In this document: positions 1 to 64,000 of the stretch, piece after piece | Position numbering within the stretch: the stretch's first letter is position 1 | How the letters are laid out: each line of letters starts with the position of its first letter | Assembly: GCA_964434425.1 (NCBI GenBank) | Contig: CAYSVH010000013.1 | Span: 13,976 to 77,975 of the forward strand | Direction: 5' to 3' | DNA: 64,000 nt | DNA from: an uncultured Bifidobacteriaceae bacterium | GTDB taxonomy: Bacteria; Actinomycetota; Thermoleophilia; Miltoncostaeales; Miltoncostaeaceae | Position numbers and translations under genes: made by a program | The notes under the pieces: model-generated | Seen by the model: the letters and a program-made list of their open reading frames with translations, nothing else | What the model was told of the DNA's origin: nothing | Databases searched by the model: none

Positions 1-456
1 GCGAAAGCGGCCGAGCATCTCCTCGCCCGATCGATGCGAGCGAGGGTGCACTGCACCCACGTGCTGCCCTATCTCGCCATGCGCGCGCGTCTTCAGCTCG
101 CGAAGCTGCACGCCGAGATGAGCGATCACACCGCTGGGCTCCACATGCTCCGGGAGATCGACGAGATCCGAGCACGCCGTCCGCGCGTCGGGCTGCTCGA
201 GCAGGAGATCGACCGACTTCGGCAGAAGCTGACCGACAGTTCGGGACGACTCGGCAGCGTTCCGCTCACACCTGCCGAGGTACGCATCCTCCCGTACCTG
301 CAGACCCATCTCACGATCGCCGAGATCGGAGATCGCCTCTACGTCTCGCGGCATACCGTGAGCACGCAGGTCGGATCGATCTACCGAAAGCTCGGTGTGA
401 CCACCCGAGCCGGGGCAGTCGAACGAGCCACGGAGATAGGCCTGCTCGGCGACTGA
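1..456 (+). CDS. LuxR-family transcriptional regulator, C-terminal part (5' end outside window)
   Basis: Frame is open from base 1. The C-terminal 'LTPAEVRILPYLQTHLTIAEIGDRLYVSRHTVSTQVGSIYRKLGV' is a canonical LuxR/GerE HTH. The upstream helical region resembles the C-terminal part of large LAL/MalT-type regulators. Confidence 0.8.
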   Translation, partial: AKAAEHLLARSMRARVHCTHVLPYLAMRARLQLAKLHAEMSDHTAGLHMLREIDEIRARRPRVGLLEQEIDRLRQKLTDSSGRLGSVPLTPAEVRILPYLQTHLTIAEIGDRLYVSRHTVSTQVGSIYRKLGVTTRAGAVERATEIGLLGD

Positions 457-643
457 ATCTCCGCGGGCCGACCGAGCAGTCGAGGTCACCTCCTCCGCCG
501 GCACCGCTCAAGCGCACTCGTCGGACCGGACCCGTGCTTCATGCGATCTGCATGATGCGTGCCGCTCATGTCCAAATGTACCGTTCTTGCGAAGGGACGC
601 GCTCCTGCGCAATGCGAGCTTTCTACCGAACGGGGAATGTGCC

Positions 644-1021
644 ATGGACTTCACGGAATTTCTACTCTGGCTCCTCTGGGCATGGATCATCGTTGTCTGT
701 CTCTGGACGTTCGTCTGGATTGTCATCGATGTCTTTCGCGACCACACGCTCAACGGCTGGGCAAAAACGGGGTGGCTGATCCTCTTGGTCGTGCTGCCGC
801 TTCTCGGATGCCTGATCTACCTGATAGCGCGCGGCAACGCGATGGCGTCTCGCCAGGCCGAGCAGTACGCGAGTGTCGAGCAAGCCCAGGCGGACTACAT
901 TCGAAGCATTGCGAATACCGCATCACCCGCCGCTGAGATTGAGCGGGCGAAGGGCCTGCTCGACAGCGGCGCGATCACGCAGTCGGAGTTCGATGACCTG
1001 AAGGCGCGGACACTCGCGTGA
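644..1021 (+). CDS. membrane protein with PLD-nuclease-N-like TM domain and C-terminal SHOCT domain
   Basis: ATG at 644 ('MDFTEFLLWLLWAWIIVVCLW...'). Two TM helices with 'GWLILLVVLPLLGCLIYLIARG' (PLDc_N-type), then 'LLDSGAITQSEFDDLKARTL' (SHOCT motif). Confidence 0.75.
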   Translation: MDFTEFLLWLLWAWIIVVCLWTFVWIVIDVFRDHTLNGWAKTGWLILLVVLPLLGCLIYLIARGNAMASRQAEQYASVEQAQADYIRSIANTASPAAEIERAKGLLDSGAITQSEFDDLKARTLA

Positions 1022-1521
1022 GCGACAAGAAGCAGAACATGGACACACTCGAGTACGGCCCGGTGGAAATGGTCCTCGCGGCATTCGAGGGGAGTAATCC
1101 GAGTGCGGGGGTGCTCGATGCGCTCGCCGAGCTGAACCAGTCCGGCACCATCAGGGTGATCGATCTCGCGTTCGTCTCCCGTGCGGACGACGGCGCCCTC
1201 GCTTTCGTCGAGATCGAGGAGAGCGGAGTCGATGTCGGAGGGCTCGAACTCGTCGCGGCCGGGCTGACCGCCGAGGAGGACCTCCTGGAGCTCAGCTCGC
1301 AGATGGAGCCTGGCACCTCGGCGCTCCTGATCGTCGTCGAACTCCTGTGGGCGAAGACGCTCGCCTCCCGGCTCTTCGACGCGAACGGCTTCGTTGTCGA
1401 CTCGGTGCGCATTCCCGCGCCCATCGTCAACATCGCCGTCGCCGAAGCGGAGGAGCTCGCCGAAGCCCTCGAGGAACTGGAAGAGCTCGAAGAGGTCGAA
1501 CCACGAGAGGAAGGCGACTGA
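1018..1521 (+). CDS. DUF6325/DUF1269-like acidic protein
   Basis: GTG at 1018 overlaps the upstream TGA (GTGA); alternative ATG at 1039. 'YGPVEMVLAAFEG...SGTIRVIDLAFVSRADDGALAFVEIEE' matches the family commonly found next to SHOCT proteins. Acidic Glu-rich tail. Confidence 0.6.
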   Translation: MSDKKQNMDTLEYGPVEMVLAAFEGSNPSAGVLDALAELNQSGTIRVIDLAFVSRADDGALAFVEIEESGVDVGGLELVAAGLTAEEDLLELSSQMEPGTSALLIVVELLWAKTLASRLFDANGFVVDSVRIPAPIVNIAVAEAEELAEALEELEELEEVEPREEGD

Positions 1522-1522
1522 C

Positions 1523-1843
1523 ATGCTGAGAAGAGGAGGACGGCCGGGTCTGATCGGGATGGCCGCTCGCACAGCGGTTGTCGCGGGAACCGCGACGGCG
1601 GTGAGCGGAAACGTCGCGCGGCGCCAGGCTGGACGTGCACAGGAGAAGCAGGAGCAGCACGAGTACGAGTTGCAGCAGGAGGCTGCGGCGATGGCGGCTG
1701 CGCAGCCCGCACCGGCTGCGCCGAGTGCCGCCGCCGGTGGAACAGACTTCGTCGCGGAACTGCAGAAACTCGCCGACCTGAAGGCTCAGGGGTTGCTCAG
1801 CGACGCGGAATTCGAGAGCGCGAAGAGCAGACTGCTGGGGTAG
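1523..1843 (+). CDS. SHOCT domain-containing protein
   Basis: ATG at 1523, 2 nt after the upstream stop. N-terminal hydrophobic segment, Gln/Ala-rich linker, C-terminal 'LADLKAQGLLSDAEFESAKSRLL' SHOCT motif. Confidence 0.7.
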   Translation: MLRRGGRPGLIGMAARTAVVAGTATAVSGNVARRQAGRAQEKQEQHEYELQQEAAAMAAAQPAPAAPSAAAGGTDFVAELQKLADLKAQGLLSDAEFESAKSRLLG

Positions 1844-1875
1844 GGAAGCCTCCAGAGCGGAAGAAAGGAACTGAC

Positions 1876-4218
1876 ATGAACCAGACTCGCACGGTGATCG
1901 GCTCCTCGCTGCCGCCCGCGCGCACACTCCCGTTCCCGCCGAAACCCTCGGGAAGCCTGGCGGGTCGCACGCTCGCAGAGTCGAGGTATTCTCCGCTGCC
2001 GCCCGAGCAGCATCTCGGCGACGACGCACCGAACATCCTCGTGATCCTCATTGATGATGCCGGCCCGGCCTTGCCTGCGCCGATCGGCGGCGCGGTCGAG
2101 ACGCCGACACTGGATCGCATTCGCGCAGAAGGCATCGGGTTCAACCGTTTCCACACCACCGCGATGTGCTCTCCCACGCGAGCCTCGCTGCTCACCGGAA
2201 GGAACCATCACCGAGTGGGCGCCGGCCAGATCGCCGAATTGGCGAACGACTGGGACGGCTACTCGGGGCACATCCCGAAGAGCAGCGCGACGATGGCCGA
2301 GGTGCTGCGCAACTACGGCTACTCGACCGCCGCGTGGGGCAAATGGCACAACACCCCGGCCGAGGAGACGACCAAGGCCGGCCCGTACGAGAACTGGCCA
2401 ACCGGCAACGGCTTCGAGTACTTCTACGGCTTCCTCGCGGGAGAGGCCTCGCAGTACGAGCCGAACCTGGTGCGCAACACCACCTCGGTGCTGCCACCGA
2501 AGTCGCCGGAGGAGGGCTATCACCTCAGCGAGGACATCGCCGACGACGCGATCGCATGGCTGCGCGACCACAAGGCGCTCTCACCCGACAAGCCCTTCTT
2601 CATGTACTGGGCGACCGGCGCCATCCACGGCCCCCACCACGTCCATAAGGAGTGGGCCGACAAGTACAAGGGCGTCTTCGACGACGGCTGGGACGTGTAT
2701 CGCCAGCGCGCGCTTGACGGCGCCAGGGCGGCGGGCTGGGTGCCGGAGGACGCTTCACTCACGCCACGTCCCGAGAGCCTGTCGGGCTGGGACGACATCC
2801 CCGATCATCAGAAGCCCTTCCAGGCGCGTCTCATGGAGGTGTGCGCAGGGTTCGGCGAGCACGCAGATGTTCAGGCGGGCCGTGTCGTCGACGCGCTCGA
2901 GGACCTCGGATACGCCGACAACACGATCGTCGTATACATCTGGGGCGACAACGGCTCGTCGGGCGAGGGCCAGAACGGAACGATCAGCGAACTGCTCGCG
3001 CAGAACATGATCCCGTCGACCGTCGACCAGCACATCGCGACCCTCGAGGAGCTCGGCGGACTGGACGCGCTGGGTACGCCGGCCACCGACAACCAGTACC
3101 ACGCCGCGTGGGCATGGGCGGGCTCGTCTCCGTACCAGGGCATGAAGCTCATGGCATCGCACCTGGGCGGCACGCGCAACCCGATGTTCATGAGCTGGCC
3201 CGGACGCATCACGCACGATCCGGTGCCGCGCACGCAGTTCCACCACGTCATCGACCTCGCACCGACGGTCTACGAGATCCTCGGCATCTCGCACCCGGAG
3301 GTGGTCAACGGCATCCATCAGGACCCGATCGACGGCACGAGCTTCGCCTACGCCGTCGACGATGCCGCCGCCGAGGGCCGCCATCGCACGCAATACTTCG
3401 AGGTCATGGCGAGCCGCGCGATCTACGAAGACGGCTGGATCGCCTCCACGACGGGGCCCCGGCTGCCGTGGGTGCCCGGGTCTCCCCCCGGAATCGCGAC
3501 GTGGACGCCGGATGCCGACATCTGGGAGCTCTACAACCTCGACGAGGACTGGAGTCAGGCGCACGACCTCGCCGCCGACAACCCCGAGAAGGTCGCCCAG
3601 ATGAAGGAGCTCTTCGCGATTGAGGCCGCGAAGAACAAGGTGCTCCCGATCGGCGGCGGTCTGTGGGTGATGCCGTTTCACCCCGAGGACCGCATCTCGG
3701 TGCCGTACACGGAATGGGAGATGACGGGCGACACCGTGCGCGTTCCCGAGTTCTGCGCGCCGGCGCTCGGCAACAGGCCGAACACGGTGAGGATCGAGGC
3801 GAACCTCCCGGAGAGCGCGAACGGGGTGCTGTACAAGCTCGGAGGCTCCGGCGGTGGACTCACGGCCTATCTCGTCGACGGCGTTCTCCACTACGAGTAC
3901 AATCTCTTCCTCATTCAGCGCACCCGGATCGCGGCGTCCGCCCCGGTGCCGGCGGGCGATCATGTGATCGAGATCGAGACGCACTACATCGAGCCTCGGC
4001 CCGGTGGTCCGCTGCGCGTGACGCTGCGAGTCGACGGCGACGAAGTCGGATCCGGAGACGTACCGGTCAGCGCGCCTCTGCTGTTCTCGGCCAACGACTG
4101 CCTCGATATCGGGCGCGCATACGGCGGAGCCGTCTCGCGGGACTATGCGGACCGCATGCCCTTCGCCTTAGACGGGCGGATCGACCGGGTGCACATCACG
4201 TATTCCGCGCCGACGTGA
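1876..4218 (+). CDS. arylsulfatase (formylglycine-dependent sulfatase family)
   Basis: 780 aa. 'ILVILIDDAG' metal site and the 'CSPTRASLLTGRNHH' C-x-P-x-R sulfatase signature. RBS-like 'gaaagga' upstream of the ATG. Confidence 0.9.
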   Translation: MNQTRTVIGSSLPPARTLPFPPKPSGSLAGRTLAESRYSPLPPEQHLGDDAPNILVILIDDAGPALPAPIGGAVETPTLDRIRAEGIGFNRFHTTAMCSPTRASLLTGRNHHRVGAGQIAELANDWDGYSGHIPKSSATMAEVLRNYGYSTAAWGKWHNTPAEETTKAGPYENWPTGNGFEYFYGFLAGEASQYEPNLVRNTTSVLPPKSPEEGYHLSEDIADDAIAWLRDHKALSPDKPFFMYWATGAIHGPHHVHKEWADKYKGVFDDGWDVYRQRALDGARAAGWVPEDASLTPRPESLSGWDDIPDHQKPFQARLMEVCAGFGEHADVQAGRVVDALEDLGYADNTIVVYIWGDNGSSGEGQNGTISELLAQNMIPSTVDQHIATLEELGGLDALGTPATDNQYHAAWAWAGSSPYQGMKLMASHLGGTRNPMFMSWPGRITHDPVPRTQFHHVIDLAPTVYEILGISHPEVVNGIHQDPIDGTSFAYAVDDAAAEGRHRTQYFEVMASRAIYEDGWIASTTGPRLPWVPGSPPGIATWTPDADIWELYNLDEDWSQAHDLAADNPEKVAQMKELFAIEAAKNKVLPIGGGLWVMPFHPEDRISVPYTEWEMTGDTVRVPEFCAPALGNRPNTVRIEANLPESANGVLYKLGGSGGGLTAYLVDGVLHYEYNLFLIQRTRIAASAPVPAGDHVIEIETHYIEPRPGGPLRVTLRVDGDEVGSGDVPVSAPLLFSANDCLDIGRAYGGAVSRDYADRMPFALDGRIDRVHITYSAPT

Positions 4219-4371
4219 GGTGAGCTATACGGGATCAGCACGAGAGATCGAGGTGCTTCGCACCGGTGACGACCGGGGCCAGTCGCATGACGGTGCTTCG
4301 GATCCCTTGTCCTTCACATTCGACGAGCGGATTGATCGCCGACATGGCCTTGCCAAGACACCGCAGCGAGC

Positions 4372-5046
4372 GTGATTTCCGTGGCGGAGGGTAGAGACGA
4401 TACTGCGGAGCCGACAGGTGCCAGCCGACCCTCCGCCACGGAATCTCGCGTCCATCGGGCGCACGAGGTGCTCGCAGTCGTACTGCTGTCGGTGACGGTG
4501 ATCATCACGGCCTGGTGCGGCTTCCAGGCATCGCAGTGGAGCGGTCAGATGTCGATCCAGTTCAGTCAGGCCTCGGCTGCCCGCATCCAGGCCGTCAACT
4601 TCGACAGCGAGGCGCGCGACGTACAGGCCGTGGATCTTACGATCTACGGCATGTGGCTCCAGGCGCGGGCGACCGGTGACGACGATCTTGCCAGATACAT
4701 CGAGGCCCGCTTCACCCCGGCGTTCGCCAAGGCGTTCGCCGATTGGCAGAAGAACGGCGAGAATCTGCGATCTCCGTTCGCTGAACCGTCCTACGTACCC
4801 GAAGGGCGAGAGGACGCGGCGATAGCGACAGAGAAGGCCGACAAGTTGTTCAAGCAGGCCCTGGTGAACAACCGGACCGGCGACAACTACACGCTCCTGA
4901 CGGTTCTATTCGCGCTCGTGCTGTTCTTCACCGCCATCTCCGAGCGCGGCCGCAACCACTGGACCAAGTGGCTCCTGCTGGGGTTGGGAGTCGCGTTCGG
5001 CGGCGCAGGGGTTGTGGTCATGCTGACCTTCCCGGTGATCATCTGA
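4372..5046 (+). CDS. hypothetical membrane protein
   Basis: GTG start. TM helix near the N-terminus and two near the C-terminus ('YTLLTVLFALVLFFTAI', 'WLLLGLGVAFGGAGVVVMLTF'). High GC3. No family recognised. Confidence 0.6.
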   Translation: MISVAEGRDDTAEPTGASRPSATESRVHRAHEVLAVVLLSVTVIITAWCGFQASQWSGQMSIQFSQASAARIQAVNFDSEARDVQAVDLTIYGMWLQARATGDDDLARYIEARFTPAFAKAFADWQKNGENLRSPFAEPSYVPEGREDAAIATEKADKLFKQALVNNRTGDNYTLLTVLFALVLFFTAISERGRNHWTKWLLLGLGVAFGGAGVVVMLTFPVII

Positions 5047-5163
5047 CCCGTCGCATCCTCGAAGTCGGGTTCTTCTGGCATTCACGTGGGTCGTTTGACG
5101 GGGATTCGGCCGCAGACGAGGGTGAGCATGGTGAGGAGGGAGTCGAGTCTGCGGAATCCGCGG

Positions 5164-5256
5164 GCGCGCAGCCTCACCGATCGTCATCTGTCCAGACAAC
5201 ACCGACAACACCAGCCTCGGCTTGTCATCGGTCGCAATCACTGGCGGTCGTCCCAT
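5164..5256 (-). pseudogene. possible remnant of a transposase N-terminal HTH (31 codons, then the frame decays)
   Basis: 'MGRPPVIATDDKPRLVLSVLSGQMTIGEAAR' resembles the 'RIVLSVLxGExSIxEAARxxGVS' start of IS-encoded HTH proteins. Downstream sequence no longer matches in any frame. Lies in a 460-bp non-coding gap. Confidence 0.25.
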
Positions 5257-5507
5257 CTCACAGCTCTCTTCCCAGGAACCCGACTCTACGGCCCTGAACC
5301 GGGCGCGCTCATTGCACCTCATAGTCCCGCGACCCGGAGGTTCGTGTGTGCCTTCTCGCCCGGCCTCTGCCTCTGAGCGGTGCCACGACGGACGCCGGTT
5401 TGCCCGGGCGCGTCCGCGCATGAGTGACGCTTCCGTGCCGCCCGTCGGGGTGACGACTCCGCCCAACGGCGACCGCATCTTCATGCAGGTGCTGGTCACA
5501 GGAACGC

Positions 5508-5969
5508 GTGACGTACCATGAATCCATGCCTCCGGACACCGACGAACTGCGCCGGCTCTGCCGGGCACGCGACCGGATGGACCGCGAGTTCGCCCGTCCC
5601 CTGGACGTTCCCGCGCTGGCCCGCACGGCGCTCATGTCGACGGCCCACTTCAGCCGACGCTTCCGCGAGGTCTACTCCGAGACGCCGTACTCGTACCTCA
5701 TGACACGACGCATCGAGCGGGCGCAGGCGCTTCTCCGCCGCGGCGACGTAACCGTGACCGAGGCGTGCTTCGCAGTGGGCTGCACCAGCCTCGGATCGTT
5801 CTCGTCGCGGTTCACCCAGATCGTGGGCGAGACGCCGAGCGCGTACCGGACGCGGGTGCACGACGAAATCCGCGCTCTGGCGCCGTGTCAGGCGATGATC
5901 GTCACACGACCGCGTCGAACGGGCGCACGAACCGAGGCGAGCAGGATCGAAGAAGCGGCGCACTGCTGA
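5508..5969 (+). CDS. AraC-family transcriptional regulator (HTH domain only)
   Basis: 'ALMSTAHFSRRFREVYSETPYSYLMTRRIERAQALLRRGDVTVTEACFAVGCTSLGSFSSRFTQIVGETPSAYR' is a double HTH_18 AraC signature. GTG 5508 or ATG 5526. Confidence 0.85.
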   Translation: MTYHESMPPDTDELRRLCRARDRMDREFARPLDVPALARTALMSTAHFSRRFREVYSETPYSYLMTRRIERAQALLRRGDVTVTEACFAVGCTSLGSFSSRFTQIVGETPSAYRTRVHDEIRALAPCQAMIVTRPRRTGARTEASRIEEAAHC

Positions 5970-6029
5970 TCCCGCCTACCGTGGTCTCACGGTCGTTGGA
6001 TCACCACGGTCACGAAACGAGGACACATC

Positions 6030-6434
6030 ATGGAAGTCTCACTGAGCACGGTCCACATCCTGGTGGACGACCCGGAGGCGGCCCTCGCCTTCTACCGCGA
6101 CGCACTGGGCCTGACGGTCCAGTACGACGGGACACGGGGCGAGTTCCGCTGGATCACACTCGTCACCGAAAGCCAGCCGGAGGTGGCGATCGTCCTCTCG
6201 CATCCGCGCGTGGGTCGCTCGGAGGCCGATGGCGACGCCATGGCCGCGATGCTGGCGAAGGGCGAGTTCCGGCCGGTCCACCTGCGGTGCGACGACCTGG
6301 ACGCGGTCTTCGCGCGGGTGGCCGCGACCCCCGGTGCCGACGTGCTGCAGGAACCGGCGGACCAGCCGTGGGGTGTCCGAGACGGCGCGGTGCGCGATCC
6401 GGCGGGCAACATGCTCCGTATCGAGCAGGCGTAG
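6030..6434 (+). CDS. VOC-family (glyoxalase/bleomycin-resistance-like) protein
   Basis: 134 aa. 'VHILVDDPEAALAFYRDALGL...' and 'QPWGVRDGAVRDPAGNMLRI' are typical VOC beta-alpha-beta-beta-beta modules. Confidence 0.85.
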   Translation: MEVSLSTVHILVDDPEAALAFYRDALGLTVQYDGTRGEFRWITLVTESQPEVAIVLSHPRVGRSEADGDAMAAMLAKGEFRPVHLRCDDLDAVFARVAATPGADVLQEPADQPWGVRDGAVRDPAGNMLRIEQA

Positions 6435-6505
6435 ATGGAATCAGCCATCTGGCCGCGCCGGGCATACGTGCGGCTGCCGCGAACGCTCACCCACGGAGAC
6501 CGTTG

Positions 6506-8896
6506 ATGGCGAAGACGACGAAGGCCGTACCGGGATCGAACGGCGGCCATCCGGCTGACGCACACGACTTGATCCGCGTTCAGGGTGCCCGCGTCAACAA
6601 CCTGAGGGACGTGAGCCTCGAGATTCCGAAGCGTCGGCTGACGGTGTTCACCGGCGTGTCGGGATCCGGGAAGAGCTCCCTGGTCTTCGGCACCATCGCG
6701 GCCGAGTCGCAGCGTCTCATCAACGAGACGTACAGCGCGTTCCTCCAGGGTCTCATGCCGACCACGGCCCGGCCGGACGTCGACGTCCTCGACGGCATCA
6801 CCACCGCCATCGCGGTGGACCAGGAGCGCATCGGGGCCAATGCGCGCTCCACGGTGGGCACCGTCACCGACGTGAACGCCATGCTGCGCATCCTCTTCAG
6901 CCGGACGGGCGAGCCCCACATCGGTGGCCCCAACGCCTTCTCGTTCAACGTCGCAACCGCCCACGGGTCGGGCGCCATCACCATCGAGCGCGGGTCGAAG
7001 AAGGCCCAGAAGAAGAGCTTCACGGTCCTCGGCGGGATGTGCCCGCGCTGCGAGGGGATGGGCACGGTCAGCGACATCGACCTGAACGAGCTGTACGACG
7101 CCTCCAAGTCGCTGAACGACGGGCCGTTCACCATCCCCGGCTACAGGGCCGGCGGCTGGGAGGTCCGGATGTTCAGCGAGTCGGGCCTCTTCGATCCGGG
7201 CAAGCCGATCGGGAAGTACACGAAGAAGGAACTCGCGGACTTCCTGACCCACGAGCCGACCAAGATCACGATCTCGGGTGTCAACATCACCTTCGAGGGG
7301 CTGCTCCCGCGTATCCAGCGGTCGTTCCTGTCGAAAGACGTTGACTCCCTGCAGCCGCACATCCGGGCGTTCGTCGAGCGCATCGCGACCTTCGCGCCCT
7401 GCCCGGACTGCGACGGCACGCGTCTCAACGAGTCGGCCCGCTCATCGCGCATCAACGGCTCCAGCATCGCCGACCTGTGCGCCATGCAGATCAGCGATCT
7501 CGCAGGGTGGGTACGCGATCTGGACGCACCCGCGATGGCGCCCCTCCTGGAGAAGCTGGGGGACAGCCTCGACTCGTTCGTCGAGATCGGCCTCGGCTAT
7601 CTGAGCCTGGATCGTGCGTCGGGAACCCTGTCCGGCGGTGAGGCGCAGCGGACCAAGATGGTGCGCCACCTCGGATCGTCGCTCACGGATGTCACGTACG
7701 TGTTCGACGAGCCCAGCGTCGGTCTCCACCCCCACGACATCCGGCGCATGAACGAGCTCCTCGTTCGCCTGCGCGATAAGGGCAACACGGTGCTCGTTGT
7801 GGAGCACAAGCCCGAGGTCATTGCGATCGCCGACCACGTCGTCGACATCGGACCGGGTGCCGGATCCGATGGTGGAACCGTCTGCTTCGAGGGCACCGTC
7901 GACGAACTTCGCGGATCGCAGACCCTCACCGGCCGTCACCTGGACGACCGCGCCTCCCCGCGGGAGGACGTCCGTGAGGCGAGCGGGGTCCTCGAGGTGC
8001 GGGGCGCCGACATGCACAACCTGCAGGACGTCGACGTCGACATCCCGCTCGGTGTTCTCGTCGTTCTCACGGGCGTGGCCGGCTCGGGGAAGAGCTCCCT
8101 GATCCAGAGTTCGGTCGCCGGCCGCGACGACGTGATCATGGTCGACCAGACCCCCATCCGCGGCTCACGTCGCAGCAACCCGGCCACCTACACGGGCATG
8201 CTCGAGTCGATCCGCAAGGCGTTCGCCAAGGCCAATGGCGTGAAACCCTCGCTCTTCAGCGCCAACTCGGAGGGTGCGTGCCCCACCTGCAACGGCAACG
8301 GTGTGATCTACGCCGACCTGGGGATCATGGCCGGGGTCGCCGCCATGTGCGAGGACTGCGAGGGGCGCCGCTTCCAGGCTGAGGTTCTGGAATACCGGTT
8401 CGGCGGGCGTGACATCAGTGAGGTCCTCGCGATGTCGGTGGCCGAGGCCCGTGACCTCTTCGGTGAGGGTGACGCCCGCATCCCGGCCGCGCACAGCATC
8501 CTGGGGCACCTGGCGGACGTCGGGCTGGGGTACCTGAAGGTGGGGCAGCCCCTCACGACGCTTTCGGGCGGCGAGCGTCAGCGGCTCAAGCTGGCGACGC
8601 ACATGTCGGAGAAGGGTGGCGTCTACGTCCTGGATGAGCCCACCACCGGCCTTCACCTGGCGGACGTCGAGAACCTGCTGGCACTACTCGACCGGCTGGT
8701 CGACTCGGGCAAGTCGGTGATCGTCATCGAACACCACCAGGCGGTCGTGGCCCACGCCGACTGGATAATCGATCTGGGCCCCGGCGCCGGCCACGACGGC
8801 GGCCGCGTCGTGTTCGAGGGAACACCGGCCGACCTCGTGGCCACCCGTTCGACGGTCACCGGTGAGCATCTGGCGGAGTACGTGAGCGCTCCGTAG
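6506..8896 (+). CDS. UvrA-like excinuclease ABC subunit A paralog (short, class II/UvrA2-type)
   Basis: ATG at 6506 inside the long 5765 ORF. Two Walker A sites ('GVSGSGKSS', 'GVAGSGKSS'), two ABC signatures ('LSGGEAQR', 'LSGGERQR'), and Zn modules 'CPRCEGMG', 'CPDCDGTR', 'CPTCNGNG', 'CEDCEGRR'. Only 796 aa, shorter than canonical UvrA. Confidence 0.9.
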   Translation: MAKTTKAVPGSNGGHPADAHDLIRVQGARVNNLRDVSLEIPKRRLTVFTGVSGSGKSSLVFGTIAAESQRLINETYSAFLQGLMPTTARPDVDVLDGITTAIAVDQERIGANARSTVGTVTDVNAMLRILFSRTGEPHIGGPNAFSFNVATAHGSGAITIERGSKKAQKKSFTVLGGMCPRCEGMGTVSDIDLNELYDASKSLNDGPFTIPGYRAGGWEVRMFSESGLFDPGKPIGKYTKKELADFLTHEPTKITISGVNITFEGLLPRIQRSFLSKDVDSLQPHIRAFVERIATFAPCPDCDGTRLNESARSSRINGSSIADLCAMQISDLAGWVRDLDAPAMAPLLEKLGDSLDSFVEIGLGYLSLDRASGTLSGGEAQRTKMVRHLGSSLTDVTYVFDEPSVGLHPHDIRRMNELLVRLRDKGNTVLVVEHKPEVIAIADHVVDIGPGAGSDGGTVCFEGTVDELRGSQTLTGRHLDDRASPREDVREASGVLEVRGADMHNLQDVDVDIPLGVLVVLTGVAGSGKSSLIQSSVAGRDDVIMVDQTPIRGSRRSNPATYTGMLESIRKAFAKANGVKPSLFSANSEGACPTCNGNGVIYADLGIMAGVAAMCEDCEGRRFQAEVLEYRFGGRDISEVLAMSVAEARDLFGEGDARIPAAHSILGHLADVGLGYLKVGQPLTTLSGGERQRLKLATHMSEKGGVYVLDEPTTGLHLADVENLLALLDRLVDSGKSVIVIEHHQAVVAHADWIIDLGPGAGHDGGRVVFEGTPADLVATRSTVTGEHLAEYVSAP

Positions 8897-8929
8897 GAGC
8901 GTCGGCGGGGTGCCGGCGCGAGAGGGCGT

Positions 8930-9059
8930 GCGCAAGTCTGGTGCCAGGCACCAGACTTGCGCCGACGGACGGACTCGCCGAAAATTGCCCTGAATGCAGG
9001 GTATTCGTGTTTGTGTGATTCGGCACGCGCAAGTTAAGTGCCTGGCACCAGACTTGCGC
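8930..9059. repeat. family-P composite repeat, copy A (two ~33-nt palindromes plus 64-nt linker), reverse orientation
   Basis: Perfect palindrome GCGCAAGTCTGGTGCC-A-GGCACCAGACTTGCGC (8930-8962), an AT-richer linker, then imperfect GCGCAAGTTAAGTGCC-T-GGCACCAGACTTGCGC (9027-9059). Homologous copies at 38076-38210, 52151-52245 and 57004-57132. Confidence 0.75.
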
Positions 9060-9152
9060 GCACCCCGAAATGGAGTCAGGCGGCGCGCGCCTCCCGCAGC
9101 ACCGTCGCCCACCAGACGAAGTCGTCGAACATGGCGTCGACCGACGGCAGGA

Positions 9153-9848
9153 CTACAGGCCCACCGAGGGCAGCCACTCGTCGAGCATGGCCGTGGCGGC
9201 ATCGGTCAGTGCCGGGCCGAAACGCTCGGCATCCCGGCGGATCTCACGTACGTCGACGCCGGCCGTCTCGAGTTCGTGAGCGTGCCCGATCAGCCACCGT
9301 TCGATCCGCCTCCAGTCGGCCTCGATGTGGAACTGCAGGCCCAGTGAGGCGCCCCGCTGGAATGCCTGATTCGGGAAGCCCGGCGTCGAGGCCAGCGACG
9401 GGGTGTCGGCGGGGAGCGTGAACGTGTCGCCGTGCCAGTGCAGCACCGGGACATCGATCAGGTGCCGCAACGGCGTCCGCGCACCGGTCTCGGTGATGGT
9501 CAGCGGGCCGAACCCGATCTCCTTTCTCGGACCGCGCGTGACCTCGCCACCGAGGGCGGCGGCCATGAGCTGCGCGCCGAGGCAGACACCGATCGTCGGC
9601 TTACCGTCCGCATGACGCGTCTGGATCGCAGCGACCTCCTTGGTGAGGAACGGGTAGTGCTCCTCGTCGTCCGCCGATATCGGCGCGCCCAGGACCACCA
9701 GGAGGTCGGCCGCGACCGCGGTGTCCAGGGAGATGTCCGGGGCGTCCATGAAACGGACGGCAAACCCCCGCGCCACGAGCAGTGGCTCGAGGATTCCCAG
9801 GTCTTCGAACGTCACGTGCCGGATGGCCACGGCCGTGCGAGGTCCCAT
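9153..9848 (-). CDS. class I glutamine amidotransferase-like protein
   Basis: 'GKPTIGVCLGAQLMAAALGG' nucleophile-elbow Cys and 'LGLQFHIEAD' His/Glu. Start set at ATG 9848 ('MGPRTAVAIRHVTFEDLG'); the ORF is open to 9980. Confidence 0.8.
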   Translation of the reverse strand: MGPRTAVAIRHVTFEDLGILEPLLVARGFAVRFMDAPDISLDTAVAADLLVVLGAPISADDEEHYPFLTKEVAAIQTRHADGKPTIGVCLGAQLMAAALGGEVTRGPRKEIGFGPLTITETGARTPLRHLIDVPVLHWHGDTFTLPADTPSLASTPGFPNQAFQRGASLGLQFHIEADWRRIERWLIGHAHELETAGVDVREIRRDAERFGPALTDAATAMLDEWLPSVGL

Positions 9849-9983
9849 CGTGCTCAACTGCGTCTGGCCTCCCGGTGCAGGTTCCTGTCTCCGCACAGGC
9901 GGCTCCATGGAGTCCGTGTGGTCGCGTGACCCTACCGAACCGAGTGCTCGCGGACTCGGCCGACGGGACGCGGTCGTCACCGG

Positions 9984-10865
9984 TTAGCGGCTGCGCTCGC
10001 CGGTCGTCTCGTCCGCCCCCGCATCGGACACCCACGCGCGTGGTGATCGTCCGAGCCGCTGGGTGAAGGCCCGGCTGAACGCGGAGGGGCTCGAGTACCC
10101 CAGCTCCGAGGCCGTCGTCGCCACCGGCGCACCCTGGCGCAGCCGCTCCTGCGCCACCGTCAGCCGCCAGTCGGTCACGTACTCGGCGGGAGGCTGTCCG
10201 ACGACGTCGCGAAACCGCGCGGCGAACGTGCTGCGCGACATGTTCGCGTGGCGGGCCATGGCGGCGAGCGTCCAATCCCCTCCGGGCTCCTCGTGGATGG
10301 CGATGAGCGTGGGCGCCAGGCGTTCATCGGACAGCCCCGGCAGCAGGCCGGCCGGAAGGCCGAGGTCCGACGTGTGGTCGACCATCCAGCGAAACAGCTG
10401 GATCAGGACAACCTCGAAGAGCCGGTCGGCGATGACCCGGCGGCCGCAGCGCACGTTGTCGATCTCGCCGAAGAGAAGATCGAGCGCCGGCCGTAGTGTC
10501 GCCACCGCATCGAGCGGCAGGATGATCACCGGTGGCAGGGTGCGCACCAGGGGGTGGGTGGAGCCGCCCTCGAAGTCCAGGGTGGCACAGGCGAAGTCGG
10601 AGTCCTCTACGGGTGCGTTGTGAAAGGCGTGCTCCAACGGACGTGGGTAGAGGAGCAGGCTGGGGTCCTCCACGGCCACGTGCTCCAGCCGGCCGCTCGT
10701 TCCCACGTGCGTGACCGTCATCTCGCCCTCACGTAGGACGTGGAGGAAACCCCGACCGGGCTCGGCGGCCAGGGTGGTCACACCGCACAGGGGGCCCGAA
10801 TGAAAAAGACGCGTGCGCACCCGGAATCGCTCCAGGAGCGGCGAGATGCGGTCGAGCGGCGGCAT
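9984..10865 (-). CDS. AraC-family transcriptional regulator with N-terminal cupin-type sensor domain
   Basis: 293 aa. N-terminal 'ISPLLERFRVRTRLFHSGPLCG' (cupin_6 AraC type). C-terminal 'AAMARHANMSRSTFAARFRDVVGQPPAEYVTDWRLTVAQERL...ELGYSSPSAFSRAF'. Confidence 0.85.
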   Translation of the reverse strand: MPPLDRISPLLERFRVRTRLFHSGPLCGVTTLAAEPGRGFLHVLREGEMTVTHVGTSGRLEHVAVEDPSLLLYPRPLEHAFHNAPVEDSDFACATLDFEGGSTHPLVRTLPPVIILPLDAVATLRPALDLLFGEIDNVRCGRRVIADRLFEVVLIQLFRWMVDHTSDLGLPAGLLPGLSDERLAPTLIAIHEEPGGDWTLAAMARHANMSRSTFAARFRDVVGQPPAEYVTDWRLTVAQERLRQGAPVATTASELGYSSPSAFSRAFTQRLGRSPRAWVSDAGADETTGERSR

Positions 10866-11004
10866 GACCGCAGAATGTCAGACGATTTGACAGATAGTCA
10901 AGACGATGCGCGGCGATACGTCCAGAAATGCGCGGCAGCATGGATGCACGTCACCCGGTCACCCCATCGACCGGCGATGCCAGCGAACACAAAGGAGCTT
11001 TCCC

Positions 11005-11556
11005 ATGTCTCATGTCCCACTCGTCGAGCCCGCAGCCGTCTCGGGCACCGTCAAGGATCAGCTGGACGCCATCAACGGTGCGTTCGGCGTCGTGCCCGCC
11101 ATGTTCCGCGTCGTCGCCAACTCGCCGGCCGCACTCTCCAGCATGTGGGGTTCGTTCGGTGCCCTCGGCGGCGGCACGATCGGTGCCGCGCTCGGCGAGC
11201 AGATCGCCGTCGCCATCGCGAACCGCAACTCGTGCACCTACTGCCTCTCGGCCCACACGGTCCTCGGCCAGAAGGCCGGCGTCAGCGCCGATGCGATGCG
11301 TGCCGCCCAGACCGGCGAGTCGGACGACCCGCGGACCGCGGCGGTACTGGCCTTCGCCCTGAAGGTCGTGGAGGAGCGCGGACAGGTGACGGGCGACGAC
11401 GTTCAGACCCTGCGCGAGCACGGGCTGAACGACGAGGAGATCGTCGAGATCATCGCCCACGTGGCTCTCAACCTCTTCACCAACTACATCAACGTCGCGC
11501 TGGACGTGCCGGTCGACTTCCCGGTGATCGCATTCCGGGAGCGCGCCGTCGCCTGA
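11005..11556 (+). CDS. carboxymuconolactone decarboxylase / AhpD-like family protein
   Basis: ATG at 11005 preceded by 'aaaggag'. 'IAVAIANRNSCTYCLSAHTVLG' contains the CxxC AhpD/CMD motif. Divergent from the AraC gene. Confidence 0.85.
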   Translation: MSHVPLVEPAAVSGTVKDQLDAINGAFGVVPAMFRVVANSPAALSSMWGSFGALGGGTIGAALGEQIAVAIANRNSCTYCLSAHTVLGQKAGVSADAMRAAQTGESDDPRTAAVLAFALKVVEERGQVTGDDVQTLREHGLNDEEIVEIIAHVALNLFTNYINVALDVPVDFPVIAFRERAVA

Positions 11557-11750
11557 CGGTGCCCCGGGGGTGAGGCTCGGACGATCGGGACCGAGCCCCC
11601 ACCCACCCCGGGAGTCGCGGTCCGGCGCCGCGCGATCGGGTTCGGGTGGGCGCCGTCATCACCGGACCGAGACGATGGCCCATGGCGATCGCGAGACGTG
11701 GTCGCGACCGACCCACTCGGAACGCGCCGCCGATCTCCGGCTTCGCGCGC

Positions 11751-11792
11751 GGTCAGGTGGGGTCGATCACCGGTGATCGACCCCACCTGACC
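11751..11792. repeat. 42-bp perfect palindrome (operator or bidirectional hairpin)
   Basis: GGTCAGGTGGGGTCGATCACC|GGTGATCGACCCCACCTGACC, 21+21 nt with no mismatch, 14 nt upstream of a TTGACA box. Confidence 0.85.
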
Positions 11793-11806
11793 GACTTGTC
11801 GGTTTC

Positions 11807-11836
11807 TTGACATTTGCAGGGGTGGGGTGTAGAGAT
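11807..11836 (+). promoter_or_regulatory. putative sigma-70-type promoter for the metallophosphoesterase gene (possibly a leaderless transcript)
   Basis: TTGACA (11807-11812), 17-nt spacer, TAGAGA(T) (11830-11836). The GTG at 11842 lies 6-7 nt downstream of the -10 box and has no SD. Confidence 0.35.
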
Positions 11837-11841
11837 CGCCC

Positions 11842-14800
11842 GTGAACGGATTCTGGATGTCGAAGCGACGAGATGCACGATGGCTCGCGCTCCTGGTGGT
11901 GGGACTGCTGGCCCTGGGACTCACCGGATTCGGCACGTCATTCGTCTCCGCGGAAGGAGGCGCACCGGGCGATACCGACCCGTTCACGCTGGTGGTGGTG
12001 CCCGACACGCAGAAGTACGCCCTCAGCCCGACGCTGCACCAGACTATCGGTGCACAGACCCAGTGGATCGTGGACCGGCGCAACGACCTGAACGTCAAGT
12101 TCGCGGTGCAGGTCGGTGACCTGGTCGAGAACTGGAACAACGCGACCGAGTGGGGGCGCGTCAGCGGTCACTTCCAGACCCTCGACACGGCCGCGCTCCC
12201 CTACGCCGTGCTCAGCGGGAACCACGACATGTCGCAGACCGGGCTCGCACCGCGCTTCGGCGAGTATTTCGGTCCGAGCCGCTTCGTGAACGCAGCGTGG
12301 AACTCGGAGAGCGTCCGTTACGGTGGGTACCTGGGGGACAACCAGTTCGGACCGGATCCGGTCGACCGGTTCAACCAGAACAACTACGCGCTCCTGACCG
12401 CGGGCGGGATGGATCTCCTCCTGCTCCAGCTCGAGTTCGAGTCGCCCGCGTACAGCCTGGCGTGGGCGCAGAAGGTCATCGACGCCCACCCGAACCGCCG
12501 GGTGATCGTCAGCACGCACGGGTTCATCCACACCGGCGGCAACCGTTCCAACACCGTCCTGCGCACCGACGGCAAGAGCGCCAACCAGGTCTGGGACGAG
12601 CTGATCTACCCGAACTGCAACGTGTTCATGGTCCTCAACGGGCACTGGCACGACGGTGACATCGGTGAGGCACGGCGAACCGACGCCAACGCGTGCGGGA
12701 CACCGGTGCACCAGATCCTCACCAACTACCAGAGCCGGGCGAACGGCGGCAACGGCTGGTTGCGCTACTACACTTTCGTCCCGGACCAGAACCGGATCGA
12801 GGCGTACACGTACTCGCCGACGCTCGGCACCTTCGAACAGGACGCCTCCAGCCGGTTCGACCTCGACTACGACATGAGCGGTACCCGTCTGGAGGTCCCG
12901 CTCCGAGGCGGCGACACATGGCGGTATCGCTACAGCGCGGGCACCTGGCCCAGCGGATGGGCCGCCCCGGGGTTCAACGACTCGGCATGGGCGCAGGGAC
13001 GTGCGTCCCTCGGCTTCGGAACGCCGGCGCGAGCAACCGTCGTCGACGTGCCTCCACCGACGTCCAACCGCCCCCTGTCCATGCTCTTCCGCAAGACGTT
13101 CACCGTCGACAACCCCGCCGAGTTGAGTCAGGTCAGAGTCATCACCCGGGCCGACGACGGCATCTCGGTGCGCGTCAACGGGCAGGAGATCGGCCGCCGG
13201 AATCTGCCGACCGGAACCATCAGCCACGCCACCTACGCCACACTCGCACCCAGGACGCACGACGCGACCGGCACTCCGACCGTCTTCGACGTGCCCGACG
13301 GTCTCCTCGTCAACGGCCAGAACGTCATCGCGGTATCGACACATCTGAACTACACGGCGACTCCGGACATCAGCTTCGACGCGACGATCACGGCGATCCG
13401 TGAAGGAGACGGCGGGCCTGTGGTTCCGGCGGCTCCGGTTGTGAGTGGTGGGGTTGAGGGGAACTCGGCGGTGGTGTCGTGGTCACCGGGTGACGGGGCT
13501 GCGCTGTCGGGCTTCGAGGTCTTTCGTGACGGCGTTCGTGTCGCTCAGCCGGGTCCGGCGGTGCGCGAGTATGTGGACTCCTCGGTGGTCCCGGGTGAGC
13601 AGTACCAGTACGGGGTTGTCGCCGTGGGTGCGGGCGGGCTGCGTTCTGAGGTGGCGACGACGGTCGTTCAGGTTCCGGGTGGTGGACCGGGTGTGCCGGA
13701 GGATGTGGTGTTGGTGGCGGAGGGTGTGCAGTGGCGGTGGTTGTTTTCGTCGTCGGCGTGGCCGTCGGGTTGGACGGGTGTGGGTTTTGGTGATGGTTCG
13801 TGGTCGTCGGGGTTGGCTCCGTTGGGTTGGGGTCATGCGTCGATCGCGACGAATATCGATGTGCCGCCGCCGACGTCGAATCGGCCGCGTACGGCGTTGT
13901 TCCGGCGTTCGTTCTCGGTGGTTCGGCCGGGTGAGTTGTCGTCGGTTCGGGTTGTGACGCGTGCGGATGATGGTGTGGCGGTGTGGGTGAACGGCACCGA
14001 GGTGGGGCGTGCCGGGCTTCCGTCGGGGGCGTTGTCGAATCAGACGTATGCGGTTGCGGCGCCGAGGACTCCGGCGGCGATCGCTGCGCCGGTGTCGTTT
14101 GATGTTCCCGTGTCGCTTCTGCGGGAGGGTGAGAACGTGATCGCGGTGTCGGTGCATCACAACTACCGCGGTACCCCCGACATCAGTTTCGACGCCACCA
14201 TCACCGCCGTCCGCACACCCGTCGGCGGGCCTGTGGTTCCGGCGGCTCCGGTTGTGAGTGGTGGGGTTGAGGGGGGTTCGGCGGTGGTGTCGTGGTCACC
14301 GGGTGACGGGGCTGCGCTGTCGGGCTTCGAGGTCTTTCGTGACGGCGTTCGTGTCGCTCAGCCGGGTCCGGCGGTGCGCGAGTATGTGGACTCCTCGGTG
14401 GTCCCGGGTGAGCAGTACCAGTACGGGGTTGTCGCCGTGGGTGCGGGCGGGCTGCGTTCTGAGGTGGCGACGACGGTCGTTCAGGTTCCGGGTGGTGGAC
14501 CGGGTGTGCCGGAGGATGTGGTGTTGGTGGCGGAGGGTGTGCAGTGGCGGTGGTTGTTTTCGTCGTCGGCGTGGCCGTCGGGTTGGACGGGTGTGGGTTT
14601 TGGTGATGGTTCGTGGTCGTCGGGGTTGGCTCCGTTGGGTTGGGGTCATGCGTCGATCGCGACGAATATCGATGTGCCGCCGCCGACGTCGAATCGGCCG
14701 CGTACGGCGTTGTTCCGGCGTTCGTTCTCGGTGGTTCGGCCGGGTGAGTTGTCGTCGGTTCGGGTTGTGACGCGTGCGGATGATGGTGTGGCGGTGTGGG

Positions 14801-15042
14801 TGAACGGCACCGAGGTGGGGCGTGCCGGGCTTCCGTCGGGGGCGTTGTCGAATCAGACGTATGCGGTTGCGGCGCCGAGGACTCCGGCGGCGATCGCTGC
14901 GCCGGTGTCGTTTGATGTTCCCGTGTCGCTTCTGCGGGAGGGTGAGAACGTGATCGCGGTGTCGGTGCATCACAACTACCGCGGTACCCCCGACATCAGT
15001 TTCGACGCGACCATCACCGCCGTCCGCACACCCGCCGGATGA
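11842..15042 (+). CDS. secreted calcineurin-like metallophosphoesterase with three jelly-roll (CBM-like) domains and two Fn3 domains
   Basis: Signal peptide 'WLALLVVGLLALGLTGFGTSFVSAEG'. Phosphoesterase motifs 'VVVPDTQKY', 'VGDLVENWN', 'LSGNHD', 'LNGHWHDG'. Three copies of 'W(R)Y...WPSGW...F.DS.W..G...LG(F/W)G' modules and two 'SW.PGDGAALSGFEVFRDG' Fn3 modules. Alternative ATG at 11857. Confidence 0.85.
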   Translation: MNGFWMSKRRDARWLALLVVGLLALGLTGFGTSFVSAEGGAPGDTDPFTLVVVPDTQKYALSPTLHQTIGAQTQWIVDRRNDLNVKFAVQVGDLVENWNNATEWGRVSGHFQTLDTAALPYAVLSGNHDMSQTGLAPRFGEYFGPSRFVNAAWNSESVRYGGYLGDNQFGPDPVDRFNQNNYALLTAGGMDLLLLQLEFESPAYSLAWAQKVIDAHPNRRVIVSTHGFIHTGGNRSNTVLRTDGKSANQVWDELIYPNCNVFMVLNGHWHDGDIGEARRTDANACGTPVHQILTNYQSRANGGNGWLRYYTFVPDQNRIEAYTYSPTLGTFEQDASSRFDLDYDMSGTRLEVPLRGGDTWRYRYSAGTWPSGWAAPGFNDSAWAQGRASLGFGTPARATVVDVPPPTSNRPLSMLFRKTFTVDNPAELSQVRVITRADDGISVRVNGQEIGRRNLPTGTISHATYATLAPRTHDATGTPTVFDVPDGLLVNGQNVIAVSTHLNYTATPDISFDATITAIREGDGGPVVPAAPVVSGGVEGNSAVVSWSPGDGAALSGFEVFRDGVRVAQPGPAVREYVDSSVVPGEQYQYGVVAVGAGGLRSEVATTVVQVPGGGPGVPEDVVLVAEGVQWRWLFSSSAWPSGWTGVGFGDGSWSSGLAPLGWGHASIATNIDVPPPTSNRPRTALFRRSFSVVRPGELSSVRVVTRADDGVAVWVNGTEVGRAGLPSGALSNQTYAVAAPRTPAAIAAPVSFDVPVSLLREGENVIAVSVHHNYRGTPDISFDATITAVRTPVGGPVVPAAPVVSGGVEGGSAVVSWSPGDGAALSGFEVFRDGVRVAQPGPAVREYVDSSVVPGEQYQYGVVAVGAGGLRSEVATTVVQVPGGGPGVPEDVVLVAEGVQWRWLFSSSAWPSGWTGVGFGDGSWSSGLAPLGWGHASIATNIDVPPPTSNRPRTALFRRSFSVVRPGELSSVRVVTRADDGVAVWVNGTEVGRAGLPSGALSNQTYAVAAPRTPAAIAAPVSFDVPVSLLREGENVIAVSVHHNYRGTPDISFDATITAVRTPAG
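13411..15034 (+). repeat. in-frame head-to-tail tandem duplication, 2 x 813 bp (271 codons each)
   Basis: 13411-14223 and 14224-15034 differ only at 13462-13464 (AAC vs GGT) and 14196 (C vs G at 15009). Out-of-frame ORFs 13445-13957/14258-14770 and 13483-14160/14296-14973 are identical or differ by 1 aa. Confidence 0.95.
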
Positions 15043-15172
15043 TCACCTGACGCGTGTCGTGCGGTCTGCTGCGGCTGTCGCGTCACGGTCGTCGACCTGA
15101 ACCTGCGCCACAGCGTCGGCGGACCGGGTCGCGGGGTGGCGCCCGGCCTCCCTCTCCGGGCGCCCGGCCAGC

Positions 15173-15574
15173 TCAGATGACGTCGGGCGGTTCGGTCTCC
15201 GGGTTCAATGAGAAGTGGGTGTGGACGGCGAGCAGACCGTGCGGTGATCCCTGGTCCCGTCGCAGCACGACGGTGCAGCGACCCCGCCGGTCGAAGGTCG
15301 AGCCGTCGGGACGGACACCATCGGACCTCCACCGGGTCGCCAGCACCACGAGGGTGCCGTCGGCTGCCGCCTCCACCGTGAGCGTGCCCGCGATCGCCGA
15401 GAACCCCCGCGTCGTGGTCCACGTCGGGTGCCACTGCCGGGTCGCCAGGTCGTCGAGGTCGGCCAGGTGCTCGGCCCGGGTGCCGAACGATGAGCAGGCG
15501 GGGTCGAAGAGCCGGCGTCCGGATGCGATGTCCTGAGTTCTGACACAGGCTGCGAAGTCGTCGAACCACGCCAT
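15173..15574 (-). CDS. SnoaL-like / NTF2-fold (DUF4440-like) protein
   Basis: 133 aa from ATG 15574 ('MAWFDDFAACVRTQDIASGRRLFDP...'); size and pattern fit the NTF2-like fold. An alternative GTG at 15619 overlaps the upstream stop (GTGA). Confidence 0.6.
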   Translation of the reverse strand: MAWFDDFAACVRTQDIASGRRLFDPACSSFGTRAEHLADLDDLATRQWHPTWTTTRGFSAIAGTLTVEAAADGTLVVLATRWRSDGVRPDGSTFDRRGRCTVVLRRDQGSPHGLLAVHTHFSLNPETEPPDVI

Positions 15575-15615
15575 GGCCGCGACCGACGCCGCGGCGGAAT
15601 CCCCGCGCTCGGCCG

Positions 15616-16743
15616 TCACGGCTGCATCTCCTCGCCGACGGTGGCGAGAGCGATCCTGAAGGCTTCGACCAGATCGGTACGACCGCCCTCCGCCGCACGC
15701 GCTGCGACCCTCCGCGCGACCCGGACGTTGTAGGCGTCCTTGAGCGGAACTGCCGCGATGTCGTCCATCGACGCCCGGACCTCGAACGCGGCGGGCTCTT
15801 CGACGCCCTCGACCCAGAAGCAGGCCTGGGTCACGGCGCACTTGAAGCAGCGACCGCAGTTCCGATCGAGCCTCTCACCCTGCCAGCAGACCCGCAGGTC
15901 CCGGGTGGCCACCGGGACGTTCGCCAGGGCGGCGACCTTGTCGAGCTTGTCGAAGGCGGCACCCTCGTGCCACAGCGGACGGGACGTCGACCCGAGAAGT
16001 GGGTCGGTCTGAGGGGTCGAGCCCCAGCGCGGGATGGGCTGGTCATAGGGGTAGCTGGAGGGCACGACCGTGCGCGCGAACCACTGCTCCAGGCACGACA
16101 GGGCGAAGGCGAGCCAGATGCCGTGGACCTGGTGCCCCCAGTCGCAGCCGGTGGCGGCTTCCAGCCTCCGGACGTCGGTGTGGAGCGCGTAGGCGTCCAT
16201 CCCGAACGACCCCAGCATCCGCCGGGAGCGGGCGAAGGCCGATCCGAAGGTGGCCGTCTGGGCCGCGTTGATGTCGAACCCGTGGACCATGAGACCCGCG
16301 GTCAGGTCGGCCCGGCGATGCGCCCCGGCCGGCGCGCCCCGGTGGCCGCGGGCGGCGGTGAAACAGCTGTCGACGCCGCCGGAGAAGGCGGTGAGGCCTC
16401 CCGCTCCGGGTGGTGGCGGAACCTCGGCTCGATAGGGCGCGGTGATCGGAACCGCGTTGAGCTCGGGGTAGAGGGAGGCCATGGCCTCCTGCCACTCGGC
16501 GATCCCCGCCGCGGTACCCGGGTCGATGGGACCTGTGAGGTGGACGGGGTGGCCCGCGATCATCGCCGGCACGAGGAACGCGAGGAGGAAGGGACGCACG
16601 GAGGGGACGAACCCGGCCGGGTCGGGGCAGGCGAACGTCACCCGGACGGAATGGCGTTCGCCGTCGGTCTCCATCCATCCGGACCACTTGACGTGGTCGT
16701 CGTCTGTGACTGGGTCGTCGTACCCGATGTGTGTAACTGACAC
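15616..16743 (-). CDS. PP-loop ATP pyrophosphatase superfamily protein (QueC-like C-terminal Cys cluster), function unknown
   Basis: GTG at 16743 preceded by GGAG. 'LTAFSGGVDSCFTA' is the SGGxDS PP-loop. C-terminal 'RVCWQGERLDRNCGRCFKCAVTQAC'. About 125-aa N-terminal domain of unknown type. Confidence 0.7.
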   Translation of the reverse strand: MSVTHIGYDDPVTDDDHVKWSGWMETDGERHSVRVTFACPDPAGFVPSVRPFLLAFLVPAMIAGHPVHLTGPIDPGTAAGIAEWQEAMASLYPELNAVPITAPYRAEVPPPPGAGGLTAFSGGVDSCFTAARGHRGAPAGAHRRADLTAGLMVHGFDINAAQTATFGSAFARSRRMLGSFGMDAYALHTDVRRLEAATGCDWGHQVHGIWLAFALSCLEQWFARTVVPSSYPYDQPIPRWGSTPQTDPLLGSTSRPLWHEGAAFDKLDKVAALANVPVATRDLRVCWQGERLDRNCGRCFKCAVTQACFWVEGVEEPAAFEVRASMDDIAAVPLKDAYNVRVARRVAARAAEGGRTDLVEAFRIALATVGEEMQP

Positions 16744-17119
16744 TCTGCTCCGATCTGTCGCGCGTATCACGCCTGCCACCGACGATCGTACGGATTGCCG
16801 TCCAGATTCGGCTGAACGTGTCGGTCCGCACCGGCGACGTCGGTCCTCCACCGCTGAGGCGTCCGTCTCAGCGAACGCTGCGTGTTTCGCCCCCGCCCGC
16901 CCCCCGGCGTGCGGACCATCCGCTCTGGGCGGGCAGGGGAGCGCCGTGCCGTCTCCCGGGCTCTCACACGACCCGGCCGGAACCCGGTGTCCACCCGTCG
17001 TGCACCGGGTTCCGGCGGTATTCATGAACGCGGCGAACCCGATTCAATAATCTAACCCTGAATGGAAAAAGCATCCGGCTCGCCCTATCGCGGCCGGACC
17101 TGCAGAAGGGGCGTCCCCC

Positions 17120-17347
17120 ATGGACCCGTGGCTCACCTCGCTCATCACTCCCGGCCCCCAGGAGGGGTTCGAGCTCGCCATCACGCTCGCGCGCAAGGGC
17201 GTCGGGTACACACAGCCGTCGGCCGAGGTGCGCACGCGCCTGCGACCCGAGTACGCGGAGAACGCCGACAGCCTCACCGCCGCCTCGCAGGTCATCGCGA
17301 TTCACTTCCAGACCATCGCGGCGGCCAACGGCTACTGGACGTCGTAG
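17120..17347 (+). CDS. hypothetical small protein (75 aa)
   Basis: Strong C/G third-position bias throughout. ATG follows an AT-rich patch (17030-17075). No family recognised; could be a gene fragment. Confidence 0.4.
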   Translation: MDPWLTSLITPGPQEGFELAITLARKGVGYTQPSAEVRTRLRPEYAENADSLTAASQVIAIHFQTIAAANGYWTS

Positions 17348-17796
17348 GACCCGCGCGGACGACCGTGGCGGGGCGTGGCCGATCGGCGGGTATGGGTTTG
17401 AGGAATGCGATCACGGAGGCGGCGCGATGACATCGCCGCCGCCAGCTGCACGTGAGCGGCGGCCGGCTTCCCTCCGCTCCCCGCGCTCGGAAGCCGCTCC
17501 GGCCGCGGACGGAGGTGACGCTGTTGTCGACGTCGGCGGAGAACGACGCTCTGACGGTATCGGGGTCCGGCAGCCGGTAGATCTCACCTGCCGCGGACGT
17601 TACGTCGGCGACGGGTCGTCATCGCGTGCCGACACGTACCGGCCGTTCCGACTCGGCACCGGCTTGACGCGGATGGTGGTGCCGGGAGACAGTGACGCGA
17701 TGCGCGCTGGGGTGAGGCACTCGCGGACCGTTCCCCGGGTGACGAAGCCGTTGTCGTCAACGTCGACCATGATCTGGGTGTCGAGACCGCACCGGC

Positions 17797-18009
17797 GACT
17801 TCGTTGCGGCGCAGGTTGATGCAGCGAATGTCTCGTAGGACCTCGATTCGGCGCACGTGCCACCGAATGGCCGGCTTCCAGAGGATCGCCTCGAAGCAGG
17901 CGCGCGCCGCGGAGGGCGTGATCACGTCGCAGCTGACGCGCTCCACCTTCATCTCGGGGCGGGTGAAGCAGGCGAAGGGAGCGGTGAGTTCCAGGCAGTA
18001 GGTTGCCAC
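17797..18009 (-). pseudogene. cas5: orphan N-terminal fragment of CRISPR-associated Cas5 (type I-C, Cas5d/Cas5c)
   Basis: '[71 protein letters not shown]' matches the highly conserved Cas5d N-terminus ('[39 protein letters not shown]...RRNEV'). Similarity stops after about 71 codons. No other cas gene or array is in the window. Confidence 0.8.
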
Positions 18010-18036
18010 TCCTCGTCTGCTTCTGGCTTCATGGCC

Positions 18037-18455
18037 TCATATCGGCAGGACGCTGAGGAACCCGGAGTCGGCGTATTCGCAGATCTTCCGATCCGCCGTG
18101 ACCAGACGCAGCCCATGTACGCGCGCGGTTGCGATGAGGAATCGGTCAGCCGGGTCACCGTGGACCTCTCCCGGGAGCCCGGTGCTTTCCATCGCGGACT
18201 CCGCGTCCAGCGGCAACAGGCTCGGTCCAGGAGGGGTGATGGCGTCCTCCACCCAGGTGTGGAGAGGAATACCAGGCCGATCAGTCCCGTGGCCGTCAGC
18301 ATGCCGAGCTCCCACACGCTGATCGAGGACACGAATAGCCGGCGTCTGCGGCGTACGGACTCGATTTCTGCGAGTGCGTTCTCATCCAGCGGAGTCTCGC
18401 CCGCCCCGGCGTGCCAGAGCCATACATGGGTGTCGAGCAGGAGCCCGTCCGCCAT
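18037..18455 (-). pseudogene. vapC: PIN-domain toxin (VapC-like) split by a single frameshift
   Basis: The N-terminal half ('LLLDTHVWLW...ISVWELGMLTATG') is in one frame and the C-terminal half ('PLHTWVEDAI...LLPLDAESA...HGDPADRFLIATARVHGLRLVTADRKI') in another. The frames switch around 18268-18285. The ATG overlaps the antitoxin stop (ATGA). Confidence 0.7.
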
Positions 18456-18727
18456 CAGGCGTCCTTGCGTGACGTGCGCTCATACAGATGGTTCTCACCG
18501 TCGGTCTCGGCGGACCAAGCCTCATCCATGGGGGCCAGAATGTCGCCACGGATCTCGATGGTGCCTTTCATGTAACCGAACAGGCTGCGCTCGTCATCCG
18601 GTTCGATCGGCACGACCTGCGCGACAGGCTTGCCGCGTTTCGTGATGACGAGCGGCTGGTGCGTGGCTGCGACTTCGTCGAGCAGCTTCAGGCACTTGGT
18701 CTGGAACTCGGCGGCACCGATAGTCAT
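18455..18727 (-). CDS. Phd/YefM-family type II antitoxin
   Basis: 'MTIGAAEFQTKCLKLLDEVAATHQPLVITKRGKPVAQVVPIE' is a typical prevent-host-death antitoxin. Start set at ATG 18727. Confidence 0.75.
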   Translation of the reverse strand: MTIGAAEFQTKCLKLLDEVAATHQPLVITKRGKPVAQVVPIEPDDERSLFGYMKGTIEIRGDILAPMDEAWSAETDGENHLYERTSRKDA

Positions 18728-18808
18728 GGAGAACTCCTTGTGACCGGTTTGACTGGTCATTATCACGCTGGGGCATGCCATCTCGAGGCCTGACCGAGTC
18801 CCGTCCCC

Positions 18809-18994
18809 TCAAAGGACCCAGTCATCGGCCTGCCGTGCGCTCTCCTCCGGCATCAGCCCCAACGTTGCGTCGTAGAGGCCATGGCTGCACTGCACGTACA
18901 TGCCCGGCAGGATTTCTTCGATATCGCCACGCTCCCGAAGGAGTGCGATCTCCCGATTGGGGAGGTTGACGATGTAGCGCTGCAGCTTGCGCAT
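18809..18994 (-). CDS. hypothetical protein or fragment (weak AbiEi-like 'G-D-I-x-x-I-x-P-G-M-Y' motif)
   Basis: High GC3. The frame is open upstream to about 19063 without a canonical start. 'REIALLRERGDIEEILPGMYV' resembles the N-terminal motif of AbiEi-type antitoxins. Low certainty. Confidence 0.3.
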   Translation of the reverse strand: MRKLQRYIVNLPNREIALLRERGDIEEILPGMYVQCSHGLYDATLGLMPEESARQADDWVL

Positions 18995-19072
18995 CAGCCA
19001 CCGCTCCGGACCGTCGTGGCGCAGGAGGCCGACCCACTGTTCGACCTGCTCGTGCTCTCTGGAGCACGATGG

Positions 19073-19318
19073 TCAGGCCTCCCGCGAGTTTGCGAAGTCC
19101 GGCGACGGCTCGATCAGCACCTCTGGGTCGTTCCCGAACAGATAGTCCACCTTGAGCGCGCGGAAGTGGGCCTCACCGAACTTGATCTTCCAGCCCTCCG
19201 ACTCCCACTGGAGCTTGCCGATGTCGTCCGTGCCCTTCGTCTCGCGCACCAGGTAGAGGGTGTGCCTGTCGCCCTCCCGTCGCACGAGGGCCCAGTCCGG
19301 GTTGTTCATCGGTTCCAT
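19073..19318 (-). pseudogene. C-terminal fragment of a restriction-enzyme (type III Res / helicase-nuclease) protein
   Basis: 'HTLYLVRETKGTDDIGKLQWESEGWKIKFGEAHFRALKVDY' matches the 'lyfVvETKG...E..KI..g..HF.al' C-terminal endonuclease motif. Upstream (19318-19590) only multiply frameshifted coding-like scraps remain. Confidence 0.5.
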
Positions 19319-19589
19319 CGCTCCGGTGAGGATTCACGCATCGCGCCGCACCCGTGTGGATGATGTCGTGCCACAACTCGGCTTCGGCCCGAACTGCGGC
19401 CGATGGCTGCTTTTCTGATCGCCGAATCGCAGCACGCCTTTGGACAGCAACTCGCGCACCACGCTCGGCGGTCACGGTCGCCACGTCGTAATCGACTTCG
19501 ACCGGAGGCCGGTGGTCGGGAATGGGGATCGGGAGCCCGGTGGATCTTCGGCGCGCGCGGTGGCCTCAAGCGACCGCATTCCCCACCCA

Positions 19590-19662
19590 TGGGCCGTCTG
19601 GGACTCGAACCCAGGACCTTGGGATTAAAAGTCCCCTGCTCTACCAGCTGAGCTAACGGCCC
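19590..19662 (-). tRNA. tRNA-Lys: tRNA-Lys (anticodon TTT)
   Basis: Hand-folded cloverleaf: GGGCCGT/ACGGCCC acceptor, GCTC/GAGC D stem, anticodon loop CTTTTAA, CTGGG-TTCGAGT-CCCAG T arm, discriminator A. 73 nt, no encoded CCA. Confidence 0.95.
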
Positions 19663-19729
19663 GGCGCCTGTGAGCTTACTCCGCCGGGATGGGTGCCCCG
19701 CCCGATGTCATCGGGCGGGGACACGCGTC

Positions 19730-20047
19730 TCAGCCGGTGCCGGACTCCTGCTCGTCCGCCACGGCGATGTCGATGGAGTCCTGGCTGAAGTACTCCGCGG
19801 TGTGCCGGAGCTCGCGCTTCGTCAGGCGGACGGCCACCACTCGATCGTGATGGTCGACGTCCGCGATGATCCGGGCCGGGACGATGTGCGGACGGTGGAA
19901 GAGGTGGCCGGTCGCCACGACGAAGCTCGAGAGCGGCGTCTCGACCGTGCTGGGATGCACACGTCCCACCGGGCCGTCCGTCGCCACCACGCGATAGCCG
20001 ACGAGCTCGTTCGTGTTGATGTCGCCTGTGCGGGTGTCGTCTGCCAT
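19730..20047 (-). CDS. PRC-barrel domain protein
   Basis: ATG 20047 ('MADDTRTGDINTNELVGYRVVATDGPVGRVH...VPARIIADVDHHDRVVAVRLTKREL'), a typical PRC barrel. Confidence 0.75.
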   Translation of the reverse strand: MADDTRTGDINTNELVGYRVVATDGPVGRVHPSTVETPLSSFVVATGHLFHRPHIVPARIIADVDHHDRVVAVRLTKRELRHTAEYFSQDSIDIAVADEQESGTG

Positions 20048-20319
20048 GAGAACGTCTCCGTCTGTACGGGGTGCCGATCGTGAGGCCGAAGCAACGTGCG
20101 TCGCCGTGCCACCGTCCTCACGGGGCGAACGTCTGAGCTGGACCGAACGTTTCAGGTGGATGAACGTAGGTACCCGTGTCTCTACCCGCTCCTCGTCGAA
20201 AGCGAACCCGTCGTGCGGCACCCGCCCCAAGGCGATTGTTGCCCGGGGTGCGGCCCTCCCGCCGCCCGGTTCGGCAGGCTGTGCCTGCGAATGGGCAATC
20301 CGCGTCAACGAGGTCGTAC

Positions 20320-21399
20320 GTGTTCGAACGCTTTCTGATCCGCCAGGTCCTCTTCCGCCTCGACCCCGAGCGGGCGCACAACCTGACCATGCACGGATTG
20401 CGCGTCCTCTCGCGGTTCCCCGGTGCCGAACGGGCCCGCGCCCGGCGGACGGTGGCCGATCCCCGGCTGGAGCAGGAGATCTTGGGTCGCCGCTTCCCCA
20501 ATCCGGTCGGGCTGGCGGCGGGGCTCGACAAACAGGCCGAGGCCATCCCGGCATGGGCCCGACTCGGATTCGGTTTCACCGAGGTCGGCACCATCACGGC
20601 CGAGCCTCAGCCGGGGAACCCCCAGCCGCGGGTGTTCCGGCTACGGGAGGACGAGGCCCTCATCAACCGCTTCGGATTCAACAGCGAGGGATCCGAGGCG
20701 GTCGCGCGGCGTCTCGCCCGCGTCGAGATGTCCGGGAGGGCCCACCGCATCCCGCTCGGGATCAACATCGGGAAGAGCAAGCTGGCGGAGGACGCCGAGG
20801 CGGACTACCTCACCACGTTCGGCCGCGTCGCCCCGTTCGCCGACTACGTCACCGTCAACGTGAGCTCGCCCAACACGCCCGGGCTGCGCGACCTCCAGGA
20901 GCGCACCGCGCTGGAGGGCCTGCTCTCGCGGCTGGCCGAGGTGAACCGCGCGCAGCGCGTGCCGTGTCCCATCCTGGTCAAGGTGGCCCCGGATCTGGAC
21001 GACGCGGCGCTCGACGCCATCGTGGATCTGGCCACCGAACACGTCCAGGGGATCATCATCGCGAACACCACGCTCGCCCGCGACGGGCTGCGATCCGCAC
21101 ATCGCGACGAAGCCGGCGGGCTCTCCGGCCGTCCGGTGCACCGGCGCTCGACGGACATGATCCGCCGTGCCCACCTGCGCGCCCCGGACTTCCCGATCAT
21201 CGGCGTCGGCGGCATCTTCAGCGGGGCCGACGCCTGGGAGAAGATCACCTCCGGCGCGCGCCTGGTGCAGGTGTACACCGGGTTCATCTACCAGGGGCCG
21301 GCCCTCATCACCGAAATCAACCGAGACCTGGTGCGGTTCATGGACCGTGCCGATGCCGCGTCCCTGTCGGATGTCGTGGGGAGCGCCGCACGCGTGTGA
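20320..21399 (+). CDS. pyrD: dihydroorotate dehydrogenase (quinone), class 2
   Basis: 'FRLDPERAHNLT', 'FPNPVGLAAGLDK', 'GFGFTEVGTIT..PQPGNPQPRVFRL', 'NRFGFNSEG', 'NVSSPNTPGLRDLQ', 'IIGVGGI'. Start set at GTG 20320 by homology to the usual N-terminus. Confidence 0.9.
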   Translation: MFERFLIRQVLFRLDPERAHNLTMHGLRVLSRFPGAERARARRTVADPRLEQEILGRRFPNPVGLAAGLDKQAEAIPAWARLGFGFTEVGTITAEPQPGNPQPRVFRLREDEALINRFGFNSEGSEAVARRLARVEMSGRAHRIPLGINIGKSKLAEDAEADYLTTFGRVAPFADYVTVNVSSPNTPGLRDLQERTALEGLLSRLAEVNRAQRVPCPILVKVAPDLDDAALDAIVDLATEHVQGIIIANTTLARDGLRSAHRDEAGGLSGRPVHRRSTDMIRRAHLRAPDFPIIGVGGIFSGADAWEKITSGARLVQVYTGFIYQGPALITEINRDLVRFMDRADAASLSDVVGSAARV

Positions 21400-21683
21400 G
21401 CGAGGGGGTGTCCGGCCAGCGAACGGGGCGGATCTAACGGGATGCGTCGATACGACGGTAAGTCGGGTGGCGGGCCCGTCGGATGGGTGCCGGGACGACA
21501 CTCGATCACGAGCCGGTGAGAGACGCCCGCGGAGGGCATCCGGTGAGTGCCCTCCGGCTAGGATCGGCCCACGTCACAGGCGACCCGCCCCATGCGGGTC
21601 AGGGGGAACGAGGGATGGACCGACAGAACGATCCGTAGGCCGACTCCACGGACCGGTGGGAGCACGATCAGACGACCGATCCG

Positions 21684-22196
21684 GTGGATGAGCCACCGCC
21701 GGTCCGCAGTATTCGCGTCACGGCCGCGCGACTCGCCGTCTTCTGCGTGGTCGCACTCCTCCTTCTGACCGTCGCGGTCGGCAGCTCCATCCTGGCCTTC
21801 GTCAACAACGACCGCGCCGCGGGATGGCAGGATCGGACCGACTCGCTCCAGACGCTCGTCGCCGACCGGACGAAGGCGCTCAACGATCAGACCCAGCGGC
21901 TGAACACCGCCGCCGACGCGCTGAAGAAGAGCCAGGCCGCGCTCACGAGGAGCGAGACGGACGTCGTCGGCCTCCAACGGCGTCAGACGGAGCTCGCCAA
22001 CGAGAAGGCCCAGATCGCCGACGAGCGAGCCTTCCTTGAACGGGCCACAACGCTGCTTCGCAGCTGCAACGAGGGCCTCACCCAGATGCTGTCCGCGGTG
22101 GCCGATGGACAGGACCCCTCGGTCACGCTCGATCTGGCGCAGATCAGCCGCACCTGCGAGAGCGCCAGCAACGCCATCCCCGGCACCGGTGGCTGA
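21684..22196 (+). CDS. hypothetical membrane-anchored coiled-coil protein
   Basis: GTG start. TM helix 'LAVFCVVALLLLTVAVGSSILAF' followed by heptad-like Q/L/A-rich sequence. Confidence 0.6.
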   Translation: MDEPPPVRSIRVTAARLAVFCVVALLLLTVAVGSSILAFVNNDRAAGWQDRTDSLQTLVADRTKALNDQTQRLNTAADALKKSQAALTRSETDVVGLQRRQTELANEKAQIADERAFLERATTLLRSCNEGLTQMLSAVADGQDPSVTLDLAQISRTCESASNAIPGTGG

Positions 22197-22197
22197 C

Positions 22198-22950
22198 GTG
22201 CGGGCACGACGCACCGCCCTCGCCCTCATCGCCCCCCTCCTCATGTCCGGATGCGGCGTGATGGCCGACGCCCCGCCGTCCGGGTCGGCGGAGGAGGCCG
22301 CACCGGCCCTGGTCGCCGAGAGCGCGGCGGCGAAGTCCGTGACCAGCATCACCATCCCCACGCTCACACAGGACGGCTTCGAGCGGCGTGCCAACCTCAT
22401 CTCGATGAGGGTGCGCAACCTCTCCTGCCAGGGTGTGTCCACCGGGTCCGGATGGGCGCTCAACCGCACCACCCTCGTCACGAACCGTCATGTCGTGGCG
22501 GGTGCCGACCGGCTGGAGGTGGAGGCGGGAGACGGCCGGTCGTACACCGTGAGGGCGGCGCAGGCGGGCGTGCTCGGCGACATCGCATTCGTCGACGTGG
22601 CCGAGACGCTTCCCGTGACCGCGGACGTCCATCACACCGTCGGGCAGGGCGACGAGGTCGCCGCCGTCGGCTATCCGCAGGGCGGCCCCTTCACCATCAC
22701 GCGCGGTGTGGTCATCGATGTGGTCGACGGCAGCGCGTTCGGCGTCCCCGACCAGGTTCTGCGTGTGTCGGCGCGGGTGCAGCCGGGCAACTCCGGCGGT
22801 CCTCTCCTGGATTCGCGCGGTCGCGTCGTGGGCGTGGTCTACGCGATCGAGACGGCCACGGGTCTCGGGCTGGCGATGCCCATGACCACGGTGGACAACC
22901 TCGTGCAGAGCGGCGGATTCGAAGGTGTACCGCCCTGCGGATCGCAGTAG
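22198..22950 (+). CDS. trypsin-like (S1 family) serine protease lipoprotein
   Basis: GTG 22198, 2 nt after the upstream stop. Lipobox 'LLMSGCG'. His 'TNRHVVAG', Asp 'GDIAFVDV', Ser 'QPGNSGGPLLD'. Confidence 0.8.
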   Translation: MRARRTALALIAPLLMSGCGVMADAPPSGSAEEAAPALVAESAAAKSVTSITIPTLTQDGFERRANLISMRVRNLSCQGVSTGSGWALNRTTLVTNRHVVAGADRLEVEAGDGRSYTVRAAQAGVLGDIAFVDVAETLPVTADVHHTVGQGDEVAAVGYPQGGPFTITRGVVIDVVDGSAFGVPDQVLRVSARVQPGNSGGPLLDSRGRVVGVVYAIETATGLGLAMPMTTVDNLVQSGGFEGVPPCGSQ

Positions 22951-23132
22951 CGGACACTCCGCTGACGTAAACGTTCATCCGGCGCTGCCGACGAGGGCGC
23001 CGCCTGCGATCGATCCTGCGATCGTCGGCATCGAGCGGCACCCCGGGCACCGGGAGCGAACCGGGCGGGATCGTTCCATTCACCCGCGGCGCCGGTCGAC
23101 GGCCCACCCGGGTGGGCCCCATGTTCGCAGCA

Positions 23133-23510
23133 TCATCCTGGCAGCCGCTCTCCCGGTGTTCGTCGCCGGCGCGATCCGTGCGCCCCCCACCGCCGGATGC
23201 CGCCGGAGTCACCTCCGGGCCGGATGGCGCCGGAGCGAGGCCCTGGCCGCTGCGACGACCAGGACACCACGACGGCCGGCATGAAGGTGAGAACCCATAC
23301 GCGGGTCTCCACCGGGGCGGTGGCGAACCACGAGTTCATGAACGGCGCGTACATGAACACGAGCCGACGTGCGACGAGAACCGCGGCGGAGAGCCAGATC
23401 CACGTGTTCGCGTCCGGTGGATGTTGCCGCAGGGCCGGACGACTTGCGGCCAGGATCAGTGGCGCTACCCTGAAAATACTTCGTAGTACGATATGAAAGC
23501 GAGGAGACAT
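23133..23510 (-). CDS. possible membrane-protein gene or remnant (uncertain)
   Basis: Only the 3' two-thirds ('TWIWLSAAVLVARRLVFMYAPFMNSWFATAPVETRVWVLTFMPAVVV') has host-like GC3 and hydrophobic character. The 5' codons are AT-ending, so the start is unclear. Confidence 0.25.
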   Translation of the reverse strand: MSPRFHIVLRSIFRVAPLILAASRPALRQHPPDANTWIWLSAAVLVARRLVFMYAPFMNSWFATAPVETRVWVLTFMPAVVVSWSSQRPGPRSGAIRPGGDSGGIRRWGAHGSRRRRTPGERLPG

Positions 23511-23883
23511 GTCCAAGACGCAAGCACTGACCACCCGCATCGTGGGTTACCAGGCCCGCGTCGCCGACGGCTCCGCCGTGGTGGGTGAGGTCCAGGGCGT
23601 CCGGCCGCGCGGCGTCCGAATCCACAGGATCCCCGGCCACCCCCGGCACCACGGATACCTGCCCGACGAGGCCATCGCCCGAGTCGACCCGGATACCAAC
23701 ACGCTGTTCCTGGCGTCCGGCGTCGGACTTGCGGAGGTCATCGACGCGCCCGCACCACCGGACGAGAGCCCGAATGCATGGCACACAAGCGTCGACTGGT
23801 GGGCCGACCTGCTCGGCCACTACGGCCTCTCGGACCCCGCAGGGAAGGGCAGCGAGCCCTTCCTTCACGCCGACCAGAAGTAG
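23509..23883 (+). CDS. hypothetical protein (PRC-barrel/DUF2171-like)
   Basis: ATG preceded by 'gaggag'. 124 aa with high GC3. 'IVGYQARVADGSAVVGEVQGV' resembles PRC-barrel-type N-termini. Confidence 0.65.
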   Translation: MSKTQALTTRIVGYQARVADGSAVVGEVQGVRPRGVRIHRIPGHPRHHGYLPDEAIARVDPDTNTLFLASGVGLAEVIDAPAPPDESPNAWHTSVDWWADLLGHYGLSDPAGKGSEPFLHADQK

Positions 23884-23896
23884 ATCGCCGCGCGGG

Positions 23897-24316
23897 ATGG
23901 ACACCGATCTGGAACCCGCTCTTGCGGACTATCAGCGCGCGGCGGCCCTCCGTGCCGCCGTGCGCAGCTTTCTTCGCCGTGGGGAGGAGGCCGCGCGTCG
24001 TGCGCAGCTCACTCCCCGCACCCAGTTGCTGCTTCTGATGATCAAGGGCGCACCGGACGGGAATGAGACGGCCACCGTGACCGAGCTCGCGGAGCGTCTG
24101 AGCCTCGCTCAGAACACGGTCACCGAACTGGTCGCCCGCACCGAAACCGCCGGACTGCTGAGACGTGAGGCCTCCGCGCGTGACGGTCGCGTTGTGCACC
24201 TGCGCCTGACGGCGGAGGGGGAGCGCCGACTGGCCGAGACCGTCGCGGATCTCCGCGCGGATCGTGAGGCGCTCGTCAACGTGCTCGCTCTCGAGCGCGC
24301 GCTCTTCGCGTCCTGA
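23897..24316 (+). CDS. MarR-family transcriptional regulator
   Basis: 'LTPRTQLLLLMIKGAPDGNETATVTELAERLSLAQNTVTELVARTETAGLLRREASARDGRVVHLRLTAEGERRL' is a winged-helix MarR pattern. Confidence 0.85.
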   Translation: MDTDLEPALADYQRAAALRAAVRSFLRRGEEAARRAQLTPRTQLLLLMIKGAPDGNETATVTELAERLSLAQNTVTELVARTETAGLLRREASARDGRVVHLRLTAEGERRLAETVADLRADREALVNVLALERALFAS

Positions 24317-24473
24317 CATCAGGTCATGAGCCCGGAGAGGGCGTGAGGGCACCGGGAGGCGGCAGCCGACCGGTGCGCCGGGATCGTCCCCGCTGTCGGC
24401 ACCGGGGACCCATCGCGCATGTGGATGCTCCGGTCGCTACGATCGCCCGGTCCACGTCGAGAGAGGTCACCTG

Positions 24474-25229
24474 ATGGTGCCGCGCGTTCGAAGCCTGATC
24501 GCCATCGTCAGCGCCGCTGTTGCGGTTGCGGGCTGCGGCCCTGATGATGAGCCGGCATATGAGCCGCCGGCGCTGGTGCACGTGATCGCCGACGAGGCGA
24601 TCCGCCAGCCCATGGTCTACCTCGGCAACCGGTGGAGGGAGATGAGGGACGATCGCGCGGTGTTCGTCTTCGGGCCGTCGCCCGACATGGTCGAGCACGC
24701 GCGCACCCAGGAGAACGCCGACGTCCTCGTCACCGACGACCGGGCGCTCATGGACCGGGCGAAGACCGACGGTCTCCTCGCCGGTGATCCCGTGCCGATC
24801 GCCGTCAACCGCATCGTCCTCGGGGTCCCCACGGCCAGCCCGATCACCGACCTGAGCGGTCTCGACGGAACCCGGTGGATCGAGTGCACGGCCGACACCA
24901 CCTGCGGGCGCATCACCGATGCCCTCCAGACGGCCAATGACTTCGAGGGTGAGCCCTACCAGCGGCTCGCGCCCATGGAGATCCTCGGCAGGGTGACCTC
25001 CGGACGGGCATCGGCGGGCTTCATGTGGGCCAGCGAGGCGCAGGAGGCCGCCGCGGGCTCGCTGGTACGCACCGTCGAGGTTCCCGGGGCGGAGAACCAG
25101 ACGGTCACGTACCTCATCGCGCCACTTGCGAGGTCGGCCGATCCCGACGCGGCCCGGGCGTTCGTCGAGCTCACGACGTCGGATGAGGGGAAGCGGCTCA
25201 TCCGTCAGGGGAAGTTCGCGCTCCCGTAG
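24474..25229 (+). CDS. periplasmic substrate-binding lipoprotein (ModA-like fold)
   Basis: Lipobox 'VAVAGCG'. About 250 aa with type II SBP size and pattern. No cognate permease or ATPase adjacent. Confidence 0.6.
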   Translation: MVPRVRSLIAIVSAAVAVAGCGPDDEPAYEPPALVHVIADEAIRQPMVYLGNRWREMRDDRAVFVFGPSPDMVEHARTQENADVLVTDDRALMDRAKTDGLLAGDPVPIAVNRIVLGVPTASPITDLSGLDGTRWIECTADTTCGRITDALQTANDFEGEPYQRLAPMEILGRVTSGRASAGFMWASEAQEAAAGSLVRTVEVPGAENQTVTYLIAPLARSADPDAARAFVELTTSDEGKRLIRQGKFALP

Positions 25230-25400
25230 GGGTTCGGGATGCCGCGAGCCTTCTCCGGTGCACCCCGAGGAGCACCGCGGCCGGGCACCATCCACTCCGC
25301 CGCCCTCTCGCCGACGCGGTCCCAGAGGCATGAACGCCGATCTGACAGAGCCCGGATGCTTCTGTAGGTTTCTTCACACTTTGGCCTTGGAAGGACAGAC

Positions 25401-26219
25401 ATGATGCGCCGCATACTGACCGCCGCCCTCGGATTGGGAATCGTCCTCGCCGGTGCGACATCCGCATCCGCCGCGTCCATCAAACGCACGTCGGGGAAGG
25501 TCACGGCGACGCTCAACTACACGAACGACCGGGCTCCCTACGGCGGCTACGTCACGGCCACCGGCCTGGACCTGGTCGTCCAGACCCGGGGGCGGCCGGT
25601 CAACCGCATCACCGGCAAGGGGCTGCACTTCCGGGCCCCGGGCAACGTCATCCAGCCGAGGACCGCCCTCGTGGTGCGCGACATCACCGGTGACGGCGAC
25701 CCGGAGATCCTCATCTCCACGTTCACGGGCGGGGCGCACTGCTGCTTCGAGACCCGCGTCGTCCGGTGGATGCCGAAGGCCGGACGCTATGTCGTCTCCA
25801 AGCACGACTGGAGCGGCGCCGCCCCCAAGATCCAGCTCCTCAACCGCGACCGGGTGCCGGAGTTCGTCGGCTACGACATGCGCTTCGCCTACCTGCTGGA
25901 CGCGTCCTACGCCGACTCCATGTTCCCGCCGCGGGTATGGAACTACCGGAACGGCCGGTTCGTCGAGGTGACCAAGCGGTTCCCCGCGGTCAGCGTGCGC
26001 GGCATGAACCGGGCGTGGGCCGCCTATCAGCGGCTGCGCACCCGGCAGACCACCGCGCGCGGCAACCCGCTCGCCGCGTACCTCGCCGCCGCGTCCAACG
26101 CCGGCCCCGCCCATCGCCGGGCCGCCTGGAACCGGGCGATCGCCGCCGAGAGGAACAACCCGTCGATGATCGACCGCGTCCGCTGGGAACTGCGGCGGCT
26201 GGGCTACCCCAACAGCTGA
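25401..26219 (+). CDS. secreted hypothetical protein
   Basis: Signal peptide 'LTAALGLGIVLAGATSASAA'. 'VVRDITGDGDPEILISTFTGGAHCC' is a FG-GAP/VCBS-like motif. RBS 'ggaagga'. Confidence 0.7.
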   Translation: MMRRILTAALGLGIVLAGATSASAASIKRTSGKVTATLNYTNDRAPYGGYVTATGLDLVVQTRGRPVNRITGKGLHFRAPGNVIQPRTALVVRDITGDGDPEILISTFTGGAHCCFETRVVRWMPKAGRYVVSKHDWSGAAPKIQLLNRDRVPEFVGYDMRFAYLLDASYADSMFPPRVWNYRNGRFVEVTKRFPAVSVRGMNRAWAAYQRLRTRQTTARGNPLAAYLAAASNAGPAHRRAAWNRAIAAERNNPSMIDRVRWELRRLGYPNS

Positions 26220-26335
26220 TCGTCACCCGGAGGTACGGCGGGGCGTGGCCTGAACGGGGCATCCCCGCGGTGTCGGGAGCCGGTGCCGGTGGAGTGTGCT
26301 CCGAGCCCGATGGCCCGGAGCACGCCCGCGCGGTG

Positions 26336-26671
26336 CTACTTCTGCTCGAGCAGCTGCTGCAGCTCGCCGCTCTCGTACATCTCGGTGGTGATGTCACAGC
26401 CGCCGACGAGCGTGCCGTCGACGAAGAGCTGCGGGCTGGTGGGCCAGTCCGACCACGAGGTGAGGATGTCGCGGATGCGGGGATCGGCCAGGATGTCGCG
26501 GGCGCCGAACTCGGTCCCGGTCAGGCGAAGGATCTGCACCACCCGGTTGCTGAAGCCGCAGCGCGGCATGTCGGGGGTGCCCTTCATGTAGACGAAGACG
26601 CGGTTCTCGGCGACCTCCTTCTTGATCTGCTCAAGGATCTCGTCGTCGGTCATCGTGAGTGTGTCGCTCAT
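26336..26671 (-). CDS. monothiol (Grx4-type) glutaredoxin
   Basis: 'VFVYMKGTPDMPRCGFSNRVVQIL' carries the CGFS active site. 111 aa. Confidence 0.9.
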   Translation of the reverse strand: MSDTLTMTDDEILEQIKKEVAENRVFVYMKGTPDMPRCGFSNRVVQILRLTGTEFGARDILADPRIRDILTSWSDWPTSPQLFVDGTLVGGCDITTEMYESGELQQLLEQK

Positions 26672-26904
26672 CAGTCCTCCGGTGTGCGGGTCTTGAGGGC
26701 AAGGGCGTGGATCGTCCCGTCGTCCATGTACTGCTTGACGGCGGCGTACACGAGCTTGTGCTGCTCGATCCGGGAGAGACCCGCGAACTGGGGGGCCACC
26801 ACCTCGGCTGCCAGGTGATCTCCGCCGCCGTGGTCTTCCACGACGGCCGTCGATCCCGGCAGCGCCGCCTCGATCATTGCTTGGTACTCAGTGACATCCG
26901 GCAT
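26671..26904 (-). CDS. BolA-family protein
   Basis: 'VVEDHGGGDHLAAEVVAPQFAGLSRIEQHKLVYAAV...IHALALKT'. Its stop overlaps the glutaredoxin start (ATGA). Confidence 0.85.
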   Translation of the reverse strand: MPDVTEYQAMIEAALPGSTAVVEDHGGGDHLAAEVVAPQFAGLSRIEQHKLVYAAVKQYMDDGTIHALALKTRTPED

Positions 26905-26990
26905 ACGGCAAGGATGCCACGCCGGTGGCGTACGTGTCTCGGCGCGGTGTGAGGGCGACCGTCGGCGCCCGGGTGTCGTACCCTTCTCGT

Positions 26991-27479
26991 GTGGCCGACG
27001 TCGTCTGCAGCGCGGGAATCGTTCCGGTCCACCTTTCTCCGGAGGGACTCGCATCCGTGTTCGCCGCGCACATGGGCGGACCGTTCTGGGCGCACAAGGA
27101 CCCCGGGGCGTGGTCGATCGCCAAGGGCCAGTACGACCCGGCGGAGGAGGATCCCCTCGCGGCGGCGGACCGGGAGTTCGAGGAGGAGATCGGGATGCCG
27201 TGCCCCTCGGGTGCGCGCATCGACCTGGGTGAGTTCCGTCAGCGTTACGGGAAGCTGGTCCGGGCGTACGCCGTGGTCATCGGCACGCCGGAGTCCGTCC
27301 GCTTCATCCAGAGCAACACCTTCGAGATGGAGTGGCCGCGGGGCTCCGGGCGCCTGCAGCACTTTCCCGAGATGGACCGTGCGGAGTGGATGTCGGTGTC
27401 CGTGGCGCGGGTCAAGCTCCTCTCCGGGCAGGTCGCGATCATCGACGCCGTCGAGAGGATGTTCGCCGCCGGACGGTAG
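26991..27479 (+). CDS. NUDIX hydrolase
   Basis: 'GGPFWAHKDPGAWSIAKGQYDPAEEDPLAAADREFEEEIG' is a Nudix box. Start set at GTG 26991 by homology; the ORF is open from 26925. Confidence 0.75.
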   Translation: MADVVCSAGIVPVHLSPEGLASVFAAHMGGPFWAHKDPGAWSIAKGQYDPAEEDPLAAADREFEEEIGMPCPSGARIDLGEFRQRYGKLVRAYAVVIGTPESVRFIQSNTFEMEWPRGSGRLQHFPEMDRAEWMSVSVARVKLLSGQVAIIDAVERMFAAGR

Positions 27480-27496
27480 CGGGGCGCCGGGTCGCT

Positions 27497-28228
27497 TCAC
27501 GGCGCCGGATCCGCGGTGGAGGGTGCCGAGGCCGAAAGCCCGCACAGCATCCCGGTGAGGATGGCCCGTCCCGTCGTCCTGCCGAGGTCGACCAGGTCAC
27601 GGAGCGGTGCCGCCAGCGACGTGCCGTCGCCGTCCAGAATCCGTTTCAGGAGCCGTTCGGCCGACGCATAGGTCGAACCGTCGCGGGCCGCCGCACGCAC
27701 GAGCGACCGGGAGGGCTCGCCGGTCCGGTCGAGCAGCGTGACGACGTGGTCCGCGTCGCGTCGCGCAACCTCGGGACGGACGGCGAAACGCACGGTCAGA
27801 TAGCCGCAGACGGCGTCGTCGCAGGCCGGGGTGAGACCGGGGCCGTGCCCGATCAACCGCGGTAGCAGGTCGTCGAGGGGTTCGCGGCCGAGTGCGAGCG
27901 TGCGGGGGTCGTTCCACCGGTGCGGGCGCAGGATCGCCGCGAGGGCCAGCACGTCCTCCCAGGACGCGGATCGCGCGACCGGCGAACGCGGTCGCGTCGT
28001 CGCGCCGGTGAGGTCGACCATGACCACGGTGCCCGGATCCCGGGCGGGGATCCGTTCGCCGACGAGGGTGCGCGGGCTCCTGGGTCCGGTGGGTCCGGTG
28101 ATGTGGAATGCACCGTCCTCGCCGGCGATCCACATCCAGCCGGGCCCGCCGACCTTCACGCGGCCCCGTACCGTCGCGCCGGTCACCCCGTCCGGGCGCT
28201 CGAGGGCGACGATGCGGTGTGGCGGCAT
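27497..28228 (-). CDS. DUF2877-domain protein
   Basis: 'LIGHGPGLTPACDDAVCGYL' matches the G-x-G-x-G-L-T-P-x-G-D-D motif of DUF2877 (AllH-like) proteins. Confidence 0.6.
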   Translation of the reverse strand: MPPHRIVALERPDGVTGATVRGRVKVGGPGWMWIAGEDGAFHITGPTGPRSPRTLVGERIPARDPGTVVMVDLTGATTRPRSPVARSASWEDVLALAAILRPHRWNDPRTLALGREPLDDLLPRLIGHGPGLTPACDDAVCGYLTVRFAVRPEVARRDADHVVTLLDRTGEPSRSLVRAAARDGSTYASAERLLKRILDGDGTSLAAPLRDLVDLGRTTGRAILTGMLCGLSASAPSTADPAP

Positions 28229-28320
28229 TCTCCGTCCTCTTATCTGCGTGGGGGGATTCCGGGATGACACGCTCCCCTCCGGTGTCCGGTTCGACGGGGT
28301 GACGACGGGTCATCCGTAGA

Positions 28321-29274
28321 GTGAGCGGCGTGGACGACCTTACCCCGATCGTGACCCGCATTCGGACCGAGCCCGCCCTGCGGGCCAAGCTCGAGCTGGA
28401 CGCGGTGGCCGACGTCGTCGGCGGGGACGGCGACGATGGGGGGCTCATCAGCATCGTCGACCGGTGGGCGGGCGTCGTCAGCGCCCGCCGGGTGAACGGC
28501 ACCGACCTCGTGCGCGATCCGGAGCGAGCCGGCTTTCGTGGCGTCGTTGCTGTTCTCGGCAACATGGCGGCGTCCGGATCCCGGGCCATGGGGCTCGTGA
28601 ACACGCTCTCCGGTCCACCTGACGCGCTGCGTCCCGTCCTCCAAGGCGTCCGCGCCGCGGCGGAGGTCTTCGACGTCCCCGTGCTCGGGGGTGACACGGA
28701 GACCGCGGGCGAACCGTCGCTGTCGATCTTCGCCGTCGGCTGGACCGGGCGGCCGCTGTCGGCGGCGCACCTCCGCCCGGGCGACGAACTCGTCATGATG
28801 ACGTGCGACGAGGTGGCGTTGACACGGACCCAGGAGGGGCTCGTGCTCGACCACCTCGACGGTCCGCGCGGATCACGTGCCGCCGCCGATCTCGACCTGA
28901 TCCCGAGCCTCTCGGACATCGGTGCCGTCTGGGCGGCGCGGGACATCTCGCGTGCGGGCCTGGTGGGCAGCGTCATCCAGCTGCTGGAGTCGGCGGGGAG
29001 CCTCGGCATGTCCGTCGATCTCGACGCGCTCGTCCCACCCGACGGCGTCGGCCTGGAGGACTATCTCGTGGCGGCCCAGACCTTCGGGTTCATCCTCTCC
29101 GGCGACCGGGGCCGTATCCGCTCCGAGGCGGATGCCGCCGGACTGGCCTGCCGGGCGCTGGGCATCGTCGACGACTCCGGCATCGTCCGCCTGCGTCGCG
29201 GGGACGCGGAGGTCCCCGTGTGGGATCTGACCCGGGAACGCCTCACCGGGCTCCGTGCGTCACCGGTGGAATGA
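28321..29274 (+). CDS. AIR synthase-related (PurM-like) protein
   Basis: GTG start. 'VAVLGNMAASGSRAMGLVNTLS' and 'FDVPVLGGDTE' are typical of the PurM/ThiL/HypE-like superfamily. Confidence 0.7.
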   Translation: MSGVDDLTPIVTRIRTEPALRAKLELDAVADVVGGDGDDGGLISIVDRWAGVVSARRVNGTDLVRDPERAGFRGVVAVLGNMAASGSRAMGLVNTLSGPPDALRPVLQGVRAAAEVFDVPVLGGDTETAGEPSLSIFAVGWTGRPLSAAHLRPGDELVMMTCDEVALTRTQEGLVLDHLDGPRGSRAAADLDLIPSLSDIGAVWAARDISRAGLVGSVIQLLESAGSLGMSVDLDALVPPDGVGLEDYLVAAQTFGFILSGDRGRIRSEADAAGLACRALGIVDDSGIVRLRRGDAEVPVWDLTRERLTGLRASPVE

Positions 29275-29326
29275 TGTGGAAAAGCTGAGGACCATCCTCC
29301 GGCAACCCGTGGTCGCGGGCGGTTGA

Positions 29327-30199
29327 TCAGATGGGGATGCGCAGGGTGGCCGTGTAGCCGCTCGTCGTCGATCCCGTCACGCTGGCCATCTGGAGTGAGT
29401 AGCCGTCGCTGAAGACGTTGTCCTGTGACAGGGGCGTCCGCTCGAGGTTGCGCGCGCTCTGGGGATAGAGCGTCCCGTCGCTGTAGACCTCCGCACAGAC
29501 ATCCTCGGGGAAGGCGAGCTGGGATGTGCGCAGGAGGTTGCTCGCCGTCGTGGCATCGGCCAGGCTCGGGTACACCTCGAAGTGGATGTGCGGCCAGCGC
29601 CCCGGATAGGCGCCCGGGAAGACCGAGACGAAACCGACCCTCCCGTCGGCATCGGTTTCCTGCACGCCGCGCAGGTAGTTCTCGTTCACCACGGCCTGGC
29701 TGTACATCGAGTAGTCGCCGTTGGCGTCGCAGTGCCAGACGTAGATGGCGGCACCGGCCACGACTGAGCCGACATCCGTCGCGCTGCTGACGTCGACCAG
29801 TTGCAGGTCGACCGTCAGCGGAAGGCCCGGAGCCGTTCCGGAGGCGGAACCGAAGCTCGATCGGATGTCGCTGCGGACGACGCCGGACTCGGTGAGGATG
29901 TTGACGTTGTTGGTGCCGTCGGCCGGGTAGGGGCCGTTCGTCTCCTCCGGGATCTCTCCGTCGCCGACGGTGACGGTCGAGCCGCCCGGGGCGCCGCCGC
30001 CGGGAGGTCCGCCGCCGGGAGGTCCGCCCGTCACGGGGGGCTCCGCCGTGGTGGAGCCGCCCGACCCGATGCCGCCGCACGCCGCCAGGACGGCGGCCGC
30101 GCTCGCCCCGCCGAGGATGCCCAGGGCACTTCGCCGGTTGAACAGCCGCGGGAGGTCGTGTTCCAGACCTCCGTCGACGTGGTCGTGCTCGTCGCTCAT
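29327..30199 (-). CDS. secreted intradiol ring-cleavage dioxygenase-like protein
   Basis: ATG 30199. Tat-like 'RRSALGILGGASAAAVLAACGG'. 'AAIYVWHCDANGDYS' and 'FPGAYPGRWPHIHFEV' are dioxygenase motifs. Confidence 0.8.
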   Translation of the reverse strand: MSDEHDHVDGGLEHDLPRLFNRRSALGILGGASAAAVLAACGGIGSGGSTTAEPPVTGGPPGGGPPGGGAPGGSTVTVGDGEIPEETNGPYPADGTNNVNILTESGVVRSDIRSSFGSASGTAPGLPLTVDLQLVDVSSATDVGSVVAGAAIYVWHCDANGDYSMYSQAVVNENYLRGVQETDADGRVGFVSVFPGAYPGRWPHIHFEVYPSLADATTASNLLRTSQLAFPEDVCAEVYSDGTLYPQSARNLERTPLSQDNVFSDGYSLQMASVTGSTTSGYTATLRIPI

Positions 30200-30303
30200 G
30201 CAGGGATTATGCGCGGTGAACCTGGGTACCGCCTGTGCCCGACCCGGGGAGCGGCTGTGGGTGCGGGGACGGGCCGGCCGACGGTGCCGGAGGGGTGGCG
30301 GCG

Positions 30304-32352
30304 TCAGCCGGGGTTGTCCGCCATCGTGACCCTCAACGCGTCGACGTCGGTTACGGGCGCCTGACAGGTGGTTCCGTGGCAGACGTATGCGGCGGGCTTC
30401 CCATCGATCGTACCGCGGTCCGTGAAGAGCGGTGATGCGGCAACGGCCCGCGCGTCGGACGGGTCCACCGTCAATACGAGGGCCAGAGGATCCGCGGCCC
30501 GGGCCGCCCGGGCCAACGCAATGGTCGACGGATCGCCGACGGGGCCGGCGACGATGACCTGGGTCGGAGGCTCGCCGGTCATCGCATCGATGGCGACGAG
30601 CGCCGTCCCGAAGGCGTGCGGGTAGCGGATGGCGTCGTGCGACACGAGCTCGAGAGCCCGGTGTGCCTGCGCCTCGTACGCGCGCTTGCCCGTGAGGAGC
30701 GAGAGGCGCCACAGAACCCACGCCGCCTGCGAGTTCCCGCTGGGGGTCGGGTGGTCCTCCACCTCGCGCGTGCGGGCGATCAACTGCTCGCCGTCGGATC
30801 CGGCGAAGAAGAAGCCGGCGCCGCCGGCATCGGCGAAGAGCGCCAGCATGTCCCCGGTCAGCTCGTCGGCCGTCGTCAGCCATCGGGTCTCGGACGTGGC
30901 CGCGTAGAGGTCGAGCAAACCATCGATGAGGTTGGCGTAGTCGTCGAGGCAGCCCAGGTGGTGTGGTGCGCCGTCCATCCAGGTGCGCCGCAGCCGCCCG
31001 CCCGTCCGGAGGTTGTCCAGGATGAACTCGGCGATCTCGGCGGCCCGGGCGACGTACTCGGGCCGGTCGAGCCAGACCCCGGCCGTGGCCAGGGCTCCGA
31101 TGGCGAGACCGTTCCACGACACGATCACCTTGTCGTCGCGGTCCGGGGCCGGACGCTCTGCGCGGGCCGCCATCAGCTTCGGAAGCGCCGACGCGAGAAG
31201 TGACTGTGCCTCGGGGCCGACGCGCTCGGCGACGTCGCTCATCGGACGCGCCACGTGCAGGATGTTCGCACCCTCGAAGTTCCCCTCGGGGCGCATGCCG
31301 TAGCGCAGGACGACGGACACGCCCTCGTCATAGGTGAGCACGGTCTCCATCTGTTCGGCGGTCCAGGTGAAGTACGAGCCCTCGCCGCCGGGCGAGTCGG
31401 CGTCCTGCGCCGAGGCGTAGCCGCCGTCCGGCGCCGCCATCTCGCGTTGCAGGTAGGCGATGGTGCTCTCGGCGACCTCACGCCAGCGGCCCTCGCCGGT
31501 GACGGCGTACGCCAGTGCGTAGACCCGCGCGAGGAGCGCGTTGTCGTACAGCATCTTCTCGAAGTGGGGCACCAGCCAGATCGCATCGGTGCTGTAGCGG
31601 TGGAAGCCGCCGCCGACCTGGTCGTGGATGCCGCCGTCGGCCATGCCGGTGAGCGTCGTCTCGACCATGCGGCGCGCATGGACGTCGGACGGCCGGCGCG
31701 CCAGGCGCCGCAGCAGGAACTCCAGGGTGAGGTGCGGAGGGAACTTCGGTGCACCGCTGAACCCGCCCGCGTGGGGATCGAAGGCCACGCCGAGTCCGGT
31801 CATGGCGTCGCCCACCGCGACGTCGGCCAGGGGTCTCTGCGCGGTGCCGCCGACCCTGCTCGCCAGACGCTCACGCACCTGCGCCCCCGTCTGCGAAACG
31901 TCACCACGACGATTTCGAAACGCCTCGTCCACGAAGCGCAGCACGTCGGGGAAGCCCGGCTGGCCCTGCCGCGATTCGGGCGGAAAGTACGTCCCGGCGA
32001 AGAAGGGCTCGGCGTCCGGAGTCAGGAAGACGGTCATCGGCCAGCCGCCCTGTCCGGACAGGGCGAGCGTCGCCTGCATGTACAGCGCGTCCACGTCGGG
32101 GCGCTCCTCACGGTCCACCTTGATGCAGACGAACAGGCGGTTCATCTCGGCGGCGATCTCGTCGTTTTCGAACGACTCGTGCGCCATGACGTGACACCAG
32201 TGGCACGAGGAGTATCCGATCGAGAGCAGCACCGGCCTGTCGTCCTCCCGCGCGCGGGCGAACGCCTCGTCCCCCCACGGATGCCAGTCCACCGGGTTGT
32301 CGGCGTGCTGGCGGAGGTAGAGGCTGGCGGATTCGGCGAGGCGATTGGGCAT
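30304..32352 (-). CDS. thioredoxin-domain protein (DUF255/YyaL, six-hairpin glycosidase-like C-terminus)
   Basis: ATG 32352. '[50 protein letters not shown]'. 682 aa. Confidence 0.9.
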
Positions 32353-32439
32353 GGGGCGAGCATAGGGAACGGTTCGCCGACTTCCTGCGGTCCGGCTCTC
32401 AGGGTCGCGATCGGCGTCCACCCCGCTACATTTTTTCCC

Positions 32440-33501
32440 ATGAGGGACTTCGTGACCAAAGCGGGTTCGGTGCCCGCACGCTCGGCCGTCGATCGCTGGC
32501 AGCAGGCCGCCCTGCTCGGAATGGCGGCCGCCATTTCGGACGACGACGACGCGCGCGTCGGCCTGGGGGCGGCGCTCTGCGCGCTGGACCATCCGCTCGA
32601 GGCCGGTCACGTGCTGGCGTCCGTGGCACCCGAGCATCCGTGGGGGCGCTGGTGGTCTGTCATGGCCGTCGGTCAGACCGGCGACCGGGAGGCTCTGGAC
32701 CCCGCCATTCACGCGGCGCGCGCCGACGTGCGCCCGAAGGGTGCCGACGGCAGGGACGTCTCACGGATGCTCGCGGACCTCTCGGCCGAGCTCGCCGATC
32801 TGGCGGGCGAGGGTGAGGGCACCGCGCGATTCACGGTTCTCGGTCATCGGGCACGCCCCGCGCGACGTGCCCTCATCGGCGGCCGTTCCTCCGCCGTGTA
32901 CGTGGTCGACCCGTCCTGGGAGGCGCTTGCCGTGGTCCGGCTCGGTCCGTCGGACGGGCCGGCGTCACGCAACGGCGCGCACCTGGGCGTGGACGAGATC
33001 ATCGAGCTGGTTCGCCGCGGAGAGGCGGGGGCCGGACGCGCCGTCCCGGGCGACGCGGCGGATGCCATGGAACCGGACGGCATGCTGGACGCGCTGCACG
33101 ACGATCCGGCCACGCGTGACGCGCAGCTCCTGCGCCTGGCGGAGGAGGTCAGGGCCGAGCGGAAGGAGCTGCGTGCCCAGCGCGAGCGTCTGGCCGAAGA
33201 GTGGTCGGCGGTCGATGCGGAGAAGCTCCGCGCACGCCGGGCGCGAGAGCGGGCGGAGGCCACGCCGGCCCGTCCGGCGTTCGAGGTTCCGACGACTCCC
33301 GGTGAGGCCGCCGCCCTTCTGGGTGTGGCACCCGGTGCGAGCCGGTCCACGATCCAGCGCCACTGGCGCGACCTGCTGGGGGCATGCCACCCGGACCGCG
33401 TGGCGGATCTCCATCCGCTCCTCGCCGAGCGTGCCGGGGAGCTCTCGGTCGCCCTCAATCGGGCACGCGAGATCCTGCTGCCCCCGACGAAGCGGCGGTA
33501 G
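32440..33501 (+). CDS. J-domain-containing protein (C-terminal DnaJ-like domain, unknown N-terminal region)
   Basis: ATG 32440 after a T-rich stretch. C-terminal '[57 protein letters not shown]' with an HPD motif. Preceded by a charged coiled coil. Confidence 0.7.
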
Positions 33502-33547
33502 ACCTGGCGTGAGAGTCTCCCGGTGACGCGAACGGGAGGTCGACCGG

Positions 33548-34018
33548 ATGGCATTCGTGGTTCTCATCGGGGCTGCGGGAGTGGGGAAGACGACGATCGC
33601 CGATGCGGTGGCGTCCGACGAGCCGGATGTCCAGGTCGCGCGCTTCAACGCGCTGGGAGCACCGCCGGACGACGATGGGGCGAGTGATGAGTGGCGACGT
33701 GCGACCACGCTCGAGTGGATGCGGCGCCTGGCTCCGGCGGCTGCGTCGGGCACGCCGGTCATCCTCGAGGGCCGCATGGACCTCGCCCACCTGGAGGACG
33801 CGGCGGCGGAGGCCGGCGGGGTGGCGTACACGCCGGTGCTCATCGACTGCGACGACGACGTGCGGCGCGACCGTGCCGAGGGTCGCGAGATCACGGACGA
33901 CGACGCGGCCGCAGGCCTGCGCGACGATGCGGCCGAGCGCGGCGCCCGCGTCATCGACACCACCATGCGCGGCGTGAACGCCTGCATGGACGAGGTGATC
34001 CGGCTGGTCAGACGCTAG
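33548..34018 (+). CDS. P-loop NTPase / small kinase-like protein
   Basis: 'VVLIGAAGVGKTTIADAV' is a Walker A motif. 156 aa. Confidence 0.7.
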   Translation: MAFVVLIGAAGVGKTTIADAVASDEPDVQVARFNALGAPPDDDGASDEWRRATTLEWMRRLAPAAASGTPVILEGRMDLAHLEDAAAEAGGVAYTPVLIDCDDDVRRDRAEGREITDDDAAAGLRDDAAERGARVIDTTMRGVNACMDEVIRLVRR

Positions 34019-34019
34019 C

Positions 34020-35195
34020 TCATCCATCGTGCGACCTACGGCGTGGTCCGGCGGCCTGCGGATAGCGCCGGCCGCGCCAGACCGGTCCGCGGCCGGTGAG
34101 CCGGTCGACGGCGCCGCGCGCCGCCACCAGCGCCATGAAGAGGACACCGAGGGGGAAGGTGGGCGCGTAGCCGCGCGGGGTCGGGGTGATGCGTGCCGTC
34201 AGGCGCTGCGCCCACATCTGTCCGCCCAGACCGAGCACTCCCAGAGCGGCCAGTGCGGGCTCACGCCGCACCGTGCCTCGGACGGTGGCGACGACCGGAG
34301 ACAGGGCCAGCACCCCCAGGAGCACGGCCGGGGCCAGCCCGCGGGTCCGTCCCCTCGGTGAGGCGAATGCCGCGTTCTTGCGCCATCCCCGCCACATGGC
34401 GCGCACGCCGTGGTACATGCGCAGACGGATCAGGTCGGTGCCGTCCGCGGGGATCAGCAGGTCGCCGCCGTCCTTGACGGCACGCGCGAGCGCGAGGTCG
34501 TCCACCATGTGCCCGTGGATGCGCTCGTGCCCGCCGATCCCGTCGTACACATCACGTCGGATCAACATGAATGCACCGGCCGCCATCGTCACCCCGGACC
34601 GCGATGAACGCGCCAGCGGCCCCGGTGCCATCACCGCGAAGATGATGAACGCGGCCGCGGGCAGGACGATCCGCTCCGATGCCGAGCCCGTCAGGATGTG
34701 CGGCGCAAGGGTCACGCCGGCGCGTCCCTCGCTACGTGCGAGCCGAAGGCATGCGGCCAGGGTGTCCGGTGCGTGGACGACGTCCGCATCGGTGAACAGG
34801 AGCCAATCGCCTGTCGCCTCCTGAGCTCCCCGGTGGCACGCCCAGCTCTTGCCGATCCAGCCGTCGGGGAGGGGGCCGGCGGAGATTATGCGCAGTCGCG
34901 GATCTCCCTCGGCGGCTCGATGGGCGACGGTGACGGTGTCGTCCGTCGATCCGTCGTCGGCCACGATCACCTCGATGTCCACGTGTGTCTGGCACAGATG
35001 ACTTCGGACGGCGTCCCCGATTGCCTCGGCCTCGTCGCGTGCGGGAAGGACGATCGTGATCCGGGCGGCATCGGTGTCGGGCCGATCCGGTACGTCGGGT
35101 CGCGGCACCCGAGGCTGGTCCCATCGCGCGGCGGCTGCCGTGATCCCCCAGGCAGCCGCGCTGATACCGGCGATCCACCGGCCGGTCACCGTCAC
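34020..35195 (-). CDS. family 2 glycosyltransferase (membrane-associated)
   Basis: 'ITIVLPARDEAEAIGDAV...VIVADDGSTDDT' and 'LLFTDADV'. C-terminal TM segments. Confidence 0.85.
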   Translation of the reverse strand: MTVTGRWIAGISAAAWGITAAAARWDQPRVPRPDVPDRPDTDAARITIVLPARDEAEAIGDAVRSHLCQTHVDIEVIVADDGSTDDTVTVAHRAAEGDPRLRIISAGPLPDGWIGKSWACHRGAQEATGDWLLFTDADVVHAPDTLAACLRLARSEGRAGVTLAPHILTGSASERIVLPAAAFIIFAVMAPGPLARSSRSGVTMAAGAFMLIRRDVYDGIGGHERIHGHMVDDLALARAVKDGGDLLIPADGTDLIRLRMYHGVRAMWRGWRKNAAFASPRGRTRGLAPAVLLGVLALSPVVATVRGTVRREPALAALGVLGLGGQMWAQRLTARITPTPRGYAPTFPLGVLFMALVAARGAVDRLTGRGPVWRGRRYPQAAGPRRRSHDG

Positions 35196-35236
35196 GGCAC
35201 CTCCGCGCGGGCCACGCTGCGCTCGGCGCGGGCGTG

Positions 35237-35503
35237 TCAGGGGTCGATCTCCCCCTCGTCCCAGTCACGCTCTCGGGCGAGCGAGGCGTACGCCCGCCAC
35301 TCGCGCAGGATCTTCTTCACGTCGCGCTTCGTGATCTCGGGGTGGCGCTCCTTGATCAGCGCGAGGGCCAGCTTGTCCGATCCGGGCGCGGGCGGGTCCT
35401 GCAGATCCATGACCACGGCCCAGACCTCGTCCTCCCAGAGCCTGGGGCGCTCCGCGAGGATGTAGTCGACGGCCTCTCCCAGATCGGGTTCGCGTTCGTT
35501 CAC
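35237..35503 (-). CDS. hypothetical acidic small protein
   Basis: 88 aa. The GTG start overlaps the stop of the upstream ligase gene (GTGA). High GC3. Confidence 0.6.
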   Translation of the reverse strand: MNEREPDLGEAVDYILAERPRLWEDEVWAVVMDLQDPPAPGSDKLALALIKERHPEITKRDVKKILREWRAYASLARERDWDEGEIDP

Positions 35504-37137
35504 CGCGGCAACGGGGGGCCGGAGGCCTCACGGTCATAGGTGCCGGCGGGAAGCCCCTCGTCGCGGAGCTCGACCTTCCGGACACGGGCGGTCGGGGTCT
35601 TCGGCAGCTCGGCCAGGACGCGGATGTACCGGGGCACCGCGAAGTACGGCATCCGCTCGATGCAGTGCGTGAGGACGTCCTGATAGTCGACCTCGGTGAT
35701 GCCGTCGCGGGCCACCACGCAGACGAGGATCTCGTCCTCCGCACCGGCGCCGTCGGTGCTCTTCACGCCGATCGCGGCCGCTTCGAGGATGTGCGGGTGG
35801 GACGACACCACGGCCTCGATCTCCATGGACGAGACGTTCTCGCCGCGTCGGCGGATGTAGTCCTTCACCCGATCGAGGAAGTAGACGTACCCGTCCTCGT
35901 CGATCTTTCCCAGGTCGCCGGTGTGGAGCTTCAGGTTGCGGAAGTCCTCCGCCGTCTTCTCGGGCATGTTCGCGTACGTCCGCATGACGATGTTCGGGAG
36001 CTTCATGTCCACCACGATCTCGCCCGGGGTGTCGGGCGGCTGCGGCATGTCCGTCTCAGGGTCGACCACCGTCACGTCGAACCCCGGAGTGGGGAGGCCG
36101 CACGAGCCGGGACGCATCGGCCGGCCGGGCGGGTGGTAGGTGACCATCCCGGTCTCGGTCAGTCCGTACCCTTCGGTGAACCGGATGCCGAACCGCTCCT
36201 GGAACTCGTGGAAGATGTCCTTCGGTGCGGGCATCGCCATGATCCGTGTGACCCTGTGGGCGCGGTCCAGGTCGCTCGCCGGCGTGTTCCAGATGAAGTA
36301 GTTGATGGCGCTGACCGTGTTCAGGATCGTCGCCTCGGCATCGATCACCTGGCTCCAGAAGTGGGAGGAGGAGTAGCGCTCGGCGAAGGCCACCCGCGCA
36401 CCGGCGATCATGGCCGGGTAGGCGGCGAGCACCTGGGCGTTCGAGTGGAAGAGCGGAAGGCACGAGAAGAACGTGTCGTCCTCGGTCACCTCGCACACGT
36501 TGTTGTAGGTGCGCCCCGAGAAGTAGTCGGACCCGTGCTGCTTGATGACACCCTTGCTCCGGCCCGTGGTGCCCGACGTGAACATGACGCGTGCATCGTG
36601 CGTCCACTTCACCTCGATCTCCGGAGGCTCGGGCGAGGAGTCGAACAGCACCGACAGGGGCTCCCAGGTGACCGACGGGTCGGGTCCGTCACGGCGTCCG
36701 GACTCCCAGACGAAGACGTGCTCCAGGTGGGGGAGATCGTCCTGGATCAGTGCGAGCCGTGTGAGGTACTCGTCGCTGATCACCAGGAACCGCGACCTCG
36801 GCAGGTTGATCACCCAGCTGAGGAAGTCACCCAGGTAGGCGGTGTTGATCGGGCTCTGAACGCCTCCCGCGCGGAGGACGCCGTACCAGAGGGGGAGCGA
36901 CTCCTCACAGTTGGGCAGGAGGACCGACACGCAGTCGCCCTGGCCGAGTCCGCGCACCAGGAGGGCGTTGGCCACGCGGTTGGTCTGGCCGTCCATCCAG
37001 GCGTACGAACGCCACGGACCGGATCCGAACCGGAAGTAGTCCCTGTCCGGGGTCGCTTCGGCTCGCGCCTTCAGGATGGTCGGGAGCACCCATTCCCGTG
37101 GGTCCTCGTGCCGGTACCAGTCGCTCCACTCGGTCAT
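35500..37137 (-). CDS. AMP-dependent synthetase/ligase (acyl-CoA synthetase family)
   Basis: 'MFTSGTTGRSKGV' (AMP-binding motif I), 'GYGLTE', 'TGDLGKIDEDGYVYFLDRVKDYIRRRGENV'. Confidence 0.9.
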   Translation of the reverse strand: MTEWSDWYRHEDPREWVLPTILKARAEATPDRDYFRFGSGPWRSYAWMDGQTNRVANALLVRGLGQGDCVSVLLPNCEESLPLWYGVLRAGGVQSPINTAYLGDFLSWVINLPRSRFLVISDEYLTRLALIQDDLPHLEHVFVWESGRRDGPDPSVTWEPLSVLFDSSPEPPEIEVKWTHDARVMFTSGTTGRSKGVIKQHGSDYFSGRTYNNVCEVTEDDTFFSCLPLFHSNAQVLAAYPAMIAGARVAFAERYSSSHFWSQVIDAEATILNTVSAINYFIWNTPASDLDRAHRVTRIMAMPAPKDIFHEFQERFGIRFTEGYGLTETGMVTYHPPGRPMRPGSCGLPTPGFDVTVVDPETDMPQPPDTPGEIVVDMKLPNIVMRTYANMPEKTAEDFRNLKLHTGDLGKIDEDGYVYFLDRVKDYIRRRGENVSSMEIEAVVSSHPHILEAAAIGVKSTDGAGAEDEILVCVVARDGITEVDYQDVLTHCIERMPYFAVPRYIRVLAELPKTPTARVRKVELRDEGLPAGTYDREASGPPLPR

Positions 37138-37225
37138 GCGGGGACGCTATCTCACCGACAATCCGGTGGCGAGAGGGGACGCCCCGCGCGCGTGTCGCTC
37201 CGCCCTGCGCGTGTAGGTTCACCCG

Positions 37226-38011
37226 GTGCGCATCGCCACCTGGAACGTCAACTCGATCCGGTCACGCATCGAACGTCTCGAGGCGTTCCTCGACCGCCAC
37301 GGCATCGACGTGCTCGCCGTGCAGGAGACGAAGGCGAAGGTCGACCAGCTTCCGCGGATGGGGCTGGACGCGCGCGGCTACGAGGTCGCCGCCGTCGGCC
37401 ACGACCAGTGGAACGGCGTCGCACTGATCTCGCGCGTCGGCCTCGACGAGGTACGCATCGGCTTCGACGGAATGCCCGATTTCAACGGCGTCGCCGAGGC
37501 GCGGGCCATCTCGGCCGTCTGCGGCGGCGTGCGGCTGATGAGCGTCTACGTGCCCAACGGTCGTTCGCCCGTCGATCCGCACTACGCCTACAAGCTGGAG
37601 TGGCTCGCACGGCTCCGCGACGCCGTCCAGAGGTGGCGCGACACGCCCGCCGCACTCGTCGGCGATTGGAACATCTGTCCGTTCGACGAGGACTGCTTCG
37701 ACCCGGCCCAGTTCGTCAGGACGACCCATCTCACACCACCCGAACGCGCGGCGTTCTTCGCCATCGAGGCCGACTTCCGTGATGTGGCGCGTCCCTTCAC
37801 GCCGGGCCCGGGGTCCTACACCTACTGGGACTACTACCGGCAGCGCTTCGAACGTAACCGGGGCATGCGCATCGACTTCGTGCTCGGATCGCCGTCGTTC
37901 GCCGAGCGGGTGACCGGTGCCTTCGTCGACCTCGAGGAGCGTGATCCGGCACGGGGTTCGGGGAAGCCGTCGGACCACGCCCCCGTGATCGTGGATCTGG
38001 CCGACGCCTGA
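37226..38011 (+). CDS. xthA: exodeoxyribonuclease III
   Basis: 'MRIATWNVNSIRSR...DVLAVQETK', 'VYVPNG', 'GDWNI', 'SDHAPV'. Confidence 0.9.
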   Translation: MRIATWNVNSIRSRIERLEAFLDRHGIDVLAVQETKAKVDQLPRMGLDARGYEVAAVGHDQWNGVALISRVGLDEVRIGFDGMPDFNGVAEARAISAVCGGVRLMSVYVPNGRSPVDPHYAYKLEWLARLRDAVQRWRDTPAALVGDWNICPFDEDCFDPAQFVRTTHLTPPERAAFFAIEADFRDVARPFTPGPGSYTYWDYYRQRFERNRGMRIDFVLGSPSFAERVTGAFVDLEERDPARGSGKPSDHAPVIVDLADA

Positions 38012-38075
38012 CCCTGCGCGGGTGACTCAGGGTCCGGGGATGAGCCCGGCGACGGAGCGGTGCCGTTCGGAAAGG

Positions 38076-38210
38076 GTGAGGCCGCTGGTGCCAGGCACCA
38101 GCGGCCTCACGCTTCAGCACACGCACCGGACAATCGCCTGGAAATCAGACTGTTCCGTTCTTGGACGCATGCGGGGAGTAGGCCGCCGGTGCCAGGCACC
38201 AGCGGCCTAC
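38076..38210. repeat. family-P composite repeat, copy B, reverse orientation
   Basis: Perfect 35-nt palindrome GTGAGGCCGCTGGTGCC-A-GGCACCAGCGGCCTCAC (38076-38110), a 67-nt linker, then GTAGGCCGCCGGTGCC-A-GGCACCAGCGGCCTAC (38178-38210). The linker is alignable to those of copies A and C. Confidence 0.75.
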
Positions 38211-38311
38211 TTCGATGTCGTGAAAGTCGCCTGTGCGTGCGCCAGCCGGTGCATCCCGTGGATGACGCCGACCTCGGGTGGAGGCGTGCGCGGACCGACT
38301 ACAGTGCGCCC

Positions 38312-39004
38312 GTGAACGTTCCCGCCGTGGAGATGACCGGGGTCTCGCTCCGCCGCGGTGACCGGACCGTGCTGCGCGACGTCGACCTGTCGATCCCGCC
38401 ACGGGGGATCACGGTGCTCGTGGGGCCGTCCGGATCGGGCAAGTCGTCGCTCCTTCGCCTCATGAACCGGCTGGAGGCCCCCGAGACCGGGACGGTGCGC
38501 GTTCTGGGTGCGGACGTCGCGACGCGCGATCCGCTTGCCCTGCGGCGGCAGGTGGGCATGGTGTTCCAGCGCCCCATCCCGTTCGCCGGAACGGTACGCG
38601 ACAACCTCCGGGTGGCCGCCCCCGACGCCCCCGAGGCCGACCTGGTCGACGCCCTCGGACGGGCAGGCCTCGACGGCGGCTTCATCGATCGTGAGGCCAC
38701 GGCGCTGTCCGGGGGCGAGGCCCAGCGCATGTGCCTGGCGCGCTCGCTGGCCGCGGGACCGTCGGTGCTCCTCATGGACGAGCCCACCTCGGCGCTCGAC
38801 GCGGATGCCAGCGCCGTCGTCGAGCGCACCGGGCGGGCGCTGGCCGACGCCGGCGTGCCCCTCATCTGGGTGACGCACGACATGGGCCAGGCCGGGCGCA
38901 TCGCCGACCACGTGGTTCGCCTGAAGGACGGTCGTGTCCTCGCCTCGGGCGCACCGGGCACGGTCCTCGACTCCGATCCGGGGTCGGAGGGCGATGGAGG
39001 GTAA
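38312..39004 (+). CDS. ABC transporter ATP-binding protein (FetA/YbbL-like)
   Basis: 'VLVGPSGSGKSSLLRL', 'LSGGEAQRMCLARSL', 'LLMDEPTSALD'. GTG 38312 or ATG 38333. Confidence 0.85.
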   Translation: MNVPAVEMTGVSLRRGDRTVLRDVDLSIPPRGITVLVGPSGSGKSSLLRLMNRLEAPETGTVRVLGADVATRDPLALRRQVGMVFQRPIPFAGTVRDNLRVAAPDAPEADLVDALGRAGLDGGFIDREATALSGGEAQRMCLARSLAAGPSVLLMDEPTSALDADASAVVERTGRALADAGVPLIWVTHDMGQAGRIADHVVRLKDGRVLASGAPGTVLDSDPGSEGDGG

Positions 39005-39848
39005 CGTCGGCTGGTGGGGCCTCGCGGCCTCGCTCCTCCTCGTCGTCATCGCCATCGCGATCTCACGGCGATATCGCCTAGGGCTCGAACTCTCGATGGT
39101 CGGTGCCACGGCGCGCGCCGTGGTCCAGCTGGTTCTCGTCGGCGCGGCCCTCGGGCTCATCATCGACGACGACCGCCCCCTCATCCTGTCGTGGCTATGG
39201 GTGGCGGGGATCGTGGTGGTGGCGTCGTGGGTCGTCCGGCGACGCGCACCTGAGCTCCCCGGCGTCTTCACCGTGGCGCTCATCGCGAACGTGGTCACAG
39301 CCGCCGTGTCGGCCGCACTGATCTTCGGGCTCGACATCTTCCCGCTGGAAGCCCGCACACTCATCCCCGTGATGGGCATGACGCTCGGCAACGCCCTCAC
39401 CTCGACGGTTGTCGCCGCCACCCTCCTGGTGCGCGAGGTGGCCGACAGGCGCGACGACATCGAGGCGCGCCTCGCCCTCGGCCTGCCGTGGCAGGCCGCC
39501 ATGAGGCCGCATCAGCGCGACATCCTCCGCGCCGCGATCGGCCCGCAGGTCGAGCGGACGCGCCACGTCGGCACCGTGTTCCTCCCCGGCGCCATGGTGG
39601 GCCTCGTGATGGCCGGGGTCGACCCGCTCGACGCCGTCCTCGTGCAGGGGGCGCTGATGTTCGTGATCCTCGGCGGCGTCGCAACCAGCACCGCGGCCAT
39701 CACCCTGGGTGCCTCGCGGCGGCTCTTCACCTCGGATCATCGTCTGCGTCCGCTGACGCGGGGCACGGGCACCGCACCCGAGGACATGCTGCTCGAACGG
39801 GTCCTGGGCGTGCTCGGACGGGGGAGGAGCAGGGCCGGGGCCGCGTGA
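38994..39848 (+). CDS. ABC transporter permease (FetB/YbbM, UPF0014 family)
   Basis: The ATG overlaps the ATPase 3' end. Multi-TM protein. 'RRYRLGLELSMVGATARAVVQLVLVG' is typical of the family. Confidence 0.8.
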   Translation: MEGNVGWWGLAASLLLVVIAIAISRRYRLGLELSMVGATARAVVQLVLVGAALGLIIDDDRPLILSWLWVAGIVVVASWVVRRRAPELPGVFTVALIANVVTAAVSAALIFGLDIFPLEARTLIPVMGMTLGNALTSTVVAATLLVREVADRRDDIEARLALGLPWQAAMRPHQRDILRAAIGPQVERTRHVGTVFLPGAMVGLVMAGVDPLDAVLVQGALMFVILGGVATSTAAITLGASRRLFTSDHRLRPLTRGTGTAPEDMLLERVLGVLGRGRSRAGAA

Positions 39849-39929
39849 TCTCCGGGGGCGTCGCCCGAGTGGACAACAACCTGACCAATGATGGTTGACC
39901 AACAATGGTCACGAACCTAGTATGCGGCC

Positions 39930-40160
39930 ATGGACGTCGTGAAGGTGCAGCACGCCAAGACCCATCTCTCGTCGCTTCTGGTCGCGGTGGAGAGAGGCGA
40001 AGAGTTCGTCATCGCCCGCGGAGATGTGCCGGTGGCACGACTGGTCCCGATCGACGGGGCGGGGGAACGGGAACTCGGTTTCATGACCTTCGAGTTGCCC
40101 GACACGTTCTTCGACCCGCTGCCCGACGAGGAGGTCGCCGGCTGGGAGGGGTCGGCCTGA
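39930..40160 (+). CDS. Phd/YefM-family type II antitoxin
   Basis: 'MDVVKVQHAKTHLSSLLVAVERGEEFVIARGDVPVARLVPI'. Confidence 0.8.
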   Translation: MDVVKVQHAKTHLSSLLVAVERGEEFVIARGDVPVARLVPIDGAGERELGFMTFELPDTFFDPLPDEEVAGWEGSA

Positions 40161-40549
40161 CCGGCTATCTGCTCGACACGCATACGGTGATCTGGGCCCT
40201 GGCGGATCCCTCACGCCTCGGTCGGGCGGGCCGGACGGTCATCGCCGATCGTGGGTCGCGCCTCGTCGTCTCGGCCGCGTCCGCCTGGGAGATCGCGACC
40301 AAGCACCGGATCGGCAAGCTCCCCAACTGGGAGGTGTTCCGCGGCGGCTATCCGCGAAACCTGGATCGCCTCGGAGTCGATCGGCTGGCGGTGACCGACG
40401 AGCACGGTCTGGTCAGCGGTGCCCTCGACTGGGCACACCGCGACCCGTTCGACCGGATGCTCGCCGCGCAGGCGATGATCGAGTCGATGACCCTCATCAC
40501 GAACGACGCGGTCTTCGACGACCTCCCCGGTCTGCGGACGATGTGGTGA
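40157..40549 (+). CDS. vapC: PIN-domain toxin (VapC-like), apparently intact
   Basis: 'YLLDTHTVIWAL...SAASAWEIATKHRIGKL...HRDPFDRMLAAQAMIESMTLITNDAVF'. No ATG/GTG/TTG at the expected position; CTG 40157 overlaps the antitoxin stop, so the start is uncertain. Confidence 0.7.
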   Translation: MTGYLLDTHTVIWALADPSRLGRAGRTVIADRGSRLVVSAASAWEIATKHRIGKLPNWEVFRGGYPRNLDRLGVDRLAVTDEHGLVSGALDWAHRDPFDRMLAAQAMIESMTLITNDAVFDDLPGLRTMW

Positions 40550-40675
40550 TGCCCGAATCCCCCCACTCGGCGCCGGTTGGCCGCCGGTCAACTCCCGGTA
40601 AAGGCACGGTCCGGTTCGGGTAAAGGCCCGGATTCACCCGTAGCGATGCCGTGACGCCGACGGCATTGTCGCCGT

Positions 40676-40990
40676 ATGAACGGCATGAACACAGACATCG
40701 ACCCCCCGGTCACCTCGGCGCCCGCACGCGCCATCCTTCTGCTCAGTCTGGGGCTTCTCGTCGTCGGTTTCGCACTCCGGCTCCTGTCCGTGGGTGAGGC
40801 CGTCGTCCGCGGGTCCGTCCGGCTCGTCGCCGGCGCAGGCCGCACCGTCCGCGCCGGGCTCGGGTCCGCCGCCGCCGGTATCCGACGGGGTGTGCGCACG
40901 GTGAACCGCCACCGCACCGCGGCGGCATGCGTGGCCGCCGCGCCGATCGTCGGAGGTCTCGCGGTCACCGCCTACGCGGCGATCGGCTGA
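40676..40990 (+). CDS. hypothetical membrane protein
   Basis: 104 aa with TM segments 'AILLLSLGLLVVGFALRLL' and 'AAAPIVGGLAVTAYAAI'. Confidence 0.5.
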   Translation: MNGMNTDIDPPVTSAPARAILLLSLGLLVVGFALRLLSVGEAVVRGSVRLVAGAGRTVRAGLGSAAAGIRRGVRTVNRHRTAAACVAAAPIVGGLAVTAYAAIG

Positions 40991-41131
40991 GTTCGGACCG
41001 GGCGTGATGAACGTGTGCTGCCGCGGCGGCTCCGGTCCCGCTTTCGACCGCCGGGGCCGGGTGCGTCGCGCCTCTCCGGGGTGTAGACCTCCCGTCGTGA
41101 TCTCGCTCCCACCCACCCGGACCAGGCGTCC

Positions 41132-41455
41132 ATGACCACATCCGACTCACTTTCCGAGCAGTCCTCCGACTCCGAGGCGCGCCGCAGGCGCTCACCCCTC
41201 GTCGCCTCCTCTCTCGTCATCGCGGCGGCGGGAGCGATCTGGCTCGTCGTCGACGCGATGACGGGTGGGTCCGGCGTCTGCGGTGCGGACGGAACGAGGG
41301 GGCCGGCACCGTGGCGGTCGCCCTCTCATCGGCGGCGACCTTCTGTGGCCTGGTGCTGATCACCCTGCGCCGGCGGTTCGTGGGATTGATCGTGGCGGTG
41401 GCGAGCGGTGGCCTGGCGCTGCTGCTCCTGCTCGCGCCGGCATGCCTGGGCTGAC
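41132..41455 (+). pseudogene. small 3-TM membrane protein apparently interrupted by a 1-nt frameshift (or sequencing error)
   Basis: The N-terminal part ('...LVASSLVIAAAGAIWLVVDAMTGG') is in frame with 41132. The C-terminal part ('VAVALSSAATFCGLVLITLRRRFVGLIVAVASGGLALLLLLAPACLG*') is in the -1 frame. The switch lies near the G5 run at 41298-41302. Confidence 0.35.
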
Positions 41456-41461
41456 CGCCTC

Positions 41462-42235
41462 TCAGGGGCGGGGCAGCGCCGCCAGTGCGTCCGTCGTCGG
41501 GCCCTTCGGGTCGAACTCCAGGCCCATCGCACCGTCGTAACCCACCTCGTCCAGCACCGCCAGGATCGCGCGGAGGTCCACGTCGCCGGTGCCCGGTGCA
41601 CCCCGCCCCGGACAGTCGGCGTACTGGACGTGGCCGATCCGATCGGCGTGGCGACGGATGGTGGATACGGGGTCGTCGCCGGACATGGCGCAGTGGTACA
41701 CGTCAAACAGCATCCGGACGCTCGGGTGGTCGATCAGGTCGAGGAGCACGGCCACGTCGTCGGCGCGCGGTGTCAGATAGCGGGGGACGTCCACGGCGTT
41801 GATCGGCTCGATGACCACGACCGCGTCGTGGATGGCGGCCAGGTCGCCCAGCTGCCGGTAGACCTGGGTCGCCTGTTCAAGCTGCGCCTGCACCGGCCGG
41901 TCGTCGACGCGCAGACCCGGGAGGATGTTGACGCAGGGGGCGTTCACCCGTGCCGTCACCGCGAAGGCGCCCATCCCGGCCCGGACCGCATCATCGTGAC
42001 GCTCGGCCAGGTTGCAGAAGCCGCGTTCGCCCCGGGCGATGTCACCGCCGTCCGCGTTCAGGCAGCTGACGGAAACACCGGCATCGGCGACGGCGTCCAC
42101 CCAGGCGTCGATGTCGGGCGCGGGCGGCCACCACGACTCGACGTGGGTGAAACCGGCGTCGGCCGCTGCGCGTGGCCGGTCGACCTCGGGGAGCTCGGTG
42201 AAGAGCATCGAGAGATGGGCGGACAGGTGCGTCAT
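41462..42235 (-). CDS. hydroxypyruvate isomerase-family TIM-barrel protein
   Basis: 'LSAHLSMLFTELPEVDRPRAAADAGFTHVESWWP' and overall xylose-isomerase-like barrel pattern. Confidence 0.8.
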   Translation of the reverse strand: MTHLSAHLSMLFTELPEVDRPRAAADAGFTHVESWWPPAPDIDAWVDAVADAGVSVSCLNADGGDIARGERGFCNLAERHDDAVRAGMGAFAVTARVNAPCVNILPGLRVDDRPVQAQLEQATQVYRQLGDLAAIHDAVVVIEPINAVDVPRYLTPRADDVAVLLDLIDHPSVRMLFDVYHCAMSGDDPVSTIRRHADRIGHVQYADCPGRGAPGTGDVDLRAILAVLDEVGYDGAMGLEFDPKGPTTDALAALPRP

Positions 42236-43116
42236 TCGCCGGTCGAGCGCAGCCGGGACCGCCGCCGCGTGATCTCGCGTCCCTGCGCCAGGGCGTCACC
42301 GCGAAGCGTGGCGACGGCGTCGGCGTTCGCGGTCGTCCACTCCTGCAGGGGCTCACCGGCCGCCGCCGGCTCCGTGATCGACGCGGGCGCCGCCGACGCC
42401 GTCGCGAGGTGGGGGAAGAGCCCGTCGCAGATGCGCGCGAAGGTGGTGAGCCCGCCCAGGTCCGCCGTGGCCAGCGGCCCCGCCGCCATCCAGCGCGGTG
42501 CCAGCCCGTCGGCGACCGCCGCGTCGATGTCCTCGGCGCTCGCGACCCCCTCCTCCAGCATGTGGAGACACTCGCGGAGCATCGCGAACTGCAGCCGGTT
42601 CCAGATGAAGCCCGGCACGTCCCGCTGAGCGACGAGTGCCGCCTTGCCCATCGCGGCCGCCACCTCACGCAGGAACGTCACCGTCGTGTCGTCGGTGTCG
42701 GGGCCGGGGATGATCTCGACCACGCCCGTCTGGTGGGCGGGCTTCAGGAAGTGCAACCCGGCGAAGCGCTCGGGGCGGTCGAACCCCTGCGCCAGCTCGG
42801 CGATGGTGAGACTGGAGGTGTTGGTCGCGATGATCGCCTTGGGATGACACCAGGGTTCGATCCTGCGGAAGAGGCCGAGCTTGGTCGCCGCGTCCTCCAC
42901 GATCGTCTCGATGACGAGGTCCGCCTCGGCGAAGGTGTCCTGGTTGATCGCCGCCGGGGGTACGGGCGTCCCGCCGGCGAGCACGGTTGCACGCCGGGCC
43001 CCGGCGTCCCGGTTGAGCGGGATGCGGCCCGCCAGGCGAACGTTCCAGCCGGCCATTCCGAGGGCCGCGGCGATCTCGGGACCCATGGCCCCGGTGCCGA
43101 CGACGACCGCGTTCAC
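42232..43116 (-). CDS. 3-hydroxyacyl-CoA dehydrogenase family protein
   Basis: 'VVVGTGAMGPEIAAAL' Rossmann motif, 'ATNTSSL', 'GLHFLKPAH', 'PGFIWNRL'. Overlaps the downstream gene by 4 nt. Confidence 0.85.
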   Translation of the reverse strand: MNAVVVGTGAMGPEIAAALGMAGWNVRLAGRIPLNRDAGARRATVLAGGTPVPPAAINQDTFAEADLVIETIVEDAATKLGLFRRIEPWCHPKAIIATNTSSLTIAELAQGFDRPERFAGLHFLKPAHQTGVVEIIPGPDTDDTTVTFLREVAAAMGKAALVAQRDVPGFIWNRLQFAMLRECLHMLEEGVASAEDIDAAVADGLAPRWMAAGPLATADLGGLTTFARICDGLFPHLATASAAPASITEPAAAGEPLQEWTTANADAVATLRGDALAQGREITRRRSRLRSTGE

Positions 43117-43514
43117 GTGGCGCGTGCCAGCCGCAGCTCCATGACCCGCTGCAGGAGCTTCACCACCGTGGGGTCGCCGGTGACGCGGACGATGCCGCGC
43201 TCGTGCGCCGCCACCCAGTCGCCGAGCTTCGCCTTCTCGGCCAGCTGGTTGAACGCCTTCCGGTCCATCTCGATGTCGAGCTTCGCGTCGGCCGCCGGAT
43301 CGCGCTTCGCCTCGAGGCCGGGTAGCGTCACCGTCCAGGCAGCGGTGCCGCCGCGTTCGCGCAGATGGACGCCGACGGTGATCGCCAGCTTCTTGAGGGC
43401 GGGAACCTGGGCGATGAACCTAGCCGCGGCTTCCTCGAGCATGGTCTTCGTGTCGGTGGTCGCCATGGCCGGATTGTCGCAGACGTCGACCCCCGGGGTC
43501 GGGCACCGCGTCAC
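43113..43514 (-). CDS. SCP2 sterol-carrier-like domain protein
   Basis: 133 aa. '...[19 protein letters not shown]...[45 protein letters not shown]' fits the SCP2 pattern. Confidence 0.55.
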
Positions 43515-43672
43515 CCGTCGTGCGGGGGGGTGACGCGGCGGAGGTTTCGCCTCGTCGCGCGCGTCCTCCGACCACCTCTGCCGCGAATGGTGTGCCCGAT
43601 TGGCGGAGCGCGGCCCTTCGCGGGGGATCTGGTAATGTCCATCGGCCCGTCACCGGACTGGAGGAGCGACGC

Positions 43673-43837
43673 TTGGGCAAGACCGGCCAGCGAATCGCCG
43701 TCACGCTTGCATGTCAGGACTGCAAGCGACGGAACTATCAAAGCAATAAGAGCCGACGGAACACGCCCGACCGCGTCGAGCTCTCGAAGTACTGCCGTTG
43801 GTGCGGAAAGCACACGGCGCACAAGGAAACGAGATAG
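43673..43837 (+). CDS. rpmG: 50S ribosomal protein L33
   Basis: TTG start 7 nt after GGAGGAG. '[48 protein letters not shown]' (Zn-ribbon type). Confidence 0.9.
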
Positions 43838-43849
43838 GACGACTCACGA

Positions 43850-43922
43850 AGGGTCGTAGCTCAACTGGTAGAGCACCGGTCTCCAAAACCGGGGGTTGGG
43901 GGTTCGAGTCCCTCCGGCCCTG
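43850..43922 (+). tRNA. tRNA-Trp: tRNA-Trp (anticodon CCA)
   Basis: Hand-folded: AGGGTCG/CGGCCCT acceptor, GCTC/GAGC D stem, CCGGT-CTCCAAA-ACCGG anticodon arm, GGGGG-TTCGAGT-CCCTC T arm. 73 nt. Confidence 0.95.
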
Positions 43923-43944
43923 CCTCGTTTGACACCCCGATCAC

Positions 43945-44292
43945 ATGGCACGTAAACGCGACAGGAACACACGAGACGAGGGAGCCAAGGGCTCCTCGTC
44001 GGGCAAGGCCAAGGGTTCATCGCGCCCTCCGGCCAAGTCGGCGCGCGTGCGCCCGACCCCTGGCGGCAAGAGCCAGAAGGCCGGCTCCTACACGAAGGAC
44101 GTCCAGCAGGGCCGCTCGCGCCGCTTCGTGACCGAGGTCGTCGCGGAGATGAAGAAGGTCAGCTGGCCCACCCGCGTCGAGCTGCTTCAGGCGACCCTCG
44201 TCGTCATCGTGGCCGTCGCGATCATGGCCGTGTTCCTGGGGGGCGCCGACGTTGTCTCCGAGTTCCTCACCGACCGGATCTTCCCCAATTAA
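43945..44292 (+). CDS. secE: preprotein translocase subunit SecE
   Basis: Lys/Arg-rich N-terminus, then 'FVTEVVAEMKKVSWPTRVELLQATLVVIVAVAIMAVFLG'. Conserved position between tRNA-Trp and nusG. Confidence 0.9.
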   Translation: MARKRDRNTRDEGAKGSSSGKAKGSSRPPAKSARVRPTPGGKSQKAGSYTKDVQQGRSRRFVTEVVAEMKKVSWPTRVELLQATLVVIVAVAIMAVFLGGADVVSEFLTDRIFPN

Positions 44293-44458
44293 GATGGCTG
44301 ACTCCACGGTCTCGCGGTGTGGTGCACGTCCCCGGCGGTGCGAGTGCGCCACCGGACGTATCGGAGAGGACACCACCCCGTCTTTCGGCGTCCGGCGGCG
44401 CCCCGCACCCACCGTTGACGCCGCCCACATCCACGATTCCATGGCATCAACCTTCTAG
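44293..44458 (+). repeat. family-E structured repeat, copy E1 (contains an open 54-codon frame 44294-44458)
   Basis: Begins 1 nt after the secE TAA. About 82% identical, without indels, to 46203-46368, and homologous to the reverse complement of 62984-63121. 17-nt terminal inverted repeat and internal hairpins. Confidence 0.8.
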
Positions 44459-44477
44459 CCAAAGGGCTCATTCCGCT

Positions 44478-45002
44478 TTGTTCCACTGGTACGTCATCAA
44501 CACCTACTCCGGCCATGAGGCCAAGGTGAAGCACAACCTGCAGCACCGGATCGTTTCCGCCGGACAGGGCCACATGGTGCGTCAGATCGTGATCCCGACC
44601 GAGCAGGTCGTCGAGACGAAGGACGGCCAGAAGGTCCAGTCCGAGCGCCGTGTTCTGCCGGGATACGTGCTGGTCCAGATGCAGATGACCGACGACTCCT
44701 GGTCGCTCGTCAAGAACACGCCCGGCGTCACCGGCTTTGTCGGCGCCGCCAACACTCCCGCGCCCCTCACGCGTGAGGAGGTCGACCACCTCCTCCGGAC
44801 GCCGACCGAGCAGAAGACCCGCGTCCGCGCGGACTTCGAGATCGGCGAGACCGTCAAGGTCATCGCGGGCCCGCTCTCCGACTTCTCCGGCGAGATCGCC
44901 GAGATCTCGCCGGAGCAGGGTCGCCTCAAGGTGCTCGTCAGCATCTTCGGGCGCGAGACCCCGGCCGAACTCAACTTCGACCAGGTCAAGAAGCTGTCGT
45001 AA
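44478..45002 (+). CDS. nusG: transcription termination/antitermination factor NusG
   Basis: TTG 44478 gives '[20 protein letters not shown]...' (canonical NGN start). KOW '[24 protein letters not shown]'. The longer ORF from 44319 runs through repeat E1 and is rejected. Confidence 0.85.
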
Positions 45003-45045
45003 CCACCGTGCCCCGGTCGCCGGGGCGCTCGATCGAGGAACACGA

Positions 45046-45474
45046 ATGGCCAAGAAGGTCGCGCAAATCGTCAAGCTGCAGATCCCCGGAGGGGCCGCCA
45101 CCCCGGCGCCGCCGGTCGGTCCTGCGCTGGGTGGCGCGGGCATCAACATCCCGGAGTTCTGCAAGGCGTTCAACGAGCGCACGCAGTCGAACGCCGGAAC
45201 CATCATCCCGGTCGAGATCTCGGTCTTCGAGGATCGCTCCTTCACCTTCATCACGAAGACCCCGCCGGCCGCGGTCCTCATCAAGCAGGCGCTCGGGATC
45301 GACAAGGGCTCCGCGGAGCCGCACAAGGTCAAGGTCGCCGAGCTCAGTCAGGATCAGCTCCGTCAGATCGCCGAGACGAAGCTCCCGGACCTGAACGCCA
45401 ACGACATCGACGCCGCGATGCGGATCATCGCCGGTACCGCCCGCAGCATGGGCATCACCGTCGCAGCACAGTAA
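45046..45474 (+). CDS. rplK: 50S ribosomal protein L11
   Basis: '[41 protein letters not shown]'. Confidence 0.95.
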
Positions 45475-45494
45475 GAACGAGGAACTCAGAGAGA

Positions 45495-46202
45495 ATGCCC
45501 AAGCACGGAAAGAAGTACCGCCAGGCCGCCGAGGCCATCGAGCCCGGTGTGGCCTACAGCTCGCGTGATGCCGTCCGTCTTCTCAAGGCGCACGAGCTGA
45601 CGCGCTTCGACGCCACCGTCGAGGTCCACTTCCGCCTCGGTGTCAACGTCCGCCACGCCGACCAGCAGCTGCGCGGCACCATCGCGCTCCCCCACGGGAC
45701 CGGCCGCAGCGTCATCGTCGCGGTGTTCGCCGAGGGTGAGAAGGCGCGCGAGGCCGAGGCCGCGGGTGCGGAGGTCGTCGGCGGCGCCGATCTGGCCAAG
45801 CGCATCCAGGAGGGCTTCCTGGACTTCGACATCGTCATCGCCACTCCCGACATGATGGGCGAGGTCGGAAAGCTCGGCCGCGTCCTGGGTCCGGCCGGCA
45901 AGATGCCGAACCCCAAGACCGGCACCGTGACGTTCGACGTGGCGAAGGCCGTCGAGGACGTCAAGGGCGGAAAGGTCGAGTACCGCACGGACCGCACCGG
46001 CATCGTGCACCTCGGCATCGGCAAGTTCTCGTTCTCCGAGGACCAGCTGGTCGACAACTACCAGGCCGTGCTCGACGAGATCATGCGCGCCAAGCCGGCC
46101 GCCGCGAAGGGCCGCTACCTGCGGTCGATCACCCTCACCCAGACGATGGGGCCGGGCATCCCGATCGACACCGCGCAGACCGCCGAAGGAGTGGCCGCCT
46201 AA
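45495..46202 (+). CDS. rplA: 50S ribosomal protein L1
   Basis: '[33 protein letters not shown]...[33 protein letters not shown]'. Confidence 0.95.
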
Positions 46203-46368
46203 GATGGGCGATTCCACGGTCTCGCTGCGTGGTGCACGTCCCCGGCGGCGCGGATGCGCCACCGGGCGACCTGGAAAGGACACCGCCCTGTCCTTCGGCG
46301 CCCGGCGACGCCCCGCATCCACCGTGGCCGCACCCCACATCCACGATCCCATGGAGTCGCCCATCTAG
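46203..46368 (+). repeat. family-E structured repeat, copy E2 (open 54-codon frame 46204-46368)
   Basis: Begins 1 nt after the rplA TAA. Near-perfect 17-nt terminal inverted repeat GATGGGCGATTCCACGG ... CCATGGAGTCGCCCATC. Ends with TAG. Confidence 0.8.
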
Positions 46369-46533
46369 GCGGCCCATCACCAGATACGGGTCGATCGAAG
46401 ACCCACGGGGGCGGCTCTTCCTGAGTCGTCTGAAACCGGCCGAAGGGCCACCCGTGCGAGATCGACGATGTTGCTCCTCTCGGGGAGCCATGTCGTCGCT
46501 TGTCGCGGGGCAACGACATGAGGAGGTGAACAA
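46369..46533 (+). promoter_or_regulatory. putative rplJ (L10) leader region
   Basis: 165-nt untranslated spacer upstream of rplJ with stem-loops (e.g. CGACGATG..GCTCC-TCTC-GGGGAGC..CATGTCGTCG) and an alternative pairing overlapping the SD. This is the position of L10(L12)4 autoregulatory leaders in other bacteria. Confidence 0.35.
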
Positions 46534-47202
46534 CTGAACCGCGAAGAGAAAGCACAGGTCATCGCCGACGTGGTCGAGCGCATGGAGCGCACCGGCACCG
46601 TCGTGGCGGCGGACTTCCGTGGTCTCAGCGTCGCCGATATCACCGAGCTTCGAACGAAGCTGCGGGATGCGGACGCCGAGATGACGATCATCAAGAACAC
46701 GCTGTCACGGCGTGCCGCCGACCAGGTGGGGCGCGACGCCCTCACCCCGTACCTCACGGGTCCGACCGGACTGGTGTGGGTCAACGGTGACCCGGCCGCA
46801 GCCGCAAAGGTGCTCTCCGACTTTGCGAAGGAGCACGAGGAGACGTTCTCCGTCCGCGGAGGAACCCTCGACGGCGAGGATCTTCCGCTGGCCGCACTGC
46901 AGCAGCTGGCAAGCCTGCCGAGCCGCGACGTGCTGCTCGCCAAGCTGGCCGGCGGCATCGCCGCCCCGCTCACGGGTCTGGCCGGTGGCCTCCAGTCGCT
47001 GATCTCGACCTTCGCCCGCACACTCGGCGCCGTCCAGGCATCCGGGCAGCTGGCAGAGGGCTCCGCGCCCGCGGAGCCGGCACCCGCCGACGAGGCACCC
47101 GCCGCTGAGGCGGCCGACGAGGCACCCGCCGAGCCCGAGGCATCCGCCGACGGCGAGGCAGCACCCGACGCCGAGGCGTCGACCGAAACCCCCGAAAGCT
47201 GA
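46534..47202 (+). CDS. rplJ: 50S ribosomal protein L10 (probable CTG start)
   Basis: '(L)NREEKAQVIADVVERMERTGTVVAADFRGLSVADITELRTKLRDADAEMTIIKNTL'. AGGAGG at 46521-46526, 7-nt spacer, CTG 46534. In-frame TGA at 46519. The next canonical start (GTG 46570) would remove the conserved N-terminus. Confidence 0.8.
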   Translation: MNREEKAQVIADVVERMERTGTVVAADFRGLSVADITELRTKLRDADAEMTIIKNTLSRRAADQVGRDALTPYLTGPTGLVWVNGDPAAAAKVLSDFAKEHEETFSVRGGTLDGEDLPLAALQQLASLPSRDVLLAKLAGGIAAPLTGLAGGLQSLISTFARTLGAVQASGQLAEGSAPAEPAPADEAPAAEAADEAPAEPEASADGEAAPDAEASTETPES

Positions 47203-47227
47203 AACGACGTAACAGGAGCGACAACTG

Positions 47228-47617
47228 ATGGGTATTACGACTGAAGAGTGGATCGAGGAGCTCAAGGGGATTTCCGTCCTGGAGCTGTCTGAGCGCATCA
47301 AGGCCATCGAGGAGGCCTTCGGCGTGACCGCCGCCGCCCCCGTGGCCGTGGCCGCCGCCCCCGGTGGTGGTGGAGACGCCGGTGGTGACGCCGGTGGAGC
47401 CGAGCAGACCTCGTTCACCGTGGTCCTCGAGAGCGCCGGCGACAAGAAGATCCCGGTCATCAAGGTGGTCCGTCAGATCACCGGTCTCGGTCTCAAGGAG
47501 GCCAAGGACCTGGTGGACGGCGCGCCCGGCAACCTCAAGGAGGGTGTCGACAAGGACGAGGCCGAGAAGATGAAGGCGGACCTCGAAGAGGCCGGAGCCA
47601 GCGTCTCCCTCAAGTAG
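47228..47617 (+). CDS. rplL: 50S ribosomal protein L7/L12
   Basis: '...[57 protein letters not shown]'. Confidence 0.95.
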
Positions 47618-47620
47618 TCA

Positions 47621-47681
47621 CCCTGCTCTCTTCCCGCGCGAACCCGTCGCCGGGTTCCCGCGGTGGGGAGAGAGCAGCGGG
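47621..47681 (+). terminator. long imperfect GC-rich hairpin after rplL (putative intrinsic terminator without U-tract)
   Basis: CCCTGCTCTCTTCCCGCGCGAACCCG-tcgc-CGGGTTCCCGCGGTGGGGAGAGAGCAGCGGG starts 4 nt after the rplL stop. Confidence 0.5.
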
Positions 47682-47888
47682 ACACGCCGTTCGCATCGGC
47701 TTCGCCAACGCGAACGGCGAAGCTTCACCGCGGTTCAGAGGTTCCGGCGCCCCGTGCACCATCAGGTGCACGGGGCGGCGTGCATTTGGGAGTGTTCCGG
47801 GTCGATCCGCATGTCTGGCACCCGGCATGCGCCCGTGTGCCGATGCACGGGCGGGCGGTGAACCCGCGGCCCCGACGAGGCCCCGCGC

Positions 47889-49022
47889 CTACTGCAGGTA
47901 ACGGCCGGACGGTCCGAGATCGGCGCCGTGCCGCGGGAGGTAGCAGTCGAGGTAGACGCGCGAGACGAGCTCTCGGCGGCTGCGGACGCCGGCCTTGTCG
48001 AAGATGGACTTCAGGTGATCCTGGACGGTGTAGGCCGAAACGTGGAGTGACGACGCGATCAGCCTGGTCTCGACCCCGCGCAGCACCATCTCGGTCACGT
48101 CGCGTTCGCGGGGAGTGAGACCGAAGGCGGCCACCACGAGGTCGAGGATCTCTGCCGGTCGGGCATCCTCGATGGTCACCACGACCTCGCCGGTCGCGTC
48201 GTCTCGGCCGGCCAGCGGTGCGGCGTGCAACACGAGCCAGACCCCGGACCCCGTACGGACGCGGGCACGGGGCAGTCCGGCCCCCGGAGCCGCGGCTACG
48301 GCACGGACCGCCCGGACCAGGTCCAGGATCGTGCTGAACGGATCCGTGTGATGGACGGCGGTCGCGAGATCCGCCAGTCGTCGCTCCGCTCCGGCGCTGA
48401 TGCGGACCACCTCGTCGTCGCAGCCGACGATGACGACGGCGGGACCCGTGCCGGTGAGGTCGACGATCGGCGAGTCCGCGAGCCGGTTCATGATCCCGCA
48501 CCGAACGCCCCGGGCGAACGCCTCCGAGAGCGACGCCAGGTAGTCGATCTCGGAGGGGCCGAAGGCCGGGTCGCCCGGAGCGCGCATCAACGCCATACCG
48601 CCCCACACGCCGGCCGGATCACGGAAAAGACAGCGAAGCTCGTCCGCGAAGCCGAACACCGGACCGTGGAGCCGGTCCATCCGCACCGAGCGGAGCACGT
48701 CACCTCCGGTCACGCTGTGGACGCCCACCGCGCACTGGGAGCCGCGCGCCAGCATTCGGAACGACGTCGGCTCCTCCTCGGCGTACTCGAGCTCGGCGAA
48801 CGCGTCGTCGTGTGAGTCCATCTCCGCCAGCGCCCCGTACTTGCGTCCGCTGGTCAGGATCATCGTGGCCGGGTCGTGCGTCACGACGCAGGCCGCCACC
48901 CAGGGCACAGCCCGCCGTATGGAGGACGTGGCCTCGGCGAAGAAGTCGTCCAGGTTGAGACCTCCCCGCGAGAGGACGTCGAGGTCCCCGCGGACACGTG
49001 CCTCCGTCAGGGAATCCCTCAT
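47889..49022 (-). CDS. LuxR-family regulator with N-terminal GAF-like sensor region (paralog 1)
   Basis: 377 aa from ATG 49022 ('MRDSLTEARVRGDLDVLSRGG'). C-terminal 'LTPRERDVTEMVLRGVETRLIASSLHVSAYTVQDHLKSIFDKAGVRSRRELV'. Confidence 0.8.
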   Translation of the reverse strand: MRDSLTEARVRGDLDVLSRGGLNLDDFFAEATSSIRRAVPWVAACVVTHDPATMILTSGRKYGALAEMDSHDDAFAELEYAEEEPTSFRMLARGSQCAVGVHSVTGGDVLRSVRMDRLHGPVFGFADELRCLFRDPAGVWGGMALMRAPGDPAFGPSEIDYLASLSEAFARGVRCGIMNRLADSPIVDLTGTGPAVVIVGCDDEVVRISAGAERRLADLATAVHHTDPFSTILDLVRAVRAVAAAPGAGLPRARVRTGSGVWLVLHAAPLAGRDDATGEVVVTIEDARPAEILDLVVAAFGLTPRERDVTEMVLRGVETRLIASSLHVSAYTVQDHLKSIFDKAGVRSRRELVSRVYLDCYLPRHGADLGPSGRYLQ

Positions 49023-49144
49023 CGGACCACCCCCACCCGCGTCGACGACCGGCATGAACACCACGGAACCCCGAGGCGACGGACGGGAGGGGAGAGGGAG
49101 ACTGAGTCCGGTCCGAGCCTCCAGAAGGAGGAAACGACCATCAT

Positions 49145-50278
49145 CTAGGCCACGATTCCGCCGGAGGGACCCACCTCGTCGCCGAAGCGGGGCAGGTACT
49201 GGTCGAAGTAGACACGTGAGATGAGCTCTCGGCGGCTGCGGACGCCGGCCTTGTCGAACACGGCCTTCAGATGATCCTGCACCGTGTAGGCCGACACGTG
49301 CATCGCAGCGGCGATGGCCTTCGTCTCCACCCCGCGGAGGACCATGCTGGTCACCTCGCGTTCGCGGATGGTGAGACCGAACGCGGCGACCACCAGATCC
49401 AGGATCTCGGCGGGGCGCGCCTCCTCGATCGTCACCACGACATCGCCGATGGATCCGTCGCGGCACGCCAGTGGCGACGCATGGAGGACCAACCACGTAC
49501 CGGACGCCGTACGCGCGCGGGCCCGGGGAAGCCGGGCGTTCCTCTCGCGCGTCATCGCCCGTGCGGCCTGCACGAGACCGAGCACGATCCCCACCGGATC
49601 CGTGCGGTTGCACGCCGTGTTCAGATCCGCGAGCCGTTCCTCGGCGCCGATGCTCATCCGCACCACCTCGTCCTCGGCGTCGAAGATGACGACGGCGGGA
49701 CCGTTGCTCGCCGTGTCGACCACGGGTGAGTCGACGAGCCGGGCCATGATCCCGGACCGTATGCCGCGCGCGAACGCCTGGGACAGCGATGCCAGGTAGG
49801 CGACGTCGGCCGGGGTGAAGACGGGCGCGGAGGGCTCGCGCATCAGCGCCAGGCTGCCCCATACGCCGGCACCGTCGCGCAGCAGGACGCGGAGCTCGTC
49901 CGTGAACCCGTAGACCGGGCAGAGGAGGCGATCCATGCGCGGCGATCGCCTCACGTCGCCGTCGGTGAGGGTGTGCATGCTCACGGCGCCGAGCGGATGG
50001 TCCACCAGCGCCCGGAACGACGACGGGTCCTCGCCGGAGTACTCGATCTGCGCGAACAGGTCGTCGTGGGTGTCGATGTCCGCCAGTGCCCCGTATTTGC
50101 GGCCGCTGGTGAGTATCACCGTCGCGGGGTCGTGGGTCCCCACGCAGGCCCCGGTCCACGGCACCACCCGCTGGACCGCGGTGACCGCCTCCTCGAGGAA
50201 CTCGTCGAGCGTGAGCCCGCCCCGGGAGAGGACATCGAGGTCACTGACGACGCGGGCTTCGGTGAGTTGACGGCCCAT
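49145..50278 (-). CDS. LuxR-family regulator with N-terminal GAF-like sensor region (paralog 2)
   Basis: 377 aa from ATG 50278 ('MGRQLTEARVVSDLDVLSRGG'). Collinear with paralog 1, roughly two-thirds identical by eye. Same LuxR HTH. Confidence 0.8.
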   Translation of the reverse strand: MGRQLTEARVVSDLDVLSRGGLTLDEFLEEAVTAVQRVVPWTGACVGTHDPATVILTSGRKYGALADIDTHDDLFAQIEYSGEDPSSFRALVDHPLGAVSMHTLTDGDVRRSPRMDRLLCPVYGFTDELRVLLRDGAGVWGSLALMREPSAPVFTPADVAYLASLSQAFARGIRSGIMARLVDSPVVDTASNGPAVVIFDAEDEVVRMSIGAEERLADLNTACNRTDPVGIVLGLVQAARAMTRERNARLPRARARTASGTWLVLHASPLACRDGSIGDVVVTIEEARPAEILDLVVAAFGLTIREREVTSMVLRGVETKAIAAAMHVSAYTVQDHLKAVFDKAGVRSRRELISRVYFDQYLPRFGDEVGPSGGIVA

Positions 50279-50409
50279 GGTCGCTCCATTATGCGCCTGA
50301 ACGACGTGAACGCCTACCCCAGCTTTCTGGGAGGCCGTTCCGCATGGGGCGCTGGGAGGACCACGTTCCCGGTGCACTGGGATGGCGCACCGCGGCGCCG
50401 GAGGGGACC

Positions 50410-50748
50410 ATGCGACCCGTGACCATAACCATCACGACAACACCGGTCGACGATGACGGCCTTCTGCTCCATGCGGACGACGCGCTGGCACAGGCGTGCC
50501 TGACCACCGTCAATCTCACGGAGACACTCAACCGGCGCGGCATCCCGCCCTCGGCGATCCTCGCCGTGAGGCTGATCGTCGCCCGTCCGGTGCGGCCGGC
50601 CGATCTCGTCGAGGTCGTGGCGGAGGAACTCGTCCGGCTGGACGTCCCCGTCCCCGTCCGCGTCGTCGTTGTCGGATCCTCACCCGAACCGGGCATGTTC
50701 GTCCGGCTCTCGGTCGACGTGCGGGTCACGGACATCCCCTCGGCGTGA
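50410..50748 (+). CDS. hypothetical protein, possibly RidA/YjgF-like
   Basis: ATG after 'ggagggga'. 112 aa. 'SAILAVRLIVARPVRPADLVEVVAEEL...VRVVVVGSSPEPGMFVRLSVDVRV' loosely fits the RidA fold pattern. Confidence 0.45.
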   Translation: MRPVTITITTTPVDDDGLLLHADDALAQACLTTVNLTETLNRRGIPPSAILAVRLIVARPVRPADLVEVVAEELVRLDVPVPVRVVVVGSSPEPGMFVRLSVDVRVTDIPSA

Positions 50749-50758
50749 AGGAGAGACC

Positions 50759-52126
50759 ATGACAACGAACACACCCGACGTGACACCGCTCCTCGATCTA
50801 GATGCGGTCCTCGGTCCCGGCGACGAGGCCTACGAGTCGGCCTGCCAGGCCTGGAACCTGGCCGTCCGCCAGCGTCCGGTCGCCGTCGGCGTGCCCGAGA
50901 CCGCCACCGACGTGGCCCGGATCGTGCGGGCCGCGGCCGCACTCGGTCTGCGGGTCGCGCCGCAGAGCACCGGTCACGGGGCCGCGGCCCTGGGCGACGT
51001 CGCCTTCGACGACGTCGTGCTCCTGCGACTGAACCGGCTCACCGGCGTCCAGATCGATTCCGAGACGCGCACGGCGCGGGTGCTCGGGGGCACGCTCTGG
51101 CGCGACGTCCTCGCCGCCGCGGCACCCCACGGGCTGACGGCACCTCACGGCAGCGCCGGCGACGTGGCCGTGGTCGGCTACCTGCTGGGCGGTGGGCTCT
51201 CGTTCTACGGGCGCTCGCACGGGCTCGCCGCCAACGCGATCCGTGCCGTTGAACTGGTCACCCCCGCGGGTGACCGGGTTCGTGCGAACGCACACGAGAA
51301 CACCGATCTGTTCTGGGCTCTGCGCGGCGGTGGCGGCAACTTCGGCGTCGTCGTCGCGGTCGAGATCGACCTCCTCCCGATCCCCGATGTGGTCGCGGGC
51401 ATGCTGTTGTGGGACCTCGAACACGCACCCGCGGTGCTGCGGGCGTGGGCGGAGTGGACGAGGACGGCGCCTGAATCGGCGACCACCAGCCTCCGGCTGA
51501 TGCGGTTCCCGCCCCTGCCCGAACTCCCCCCGCTCCTCAGCGGGCGGAGCCTGATCGTCATCGACGGCGCGGTTCTCGAGGCAGACGACCGCGCGGCCGA
51601 GATCCTCGGGCCGCTCCGCGCGCTCGCGCCGGAGATGGACACCTTCACCCGCATCCCGGCCGAGAAGGTGCTCGAGATCCATATGGACCCGCCGGAGCCG
51701 GCGCCCGCCGTCAGCGACCACACCATGCTCGGCGCACTGCCGCAGGAGGCCCTGGCGGCGCTGCTCGCCGTGGCCGGTCCGGACGCGGACATCCCGCTCC
51801 TTTTCGTCGAACTGCGCCACATCGGGGGCGCCCTCGCCCGGCCGCATGACGGCGCCGCCGCGCGTCTCAACGGCGAGTACGCCCTGCTCGCTCTGGGCAT
51901 GGTGCCCGTTCCCGAGATGCTGGCCGCCTGTGAGGGCGCGGCCCGGCACGTCGTCGAGACCATGCGTCCATGGGCGACGGGCAGCATGTTCGCGAACTTC
52001 TGCGATCGGCCCGCCGACGCGGAGACCATGTACGACGCACCGGAATGGGAGCGGCTGACGCGGGTTCGCGACGTGCACGACGCCGATCGGCGGCTGGTCG
52101 CGGCGCACGCCGTCGGGGGCCGCTGA
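50759..52126 (+). CDS. FAD-binding oxidoreductase (PCMH/vanillyl-alcohol-oxidase, BBE-like family)
   Basis: 'RPVAVGVPETATDVARIVRAAAALGLRVAPQSTGHG', 'GSAGDVAVVGYLLGGGLSFYGR', 'LFWALRGGGGNFGVV'. Confidence 0.85.
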   Translation: MTTNTPDVTPLLDLDAVLGPGDEAYESACQAWNLAVRQRPVAVGVPETATDVARIVRAAAALGLRVAPQSTGHGAAALGDVAFDDVVLLRLNRLTGVQIDSETRTARVLGGTLWRDVLAAAAPHGLTAPHGSAGDVAVVGYLLGGGLSFYGRSHGLAANAIRAVELVTPAGDRVRANAHENTDLFWALRGGGGNFGVVVAVEIDLLPIPDVVAGMLLWDLEHAPAVLRAWAEWTRTAPESATTSLRLMRFPPLPELPPLLSGRSLIVIDGAVLEADDRAAEILGPLRALAPEMDTFTRIPAEKVLEIHMDPPEPAPAVSDHTMLGALPQEALAALLAVAGPDADIPLLFVELRHIGGALARPHDGAAARLNGEYALLALGMVPVPEMLAACEGAARHVVETMRPWATGSMFANFCDRPADAETMYDAPEWERLTRVRDVHDADRRLVAAHAVGGR

Positions 52127-52150
52127 ACCCGACGGCGGTCGGGGCGTCAT

Positions 52151-52245
52151 CTCCGGTGCCAGCCACCTAACACGTCCGTAGCGAATCGCACGAATCGAGA
52201 AGTGCCCGCGTACGGGGAACTCCGGCGGCCCGCCTGGAACAGCTG
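52151..52245 (+). repeat. family-P composite repeat, copy D (degenerate), forward orientation
   Basis: CTCCGGTGCCAGCCACCTAACACGTCCGTAGCGAATCGCACGAATCGAGAAGTGCCCGCG aligns with copy C GCTCGGTGCCAGGCACTTAACTTGCGCGTACCAAACCGCACGAACCAGAAGTGCCCGCT. The second arm (GCCCGCCTGGAAC) is eroded. Confidence 0.5.
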
Positions 52246-52423
52246 TCACCCTCCGTAGACGGCGCCAGAGGGGACACGTACCTCTGCGCGCACATGCGTC
52301 GCCGGACCGCGTCGGGGTGTTTCACGATGAGGTGCGTACGGCGGACCGTGGAAGGGTCCGCGGTCCGCTGCCCGAAATGTGTTCGAGCCGCGACAGCCGC
52401 GCGGCTCGACCTCCTCATCTCGC

Positions 52424-52789
52424 ATGCCGACCATTCTCATCGCCGACGACGACCAGGACATCCGCGATCTCGTCGCCATGAAGCTGCGCCGCGCGAACTA
52501 CGAGGTGGTCACCGCCGTCGACGGGGCGGAGGCGCTGACGATCCTCGAGGGCAGCCAAGTCGACCTCGCCGTGATCGACGTCATGATGCCGGGGCTCTCC
52601 GGACTCGACGTCGTCCGCGAGGTGCGAGGACGAGACGGTCTGGCGGATCTGCCGATCATCCTCCTCACGGCCCGGGCAGACGAGCACGACGTCGAGCGCG
52701 GATTCGCCGCCGGTGCGACGGACTACGTGGCGAAGCCGTTCAGCCCGCGTGCACTCCTCGCGCGCATCAGCTCGCGGCTCGGGACCTAG
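52424..52789 (+). CDS. single-domain (CheY-like) response regulator
   Basis: 'MPTILIADDDQDIRDLV...DLAVIDVMMPGLSGLDV...PIILLTARADE...GATDYVAKPFSPRAL'. Confidence 0.85.
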   Translation: MPTILIADDDQDIRDLVAMKLRRANYEVVTAVDGAEALTILEGSQVDLAVIDVMMPGLSGLDVVREVRGRDGLADLPIILLTARADEHDVERGFAAGATDYVAKPFSPRALLARISSRLGT

Positions 52790-52813
52790 GTGCTCGATGG
52801 GTGACTCCTAGCC

Positions 52814-53932
52814 ATGCTGGATCGCGTGACAGGGGCGGCGCTCCCCTGGGTGCTCGCGGCCGCCTCCATCGCGTGCGCCGCGCTTCTCGTCGCGCTCGTG
52901 GTGACCCACGTGGGACGCGGCATCCGCGGACGCCACCGCAACCCGCAGATCGAGAGCCTCCGTGCCCGGGTGATCGAGCTGCTTTCGGCCGAGACGGGTG
53001 AGGAGATCGATGCGCTCTACGCTGAGCTCCTCGAACTCCGCGGATGGCAATGGGATGTCACGGTGGACGAGGCGTTCCGCATGATCCCGAAGTTCGAGGG
53101 TGTCGCCGTCACACGCCTCACGGCCCTGCTCGCGGAGGCGGGGGTCATGGACGCCCGGATCGCGGAGCTCTCGTCCGGTAGGCCGCACGCCCGTGCCGCG
53201 GCCGCGCGCGACCTGGGCAACGCGCGGTGGTTCCCCGCCGCCGGACCCGTCTCCGAACTTCTCCGCTACCACCATCCGGGCGTTCGGAACGTCGCCGTAC
53301 GCGCGCTCGGGCAGATCGGGGACCCGGTCAGCGTGGACGCCGTGCTCCGGGCCGTCGGCGAGGGGCATGTCCACAGCGGACCGGCCATTGAGACCCTGGA
53401 GGCGATGGGACGAAGCGAGGGCGTCGCCGACCGCGTTCTCGCGGCGATGCACGTGCCCGTTCCGGACGTACGGTGCGTCGCGGTCGCCGTCGCCGGCAAC
53501 GGCCGGATGACGAAGGCCCTGCCGGCGTTGCACACCCTCGTCGTCGTCGACGAGGACCGGGACGTGCGCCGTCTCGCGGCCCTCGCCCTCGGACAGATCG
53601 GTGACGATTCATCGGTGCGGTCACTGGTCGCGGCCACCACGGCGGATCCGTCGCTGTCGGTGGCGCTCGCCGCCATCACCGCCCTCGGCGAGATCGCCTC
53701 GGACGAGGCCATCGACGTGCTGCGATCGTTCGCGCAATCGGACGACGCCGCCGTCAACCTGGCGGCGGCCAACGTCATCGCCGGGATCCCGCACTTCGGC
53801 CTGCCCGTGCTCCGCGAGCTTCGCCAGGTCGCTCCTCAGAACGTCGCCGTGGCCGCGGCGTTCCAGCGGTGCCTGCTGGCGTCCGGGGTCGCGGAGCCGG
53901 AGGCCGACCCGCAATGGGTGATGTGCGCATGA
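52814..53932 (+). CDS. membrane-anchored HEAT-repeat protein
   Basis: N-terminal TM 'ALPWVLAAASIACAALLVALVV'. Repeated 'R..A..ALG.IGD..SV..L' PBS-lyase/HEAT units (e.g. 'VRNVAVRALGQIGDPVSVDAVL', 'VRRLAALALGQIGDDSSVRSLV', 'AAITALGEIASDEAIDVL'). Confidence 0.8.
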   Translation: MLDRVTGAALPWVLAAASIACAALLVALVVTHVGRGIRGRHRNPQIESLRARVIELLSAETGEEIDALYAELLELRGWQWDVTVDEAFRMIPKFEGVAVTRLTALLAEAGVMDARIAELSSGRPHARAAAARDLGNARWFPAAGPVSELLRYHHPGVRNVAVRALGQIGDPVSVDAVLRAVGEGHVHSGPAIETLEAMGRSEGVADRVLAAMHVPVPDVRCVAVAVAGNGRMTKALPALHTLVVVDEDRDVRRLAALALGQIGDDSSVRSLVAATTADPSLSVALAAITALGEIASDEAIDVLRSFAQSDDAAVNLAAANVIAGIPHFGLPVLRELRQVAPQNVAVAAAFQRCLLASGVAEPEADPQWVMCA

Positions 53933-55407
53933 CGACCCATCCCGCGATCACCATGACCGGACTGCTCGACGGGCTGCGCGAGGTTGTCGCGACCACGCTC
54001 GGCATCCTCGCCTGGCCGGTCATCATCTACTTCATCCTGATCAACACCTCGTACCTCGTGCTCATCAGCCTGGCCTGGATGACCTCCCACCGCGATCGAC
54101 GGCGGGCGCGTCTCGAGGGCGTGGACCACCTCCACTCCTCTGCGCGGAAGGGGGGAATCAGCCTGATCGTCCCCTCCTACAACGAGGAGGTCGGCATCGT
54201 GGAGTCGGTGCAGTCGCTGCTCGCGCTGGCGTATCCGGACGTCGAGGTGGTGGTCGTCAACGACGGCAGTACCGACGGAACCCGTCAGCTGATGATCGAC
54301 CGGTTCTCGCTCATCGAGGTGGCCTCACAGGCCGAGGGGGCGATCCCGACCAAGGCGGCGCCCACCGCCACCTTCATCCCGCGAAGCGGCAGAGGTGGGC
54401 TGGTGCTCGTCGACAAGCCCAACAGCGGCCGGTCGGACGCCATCAACGTGGGCATCAACCATGCGTCGAAGGACCTCATCGCCATCGTCGACGCCGACTC
54501 GGTACTCGAGGCGAGCGCACTCCTCAGCGTCACGCAACCGTTCCTCGACGACCCGCTGCGGTGCATCGGAAGCGGTGGCAGCATCCGCCCCATCAACCAC
54601 TGCGTCGTGGATCGGGGCCGTGTGCTCGAGGTCCGGATGTCGCCCCGGTACCTGCCGAGCATCCAGGCGGTCGAGTACATCCGCGCGTTCGTCCTCGGTC
54701 GTCAGGGGTGGGCGCGCGCCCGTGCCCTCCTCCTCATCTCCGGCGCGTTCGGCGTCTTCCGCCGCGACGTCGCACTGAGCGTCGACGGTCTCGACCCCGA
54801 CTCCATCGGAGAGGATCTCGAGTTCGTCACGCGTCTCCATGGGACGTACCGGCGTTCGGGCACCCCGTACTCGGTCGGGTTCGTGGCCGAGCCGACCAAC
54901 TGGACCGAGGTGCCGCCGACGGTCGCCGTACTGGCGCGCCAGCGGCGACGCTGGCACCGGGGTCTCTGGGAGGTGCTCTGGAAGCACCGCCGGATGTGCT
55001 TCAACCCACGGTACGGACGGATCGGCATGGTCGCGCTCCCGTACTACTGGCTGTTCGAGCTGATCGCGCCGCTTCTGGAGGTGATCGGCATCATCGCCGT
55101 TCCGCTGGGCATCGCCCTGGGGGTCGTGCACTGGCAGTTCGCCCTGCTGTTCGTGCTGGTGGCCTACGCGTACGGGTTCCTGGTGTCGCTGGCCGCGATC
55201 GTCGTGGACACCATCTACTTCAACCGCTATCCCCGCGGCAAGGACCTCCGCCGCGCCGTCGTCGCCACCGTCGCCGAGAATTTCGGGTACCGGCAGATGA
55301 CCGCGGTCTGGCGCCTGCAGGGGTGGTGGGCGGCGCTGCGGGGCAAGAAGGCCGTCTGGGGCGTGATGTCGCGGGAGGGGTTCGGAGAATCCGGCTCATC
55401 GAAATGA
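53929..55407 (+). CDS. processive family 2 glycosyltransferase (PgaC/cellulose/chitin-synthase-like)
   Basis: ATGA overlap with the HEAT gene. 'SLIVPSYNEE...VVVVNDGSTDGT', 'AIVDADSV', 'GEDLEF', and the processive signature 'QRRRWHRG'. TM helices at both ends. Confidence 0.9.
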   Translation: MTTHPAITMTGLLDGLREVVATTLGILAWPVIIYFILINTSYLVLISLAWMTSHRDRRRARLEGVDHLHSSARKGGISLIVPSYNEEVGIVESVQSLLALAYPDVEVVVVNDGSTDGTRQLMIDRFSLIEVASQAEGAIPTKAAPTATFIPRSGRGGLVLVDKPNSGRSDAINVGINHASKDLIAIVDADSVLEASALLSVTQPFLDDPLRCIGSGGSIRPINHCVVDRGRVLEVRMSPRYLPSIQAVEYIRAFVLGRQGWARARALLLISGAFGVFRRDVALSVDGLDPDSIGEDLEFVTRLHGTYRRSGTPYSVGFVAEPTNWTEVPPTVAVLARQRRRWHRGLWEVLWKHRRMCFNPRYGRIGMVALPYYWLFELIAPLLEVIGIIAVPLGIALGVVHWQFALLFVLVAYAYGFLVSLAAIVVDTIYFNRYPRGKDLRRAVVATVAENFGYRQMTAVWRLQGWWAALRGKKAVWGVMSREGFGESGSSK

Positions 55408-55504
55408 CACCGCGGCGCTCACATCGGGCGGTCCACGGAACACCGGTCGGCGGACCGGGTCGTCTTGCCCGTGGGGTCGACGACGGTGAGGGGGGAGGCC
55501 GGGC

Positions 55505-57028
55505 ATGACGTGGGTGGTCCTCGCTCTCGCGATCCTGGTGGTCGCCGGTTCGGTGGCGGCGGTGCTGGTCGACCGACGACGACGCGTGCGCATACGGCGC
55601 GACTCCGCCGTTCTCATCGATGTGATGAGATCGCACATGCGCGGTCAGTACGACGCCCGTGTCGCGGCCGGGCGCATCACGATGCTCGGCGATGTGGCCT
55701 CGGTGCTGAACGATCTGTCGGAGTGGGGGCAGGAGGCCGCCGAGCGCGACGACGAGCGGCAGCACTTGGACGGCGTGCTCCTCTCCATCAACCGGCAGGT
55801 GCGCGCGGAGCTCGACTTCGATGCGATCGCGCTGGGGGCGGCGCTGACGGTACAGGACGAGCTGGCCGTGGACCACGTGCGGCTGCGCGTGTTCTCGGAC
55901 GCACTGAACGCCGACGGCTTCGTCGTCTCGGTTCCCGAGGTCGCGCTGCACGAGCTGCCGCCGCTGCTGGAGGCGCTGTTCCAGCGGGTCGCGCTCGCGG
56001 CGTGGGCGACGGGAGGGGTTCCGCGCTTCCCCGGCCCCGAGGGGGACCCGCCGCTGATCTCCCGCGACGAGGAGCTCGCCGTGTGGCTGGAGCTCGCGCC
56101 GCTGGGCGTCGACACCTTCCTGGTGGTGCCCCTCGGTGTCACCGACGAGGTTCTGGGCTACATGATCCTGGGCCGGGGTCCGGCCGCTCCGCGATGGAGG
56201 CCGGCCGAGATCGATGCGGCCGGGGAGGTCGGTGTGTCGGTGGGGCAGGCACTGGCGAACGTCCGGATCGTCGCCCGTGAGTATCGGGTGGCCGTCGAGA
56301 TGCGCGAGATCGACCGTCAGAAGACCGAGCTCGTCTCGAACGTCAGTCACGAGCTCCGCACGCCGCTCACGTCGATCACGGGGTACGTCGAGATGCTCCG
56401 GGACGGTGAGTACGGTGATCTGCCCGCCGATGTCGATGCGACGCTCGCCATCGTGGAACGCAGCACCGCCCGTCTCCGCGAACTCATCGAGAACCTCCTC
56501 GTCGCCTCGCGGTCGGAGCTCGCACCGACCGAGCACGTACGCGAGACGGTCGACCTCCGGTCGGTCGTCGACGCCGCCGTGACGATGCTGGGTCCCGAGG
56601 CCCTGGCGCGCTCGGTCGCGCTGAACGCCGACCTCGGCACGGAGGACTCAGACGTCACGGGAGACCCCTCGGCACTCGAGCGGGTCGTCCTGAACGTCGT
56701 GAACAACGCCGTGAAGTTCACCCCCGCCGGCGGCACCGTCACCGTGACGCTCGCCGTCCGGGGAGTGATGGCCGTCGTCACCGTCGCGGATACCGGGATC
56801 GGCATCAGCGACGACGACCAGAAGCGCGTGTTCGACCGGTTCTTCCGTGGCTCCAACGCATCGCCCCGCGGCATCCGCGGTACCGGCCTCGGTCTCGCCA
56901 TCAGCCGTTCCATCATCGAGGACCACGGCGGCGCGATCACGCTCCGGTCCGTGGAGGGCGAGGGCACCACCGTCGAGATCGCGCTCCGTCGCGTGGAGGG
57001 GCACGCAAGCTCGGTGCCAGGCACTTAA
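55505..57028 (+). CDS. sensor histidine kinase (TM, GAF-like region, HisKA, HATPase_c)
   Basis: 'VSHELRTPLTSITGY' H-box, 'NNAVKFTP' N-box, 'DTGIGI', 'GTGLGLAI'. The last 8 codons plus the stop lie inside repeat copy C. Confidence 0.9.
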   Translation: MTWVVLALAILVVAGSVAAVLVDRRRRVRIRRDSAVLIDVMRSHMRGQYDARVAAGRITMLGDVASVLNDLSEWGQEAAERDDERQHLDGVLLSINRQVRAELDFDAIALGAALTVQDELAVDHVRLRVFSDALNADGFVVSVPEVALHELPPLLEALFQRVALAAWATGGVPRFPGPEGDPPLISRDEELAVWLELAPLGVDTFLVVPLGVTDEVLGYMILGRGPAAPRWRPAEIDAAGEVGVSVGQALANVRIVAREYRVAVEMREIDRQKTELVSNVSHELRTPLTSITGYVEMLRDGEYGDLPADVDATLAIVERSTARLRELIENLLVASRSELAPTEHVRETVDLRSVVDAAVTMLGPEALARSVALNADLGTEDSDVTGDPSALERVVLNVVNNAVKFTPAGGTVTVTLAVRGVMAVVTVADTGIGISDDDQKRVFDRFFRGSNASPRGIRGTGLGLAISRSIIEDHGGAITLRSVEGEGTTVEIALRRVEGHASSVPGT

Positions 57029-57132
57029 CTTGCGCGTACCAAACCGCACGAACCAGAAGTGCCCGCTATCCGACCTCTTCTTCCATGACGCACGACGGTG
57101 CGCAAGTTTCGTGCCTGGCACCGGGCTTGCGC
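57004..57132. repeat. family-P composite repeat, copy C, forward orientation
   Basis: CGCAAGCTCGGTGCC-A-GGCACTTAACTTGCG (57004-57035), a 64-nt linker, GCGCAAGTTTCGTGCC-T-GGCACCGGGCTTGCGC (57100-57132). It is the reverse complement arrangement of copy A. Confidence 0.75.
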
Positions 57133-57187
57133 GAACGGCCCCGGACGGGTGGCGCGCCCCGTGGGGCGTTGGCTAGCCTCCGTCACC

Positions 57188-59320
57188 GTGACCGCGCCCC
57201 GTCTCCGTCGCCTGGTCCTGATGGCCGTCTGTGGTCTGCTCGTCCCGGCGGCCCTCGATGCCAAGCCGCGTGCCGCTGCGAAACCCCGGCCGGTGTCGGT
57301 GGTGGTGGCGGTCGCGCCCGGGCAGGACGCGACCGTGCGGACCGAGCTCGCCCGACGCGGCATCAGGGCCAATCGGCGCACGCCCACCGGTCTCCAGGTG
57401 GTGGCGCGAACCCCGGCCGTCCAGCGCTCGCTGCGCGCCATGCCCGGGGTGGCGTCCGTGACCCCCGGAACCTCCGCCCATCCGGACGCCGTCGTGGGGC
57501 AGGGCGTCGAGCGGACGGGTGCCGCGGCTCTGGCGGACGTGAGCAACGGCGGCGCCGGACTCCGCATCGCCATCATCGACCTGGGATTCGGCACCCAGCT
57601 CGGTCCGCTGCAGGCGAGAGGCGAGCTTCCTCCGCCGGCGCGGCTGCGGTTGCAGTCCTTCGACCCCGCCAACGGCATCGCGGGCACCACGGCGTACGGT
57701 GGACCGACGGACCACGGGATGCTGGTCGCGCAGACCGTCTACGACTTCGCCCCGCGTGCCCACTACACGTTCGTCAGCTACCACACGCCCGAGGACTTCG
57801 TCGCGGCGACGAACTGGATCGCCGCACAGCGTTTCGACATCGCCGTCCACTCCAACAACTTCCTCGAGGGGCCGTTCGACGGCACGTCTCCACCCGCGCA
57901 GGCCGTCGACCGTGCCGCCGAGGCCGGTGTCCTCTGGTTCAACTCGGCCGGAAACTACGGACAGAAGCGGTGGGGAGGGGACTGGAACGATCCCGACGGC
58001 GACAACGAGATGAACTGGCCGACCGCGTCCCCGTGGATCGTCACGCGGACCGACCACACGGGCCTCACCTACCACCTGAGCTGGCGGAACTCCCCGGGTG
58101 CCGAGCCCACGGACATCGACCTCGTCCTCGAGCGGGAGGTGCCCGGAGGATGGCAGCCCGTCGCCGCATCCCGCGACCGGCAGTCCGAGGGAGCGGCCTC
58201 CGCCGAGCGCATCAACGGGCTCCGCCCATCCGCCCCGGGGCGCTACCGCCTCCGCGCGTTCCTCGTCTCGGGCCCTCCTCCCGAGTCCGTCGATCTGTAC
58301 TCGCGTGAGGATGAGATCGCGGACATCTTCGGCTACGGCGATGCATCGCCGAACTCCATCCCGACGCCGGCCGACAGCGCCGGGTCGATCGCGGTGGGTG
58401 CGGTCGACTGGCGCAGCAACTCCCTCGTCCGATACTCGTCGCGCGGCCCGACGCCGGACGGGCGGCTGAAGCCGGACCTCGTCGCGCCCACCGGCACGGC
58501 CATCGCCCAGCTGGGCGGCCCGGCGCGCGCGGTCGGCGGCACCTCCATCGCGGCACCGAACGCGGCGGGCGCCACGGCCGCGTTGATCTCCTCCCTGAGG
58601 GCGGAGCGGCTCCGTCCCTCGCCGGACGAGGTCCGGGCGATGATCGACCGGGACGCTCTCGACCTCGGCGCGCCGGGCCCGGACCCGGTGTTCGGGGTCG
58701 GGCGCATCCGCGTCGAACAGGAGCCTCCCGAGCTGTCGCGCATGACCCCGCGCATCACCGGTCCCGTCCGCGGGAACCACCGTCTCGAGTCGATCGGGAC
58801 GGATCCGTCCGGCCTCGCCGCATACGGCATCTACGTGGACGGGTGGCTCATCCGATCCGGCCGCCTGGTGCGGGAGAACGTGGTCGCGGCCATTCCGACG
58901 CGCCGCTTTCCCGACGGCGTGCACCGCGTCGAGATCGAGATGGTCGACGGGGTCGGCAACCGTGGACGCCGCGCCGCGCGCCTCGTCTTCGACAACACCG
59001 CGCCCCGCGTCACCGCCACCGTGCGCCCCACGCCGCGCGTGCAGCGCAGGGCCACCGGACCGGTCCCCCAACGCCGGATGCGTCGCCTCGCCGTGCGGGT
59101 GGCCGCCCACGATGCGATCTCCCGGCGTCTCACCACCCGGGTCATCGTGAAGCGTGGAGCACGCACCCTGTCCGACACGCGAGCGGTGAGCGTCTCGGGC
59201 CGGGCCCGCGTGCTCCTGACCGCGCCCCTGCCCCGCGGACCGGTGCGCGTCGTCGTTCTCGTCACGGATCGGGCGGGGAACACCGGGCGCGTGGTGAACT
59301 CGGCGATGGTCGTCACCTGA
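57188..59320 (+). CDS. secreted S8-family (subtilisin-like) serine peptidase
   Basis: GTG 57188 gives the signal peptide 'RLRRLVLMAVCGLLVPAAL'. Asp 'RIAIIDLGF', His 'DHGMLVAQT', Ser 'GGTSIAAPNAAGA'. The ORF extension back to 57098 runs through the repeat and is rejected. Confidence 0.85.
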   Translation: MTAPRLRRLVLMAVCGLLVPAALDAKPRAAAKPRPVSVVVAVAPGQDATVRTELARRGIRANRRTPTGLQVVARTPAVQRSLRAMPGVASVTPGTSAHPDAVVGQGVERTGAAALADVSNGGAGLRIAIIDLGFGTQLGPLQARGELPPPARLRLQSFDPANGIAGTTAYGGPTDHGMLVAQTVYDFAPRAHYTFVSYHTPEDFVAATNWIAAQRFDIAVHSNNFLEGPFDGTSPPAQAVDRAAEAGVLWFNSAGNYGQKRWGGDWNDPDGDNEMNWPTASPWIVTRTDHTGLTYHLSWRNSPGAEPTDIDLVLEREVPGGWQPVAASRDRQSEGAASAERINGLRPSAPGRYRLRAFLVSGPPPESVDLYSREDEIADIFGYGDASPNSIPTPADSAGSIAVGAVDWRSNSLVRYSSRGPTPDGRLKPDLVAPTGTAIAQLGGPARAVGGTSIAAPNAAGATAALISSLRAERLRPSPDEVRAMIDRDALDLGAPGPDPVFGVGRIRVEQEPPELSRMTPRITGPVRGNHRLESIGTDPSGLAAYGIYVDGWLIRSGRLVRENVVAAIPTRRFPDGVHRVEIEMVDGVGNRGRRAARLVFDNTAPRVTATVRPTPRVQRRATGPVPQRRMRRLAVRVAAHDAISRRLTTRVIVKRGARTLSDTRAVSVSGRARVLLTAPLPRGPVRVVVLVTDRAGNTGRVVNSAMVVT

Positions 59321-59408
59321 AACGAGTTTCGCGTCTGGTCTTTACTCCGGCCCGTTCATCACGCAAGATACCGGGGAACAATCATCCGTCATTTCAGGAG
59401 GAGCGCGA

Positions 59409-59612
59409 ATGCCCCTTGACCCCGATGTGAAGAGCAAGCTGCGCGATCGCATCTCGACCGCCAACAAGGCGAACGTCGATGAAATCATCGCGGAAGTCGA
59501 GCAGGTCCGGTCGGGCCTCTCCGAGGACGACAAGGACTACGCACGGGCGACCGGTTGGCTTGAGGACCTGGCAATGGTCAAGGGCGGCGGCGTTCCCGGC
59601 AAGTTCAACTGA
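59409..59612 (+). CDS. hypothetical small protein (67 aa)
   Basis: ATG preceded by 'caggaggag'. Charged helical sequence. Followed directly by a strong hairpin. Confidence 0.6.
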   Translation: MPLDPDVKSKLRDRISTANKANVDEIIAEVEQVRSGLSEDDKDYARATGWLEDLAMVKGGGVPGKFN

Positions 59613-59618
59613 TCACGG

Positions 59619-59649
59619 CGTCGGGGCCCGTCGCGCGCGGGCCCCGACG
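59619..59649. terminator. perfect 12-bp GC hairpin between convergent genes (bidirectional terminator candidate)
   Basis: CGTCGGGGCCCG-tcgcgcg-CGGGCCCCGACG followed by TT. Confidence 0.6.
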
Positions 59650-59730
59650 TTCGTCCCCGCACGTCGGGCGCACGCTGACGCGGGTCGCGTCGCGCTCGGA
59701 TCCTCCGCGGCCCGGGGACGTGCCGTTGCG

Positions 59731-60405
59731 TCAACCGGAGTCGCGGACCTCCATGCGGTACCCGGATCCGCGGACGGTGCGGATGCACTTCGATCCGATC
59801 TTGCGTCGCAGGTAGGCGATGTAGACCTCCACCACGTTGCTGCCGGGATCGAAGTCGTACCCCCAGACGCGGTCGAGGAGCTCTTCACGAGAACGGATGG
59901 CCCCCGGCGACCGCATGAGGGCCTCCAGAAGGGCGAACTCTCGCTTCGACAGCTCGGCCGTGCCGTGGTCGGGCGTGGTCACCCGATGCGACTGCAGGTC
60001 CAGATGGACGTCGCCGGCCACCAGTTCGTGAACCGGCGTGGACCCCGATTCCCGGAGGCGCGCGCCGACCCGCATCAGGAGTTCCTCGAAGGCGAAGGGC
60101 TTCGTCACGTAGTCGTCGGCCCCGCTCTCGAAGCCGCCCACCTTGTCGGGCACCTCGTCGCGGGCGCTCAGGATGATGACCGGCATGGTGTGCCCCGAGC
60201 CGCGCAGGTCCCGCAGCAGGTCCACGCCGTTCATGTCGGGCAGACCGAGATCGAGCACGATCAGATCCGGACGCCCCACGCGGATGGCCGCGAGGGCCGC
60301 CTGGCCGGTGGCCGCCACATCGACGCTGTGCCCTGCGGCCCGGAGACCGCGCTCGACGAAGCGCGCGATCCGCTCCTCGTCCTCGACCACCAGGATGCGG
60401 CTCAT
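59731..60405 (-). CDS. OmpR/PhoB-family response regulator
   Basis: 'MSRILVVEDEERIARFV...DLIVLDLGLPDMNG...VIILSARDE...GADDYVTKPFAFEEL' plus winged helix '...EFALLEALMRSPG...VEVYIAYLRRKI...IRTVRGSGYRM'. Confidence 0.9.
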   Translation of the reverse strand: MSRILVVEDEERIARFVERGLRAAGHSVDVAATGQAALAAIRVGRPDLIVLDLGLPDMNGVDLLRDLRGSGHTMPVIILSARDEVPDKVGGFESGADDYVTKPFAFEELLMRVGARLRESGSTPVHELVAGDVHLDLQSHRVTTPDHGTAELSKREFALLEALMRSPGAIRSREELLDRVWGYDFDPGSNVVEVYIAYLRRKIGSKCIRTVRGSGYRMEVRDSG

Positions 60406-61871
60406 GGGATGACCTCCGTGGTGTGCTCGTTGTGTACCGGGACCGTGATGACGAAACGTGAACCGGGATGCCAGTTGGGGTCGAGCCGGAGCGACCCGCC
60501 GTGGGCCTCCGCGATGGCCCGCACGATCGCAAGGCCCAGGCCCGACCCCTGCCGCATGCGTTCCGGTCCGCTCACGTGGCGTTCGAACACCCGTGTGCGC
60601 TCGTCCTCCCGAATCCCGGGACCGCGGTCCGAGACCCAGAGGGAGGCCGTCCGTCCGCCGGGATCGATGGTCGTTCCGATCTCGACGACGCTGTCCGTGG
60701 GCGCGTAGCGAGCGGCGTTCTCGGCGAGGTTCAGCATCGCCTGGGTCAGCCTGTCCGCATCGGCGTCGATCACCCCGACGCCCACCACCGGATGCCATTG
60801 GGGCCCCGGAAGGGTCTGGGCGCGGCGGTGCACCGCGAGCGCGAGATCGCTGAGATCGACCGGTTCGACCTGCAGGAACGTCGGCTGCTCGGCGCGGGCC
60901 AGCACGATCAGGTCGTTGACCATCCGGCTCATCCGTTCGACCTCGTCGGCGACCATCGCCACCGTGTCATCGACCTCGTCCTCGGACACCGTGCCATCGC
61001 GCAGCTGTTCGATGTGGCCGCGGATGATGGTGAGCGGGGTGCGCAGATCGTGGGCGGCGTCGGCGAGGAACGTGCGCTGAGTCCCCAGAGCGCCGTCCAG
61101 CCGGTCCAGCATGGAATTGAAGGTCCGTGCGAGCTCGGCGATCTCGTCGTTGCCTCCGGGGTCATGAAGGCGTTCCGACGTCTCCGTCGCGCTGATCTTC
61201 CGTGCCGTGGCGCTCATCTGGCGGAGGGGCCGCAGAAGCAGTGCCGCAAGCCACCACGACGCGAGTGCGGTGACGAGGACGGCGATCACGCCCACGGTGC
61301 GGACGGCCGACAGCACATCCCGCACCGTCTGGCGTTCGCCGTCGATGAACCGGCCGACGACGAACGTGCCGATCCGTTCCTCGTTGCGGAAGATGGGGAC
61401 GGACAGGAGACGGGCCGGCCCGGCCGCGGTGGGGACCTCGAAGAACGACGAGTCCGCGGATGACGTCGCCCGGCTGCGGATGTCCGGGTTGTCCGCCAGC
61501 TCGATGTCGGTGATCGGTCCCGAACTCCGCAGGACCTCCGTCGGCGAGAGAACGAAGACCACCTCGCCCTCCGAGAGCACTGACGACTCGATGAAGCGTG
61601 TCGCCGCGCGCCGCAGGTCTCGGTTGAGGAGCTGTCCGGCGTCGTCCTCCGCGACCTCGAGGAACCGGACGAACTCGCGGTACTCCTGCACGAGGTCATC
61701 GCGGATGCGGTCGTCGGCCTGTCCGTGGAGCATGGCGCGCAGACCGATGCCCGAGATGATGACGGCGAGGATCACCACCAGTACGAGCGCAGCGGCCAGC
61801 TTGACACGGCTCGACGATCGCAGGCGGTCGACGACGACGTCGATACGCGACCTAGTCGTCATCGTCGTCAT
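60402..61871 (-). CDS. sensor histidine kinase (2 TM, HAMP, HisKA, HATPase_c)
   Basis: 'AAHDLRTPLTIIRGH' H-box, 'NLAENAARYAP', 'DRGPGI', 'GSGLGLAIV'. ATGA overlap with the regulator. Start at ATG 61871 or 61862 within a Met/Thr run overlapping the upstream gene. Confidence 0.85.
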   Translation of the reverse strand: MTTMTTRSRIDVVVDRLRSSSRVKLAAALVLVVILAVIISGIGLRAMLHGQADDRIRDDLVQEYREFVRFLEVAEDDAGQLLNRDLRRAATRFIESSVLSEGEVVFVLSPTEVLRSSGPITDIELADNPDIRSRATSSADSSFFEVPTAAGPARLLSVPIFRNEERIGTFVVGRFIDGERQTVRDVLSAVRTVGVIAVLVTALASWWLAALLLRPLRQMSATARKISATETSERLHDPGGNDEIAELARTFNSMLDRLDGALGTQRTFLADAAHDLRTPLTIIRGHIEQLRDGTVSEDEVDDTVAMVADEVERMSRMVNDLIVLARAEQPTFLQVEPVDLSDLALAVHRRAQTLPGPQWHPVVGVGVIDADADRLTQAMLNLAENAARYAPTDSVVEIGTTIDPGGRTASLWVSDRGPGIREDERTRVFERHVSGPERMRQGSGLGLAIVRAIAEAHGGSLRLDPNWHPGSRFVITVPVHNEHTTEVIP

Positions 61872-62157
61872 CGCCGTTGTCATCGTCATCGTCGGACGGT
61901 GCGATACGCGGAGCCGGGCGCTGCGCCGGGGGTGCCGTGGTGCGCGGCCGGGTCGGTGTCGTCCGCGGTCGGGCGGGCGTGGTGCGCGGCCGCGTGGGGG
62001 TCGGCCGCCGCGTGGACGGCGTCGTGGTGGGTCGGGGCGTCGATGTCGTCTCGGCGGGAGTCGTGAGGATGATGGGCGGCACGTCGTCCGTGTCGTTGCC
62101 CGGGCCACATCCGGCCACGAGGAGGGCAACCAGGATGAGGCAGAGGGCGCCGCGCAT
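61852..62157 (-). CDS. lipoprotein with Pro/Thr/Arg-rich repeats and a poly-Asp tail
   Basis: Lipobox 'LVALLVAGCG', repeated 'T(R/P)PRTTP' units, C-terminal 'SDDDDDNGDDDDDD'. Confidence 0.7.
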   Translation of the reverse strand: MRGALCLILVALLVAGCGPGNDTDDVPPIILTTPAETTSTPRPTTTPSTRRPTPTRPRTTPARPRTTPTRPRTTAPPAQRPAPRIAPSDDDDDNGDDDDDD

Positions 62158-62174
62158 CTGTCGGGAGACCGCTT

Positions 62175-62987
62175 TCACCGGGGTGGGAAGGGCGTTCCCG
62201 TGACGTCGGCCAGGCCTCCGGCGAGAGTGCGGAGCGAGGGACGGCCGGCGGGGTCGAAGCGGACGCACCGGTCGATCAGCTCGGCGAGCGCCGACCCGGG
62301 TCGCTCTTCGGCGAGAGACGACGGCACCCAGCCCTCGATTCGGCTGCGCCGGTCCTCCGGCAGCGCGTGCTGTCCCCGCACGACCTCGTGGAGCACCATG
62401 CCGAGCCCCCAGACGTCGGCGGGGGTGTCGATCGCACCTCCGTGCATCTGTTCGGGTGCCATGTAGCACCAGGTTCCGACCCCGGCCCGCAGACGTCCGG
62501 GGCGCGCGGCCGAACTCAGGTCGATCACGATGGCGCGACCGTTCTCGGCGACCACATTCGAGGGCTTCAGGTCGAGGTGCAGCAGGTCATTGGCGTGGAG
62601 GTGGGCCACGGCCGAGCAGAGGTGGAGTCCCATCCAGGCGGCGCTCGTGTCGTCGAGACCCCCCTCGGACGACTCGATCAGGTGGCCGACGGTCTCGCCG
62701 GTGAGCGTCTCCATCACCACGATGGGGCGGGGGTCCGCGATCACTTCCACCACCGACACGATGTGCGGGTGGCGGAGCCGCTTCAGGCGGCGTCCCTCCC
62801 GCAGCAGCCGGCGCCCGGTGGGCGCGTCGTCGATCCTGTCGGGACGCGGGGTCTTGAGGACGCACCGGCACCAGCGGTGTTCGTCCCAGGCATCGAACAC
62901 GTCGAAGTGGTTGCTTCGGTGGAGATGTCCGAGGATCCGGTAGCCGGGGGCCAGGATCGTTCCCCGGCGTGGTCGGCGCGAGGTCAT
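62175..62987 (-). CDS. stand-alone Ser/Thr protein-kinase-like domain protein (atypical motifs)
   Basis: 'CVLKT' (beta3 Lys), 'HLDLKPSNVV' catalytic loop, 'IDLSSA' in place of DFG, 'YMAPE'. No GxGxxG loop and no extra domains. Confidence 0.8.
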   Translation of the reverse strand: MTSRRPRRGTILAPGYRILGHLHRSNHFDVFDAWDEHRWCRCVLKTPRPDRIDDAPTGRRLLREGRRLKRLRHPHIVSVVEVIADPRPIVVMETLTGETVGHLIESSEGGLDDTSAAWMGLHLCSAVAHLHANDLLHLDLKPSNVVAENGRAIVIDLSSAARPGRLRAGVGTWCYMAPEQMHGGAIDTPADVWGLGMVLHEVVRGQHALPEDRRSRIEGWVPSSLAEERPGSALAELIDRCVRFDPAGRPSLRTLAGGLADVTGTPFPPR

Positions 62988-63121
62988 GTGGTGGTCCGCT
63001 CCGCGGAGTCGTGGATGTGGGGTGCGTCAACCGAGGCCGGCCTGGGGTGGGCGGGTGGACGGGTGGCGCATCTGCGCGGCCGGTGGTGTGCACCACGCCA
63101 TGGGATCGCGGAGTCGGCCAT
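62984..63121 (-). repeat. family-E structured repeat, copy E3 (shorter; open 45-codon frame)
   Basis: The reverse complement ATGGCCGACTCCGCG...GGTGCAC...GATGCGCCACC...CCCCACATCCACGACTCC aligns with E1/E2 with a 27-nt internal deletion. It starts directly after the ABC exporter TAG, and its TGA overlaps the kinase ATG. Confidence 0.7.
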
Positions 63122-64000
63122 CTAGACCGTTGTCCGCTCGTTCGACCGGCGGCCGGGATGGAACGCGCCGTCCTCCAGCCGGACCACCCGGTCGGCGCGG
63201 GCGATCATCTCGGGATCGTGCGTGATCATGAGGACCGTACGGCCCCGGCGCAGCTCGGTGAGGGGGGCGGTCATGGCTTCGCGGCCCGCTGCGTCGAGGC
63301 CGGTGGTGGGCTCGTCGAGTACGACGATCGGTGCGTCGTGGAGCAGGGCGCGGGCGATGGCCAGTCGTTGCCGCTGCCCGCCGGACAGGCGTCGTCCGCG
63401 CTGGCCGACGTGCGATGCCAGGCCGTCCGGGAGGGCCGCGACGACCGCGTCCGCGCCCGAACGCAGGAGTGCGTTCGCGATCTCGTCGTCGGACGCGCCG
63501 GGGCGGCCGAGCTCGAGGTTGCGTCGGACGGTTCCGTTGAAGACGAGGGTCTCCTGGAGGAGAAGGGTGACGTTCTGGCGGAGTGACGCCAACGATAGTG
63601 ACCGGATGTCGGTGCCGTCGATCGTGATGCGTCCGGAGTCCGGGTCGTGGAAGCGCACGAGGAGCTTCGCGAGTGTCGACTTCCCCGCTCCGTTGTCCCC
63701 GATGATGGCCACACACTCCCCGGGGCGCACATCGAATGATGCGGAGCGCAGCGTCGGTCGCTGCACGCCGGGATAGGTGAAGGTGACGTCTTGGACGAAG
63801 AGCTCGCCGCGGGCGCGCCCGATGTCGAGGGCGTTCTCCGCCTCGGTGATGTGGACACGCTGGTCCATGACGTCGATGACACGCTCGGCGGACGCGGCGG
63901 CGGTGAACAGCGAGTTGACGATCGCCCCCAGTTCGCGGACGGGGCTGTAGAGCTGGCTGAGGTACGCGAGGAAGACGAGGAGCCCGCCGAGCGTGAGGCG
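63122..64000 (-). CDS. ABC exporter, fused permease/ATPase, C-terminal part (5' end outside window)
   Basis: 'GDNGAGKSTLAKLL', 'LSGGQRQRLAIARALL', 'VVLDEPTTGLD'. The frame stays open to base 64000 ('...LTLGGLLVFLAYLSQLYSPVRELG' is a TMD6 region). Confidence 0.85.
   Translation of the reverse strand, partial: RLTLGGLLVFLAYLSQLYSPVRELGAIVNSLFTAAASAERVIDVMDQRVHITEAENALDIGRARGELFVQDVTFTYPGVQRPTLRSASFDVRPGECVAIIGDNGAGKSTLAKLLVRFHDPDSGRITIDGTDIRSLSLASLRQNVTLLLQETLVFNGTVRRNLELGRPGASDDEIANALLRSGADAVVAALPDGLASHVGQRGRRLSGGQRQRLAIARALLHDAPIVVLDEPTTGLDAAGREAMTAPLTELRRGRTVLMITHDPEMIARADRVVRLEDGAFHPGRRSNERTTV

Follow-up and report, generated by a model that had tools for sequence, protein, structure and literature searches.

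A four-copy palindromic repeat in an actinobacterial-looking genome shares its core with the inverted repeats around TIRYT-type Y1 transposase genes of other phyla

The window, which is the whole 64-kb stretch of DNA analysed here (GC ~0.69 and actinobacterial-looking), carries four copies of a repeat unit made of two palindromes and a linker, of which units A, B and C are intact and unit D is degenerate (Table 1). Unit A is bordered on one side by the stop codon of a gene (+) for an ABC ATPase resembling UvrA and on the other by what remains of a flavodoxin-like gene (-), its last 26 codons. Unit B lies downstream of a gene of the exonuclease III family and ahead of an ABC ATPase gene, and unit D downstream of an FAD oxidase gene and ahead of a response-regulator gene. 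Unit C overlaps a histidine-kinase ORF on the plus strand (55505-57028), the end of which (...HASSVPGT-TAA) falls inside the left palindrome. All four units start 0-65 nt past a stop codon, and the genes on either side of unit A are convergent. The genes adjoining the units are functionally unrelated, and both orientations of a unit relative to its upstream gene occur.

Table 1. Palindromes, linkers and residual cores of the four repeat units in the 64-kb window.
Feature	Position	Strand	Sequence and remarks
Unit A, left palindrome	8930-8962	+	GCGCAAGTCTGGTGCC-A-GGCACCAGACTTGCGC; 16/16 arm pairs
Unit A, linker	8963-9026	+	64 nt, GC 0.55; the ~30 nt adjoining the right palindrome are common to C and D
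Unit A, right palindrome	9027-9059	+	GCGCAAGTTAAGTGCC-T-GGCACCAGACTTGCGC; 3x3 internal mismatch (TAA/CAG); conserved asymmetric arm AAGTTAAGTGCCTGGCACC
Unit B, left palindrome	38076-38110	.	GTGAGGCCGCTGGTGCC-A-GGCACCAGCGGCCTCAC; different arm subfamily
Unit B, linker	38111-38178	.	Without significant similarity to the A, C and D linkers
Unit B, right palindrome	38179-38209	.	TAGGCCGCCGGTGCC-A-GGCACCAGCGGCCTA
Unit C, palindrome equivalent to A-right	57003-57036	-	Minus-strand reading CGCGCAAGTTAAGTGCC-T-GGCACCGAGCTTGCG
Unit C, linker	57037-57099	-	Homologue of the D linker and of the terminal part of the A linker; retained in the orthologous copy of a related MAG
Unit C, second palindrome	57100-57132	-	Plus-strand reading GCGCAAGTTTCGTGCC-T-GGCACCGGGCTTGCGC
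Unit D (degenerate)	52141-52260	-	Core GGTGCCAGCCACC at 52155-52167
Unit D, linker segment homologous to C	52168-52215		
Unit D, residual second core	~52231-52241		ccgCCTGGaAC; 8/11 by manual count

The core GGTGCC-W-GGCACC is present in seven palindromes of the window, all of them inside units A to D. With 0-1 mismatch, GGTGCCWGGCACC gives seven matches, 7/7 inside the four units, and with up to two mismatches it gives 10 matches against 3.0 expected, a number that 0/100 shuffles reach. A profile built from the four units and run over the whole 64 kb matched only those four. The four-unit repeat is real and non-random, and a reading of all four sites confirmed the copies of the original prediction in place and in sequence. 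The palindromes are spaced 97 nt apart, start to start, in A and C and 101 nt apart in B, with lengths of 33 nt (twice) in A and in C and of 35 and 31 nt in B, whereas in unit D the second core is ~75 nt from the first. The outer arms had been predicted to vary between copies while staying self-complementary, and this is borne out, the arm sequence being GCGCAAGTCTGG in A and C and a quite different GAGGCCGCTGG in B. Units A and C share 80% identity over 61 nt and the same W=A ... W=T order of cores, and in both the palindromes pair in the inverted manner of REPINs (arms 87% complementary in A, 91% in C). Unit A folds as a single long hairpin (-99.2 kcal/mol, z = -10.7). "BIME-like" is a fair description of this layout.

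The linker, which had been described as conserved in all four copies, has a significant stretch common to A, C and D only. In register from the palindrome, A-right and C-left match at 19/30 positions (p=0.0004) and A-right and D at 15/30 (p=0.005), and A-right has 25 bases identical to the reverse complement of C-left, ACGCGCAAGTTAAGTGCCTGGCACC, a stretch that includes the arm TTAAGT, unpaired with its partner. Local alignment of the linkers alone singles out C and D (23/26, one gap, p<=0.0005) as the sole significant pair, with A-C at p=0.74; the alignment of the A and B linkers quoted in the prediction is at chance level (p=0.16). The B linker in register matches none of A, C and D (best 12/30, p=0.10). 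Since the in-register and linker alignments are significant, A(+), C(-) and D(-) constitute one polar subfamily, and B is a second subfamily, of undefined orientation because it is symmetric. The predicted polarity accordingly stands for A, C and D and fails for B, which had been placed in the orientation of A and has a linker that matches nothing.

The left palindrome of unit C holds the last eight codons of the histidine-kinase gene (HASSVPGT) and its TAA stop codon (57026-57028), so the statement that all copies are intergenic does not apply to this unit. A 507-aa kinase product is on record for the source contig. In a related MAG (L142, 12720-12760) the kinase is also 507 aa long, and an alignment reading places a TGA at the equivalent position of a degenerate C copy. 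With the kinase stop inside the repeat in both lineages, the repeat has formed the 3′ end of this gene since before the lineages split.

Close relatives were compared in the form of two MAGs labelled 'uncultured Bifidobacteriaceae bacterium', with a UvrA-like protein 90% identical to that of the window. GCA_964531025.1 and GCA_964406645.1 are assemblies of related MAGs. At the A site, the doublet of the window is represented by single palindromes in these two relatives: one aligns with A-left, and the other with A-right, its core having two transitions that keep only G.T pairs. At the C site, the related MAG has the whole unit at the same place in degenerate form, with cores GGTGTCCGGCGCT and CGTGCCCGGCGCC and much of the symmetry lost. 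The identity of this orthologue to the window is 70% in the left palindrome, 67% in the linker and 67% in the right palindrome, compared with 71% in the downstream non-coding DNA and 81% at the end of the kinase gene. The D site of the relative is occupied by an L12-like gene and lacks the unit. The orthologous copies in relatives mean that at least the A-site and C-site copies predate the lineage split. The C copy drifts roughly as fast as neutral DNA, and there is interconversion of doublets and singlets. This pattern matches descriptions of REPINs and is evidence against a host element under strong constraint.

The surroundings of the A site differ from those of relatives in gene content. 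At 9076-9153, the remaining last 26 codons of the flavodoxin-like (FMN_red) gene are 88% identical to those of the relative, and this remnant abuts the stop codon of a GATase gene. An HxlR gene and a gene for a 443-aa protein are missing from the window, and two relatives have both between the AraC-like and UvrA-like genes. These genes were lost by a deletion, one end of which lies ~16 nt away from unit A. In one related MAG (L136, 1-454), cas1 and cas2 are found ~5.5 kb from the AraC-like gene.

A collection holding one genome per species was scanned for two GTGCCWGGCAC cores 80-96 nt apart, yielding at least 117 loci in Actinomycetota, Bacillota, Chloroflexota, Planctomycetota, Acidobacteriota, Myxococcota, Spirochaetota and others. 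Among the matches listed, those from Actinomycetota belong to Actinomycetes, Gaiellales/Thermoleophilia, Acidimicrobiia and 'Bifidobacteriaceae' MAGs, and the cores occur either as window-like doublets or as tandem arrays. In 360 distinct cores from the listed matches of these at least 117 loci, the next base outward is G in 59% and, on the other side, C in 75%; as these flanking positions are left unspecified by the scan pattern GTGCCWGGCAC and are nevertheless G/C-biased, the 13-mer is conserved beyond it. The 20-mer CAAGTTAAGTGCCTGGCACC, common to A and C, is found exactly in five metagenome contigs with GC contents of 0.38-0.55, where it is again repeated and intergenic. Conservation of an asymmetric 19-20 nt across such different GC contents points to a conserved recognition sequence and not to a generic GC-rich hairpin.

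Wastewater metagenomes and related MAGs contain related copies in abundance, and in a wastewater metagenome the word depth is 432-617 over the palindromes versus ~5-80 over the flanks. Wastewater metagenome reads compared with the region provided no usable empty site, the relatives being too divergent, and a blastn search of unit A against 72,556 plasmids gave no match. A full-text literature search for the core sequence retrieved no bacterial paper that prints it. Among the Actinomycetota doublets listed, 32 of 48 have central W bases that suggest a direct and not an inverted pair. In 51 actinobacterial palindromes read on the W=T strand, the mismatches between arms are G.T in 43 cases versus A.C in 21, a bias that fits folding of the W=T strand and is given little weight because the copies are not independent.

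Several other arrangements of the core were observed in this collection. Tight tandem arrays with periods of 21-48 nt are present at L001, L036, L078 (Pseudalkalibacillus), L003/L099 (Anaerolineae), L037 and L085. In Gaiellales/Thermoleophilia (L010, L042, L049, L059, L064, L068, L073, L074 and L090), a conserved subterminal motif cTGTGGACgrTTyGTCAC...tcgtaac is located 10-45 nt 5′ of the W=T core, and its TGTGGAC(A) resembles the DnaA box of high-GC Gram-positives. Homology of this motif to the window linkers was considered and rejected, as an nhmmer profile had no match there. At L121 (14176-14209) and L122 (3113-3146), AAGTTAAGTGCCTGGCACC is present in two copies of direct orientation next to the broken end of a DEAD/DEAH-type helicase gene read in three frames, suggestive of an insertion or a truncation where the repeat lies.

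ORFs bracketed by cores were sought among the matches listed, leading to L114 from an Acidobacteriota MAG. This locus contains two tandem genes for a 329-aa Y1_Tnp protein, each between AAAGGTGCCAGGCACTCACTTATGATGTTA and its exact reverse complement, with two solo copies downstream. The protein consists of a Y1_Tnp domain (IS200-like, HUH; Pfam PF01797) and a C-terminal DnaA_C-like HTH, and among solved structures its profile matches 4er8, the TnpA-REP of E. coli (E 9e-4), and 1j1v, a DnaA domain IV (E 2e-4). Enzymes of this type and their elements were named TIRYTs and TIRtrons by Di Nocera, De Gregorio and Rocco in 2013, who described GGGGWSAS in many TIRs, recognised an acidobacterial group with sharp limits and called the TIR families 'moderately abundant', a number of these being self-complementary, dispersed and in dimers or clusters (PMC3733652). 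Quentin et al. (2018) assign TIRYT-type proteins to subclass 2.1, with DnaA_C/HTH extensions, and found no REP-like sequences near subclass 2.1 genes (PMC6006769). Against the NCBIfam model NF047646, 'REP-associated tyrosine transposase', the TIRYT proteins score 74-81 bits at a cut-off of 80, and a search of 1.84 billion proteins places 43,957 clusters (50% identity, E<=0.001) in the TIRYT-type family.

Homologues of the L114 protein at L123, L124 and L125 (53-59% identical) are core-flanked in 3/3 cases and in the same inverted arrangement: the core is the outermost part of an inverted repeat of 20-30 nt and has W=A on the upstream side of the gene and W=T on the downstream side. The W=A ... 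W=T order of units A and C agrees with that of these flanks. The more distant homologues at L132/133, L131 and L135 have the ends GGTGCCAGG.., GTACCAGG.. or GTACCTGGCACC, those of L132/133 and L131 also reading GGTGCCAGGTCC.. and GTACCAGGTCC... The core flanks Y1 genes at these seven loci, mostly Acidobacteriota (L114, L123, L124, L125, L132/133, L131 and L135), and is in other phyla a TIR next to TIRYT genes, which holds for the core and not for the window copies. Remote Y1 homologues on Rhodospirillum and Sporomusa plasmids carry GGGGTC-A-GACCCC or GGGGTCAGGCC at the same place, and GGGGTC-A-GACCCC is a differently spelled end of the same design that matches the published motif GGGGWSAS. The core itself departs from that terminal motif, GGTGCCAG fitting 6/8 positions with T for G3 and C for W5; because more distant homologues carry GGGGTCAG, the core is a variant spelling of it.

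Searches with tblastn and hmmsearch detected no Y1 gene in the 64-kb window and none in ~60 actinobacterial 8-kb loci among the matches listed. All-against-all clustering of 3,916 ORFs from the at least 117 loci returned, apart from the Y1 cluster, housekeeping families only. No TIRYT relatives were found in viral contigs and no actinobacterial TIRYT among the plasmid homologues, and the name-bearing members of the family are all Acidobacteriota or Methylomirabilota, with no actinobacterial one. The high-GC-looking representatives P0131, P0134 and P0126 do have the core; P0134 and P0126 were rejected as actinobacterial TIRYTs, the named members of their groups being acidobacterial, and P0131 is nameless. 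A further candidate for a high-GC TIRYT with the core, P0168, was rejected as its HUH motif is changed to RYH and its flanks have no core. Replacement of the first HUH histidine (RYH/RFH) is seen in five high-GC-like homologues (P0168, P0182, P0170, P0190 and P0157), and the sole readable context of these, L130 (GC 0.73), has flanks without the core. Such homologues may be inactivated or domesticated derivatives.

The original prediction offered four candidate roles, and the RAYT-mobilised repeat is the favoured one, as the core ends the TIRs of RAYT-like Y1 genes at seven loci. The units are probably non-autonomous REP/REPIN-like doublets that form a 'TIR repeat family' of TIRYT-class Y1 enzymes. 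The step from having the same core as TIRYT ends to having been moved by a TIRYT in this lineage is one to which we give somewhat better than even chances. Because the cognate gene is absent from the window and from the actinobacterial loci, we infer the TIRYT assignment, and with it the action of a TIRYT or of any Y1 enzyme on the copies of this genome.

In the mechanism proposed, GGTGCC-W-GGCACC would be the recognition end of a RAYT-like Y1 (HUH) clade with a C-terminal HTH resembling DnaA domain IV. The enzyme, if it acts like TnpA of IS200/IS605 and TnpA-REP of E. coli, would bind the short core hairpin on single-stranded DNA, on the W=T strand and probably during replication, and would cut and rejoin beside the hairpin such that pairs of ends with no gene between them could be copied or moved. 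A cognate TIRYT in the same genome would be expected to have inverted GCGCAAGT..GGTGCC arms as its flanks. The copies are old, vertically inherited and decaying, in keeping with the degenerate unit D and with orthologues that are degenerate or single palindromes. Sites just past stop codons may be places that tolerate insertion, and any effects on the host, such as an mRNA 3′ hairpin or the stop codon supplied to the kinase gene, would be a by-product.

Some observations count against the TIRYT reading. The core that ends the TIRs of TIRYT genes is bare and 11-13 nt long, while in the window it occupies the middle of a palindrome of 31-35 nt; the window and the ~60 listed actinobacterial loci have no Y1 gene; and the central W suggests direct-type pairs in the majority of the listed actinobacterial doublets noted above. 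This last point would suit a miniature element of another transposon family, either an IS200/IS605 PATE or a DDE MITE with palindromic TIRs, since direct doublets are also the arrangement of IS200/IS605 LE/RE hairpins, and the shared core would then be due to convergence or to an independent recognition site. In addition, unit A folds in a MITE-like manner, its best Rfam near-matches being MITE-like plant miRNA precursors, and the Actinobacteridae are reported to have only IS200-type Y1 genes, of subclass 1.1 (PMC6006769). Convergence is, however, hard to reconcile with 13-20 nt identical at TIRYT ends and in unrelated phyla, and ORF clustering over the at least 117 loci found no recurrent transposase beside the units. 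Neither A nor C shows an evident target-site duplication. PATEs are likewise short and gene-less, with two hairpin ends of a Y1 element and no target duplication, but their hairpins are subterminal, direct and different from the window core, and no IS200/IS605 copy with window-type ends was found in the 64-kb window or in the loci among the matches listed. An origin from another transposon family is considered unlikely.

A primary role as a host cis-element, whether as paired 3′ hairpins for termination or mRNA protection or as an operator pair for a dimeric DNA-binding protein, draws on the position of the four units shortly past stop codons, with A between convergent genes, and on the fact that REPs stabilise mRNA. 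The excess of G.T over A.C mismatches is also expected from RNA folding, and the perfect 6+1+6 symmetry of the core is of the kind seen with dimeric HTH proteins. Termination nonetheless finds no support in the sequence, as no palindrome is followed by the T/U run of an intrinsic terminator, the palindromes being succeeded by GCACCCCGAAAT, CTTCGATGTC and GAACGGCCCC, and 3′ ends are not the location expected for operators. With respect to the gene upstream, units of either orientation are found, and the neighbouring genes are functionally unrelated; the C orthologue has diverged like neutral DNA with its symmetry largely lost, and the D site is empty in the relative. A host element as the primary function therefore appears quite improbable.

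The conserved polar linker stretch of ~30 nt that A, C and D share beside one palindrome could also belong to a small RNA gene bracketed by two hairpins, a discrete transcript that had been among the roles proposed. Rfam searches at gathering and at permissive thresholds identified two tRNAs in the window (19590-19662, minus strand, and 43850-43922, plus strand) and only chance matches of miRNA-like hairpins on the unit, so that no Rfam family corresponds to the units. As the B linker is unrelated and the C linker is 67% identical in the relative, like the flanking non-coding DNA, a small RNA is very unlikely. Outward-facing sigma-54 promoters, for which the A and C palindromes offer TGGCAC-N5-TTGC on the outward strand and all four fit the GG-N10-GC spacing of the -24/-12 consensus, are left with next to no probability, as the TTGC (-12) element is absent from B, D and copies elsewhere, TGGCACC is followed by unrelated sequence in other phyla, the outward strands face gene 3′ ends and, to our knowledge, Actinomycetota are not known to encode RpoN.

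The reading as TIR repeats of TIRYT-class enzymes places the units close to several known systems without making them identical to any. E. coli BIMEs are pairs of PU/REP sequences whose conserved linkers include the IHF-binding L. Like the window units, they consist of palindromes with a linker that is conserved within a subfamily and lie between genes, often convergent ones, but their sequence is different, the units here have no GTAG tag and linker conservation is confined to the A/C/D subfamily. The units do have the REP-type trait of short, imperfect, multicopy extragenic palindromes in pairs with a set spacing and, in unit A, the REPIN trait of inverted REPs that fold as one long hairpin. 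Membership in classical REPs was rejected, since the 5′ GT[AG]G tag is lacking and the feet are preceded by GGGCGT, GGCAC, GGGGCA and GACGGT.

REPINs of the REPIN-RAYT system (Bertels and Rainey 2011, PMC3116915) resemble the units in having two palindromes with a ~64-nt spacer that form one long hairpin, in being extragenic and multicopy, and in long vertical inheritance with singlets as decayed doublets. They differ in the GT[AG]G head, which the window units do not have, and in sequences that are typically lineage-specific, whereas different phyla have the window core in common; the enzyme associated with it is of the TIRYT class, not a group 2/3 RAYT. With TIRtrons the units share the design of the terminal motif (GGTGCCAG here versus the published GGGGWSAS) and, in other genomes, a RAYT-like Y1 protein with DnaA_C/HTH flanked by the core. 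The window palindromes are unlike those of TIRtrons in being 31-35 nt long with a central core that fits the consensus at 6/8 positions, and the host is actinobacterial, a group for which neither PMC3733652 nor PMC6006769 reports TIRYTs or such repeats. The repeat is thus a probable REP/REPIN-like TIR repeat family whose core is conserved unusually widely, and its host belongs to a phylum without a report of the enzyme class.

It is possible, if rather doubtful, that GGTGCC-W-GGCACC, often extended to AAGTTAAGTGCCTGGCACC, is a cross-phylum recognition site of one HUH/DnaA-HTH clade whose element families persist in Actinomycetota without a resident enzyme. Such a site would differ from ordinary REPs, which are lineage-specific. 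The large families of Actinomycetes, Thermoleophilia/Gaiellales and Acidimicrobiia would then persist without an enzyme of the TIRYT class, either because a Y1 enzyme of actinobacteria that is still undescribed mobilises them in trans or because the palindromes have a host function possibly linked to replication, an idea that takes up the DnaA-box-like TGTGGAC beside the core in Thermoleophilia units.

For Proteobacteria there are good descriptions of REP/REPIN sequences and of the Y1 transposases that belong to them, whereas TIRYT-type elements have hardly been studied, and we know of no TIRYT that has been tested biochemically so far. An end of 13-20 nt that is identical from Acidobacteriota to Bacillota-like and actinobacterial genomes provides a concrete substrate for such tests, for which AAGTGAGTGCCTGGCACC and the AAGTTAAGTGCCTGGCACC of the window are candidates. 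The core can also function as a search key for thousands of intergenic MAG palindromes that are otherwise taken as terminators or regulatory sites. For the source genome, the four loci would be old relics of selfish DNA and not a regulon, one of which became the 3′ end of a kinase gene.

Further repeats in the window are distinct from the units described above. A perfect 44-nt palindrome, CGGTCAGGTGGGGTCGATCACCGGTGATCGACCCCACCTGACCG, is located at 11750-11793 and is unrelated in sequence to the family; it is followed by sequence containing TTGACA. At 13319-15026, a period of 813 nt is present three times in tandem with 76-90% identity, presumably a repeated domain in a large coding region. Diverged duplicated segments with 70-82% identity are found at 47904-48600 and 49160-49856 and at 44290-44458 and 46200-46368, with a diverged inverted duplicate in the same identity range at 46202-46271 and 63054-63123, and these are probably paralogous genes.

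Follow-up and report, generated by a model that had tools for sequence, protein, structure and literature searches.

Family E, a mobile, palindromic MITE-type repeat at gene junctions of Thermoleophilia-like bacteria

Family E is a mobile, non-coding and palindromic selfish element of the MITE type that had not been described before as a family. It shows generic features of bacterial MITEs, being a non-coding unit of less than 300 bp with terminal inverted repeats (TIRs) and dispersed copies for which both filled and empty sites were found. In its full form, our account is that of a non-autonomous MITE of ~163 bp with 16-nt TIRs and a TA/CTAG target, filtered for orientation and restricted to a narrow Thermoleophilia-like clade; we regard this full account as probable.

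Copies of the element in the window

An earlier note on this DNA had reported a 166-nt insert directly after the TAA of secE, a second copy after the TAA of rplA with about 30 substitutions and no indels, and a shorter third copy on the minus strand after the TAG of an ABC exporter gene. All three (E1, E2 and E3) were recovered in the window, i.e., the whole 64-kb stretch that was analyzed, and the bounds of the third copy now run from 63122 down to 62988. The copies, their parts and the adjoining gene ends are as follows.

44290..44292, plus strand: stop codon TAA of secE, abutting E1 (ORF 43945-44292, SecE by synteny with L042)
44293..44458, plus strand: E1, full-length, fills the secE-nusG spacer (nhmmer E = 1e-46)
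44293..44308, plus strand: 5' terminal inverted repeat of E1, GATGGCTGACTCCACG
44332..44355, plus strand: 24-nt local hairpin module CCGG-CGGTGCG-AGT-GCGCCA-CCGG, conserved in all copies
44425..44436, plus strand: CCACATCCACGA, the invariant subterminal block of the family, identical in 10/10 and 12/12 aligned copies
44440..44455, plus strand: 3' terminal inverted repeat of E1, CATGGCATCAACCTTC, followed by TAG at 44456-44458
44478..45002, plus strand: nusG with TTG start, 19 nt past E1 (by length and synteny with L042 8985-9509)
46200..46202, plus strand: stop codon TAA of rplA, abutting E2; TAG in all relatives
46203..46368, plus strand: E2, full-length, at the rplA stop codon; an insertion specific to the lineage of the window
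52796..52811, plus strand: remnant made up of GATGGGTGACTCC, the first 13 nt at the 5' end of the element, and the terminal TAG, at the junction of a response-regulator gene and a HEAT-repeat gene
62988..63122, minus strand: E3, internally deleted and with a degenerate 3' end (nhmmer E = 8.6e-22)

The family E unit measures 163-166 nt, and E1 is composed of a 163-nt palindromic body (GATGG..CTTC) followed by TAG. E1 and E2 are equal in length and differ at 30 of 165 nt with 0 indels (82% identity, blastn E = 1.5e-38), while E3 has lost ~30 nt internally and has diverged at its 3' end. The terminal inverted repeats, previously given as 17 nt, were measured at 16-17 nt; their family form is GATGGTTGATTCCACG / CGTGGAATCAACCATC, with 16/16 positions paired in the copy L034 and 0-4 mismatches in the remaining copies. 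In the 24-nt module, a compensatory change from C-G to U-A in the diverged copy L042c retains the pairing (pair 112/135; CG:9, UA:2). No further full copies were found within the 64-kb window beyond E1, E2 and E3.

The first G of E3 is the G of the TAG stop codon of the ABC exporter gene (ABC_tran, Pfam), and its last bases overlap the ATG of a Ser/Thr kinase gene (Pkinase, Pfam). P0002, a 367-aa 'RplA' that was suspected to be a read-through into an element, proved to be a chimeric duplication.

Distribution of the family

Beyond the window, a pattern made from two invariant blocks was used to scan one genome per species from 185,579 species. It gave 39 loci, 33 of them by chance; the six real ones were L001 from an 'uncultured actinobacterium' MAG, L017, L022 and L023 from one MAG, and L027 and L034 from another. 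A stricter pattern, which matched all ten copies then known, was applied to the JGI metagenomes and gave two contigs only, L040 and L041, the latter representing the same site as L023. One diverged copy (L042/L043) was added by nhmmer. L027 and L040 each hold two copies in tandem. Outside the window, there are thus 10 copies at 8 sites from three or four related uncultured Thermoleophilia-like MAGs, giving a total of about 13 copies at 11 sites. This total is drawn from fragments of MAGs or metagenomes throughout and is not to be read as a whole-genome census. The gene contexts outside the window are listed below.

valS, element, folC-like gene
rplU, element, rpmA
gene X (no assigned name), two tandem elements, glgB
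two tandem elements, lon
response regulator, element, HEAT-repeat gene (L042)
ribBA-ribH, element, and a convergent gene for an HTH regulator (L034)
truA (divergent), element, short ORF at the end of the contig
L001: element in a poorly coding region

Pairwise identity between copies is 79-88%, within and between genomes alike, and the homology is supported by E-values of 1e-38 to 1e-51. Where the relatives of RplA and of the kinase carry source names, these are Thermoleophilia or Miltoncostaeaceae; the RplA of the window itself had no exact protein match in the collection. The family was seen only where RplA is at least 92% identical to that of the window, and in relatives at 87% RplA identity no element was found within 16-20 kb around rplA. 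Family E had no match elsewhere in the 185,579 species genomes, the JGI metagenomes, the viral contigs or the plasmid collection. A plasmid or phage origin was considered and dropped, neither the plasmid collection nor the viral contigs giving a match.

The presence of three copies within 19 kb, together with an ORF of 54 codons that is open in both E1 and E2, might be taken as a sign of a local duplication, of chance similarity or of a small protein gene, and local duplication was the outcome foreseen in the earlier note if further copies were absent. Ten more copies are, however, found at unrelated loci in other genomes with the E-values given above, and there is neither a codon-position signal nor any protein homologue. 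We consider these explanations to have next to no chance of being correct.

Insertion and decay at orthologous sites

Comparison of the orthologous secE-nusG and rplA-rplJ spacers, suggested in the earlier note, showed that the rplA-rplJ site is empty in relatives and that the secE-nusG site holds a remnant or nothing. The closest relative, L042 (GCA_964531025.1), has an RplA 98% identical to that of the window, with DNA at ~80-96%. The rplA-rplJ junction is without the element in five relative lineages with RplA identities of 87-98%, and the empty E2 site reads (C)CTAG in four of these (L042/43, L045/46/49, L050, and L051) and GTAG in L047/48. The window has GCC TAA [GATGG...CCCATC] TAG GC where L042 and four further lineages have GCC TAG G/C, with CCTAGG as the empty site. 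As judged from these junctions, E2 is a clean 166-nt insertion specific to the lineage of the window. At the E3 site, the ABC exporter and kinase genes of the relatives L053-L059, which represent three lineages, overlap as GTCTGATGG with no element; this 1-base overlap (GTC TGATGG) is present in relatives with 92% and 80% kinase identity, and a relative with 70% kinase identity likewise has no element at the site.

The secE-nusG junction of L045/L046 (95% RplA identity) contains a 53-nt internally deleted copy, GATGGTCGAGT...GCATCCCACATCCACGATTCCATC TAG, and in L042 just TAA-GAACCCCGGC-TAG is left, while relatives at 87% RplA identity have nothing of the element. The E1 insertion is older. The junction between the response-regulator and HEAT-repeat genes shows a full, diverged copy in L042 and only the 13-nt GATGGGTGACTCC plus TAG in the window.

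Since E2 and E3 are missing from the orthologous sites in sister lineages, the family inserts de novo, and since the E1 and L042c sites are common to lineages as remnants, the element persists across speciation. Taken together, the empty sites and the remnants show repeated insertion during the divergence of the clade and to loss by internal deletion. Tandem dimers of the element were also formed, two of which were seen.

Target site and stop codons

The consensus junctions are CTA/GATGG...CCATC/TAG (the slash marking the end of the element), with consensus flanks CTAG...CTAG. On the right, 9 of 11 copies have TA(G). On the left, the flank varies (TAA, TAA, CTA, GGA, CTT, CTC, CTA, TGA, TGA, CTA, CCA, CGA), with TA directly at the left end in 3/12 copies and CTA/GATGG in E3, L027a, and L001. 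Tandem copies are joined by 2-3 nt, as would be expected if one copy creates the CTAG into which the next one inserts. The flanks suggest integration into TA, preferably within CTAG, in the manner of DDE transposons of the IS630/Tc1 or IS5/IS427 type. Some IS5/IS427 elements have a target of the TA/CTAG type. For IS630, the passage of PMC2170065 that cites Tenzen and Ohtsubo (1991) gives TA in CTAG as the target.

An exact TA duplication on both sides was found in 0 copies. The lack of any copy with perfect TA on both sides, the ragged left flank and the conserved right TAG speak against a DDE MITE, and without the assumption of secondary changes a TA duplication is a poor fit to the flanks.

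The window contains CTAG 14 times, compared with 182 expected from base composition (~13-fold depleted at 69% G+C), and element ends or the remnant account for five of these 14. Stop codons in the window, counted over ~51 ORFs chosen by third-position G+C, are TGA (32), TAG (12), and TAA (7), and the elements occupy two of four C-TAG stops, two of seven TAA stops and none of eight G-TAG stops. The CTAG sites tolerated by the host would be roughly the C-TAG/TAA stop codons and the stop/start overlaps of operons, so that the depletion of CTAG combined with a TA/CTAG target leads to the association with stop codons. Wherever a gene abuts an element, its in-frame stop is kept, as TAA-G, TAG-A, T-TGA-TGG or AGA-TGA. 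Because the element begins with G, TA/G... restores the stop codon of the upstream gene, and an insertion may then do no more than lengthen the intercistronic spacer.

The proposal of a MITE with a TA-type target, put forward in the earlier note, is thus backed by orthologous sites that are empty or decayed, by flanks that fit TA in CTAG and by the dispersed loci, and the depletion of CTAG and the share of it found at element ends agree with the accompanying argument that such sites are mostly stop codons in a GC-rich genome.

Orientation of the copies

The plus strand of the element is the sense strand at every site where the flanking gene could be judged. There are eight firm sites (secE-nusG, rplA-rplJ, ABC-kinase, valS-folC, rplU-rpmA, X-glgB, X-lon, and RR-HEAT), and 8/8 sense corresponds to a two-sided binomial p = 0.008; two further sense cases are L034 relative to ribH and L022 relative to the truncated downstream ORF. 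For E1, E2 and E3, the co-orientation with the preceding gene that had been noticed earlier holds in each case. Within 19 kb, E3 runs counter to E1 and E2, as do the genes that flank it, so the orientation tracks transcription and not replication. The GC skew of the window was too weak to place the direction of replication. According to the earlier note, copies in random orientation together with empty sites in relatives would have marked the element as an ordinary MITE; the empty sites were found, but the orientation is not random, all judgeable copies being sense.

The next start codon lies 2-23 nt past the element in seven of nine sites, and in E3, L017, and L027b the stop of a mini-ORF within the element overlaps the next start.

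Hairpin structure and strand asymmetry

Every copy folds end to end into one long imperfect hairpin. Sense folds range from about -52 to -112 kcal/mol across the copies, with -87 kcal/mol for E1 (z -5.9) and -91 kcal/mol for E2 (z -5.1). Antisense folds range from -79 to -129 kcal/mol, or from -97 to -129 kcal/mol in the ten full-length copies with an intact core, and E1 folds at -111 kcal/mol; the antisense z-scores of the two copies tested were -9.6 and -11.3. The asymmetry remains with DNA folding parameters (antisense -66 vs. sense -51 kcal/mol).

The asymmetry was measured by aligning every copy with its own reverse complement. Among transition-type mismatches, 125 were A·C in the sense strand (equal to G·U in the antisense strand) compared with seven sense G·T. 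In the 68-pair consensus hairpin, 95% of the cells are paired in the antisense strand (523 Watson-Crick and 126 G·U) against 78% in the sense strand. The antisense alignment contains 15 pairs with changes on both sides, a number reached in 0 of 500 shuffles, and the antisense structure is 91% paired compared with 33-50% when the partners are slid. Positions that are mostly G·U change to G-C or A-U in other copies, not to A·C. Substitution spectra relative to the consensus are roughly symmetric (C>T 14/43, G>A 18/63). Because of the compensatory changes, the kept structure and the unbiased spectra, pairing of the antisense strand is concluded to have been under selection during the diversification of the family. 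As a source of the wobble asymmetry, a mutational strand bias was rejected, the spectra being symmetric and deamination of the non-transcribed strand giving the opposite sign.

In the MITE account, these observations may be linked to orientation as follows, although we propose each step with less confidence than the account as a whole. Between co-transcribed genes, only copies placing the poorly pairing, C-rich strand in the mRNA would survive; in reverse orientation, the mRNA would carry a near-perfect 68-bp hairpin, by which the operon transcript could be blocked or cleaved. The conserved antisense pairing would reflect a single-stranded form (ssDNA or RNA) through which the element propagates, and not a service to the host. 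The sense hairpin is itself very stable, so a difference in harm between the two orientations is conjecture.

Coding capacity and possible host functions

E1 and E2 both contain an open ATG..TAG frame of 54 codons. The differences between the two copies fall on codon positions 1/2/3 as 10/8/12, and 25 codons differ, 17 of them non-synonymously. Four of 11 copies have indels that disrupt the frame, and a profile built from the translations gave no match among 5.8 billion predicted proteins. An equally open ATG frame is found on the reverse strand, because the ends of the element are symmetric. A small protein-coding gene was dismissed in view of the missing codon-position signal, the broken frames and the lack of protein homologues; the mini-ORF is incidental, probably a by-product.

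The earlier note recognised no described RNA family in the repeat, and Rfam agrees: its covariance models matched nothing on the elements on either strand, at the gathering threshold or at E ≤ 5, which disposes of a known RNA family, and its matches in the window are two tRNAs only. An intrinsic terminator or a promoter was also rejected, as no promoter-like site was present and the sole terminator-like match lies inside nusG, away from the elements.

A transcribed RNA element had been said to fit the repeat equally well as a MITE, and such an element might serve the host as a sense-strand stem-loop that stabilizes the upstream mRNA or directs its processing, or as an AUG..UAG mini-ORF coupling downstream translation. 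The strict sense orientation, the position abutting the upstream stop, the short distance to the next start, the mini-ORF stops overlapping that start and a fold better than that of shuffled sequence (z about -5 to -6) would all agree with such a role. However, it is the pairing of the other strand that evolution preserves (78% paired in sense vs. 95% in antisense), the same essential operons function without the element in sister lineages, and copies decay to remnants of 53 and 13 nt; for the mini-ORF, the broken frames, substitutions that ignore codon position and the equally open reverse strand also count against it. The equal standing given to this reading was not upheld, and we consider it improbable.

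We find it still harder to credit that the host keeps the antisense feature, with the minus-strand hairpin acting as a one-way barrier or as a terminator without a U-tract against antisense or convergent transcription, or, in a variant, as a terminator where the element faces a convergent gene. Such a function would account for the conserved minus-strand structure (-97 to -129 kcal/mol), and in L034 the strong strand is indeed sense for the convergent HTH gene, the TAG of which lies within the element end. This is the single convergent case, though, there is no U-tract and no promoter-like site, and insertion polymorphism and decay speak against a maintained host function.

Mode of transposition

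That a DDE transposase mobilizes family E belongs to the less certain half of the MITE account. In the ~350 kb examined (the window and ~290 kb of related loci), we found no transposase gene or full-length IS with matching ends, and no larger element bounded by the same TIRs. A DDE transposase acting on double-stranded ends offers no reason for compensatory changes in the TIRs or for wobble on one strand along 68 pairs.

Family E could instead be a single-strand hairpin transposon similar to REPIN, PATE or TIRYT repeats, mobilized by an HUH/Y1 tyrosine transposase related to IS200/IS605 or RAYT. The enzyme would recognize the folded minus strand and insert it beside a minus-strand CTA (TAG on the gene strand) with no duplication, and a strand-specific TAG target would make the sense orientation at stop codons automatic. 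This reading agrees with the mismatches able to form G·T pairs (125 on the minus and seven on the plus strand; 95% vs. 78% of hairpin cells paired), with the 15 pairs changed on both sides and the asymmetry under DNA parameters, and with one conserved flank (TAG/CTA, 9/11) opposite a variable one with no clean duplication. Furthermore, RAYT-like genes with long TIR repeat families on their flanks have been described (PMC3733652). Against it stand the 16-nt inverted repeats at the very ends, which are typical of DDE elements, and the lack of a GTAG tag and of a GGGGWSAS motif. IS200/IS605 elements orient to replication rather than transcription, but E3 is inverted with respect to E1 and E2, with which it shares a replichore segment. 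Most of what is known of RAYTs and REPs comes from Proteobacteria, and no Y1 transposase gene was present among the called genes of the loci examined. An HUH/Y1 enzyme thus accounts better than a DDE enzyme for the asymmetric wobble, for the conservation of just one flank and for the lack of a clean duplication, and less well for the perfect terminal repeats and for an orientation tied to transcription instead of replication. Overall, we consider it unlikely.

A further possibility, to which we attach a somewhat smaller chance, is a transcription-oriented, stop-codon-seeking hairpin transposon that moves through a single-stranded intermediate of the folded antisense strand, a 68-pair hairpin rich in G·U or G·T pairs, for example by insertion beside TAG stops on the exposed non-template strand. 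Insertion of this kind would explain why the copies are strictly sense, why only one flank is conserved and why a target duplication is absent, and to our knowledge it has not been described for DDE MITEs.

Implications

Family E adds a MITE family to the Thermoleophilia, in which we found no interspersed repeats described in the literature. It shows a mobile element colonizing the tightest junctions of essential operons (secE-nusG, rplA-rplJ, rplU-rpmA, and valS-folC) harmlessly, because it rebuilds the stop codon on which it lands. For annotation, the family accounts for oversized spacers and spurious small ORFs in these MAGs, and the presence or absence of copies can provide markers for strain typing. 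The sense orientation together with the antisense pairing offers a natural test of whether the orientation bias of bacterial MITEs is due to selection acting on the transcript or to the way in which they insert.

Comparison with known systems

In architecture, family E is closest to ERIC/IRU and YPAL (RU-2) of enterobacteria and Yersinia, which are imperfect palindromes of 127-168 bp with short TIRs and 5'-TA-3' termini that lie in transcribed intergenic regions near ORFs, YPAL having a frame of 168 bp (56 codons); they have orientation-dependent effects on flanking mRNA and no known cognate transposase (PMC2229807, PMC3049150). The full-length palindrome, the TA termini, the open frame and the lack of a known transposase are shared. 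Unlike these elements, family E belongs to a different phylum, has no sequence similarity to them and is, in our sample, strictly sense and situated on stop codons; its wobble asymmetry on one strand was not found described for ERIC or YPAL in the literature (PMC2229807, PMC3049150).

In genomic behavior, the closest system is that of the MIRUs (mycobacterial interspersed repetitive units), family E likewise being actinobacterial, intercistronic and co-oriented, with ends overlapping the neighboring genes. MIRUs are reportedly co-oriented with their flanking genes, as Supply et al. are said to have found in 1997. They are located in co-transcribed intercistronic spacers of actinobacteria, with empty and filled sites between species and small ORFs that overlap the neighboring genes, and translational coupling has been proposed for the mini-ORF (PMC3184786). 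MIRUs are, however, direct tandem units of 40-100 bp (VNTRs) with tetranucleotide direct repeats reported at filled sites and no sequence similarity to family E, whereas family E forms full-length hairpins of 165 bp with only two dimers. Membership of the MIRUs was rejected on the 165-nt palindromic unit, the lack of similarity and the different class.

MITEs of the IS630/Tc1-mariner type such as RUP/IS630-Spn1 are small elements with TIRs, have a TA target and TA at both termini, and can insert into one another (PMC2229807, PMC2170065). RUP differs from family E in that every frame contains stop codons and that no rule of orientation has been reported for it; compared with IS630-type MITEs in general, the TA duplication of family E is not clean, and no IS630-family partner was found in the ~350 kb. 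Correia elements (CREE/NEMIS) of Neisseria are 100-155 bp in length, have TIRs and a TA duplication, and are co-transcribed with their neighbors (PMC2229807, PMC3049150). Their transcript hairpin is a substrate of RNase III (PMC3049150, PMC2229807), so that orientation and quality of pairing matter for the fate of the mRNA. Pairing in Correia elements is confined to the 24-26-bp ends; these elements contain IHF sites and promoters, come from another phylum and show no homology to family E.

REP/REPIN-RAYT and TIR-TIRYT repeats form hairpins, are extragenic and are thought to move as single strands (PMC3733652). Most are situated downstream of ORFs, where the neighboring genes are unidirectional or convergent; they have one conserved terminal tag and form dimers (PMC3733652). 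REPs measure 20-40 bp and have a GTAG or CGTC tag, in contrast to the CTAG-like ends, 16-nt TIRs and 68-pair stem of family E. REP/REPIN membership was rejected on the missing GTAG/CGTC tag, the termini (C)TAG/ATGG and the 68-pair stem, and derivation from IS200/IS605 as a PATE on the 16-nt TIRs and on E3, which within 19 kb runs the other way from E1 and E2, in line with the direction of the genes. Integron attC sites (5'-RYYYAAC ... GTTRRRY-3') were also rejected: the ends of family E (5'-GTTGATT...AATCAAC-3') have the reverse polarity and vary between copies, and the context is that of housekeeping operons and not of cassette arrays.

Family E shares no sequence with ERIC, YPAL or MIRUs and is otherwise an ordinary kind of selfish DNA; the one mechanistic aspect that could be new is the combination of sense orientation with structural conservation of the antisense strand.

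Insertion sites of family E

At the junction between the response-regulator and HEAT genes, we identified a copy of family E, the hairpin-forming MITE-type element of ~165 bp, in the closest relative of the window (L042), and its remnant in the window itself (52796-52811, plus strand; 13 nt followed by TAG). In a third lineage, the same junction holds a 193-nt insert unrelated to family E:

L056 12458-12650, minus strand, 193-nt insert
L057 12173-12366, minus strand, 193-nt insert
L058 10332-10525, minus strand, 193-nt insert

This insert has inverted ends of its own (GTGTCCCCGG...CCCCAGGACAC), and no second copy of it was found across the window and the related loci compared. Two different elements seem to have struck this one junction.

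In the related locus L034, a T-rich tail follows a hairpin of high G+C content (3014-3040, minus strand; GGCCTCGCTCGCCTGAGCGAGGCC TCTTTCTC). This stretch overlaps the stop codon of ribH and runs right up to the family E element; family E was therefore inserted just after an intrinsic-terminator-like site, in a spacer that is convergent. The tetranucleotide CTAG is depleted ~13-fold over the whole window (14 observed vs. 182 expected), and of its 12 TAG stop codons, eight read GTAG and four CTAG.

The family E-bearing MAGs (L017, L022, L023, L027, and L034; G+C content of 68-70%) are named "uncultured Bifidobacteriaceae" in GenBank. This naming looks wrong; among relatives of the window's RplA and kinase, those with a named source are labelled Thermoleophilia or Miltoncostaeaceae.

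Apparent internal duplication in a 1066-aa ORF

Window 11842-15042, 1066-aa ORF with metallophosphoesterase, fn3, and CBM-like domains

Nested within this ORF are two pairs of equal-length ORFs (13445-13957/14258-14770 and 13483-14160/14296-14973), and because the members of both pairs lie 813 bp apart, they indicate an internal tandem duplication of ~813 bp (window 13445-14973).

Ribosomal protein genes and the rplA-rplJ spacer

Some relatives carry a second PF00542 gene (Ribosomal_L12 C-terminal domain) 0.5-3 kb 3' of the canonical rplL, and the window probably does as well, at ~52.2 kb:

L042 15278-15643, second PF00542 gene
L043 6726-7052, second PF00542 gene
L046 4623-4988, second PF00542 gene

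Two over-long "RplA" relatives of window 45495-46202, P0002 (367 aa) and P0109 (328 aa), both from short ENA contigs, are L1 internal duplications or chimeras and probably assembly artefacts; read-through into the family E element was rejected as the source of their extra length.

Downstream of E2, the family E copy directly after the rplA stop codon, the remainder of the rplA-rplJ spacer (window 46369-46570; GGGTCGATCGAAGACCCACGGGG...GAGGAGGTGAACAAC) is conserved across relatives with RplA identities of 87-98%. With no match to the Rfam L10_leader even at E <= 5, this stretch may represent an rplJ leader variant outside Rfam coverage.
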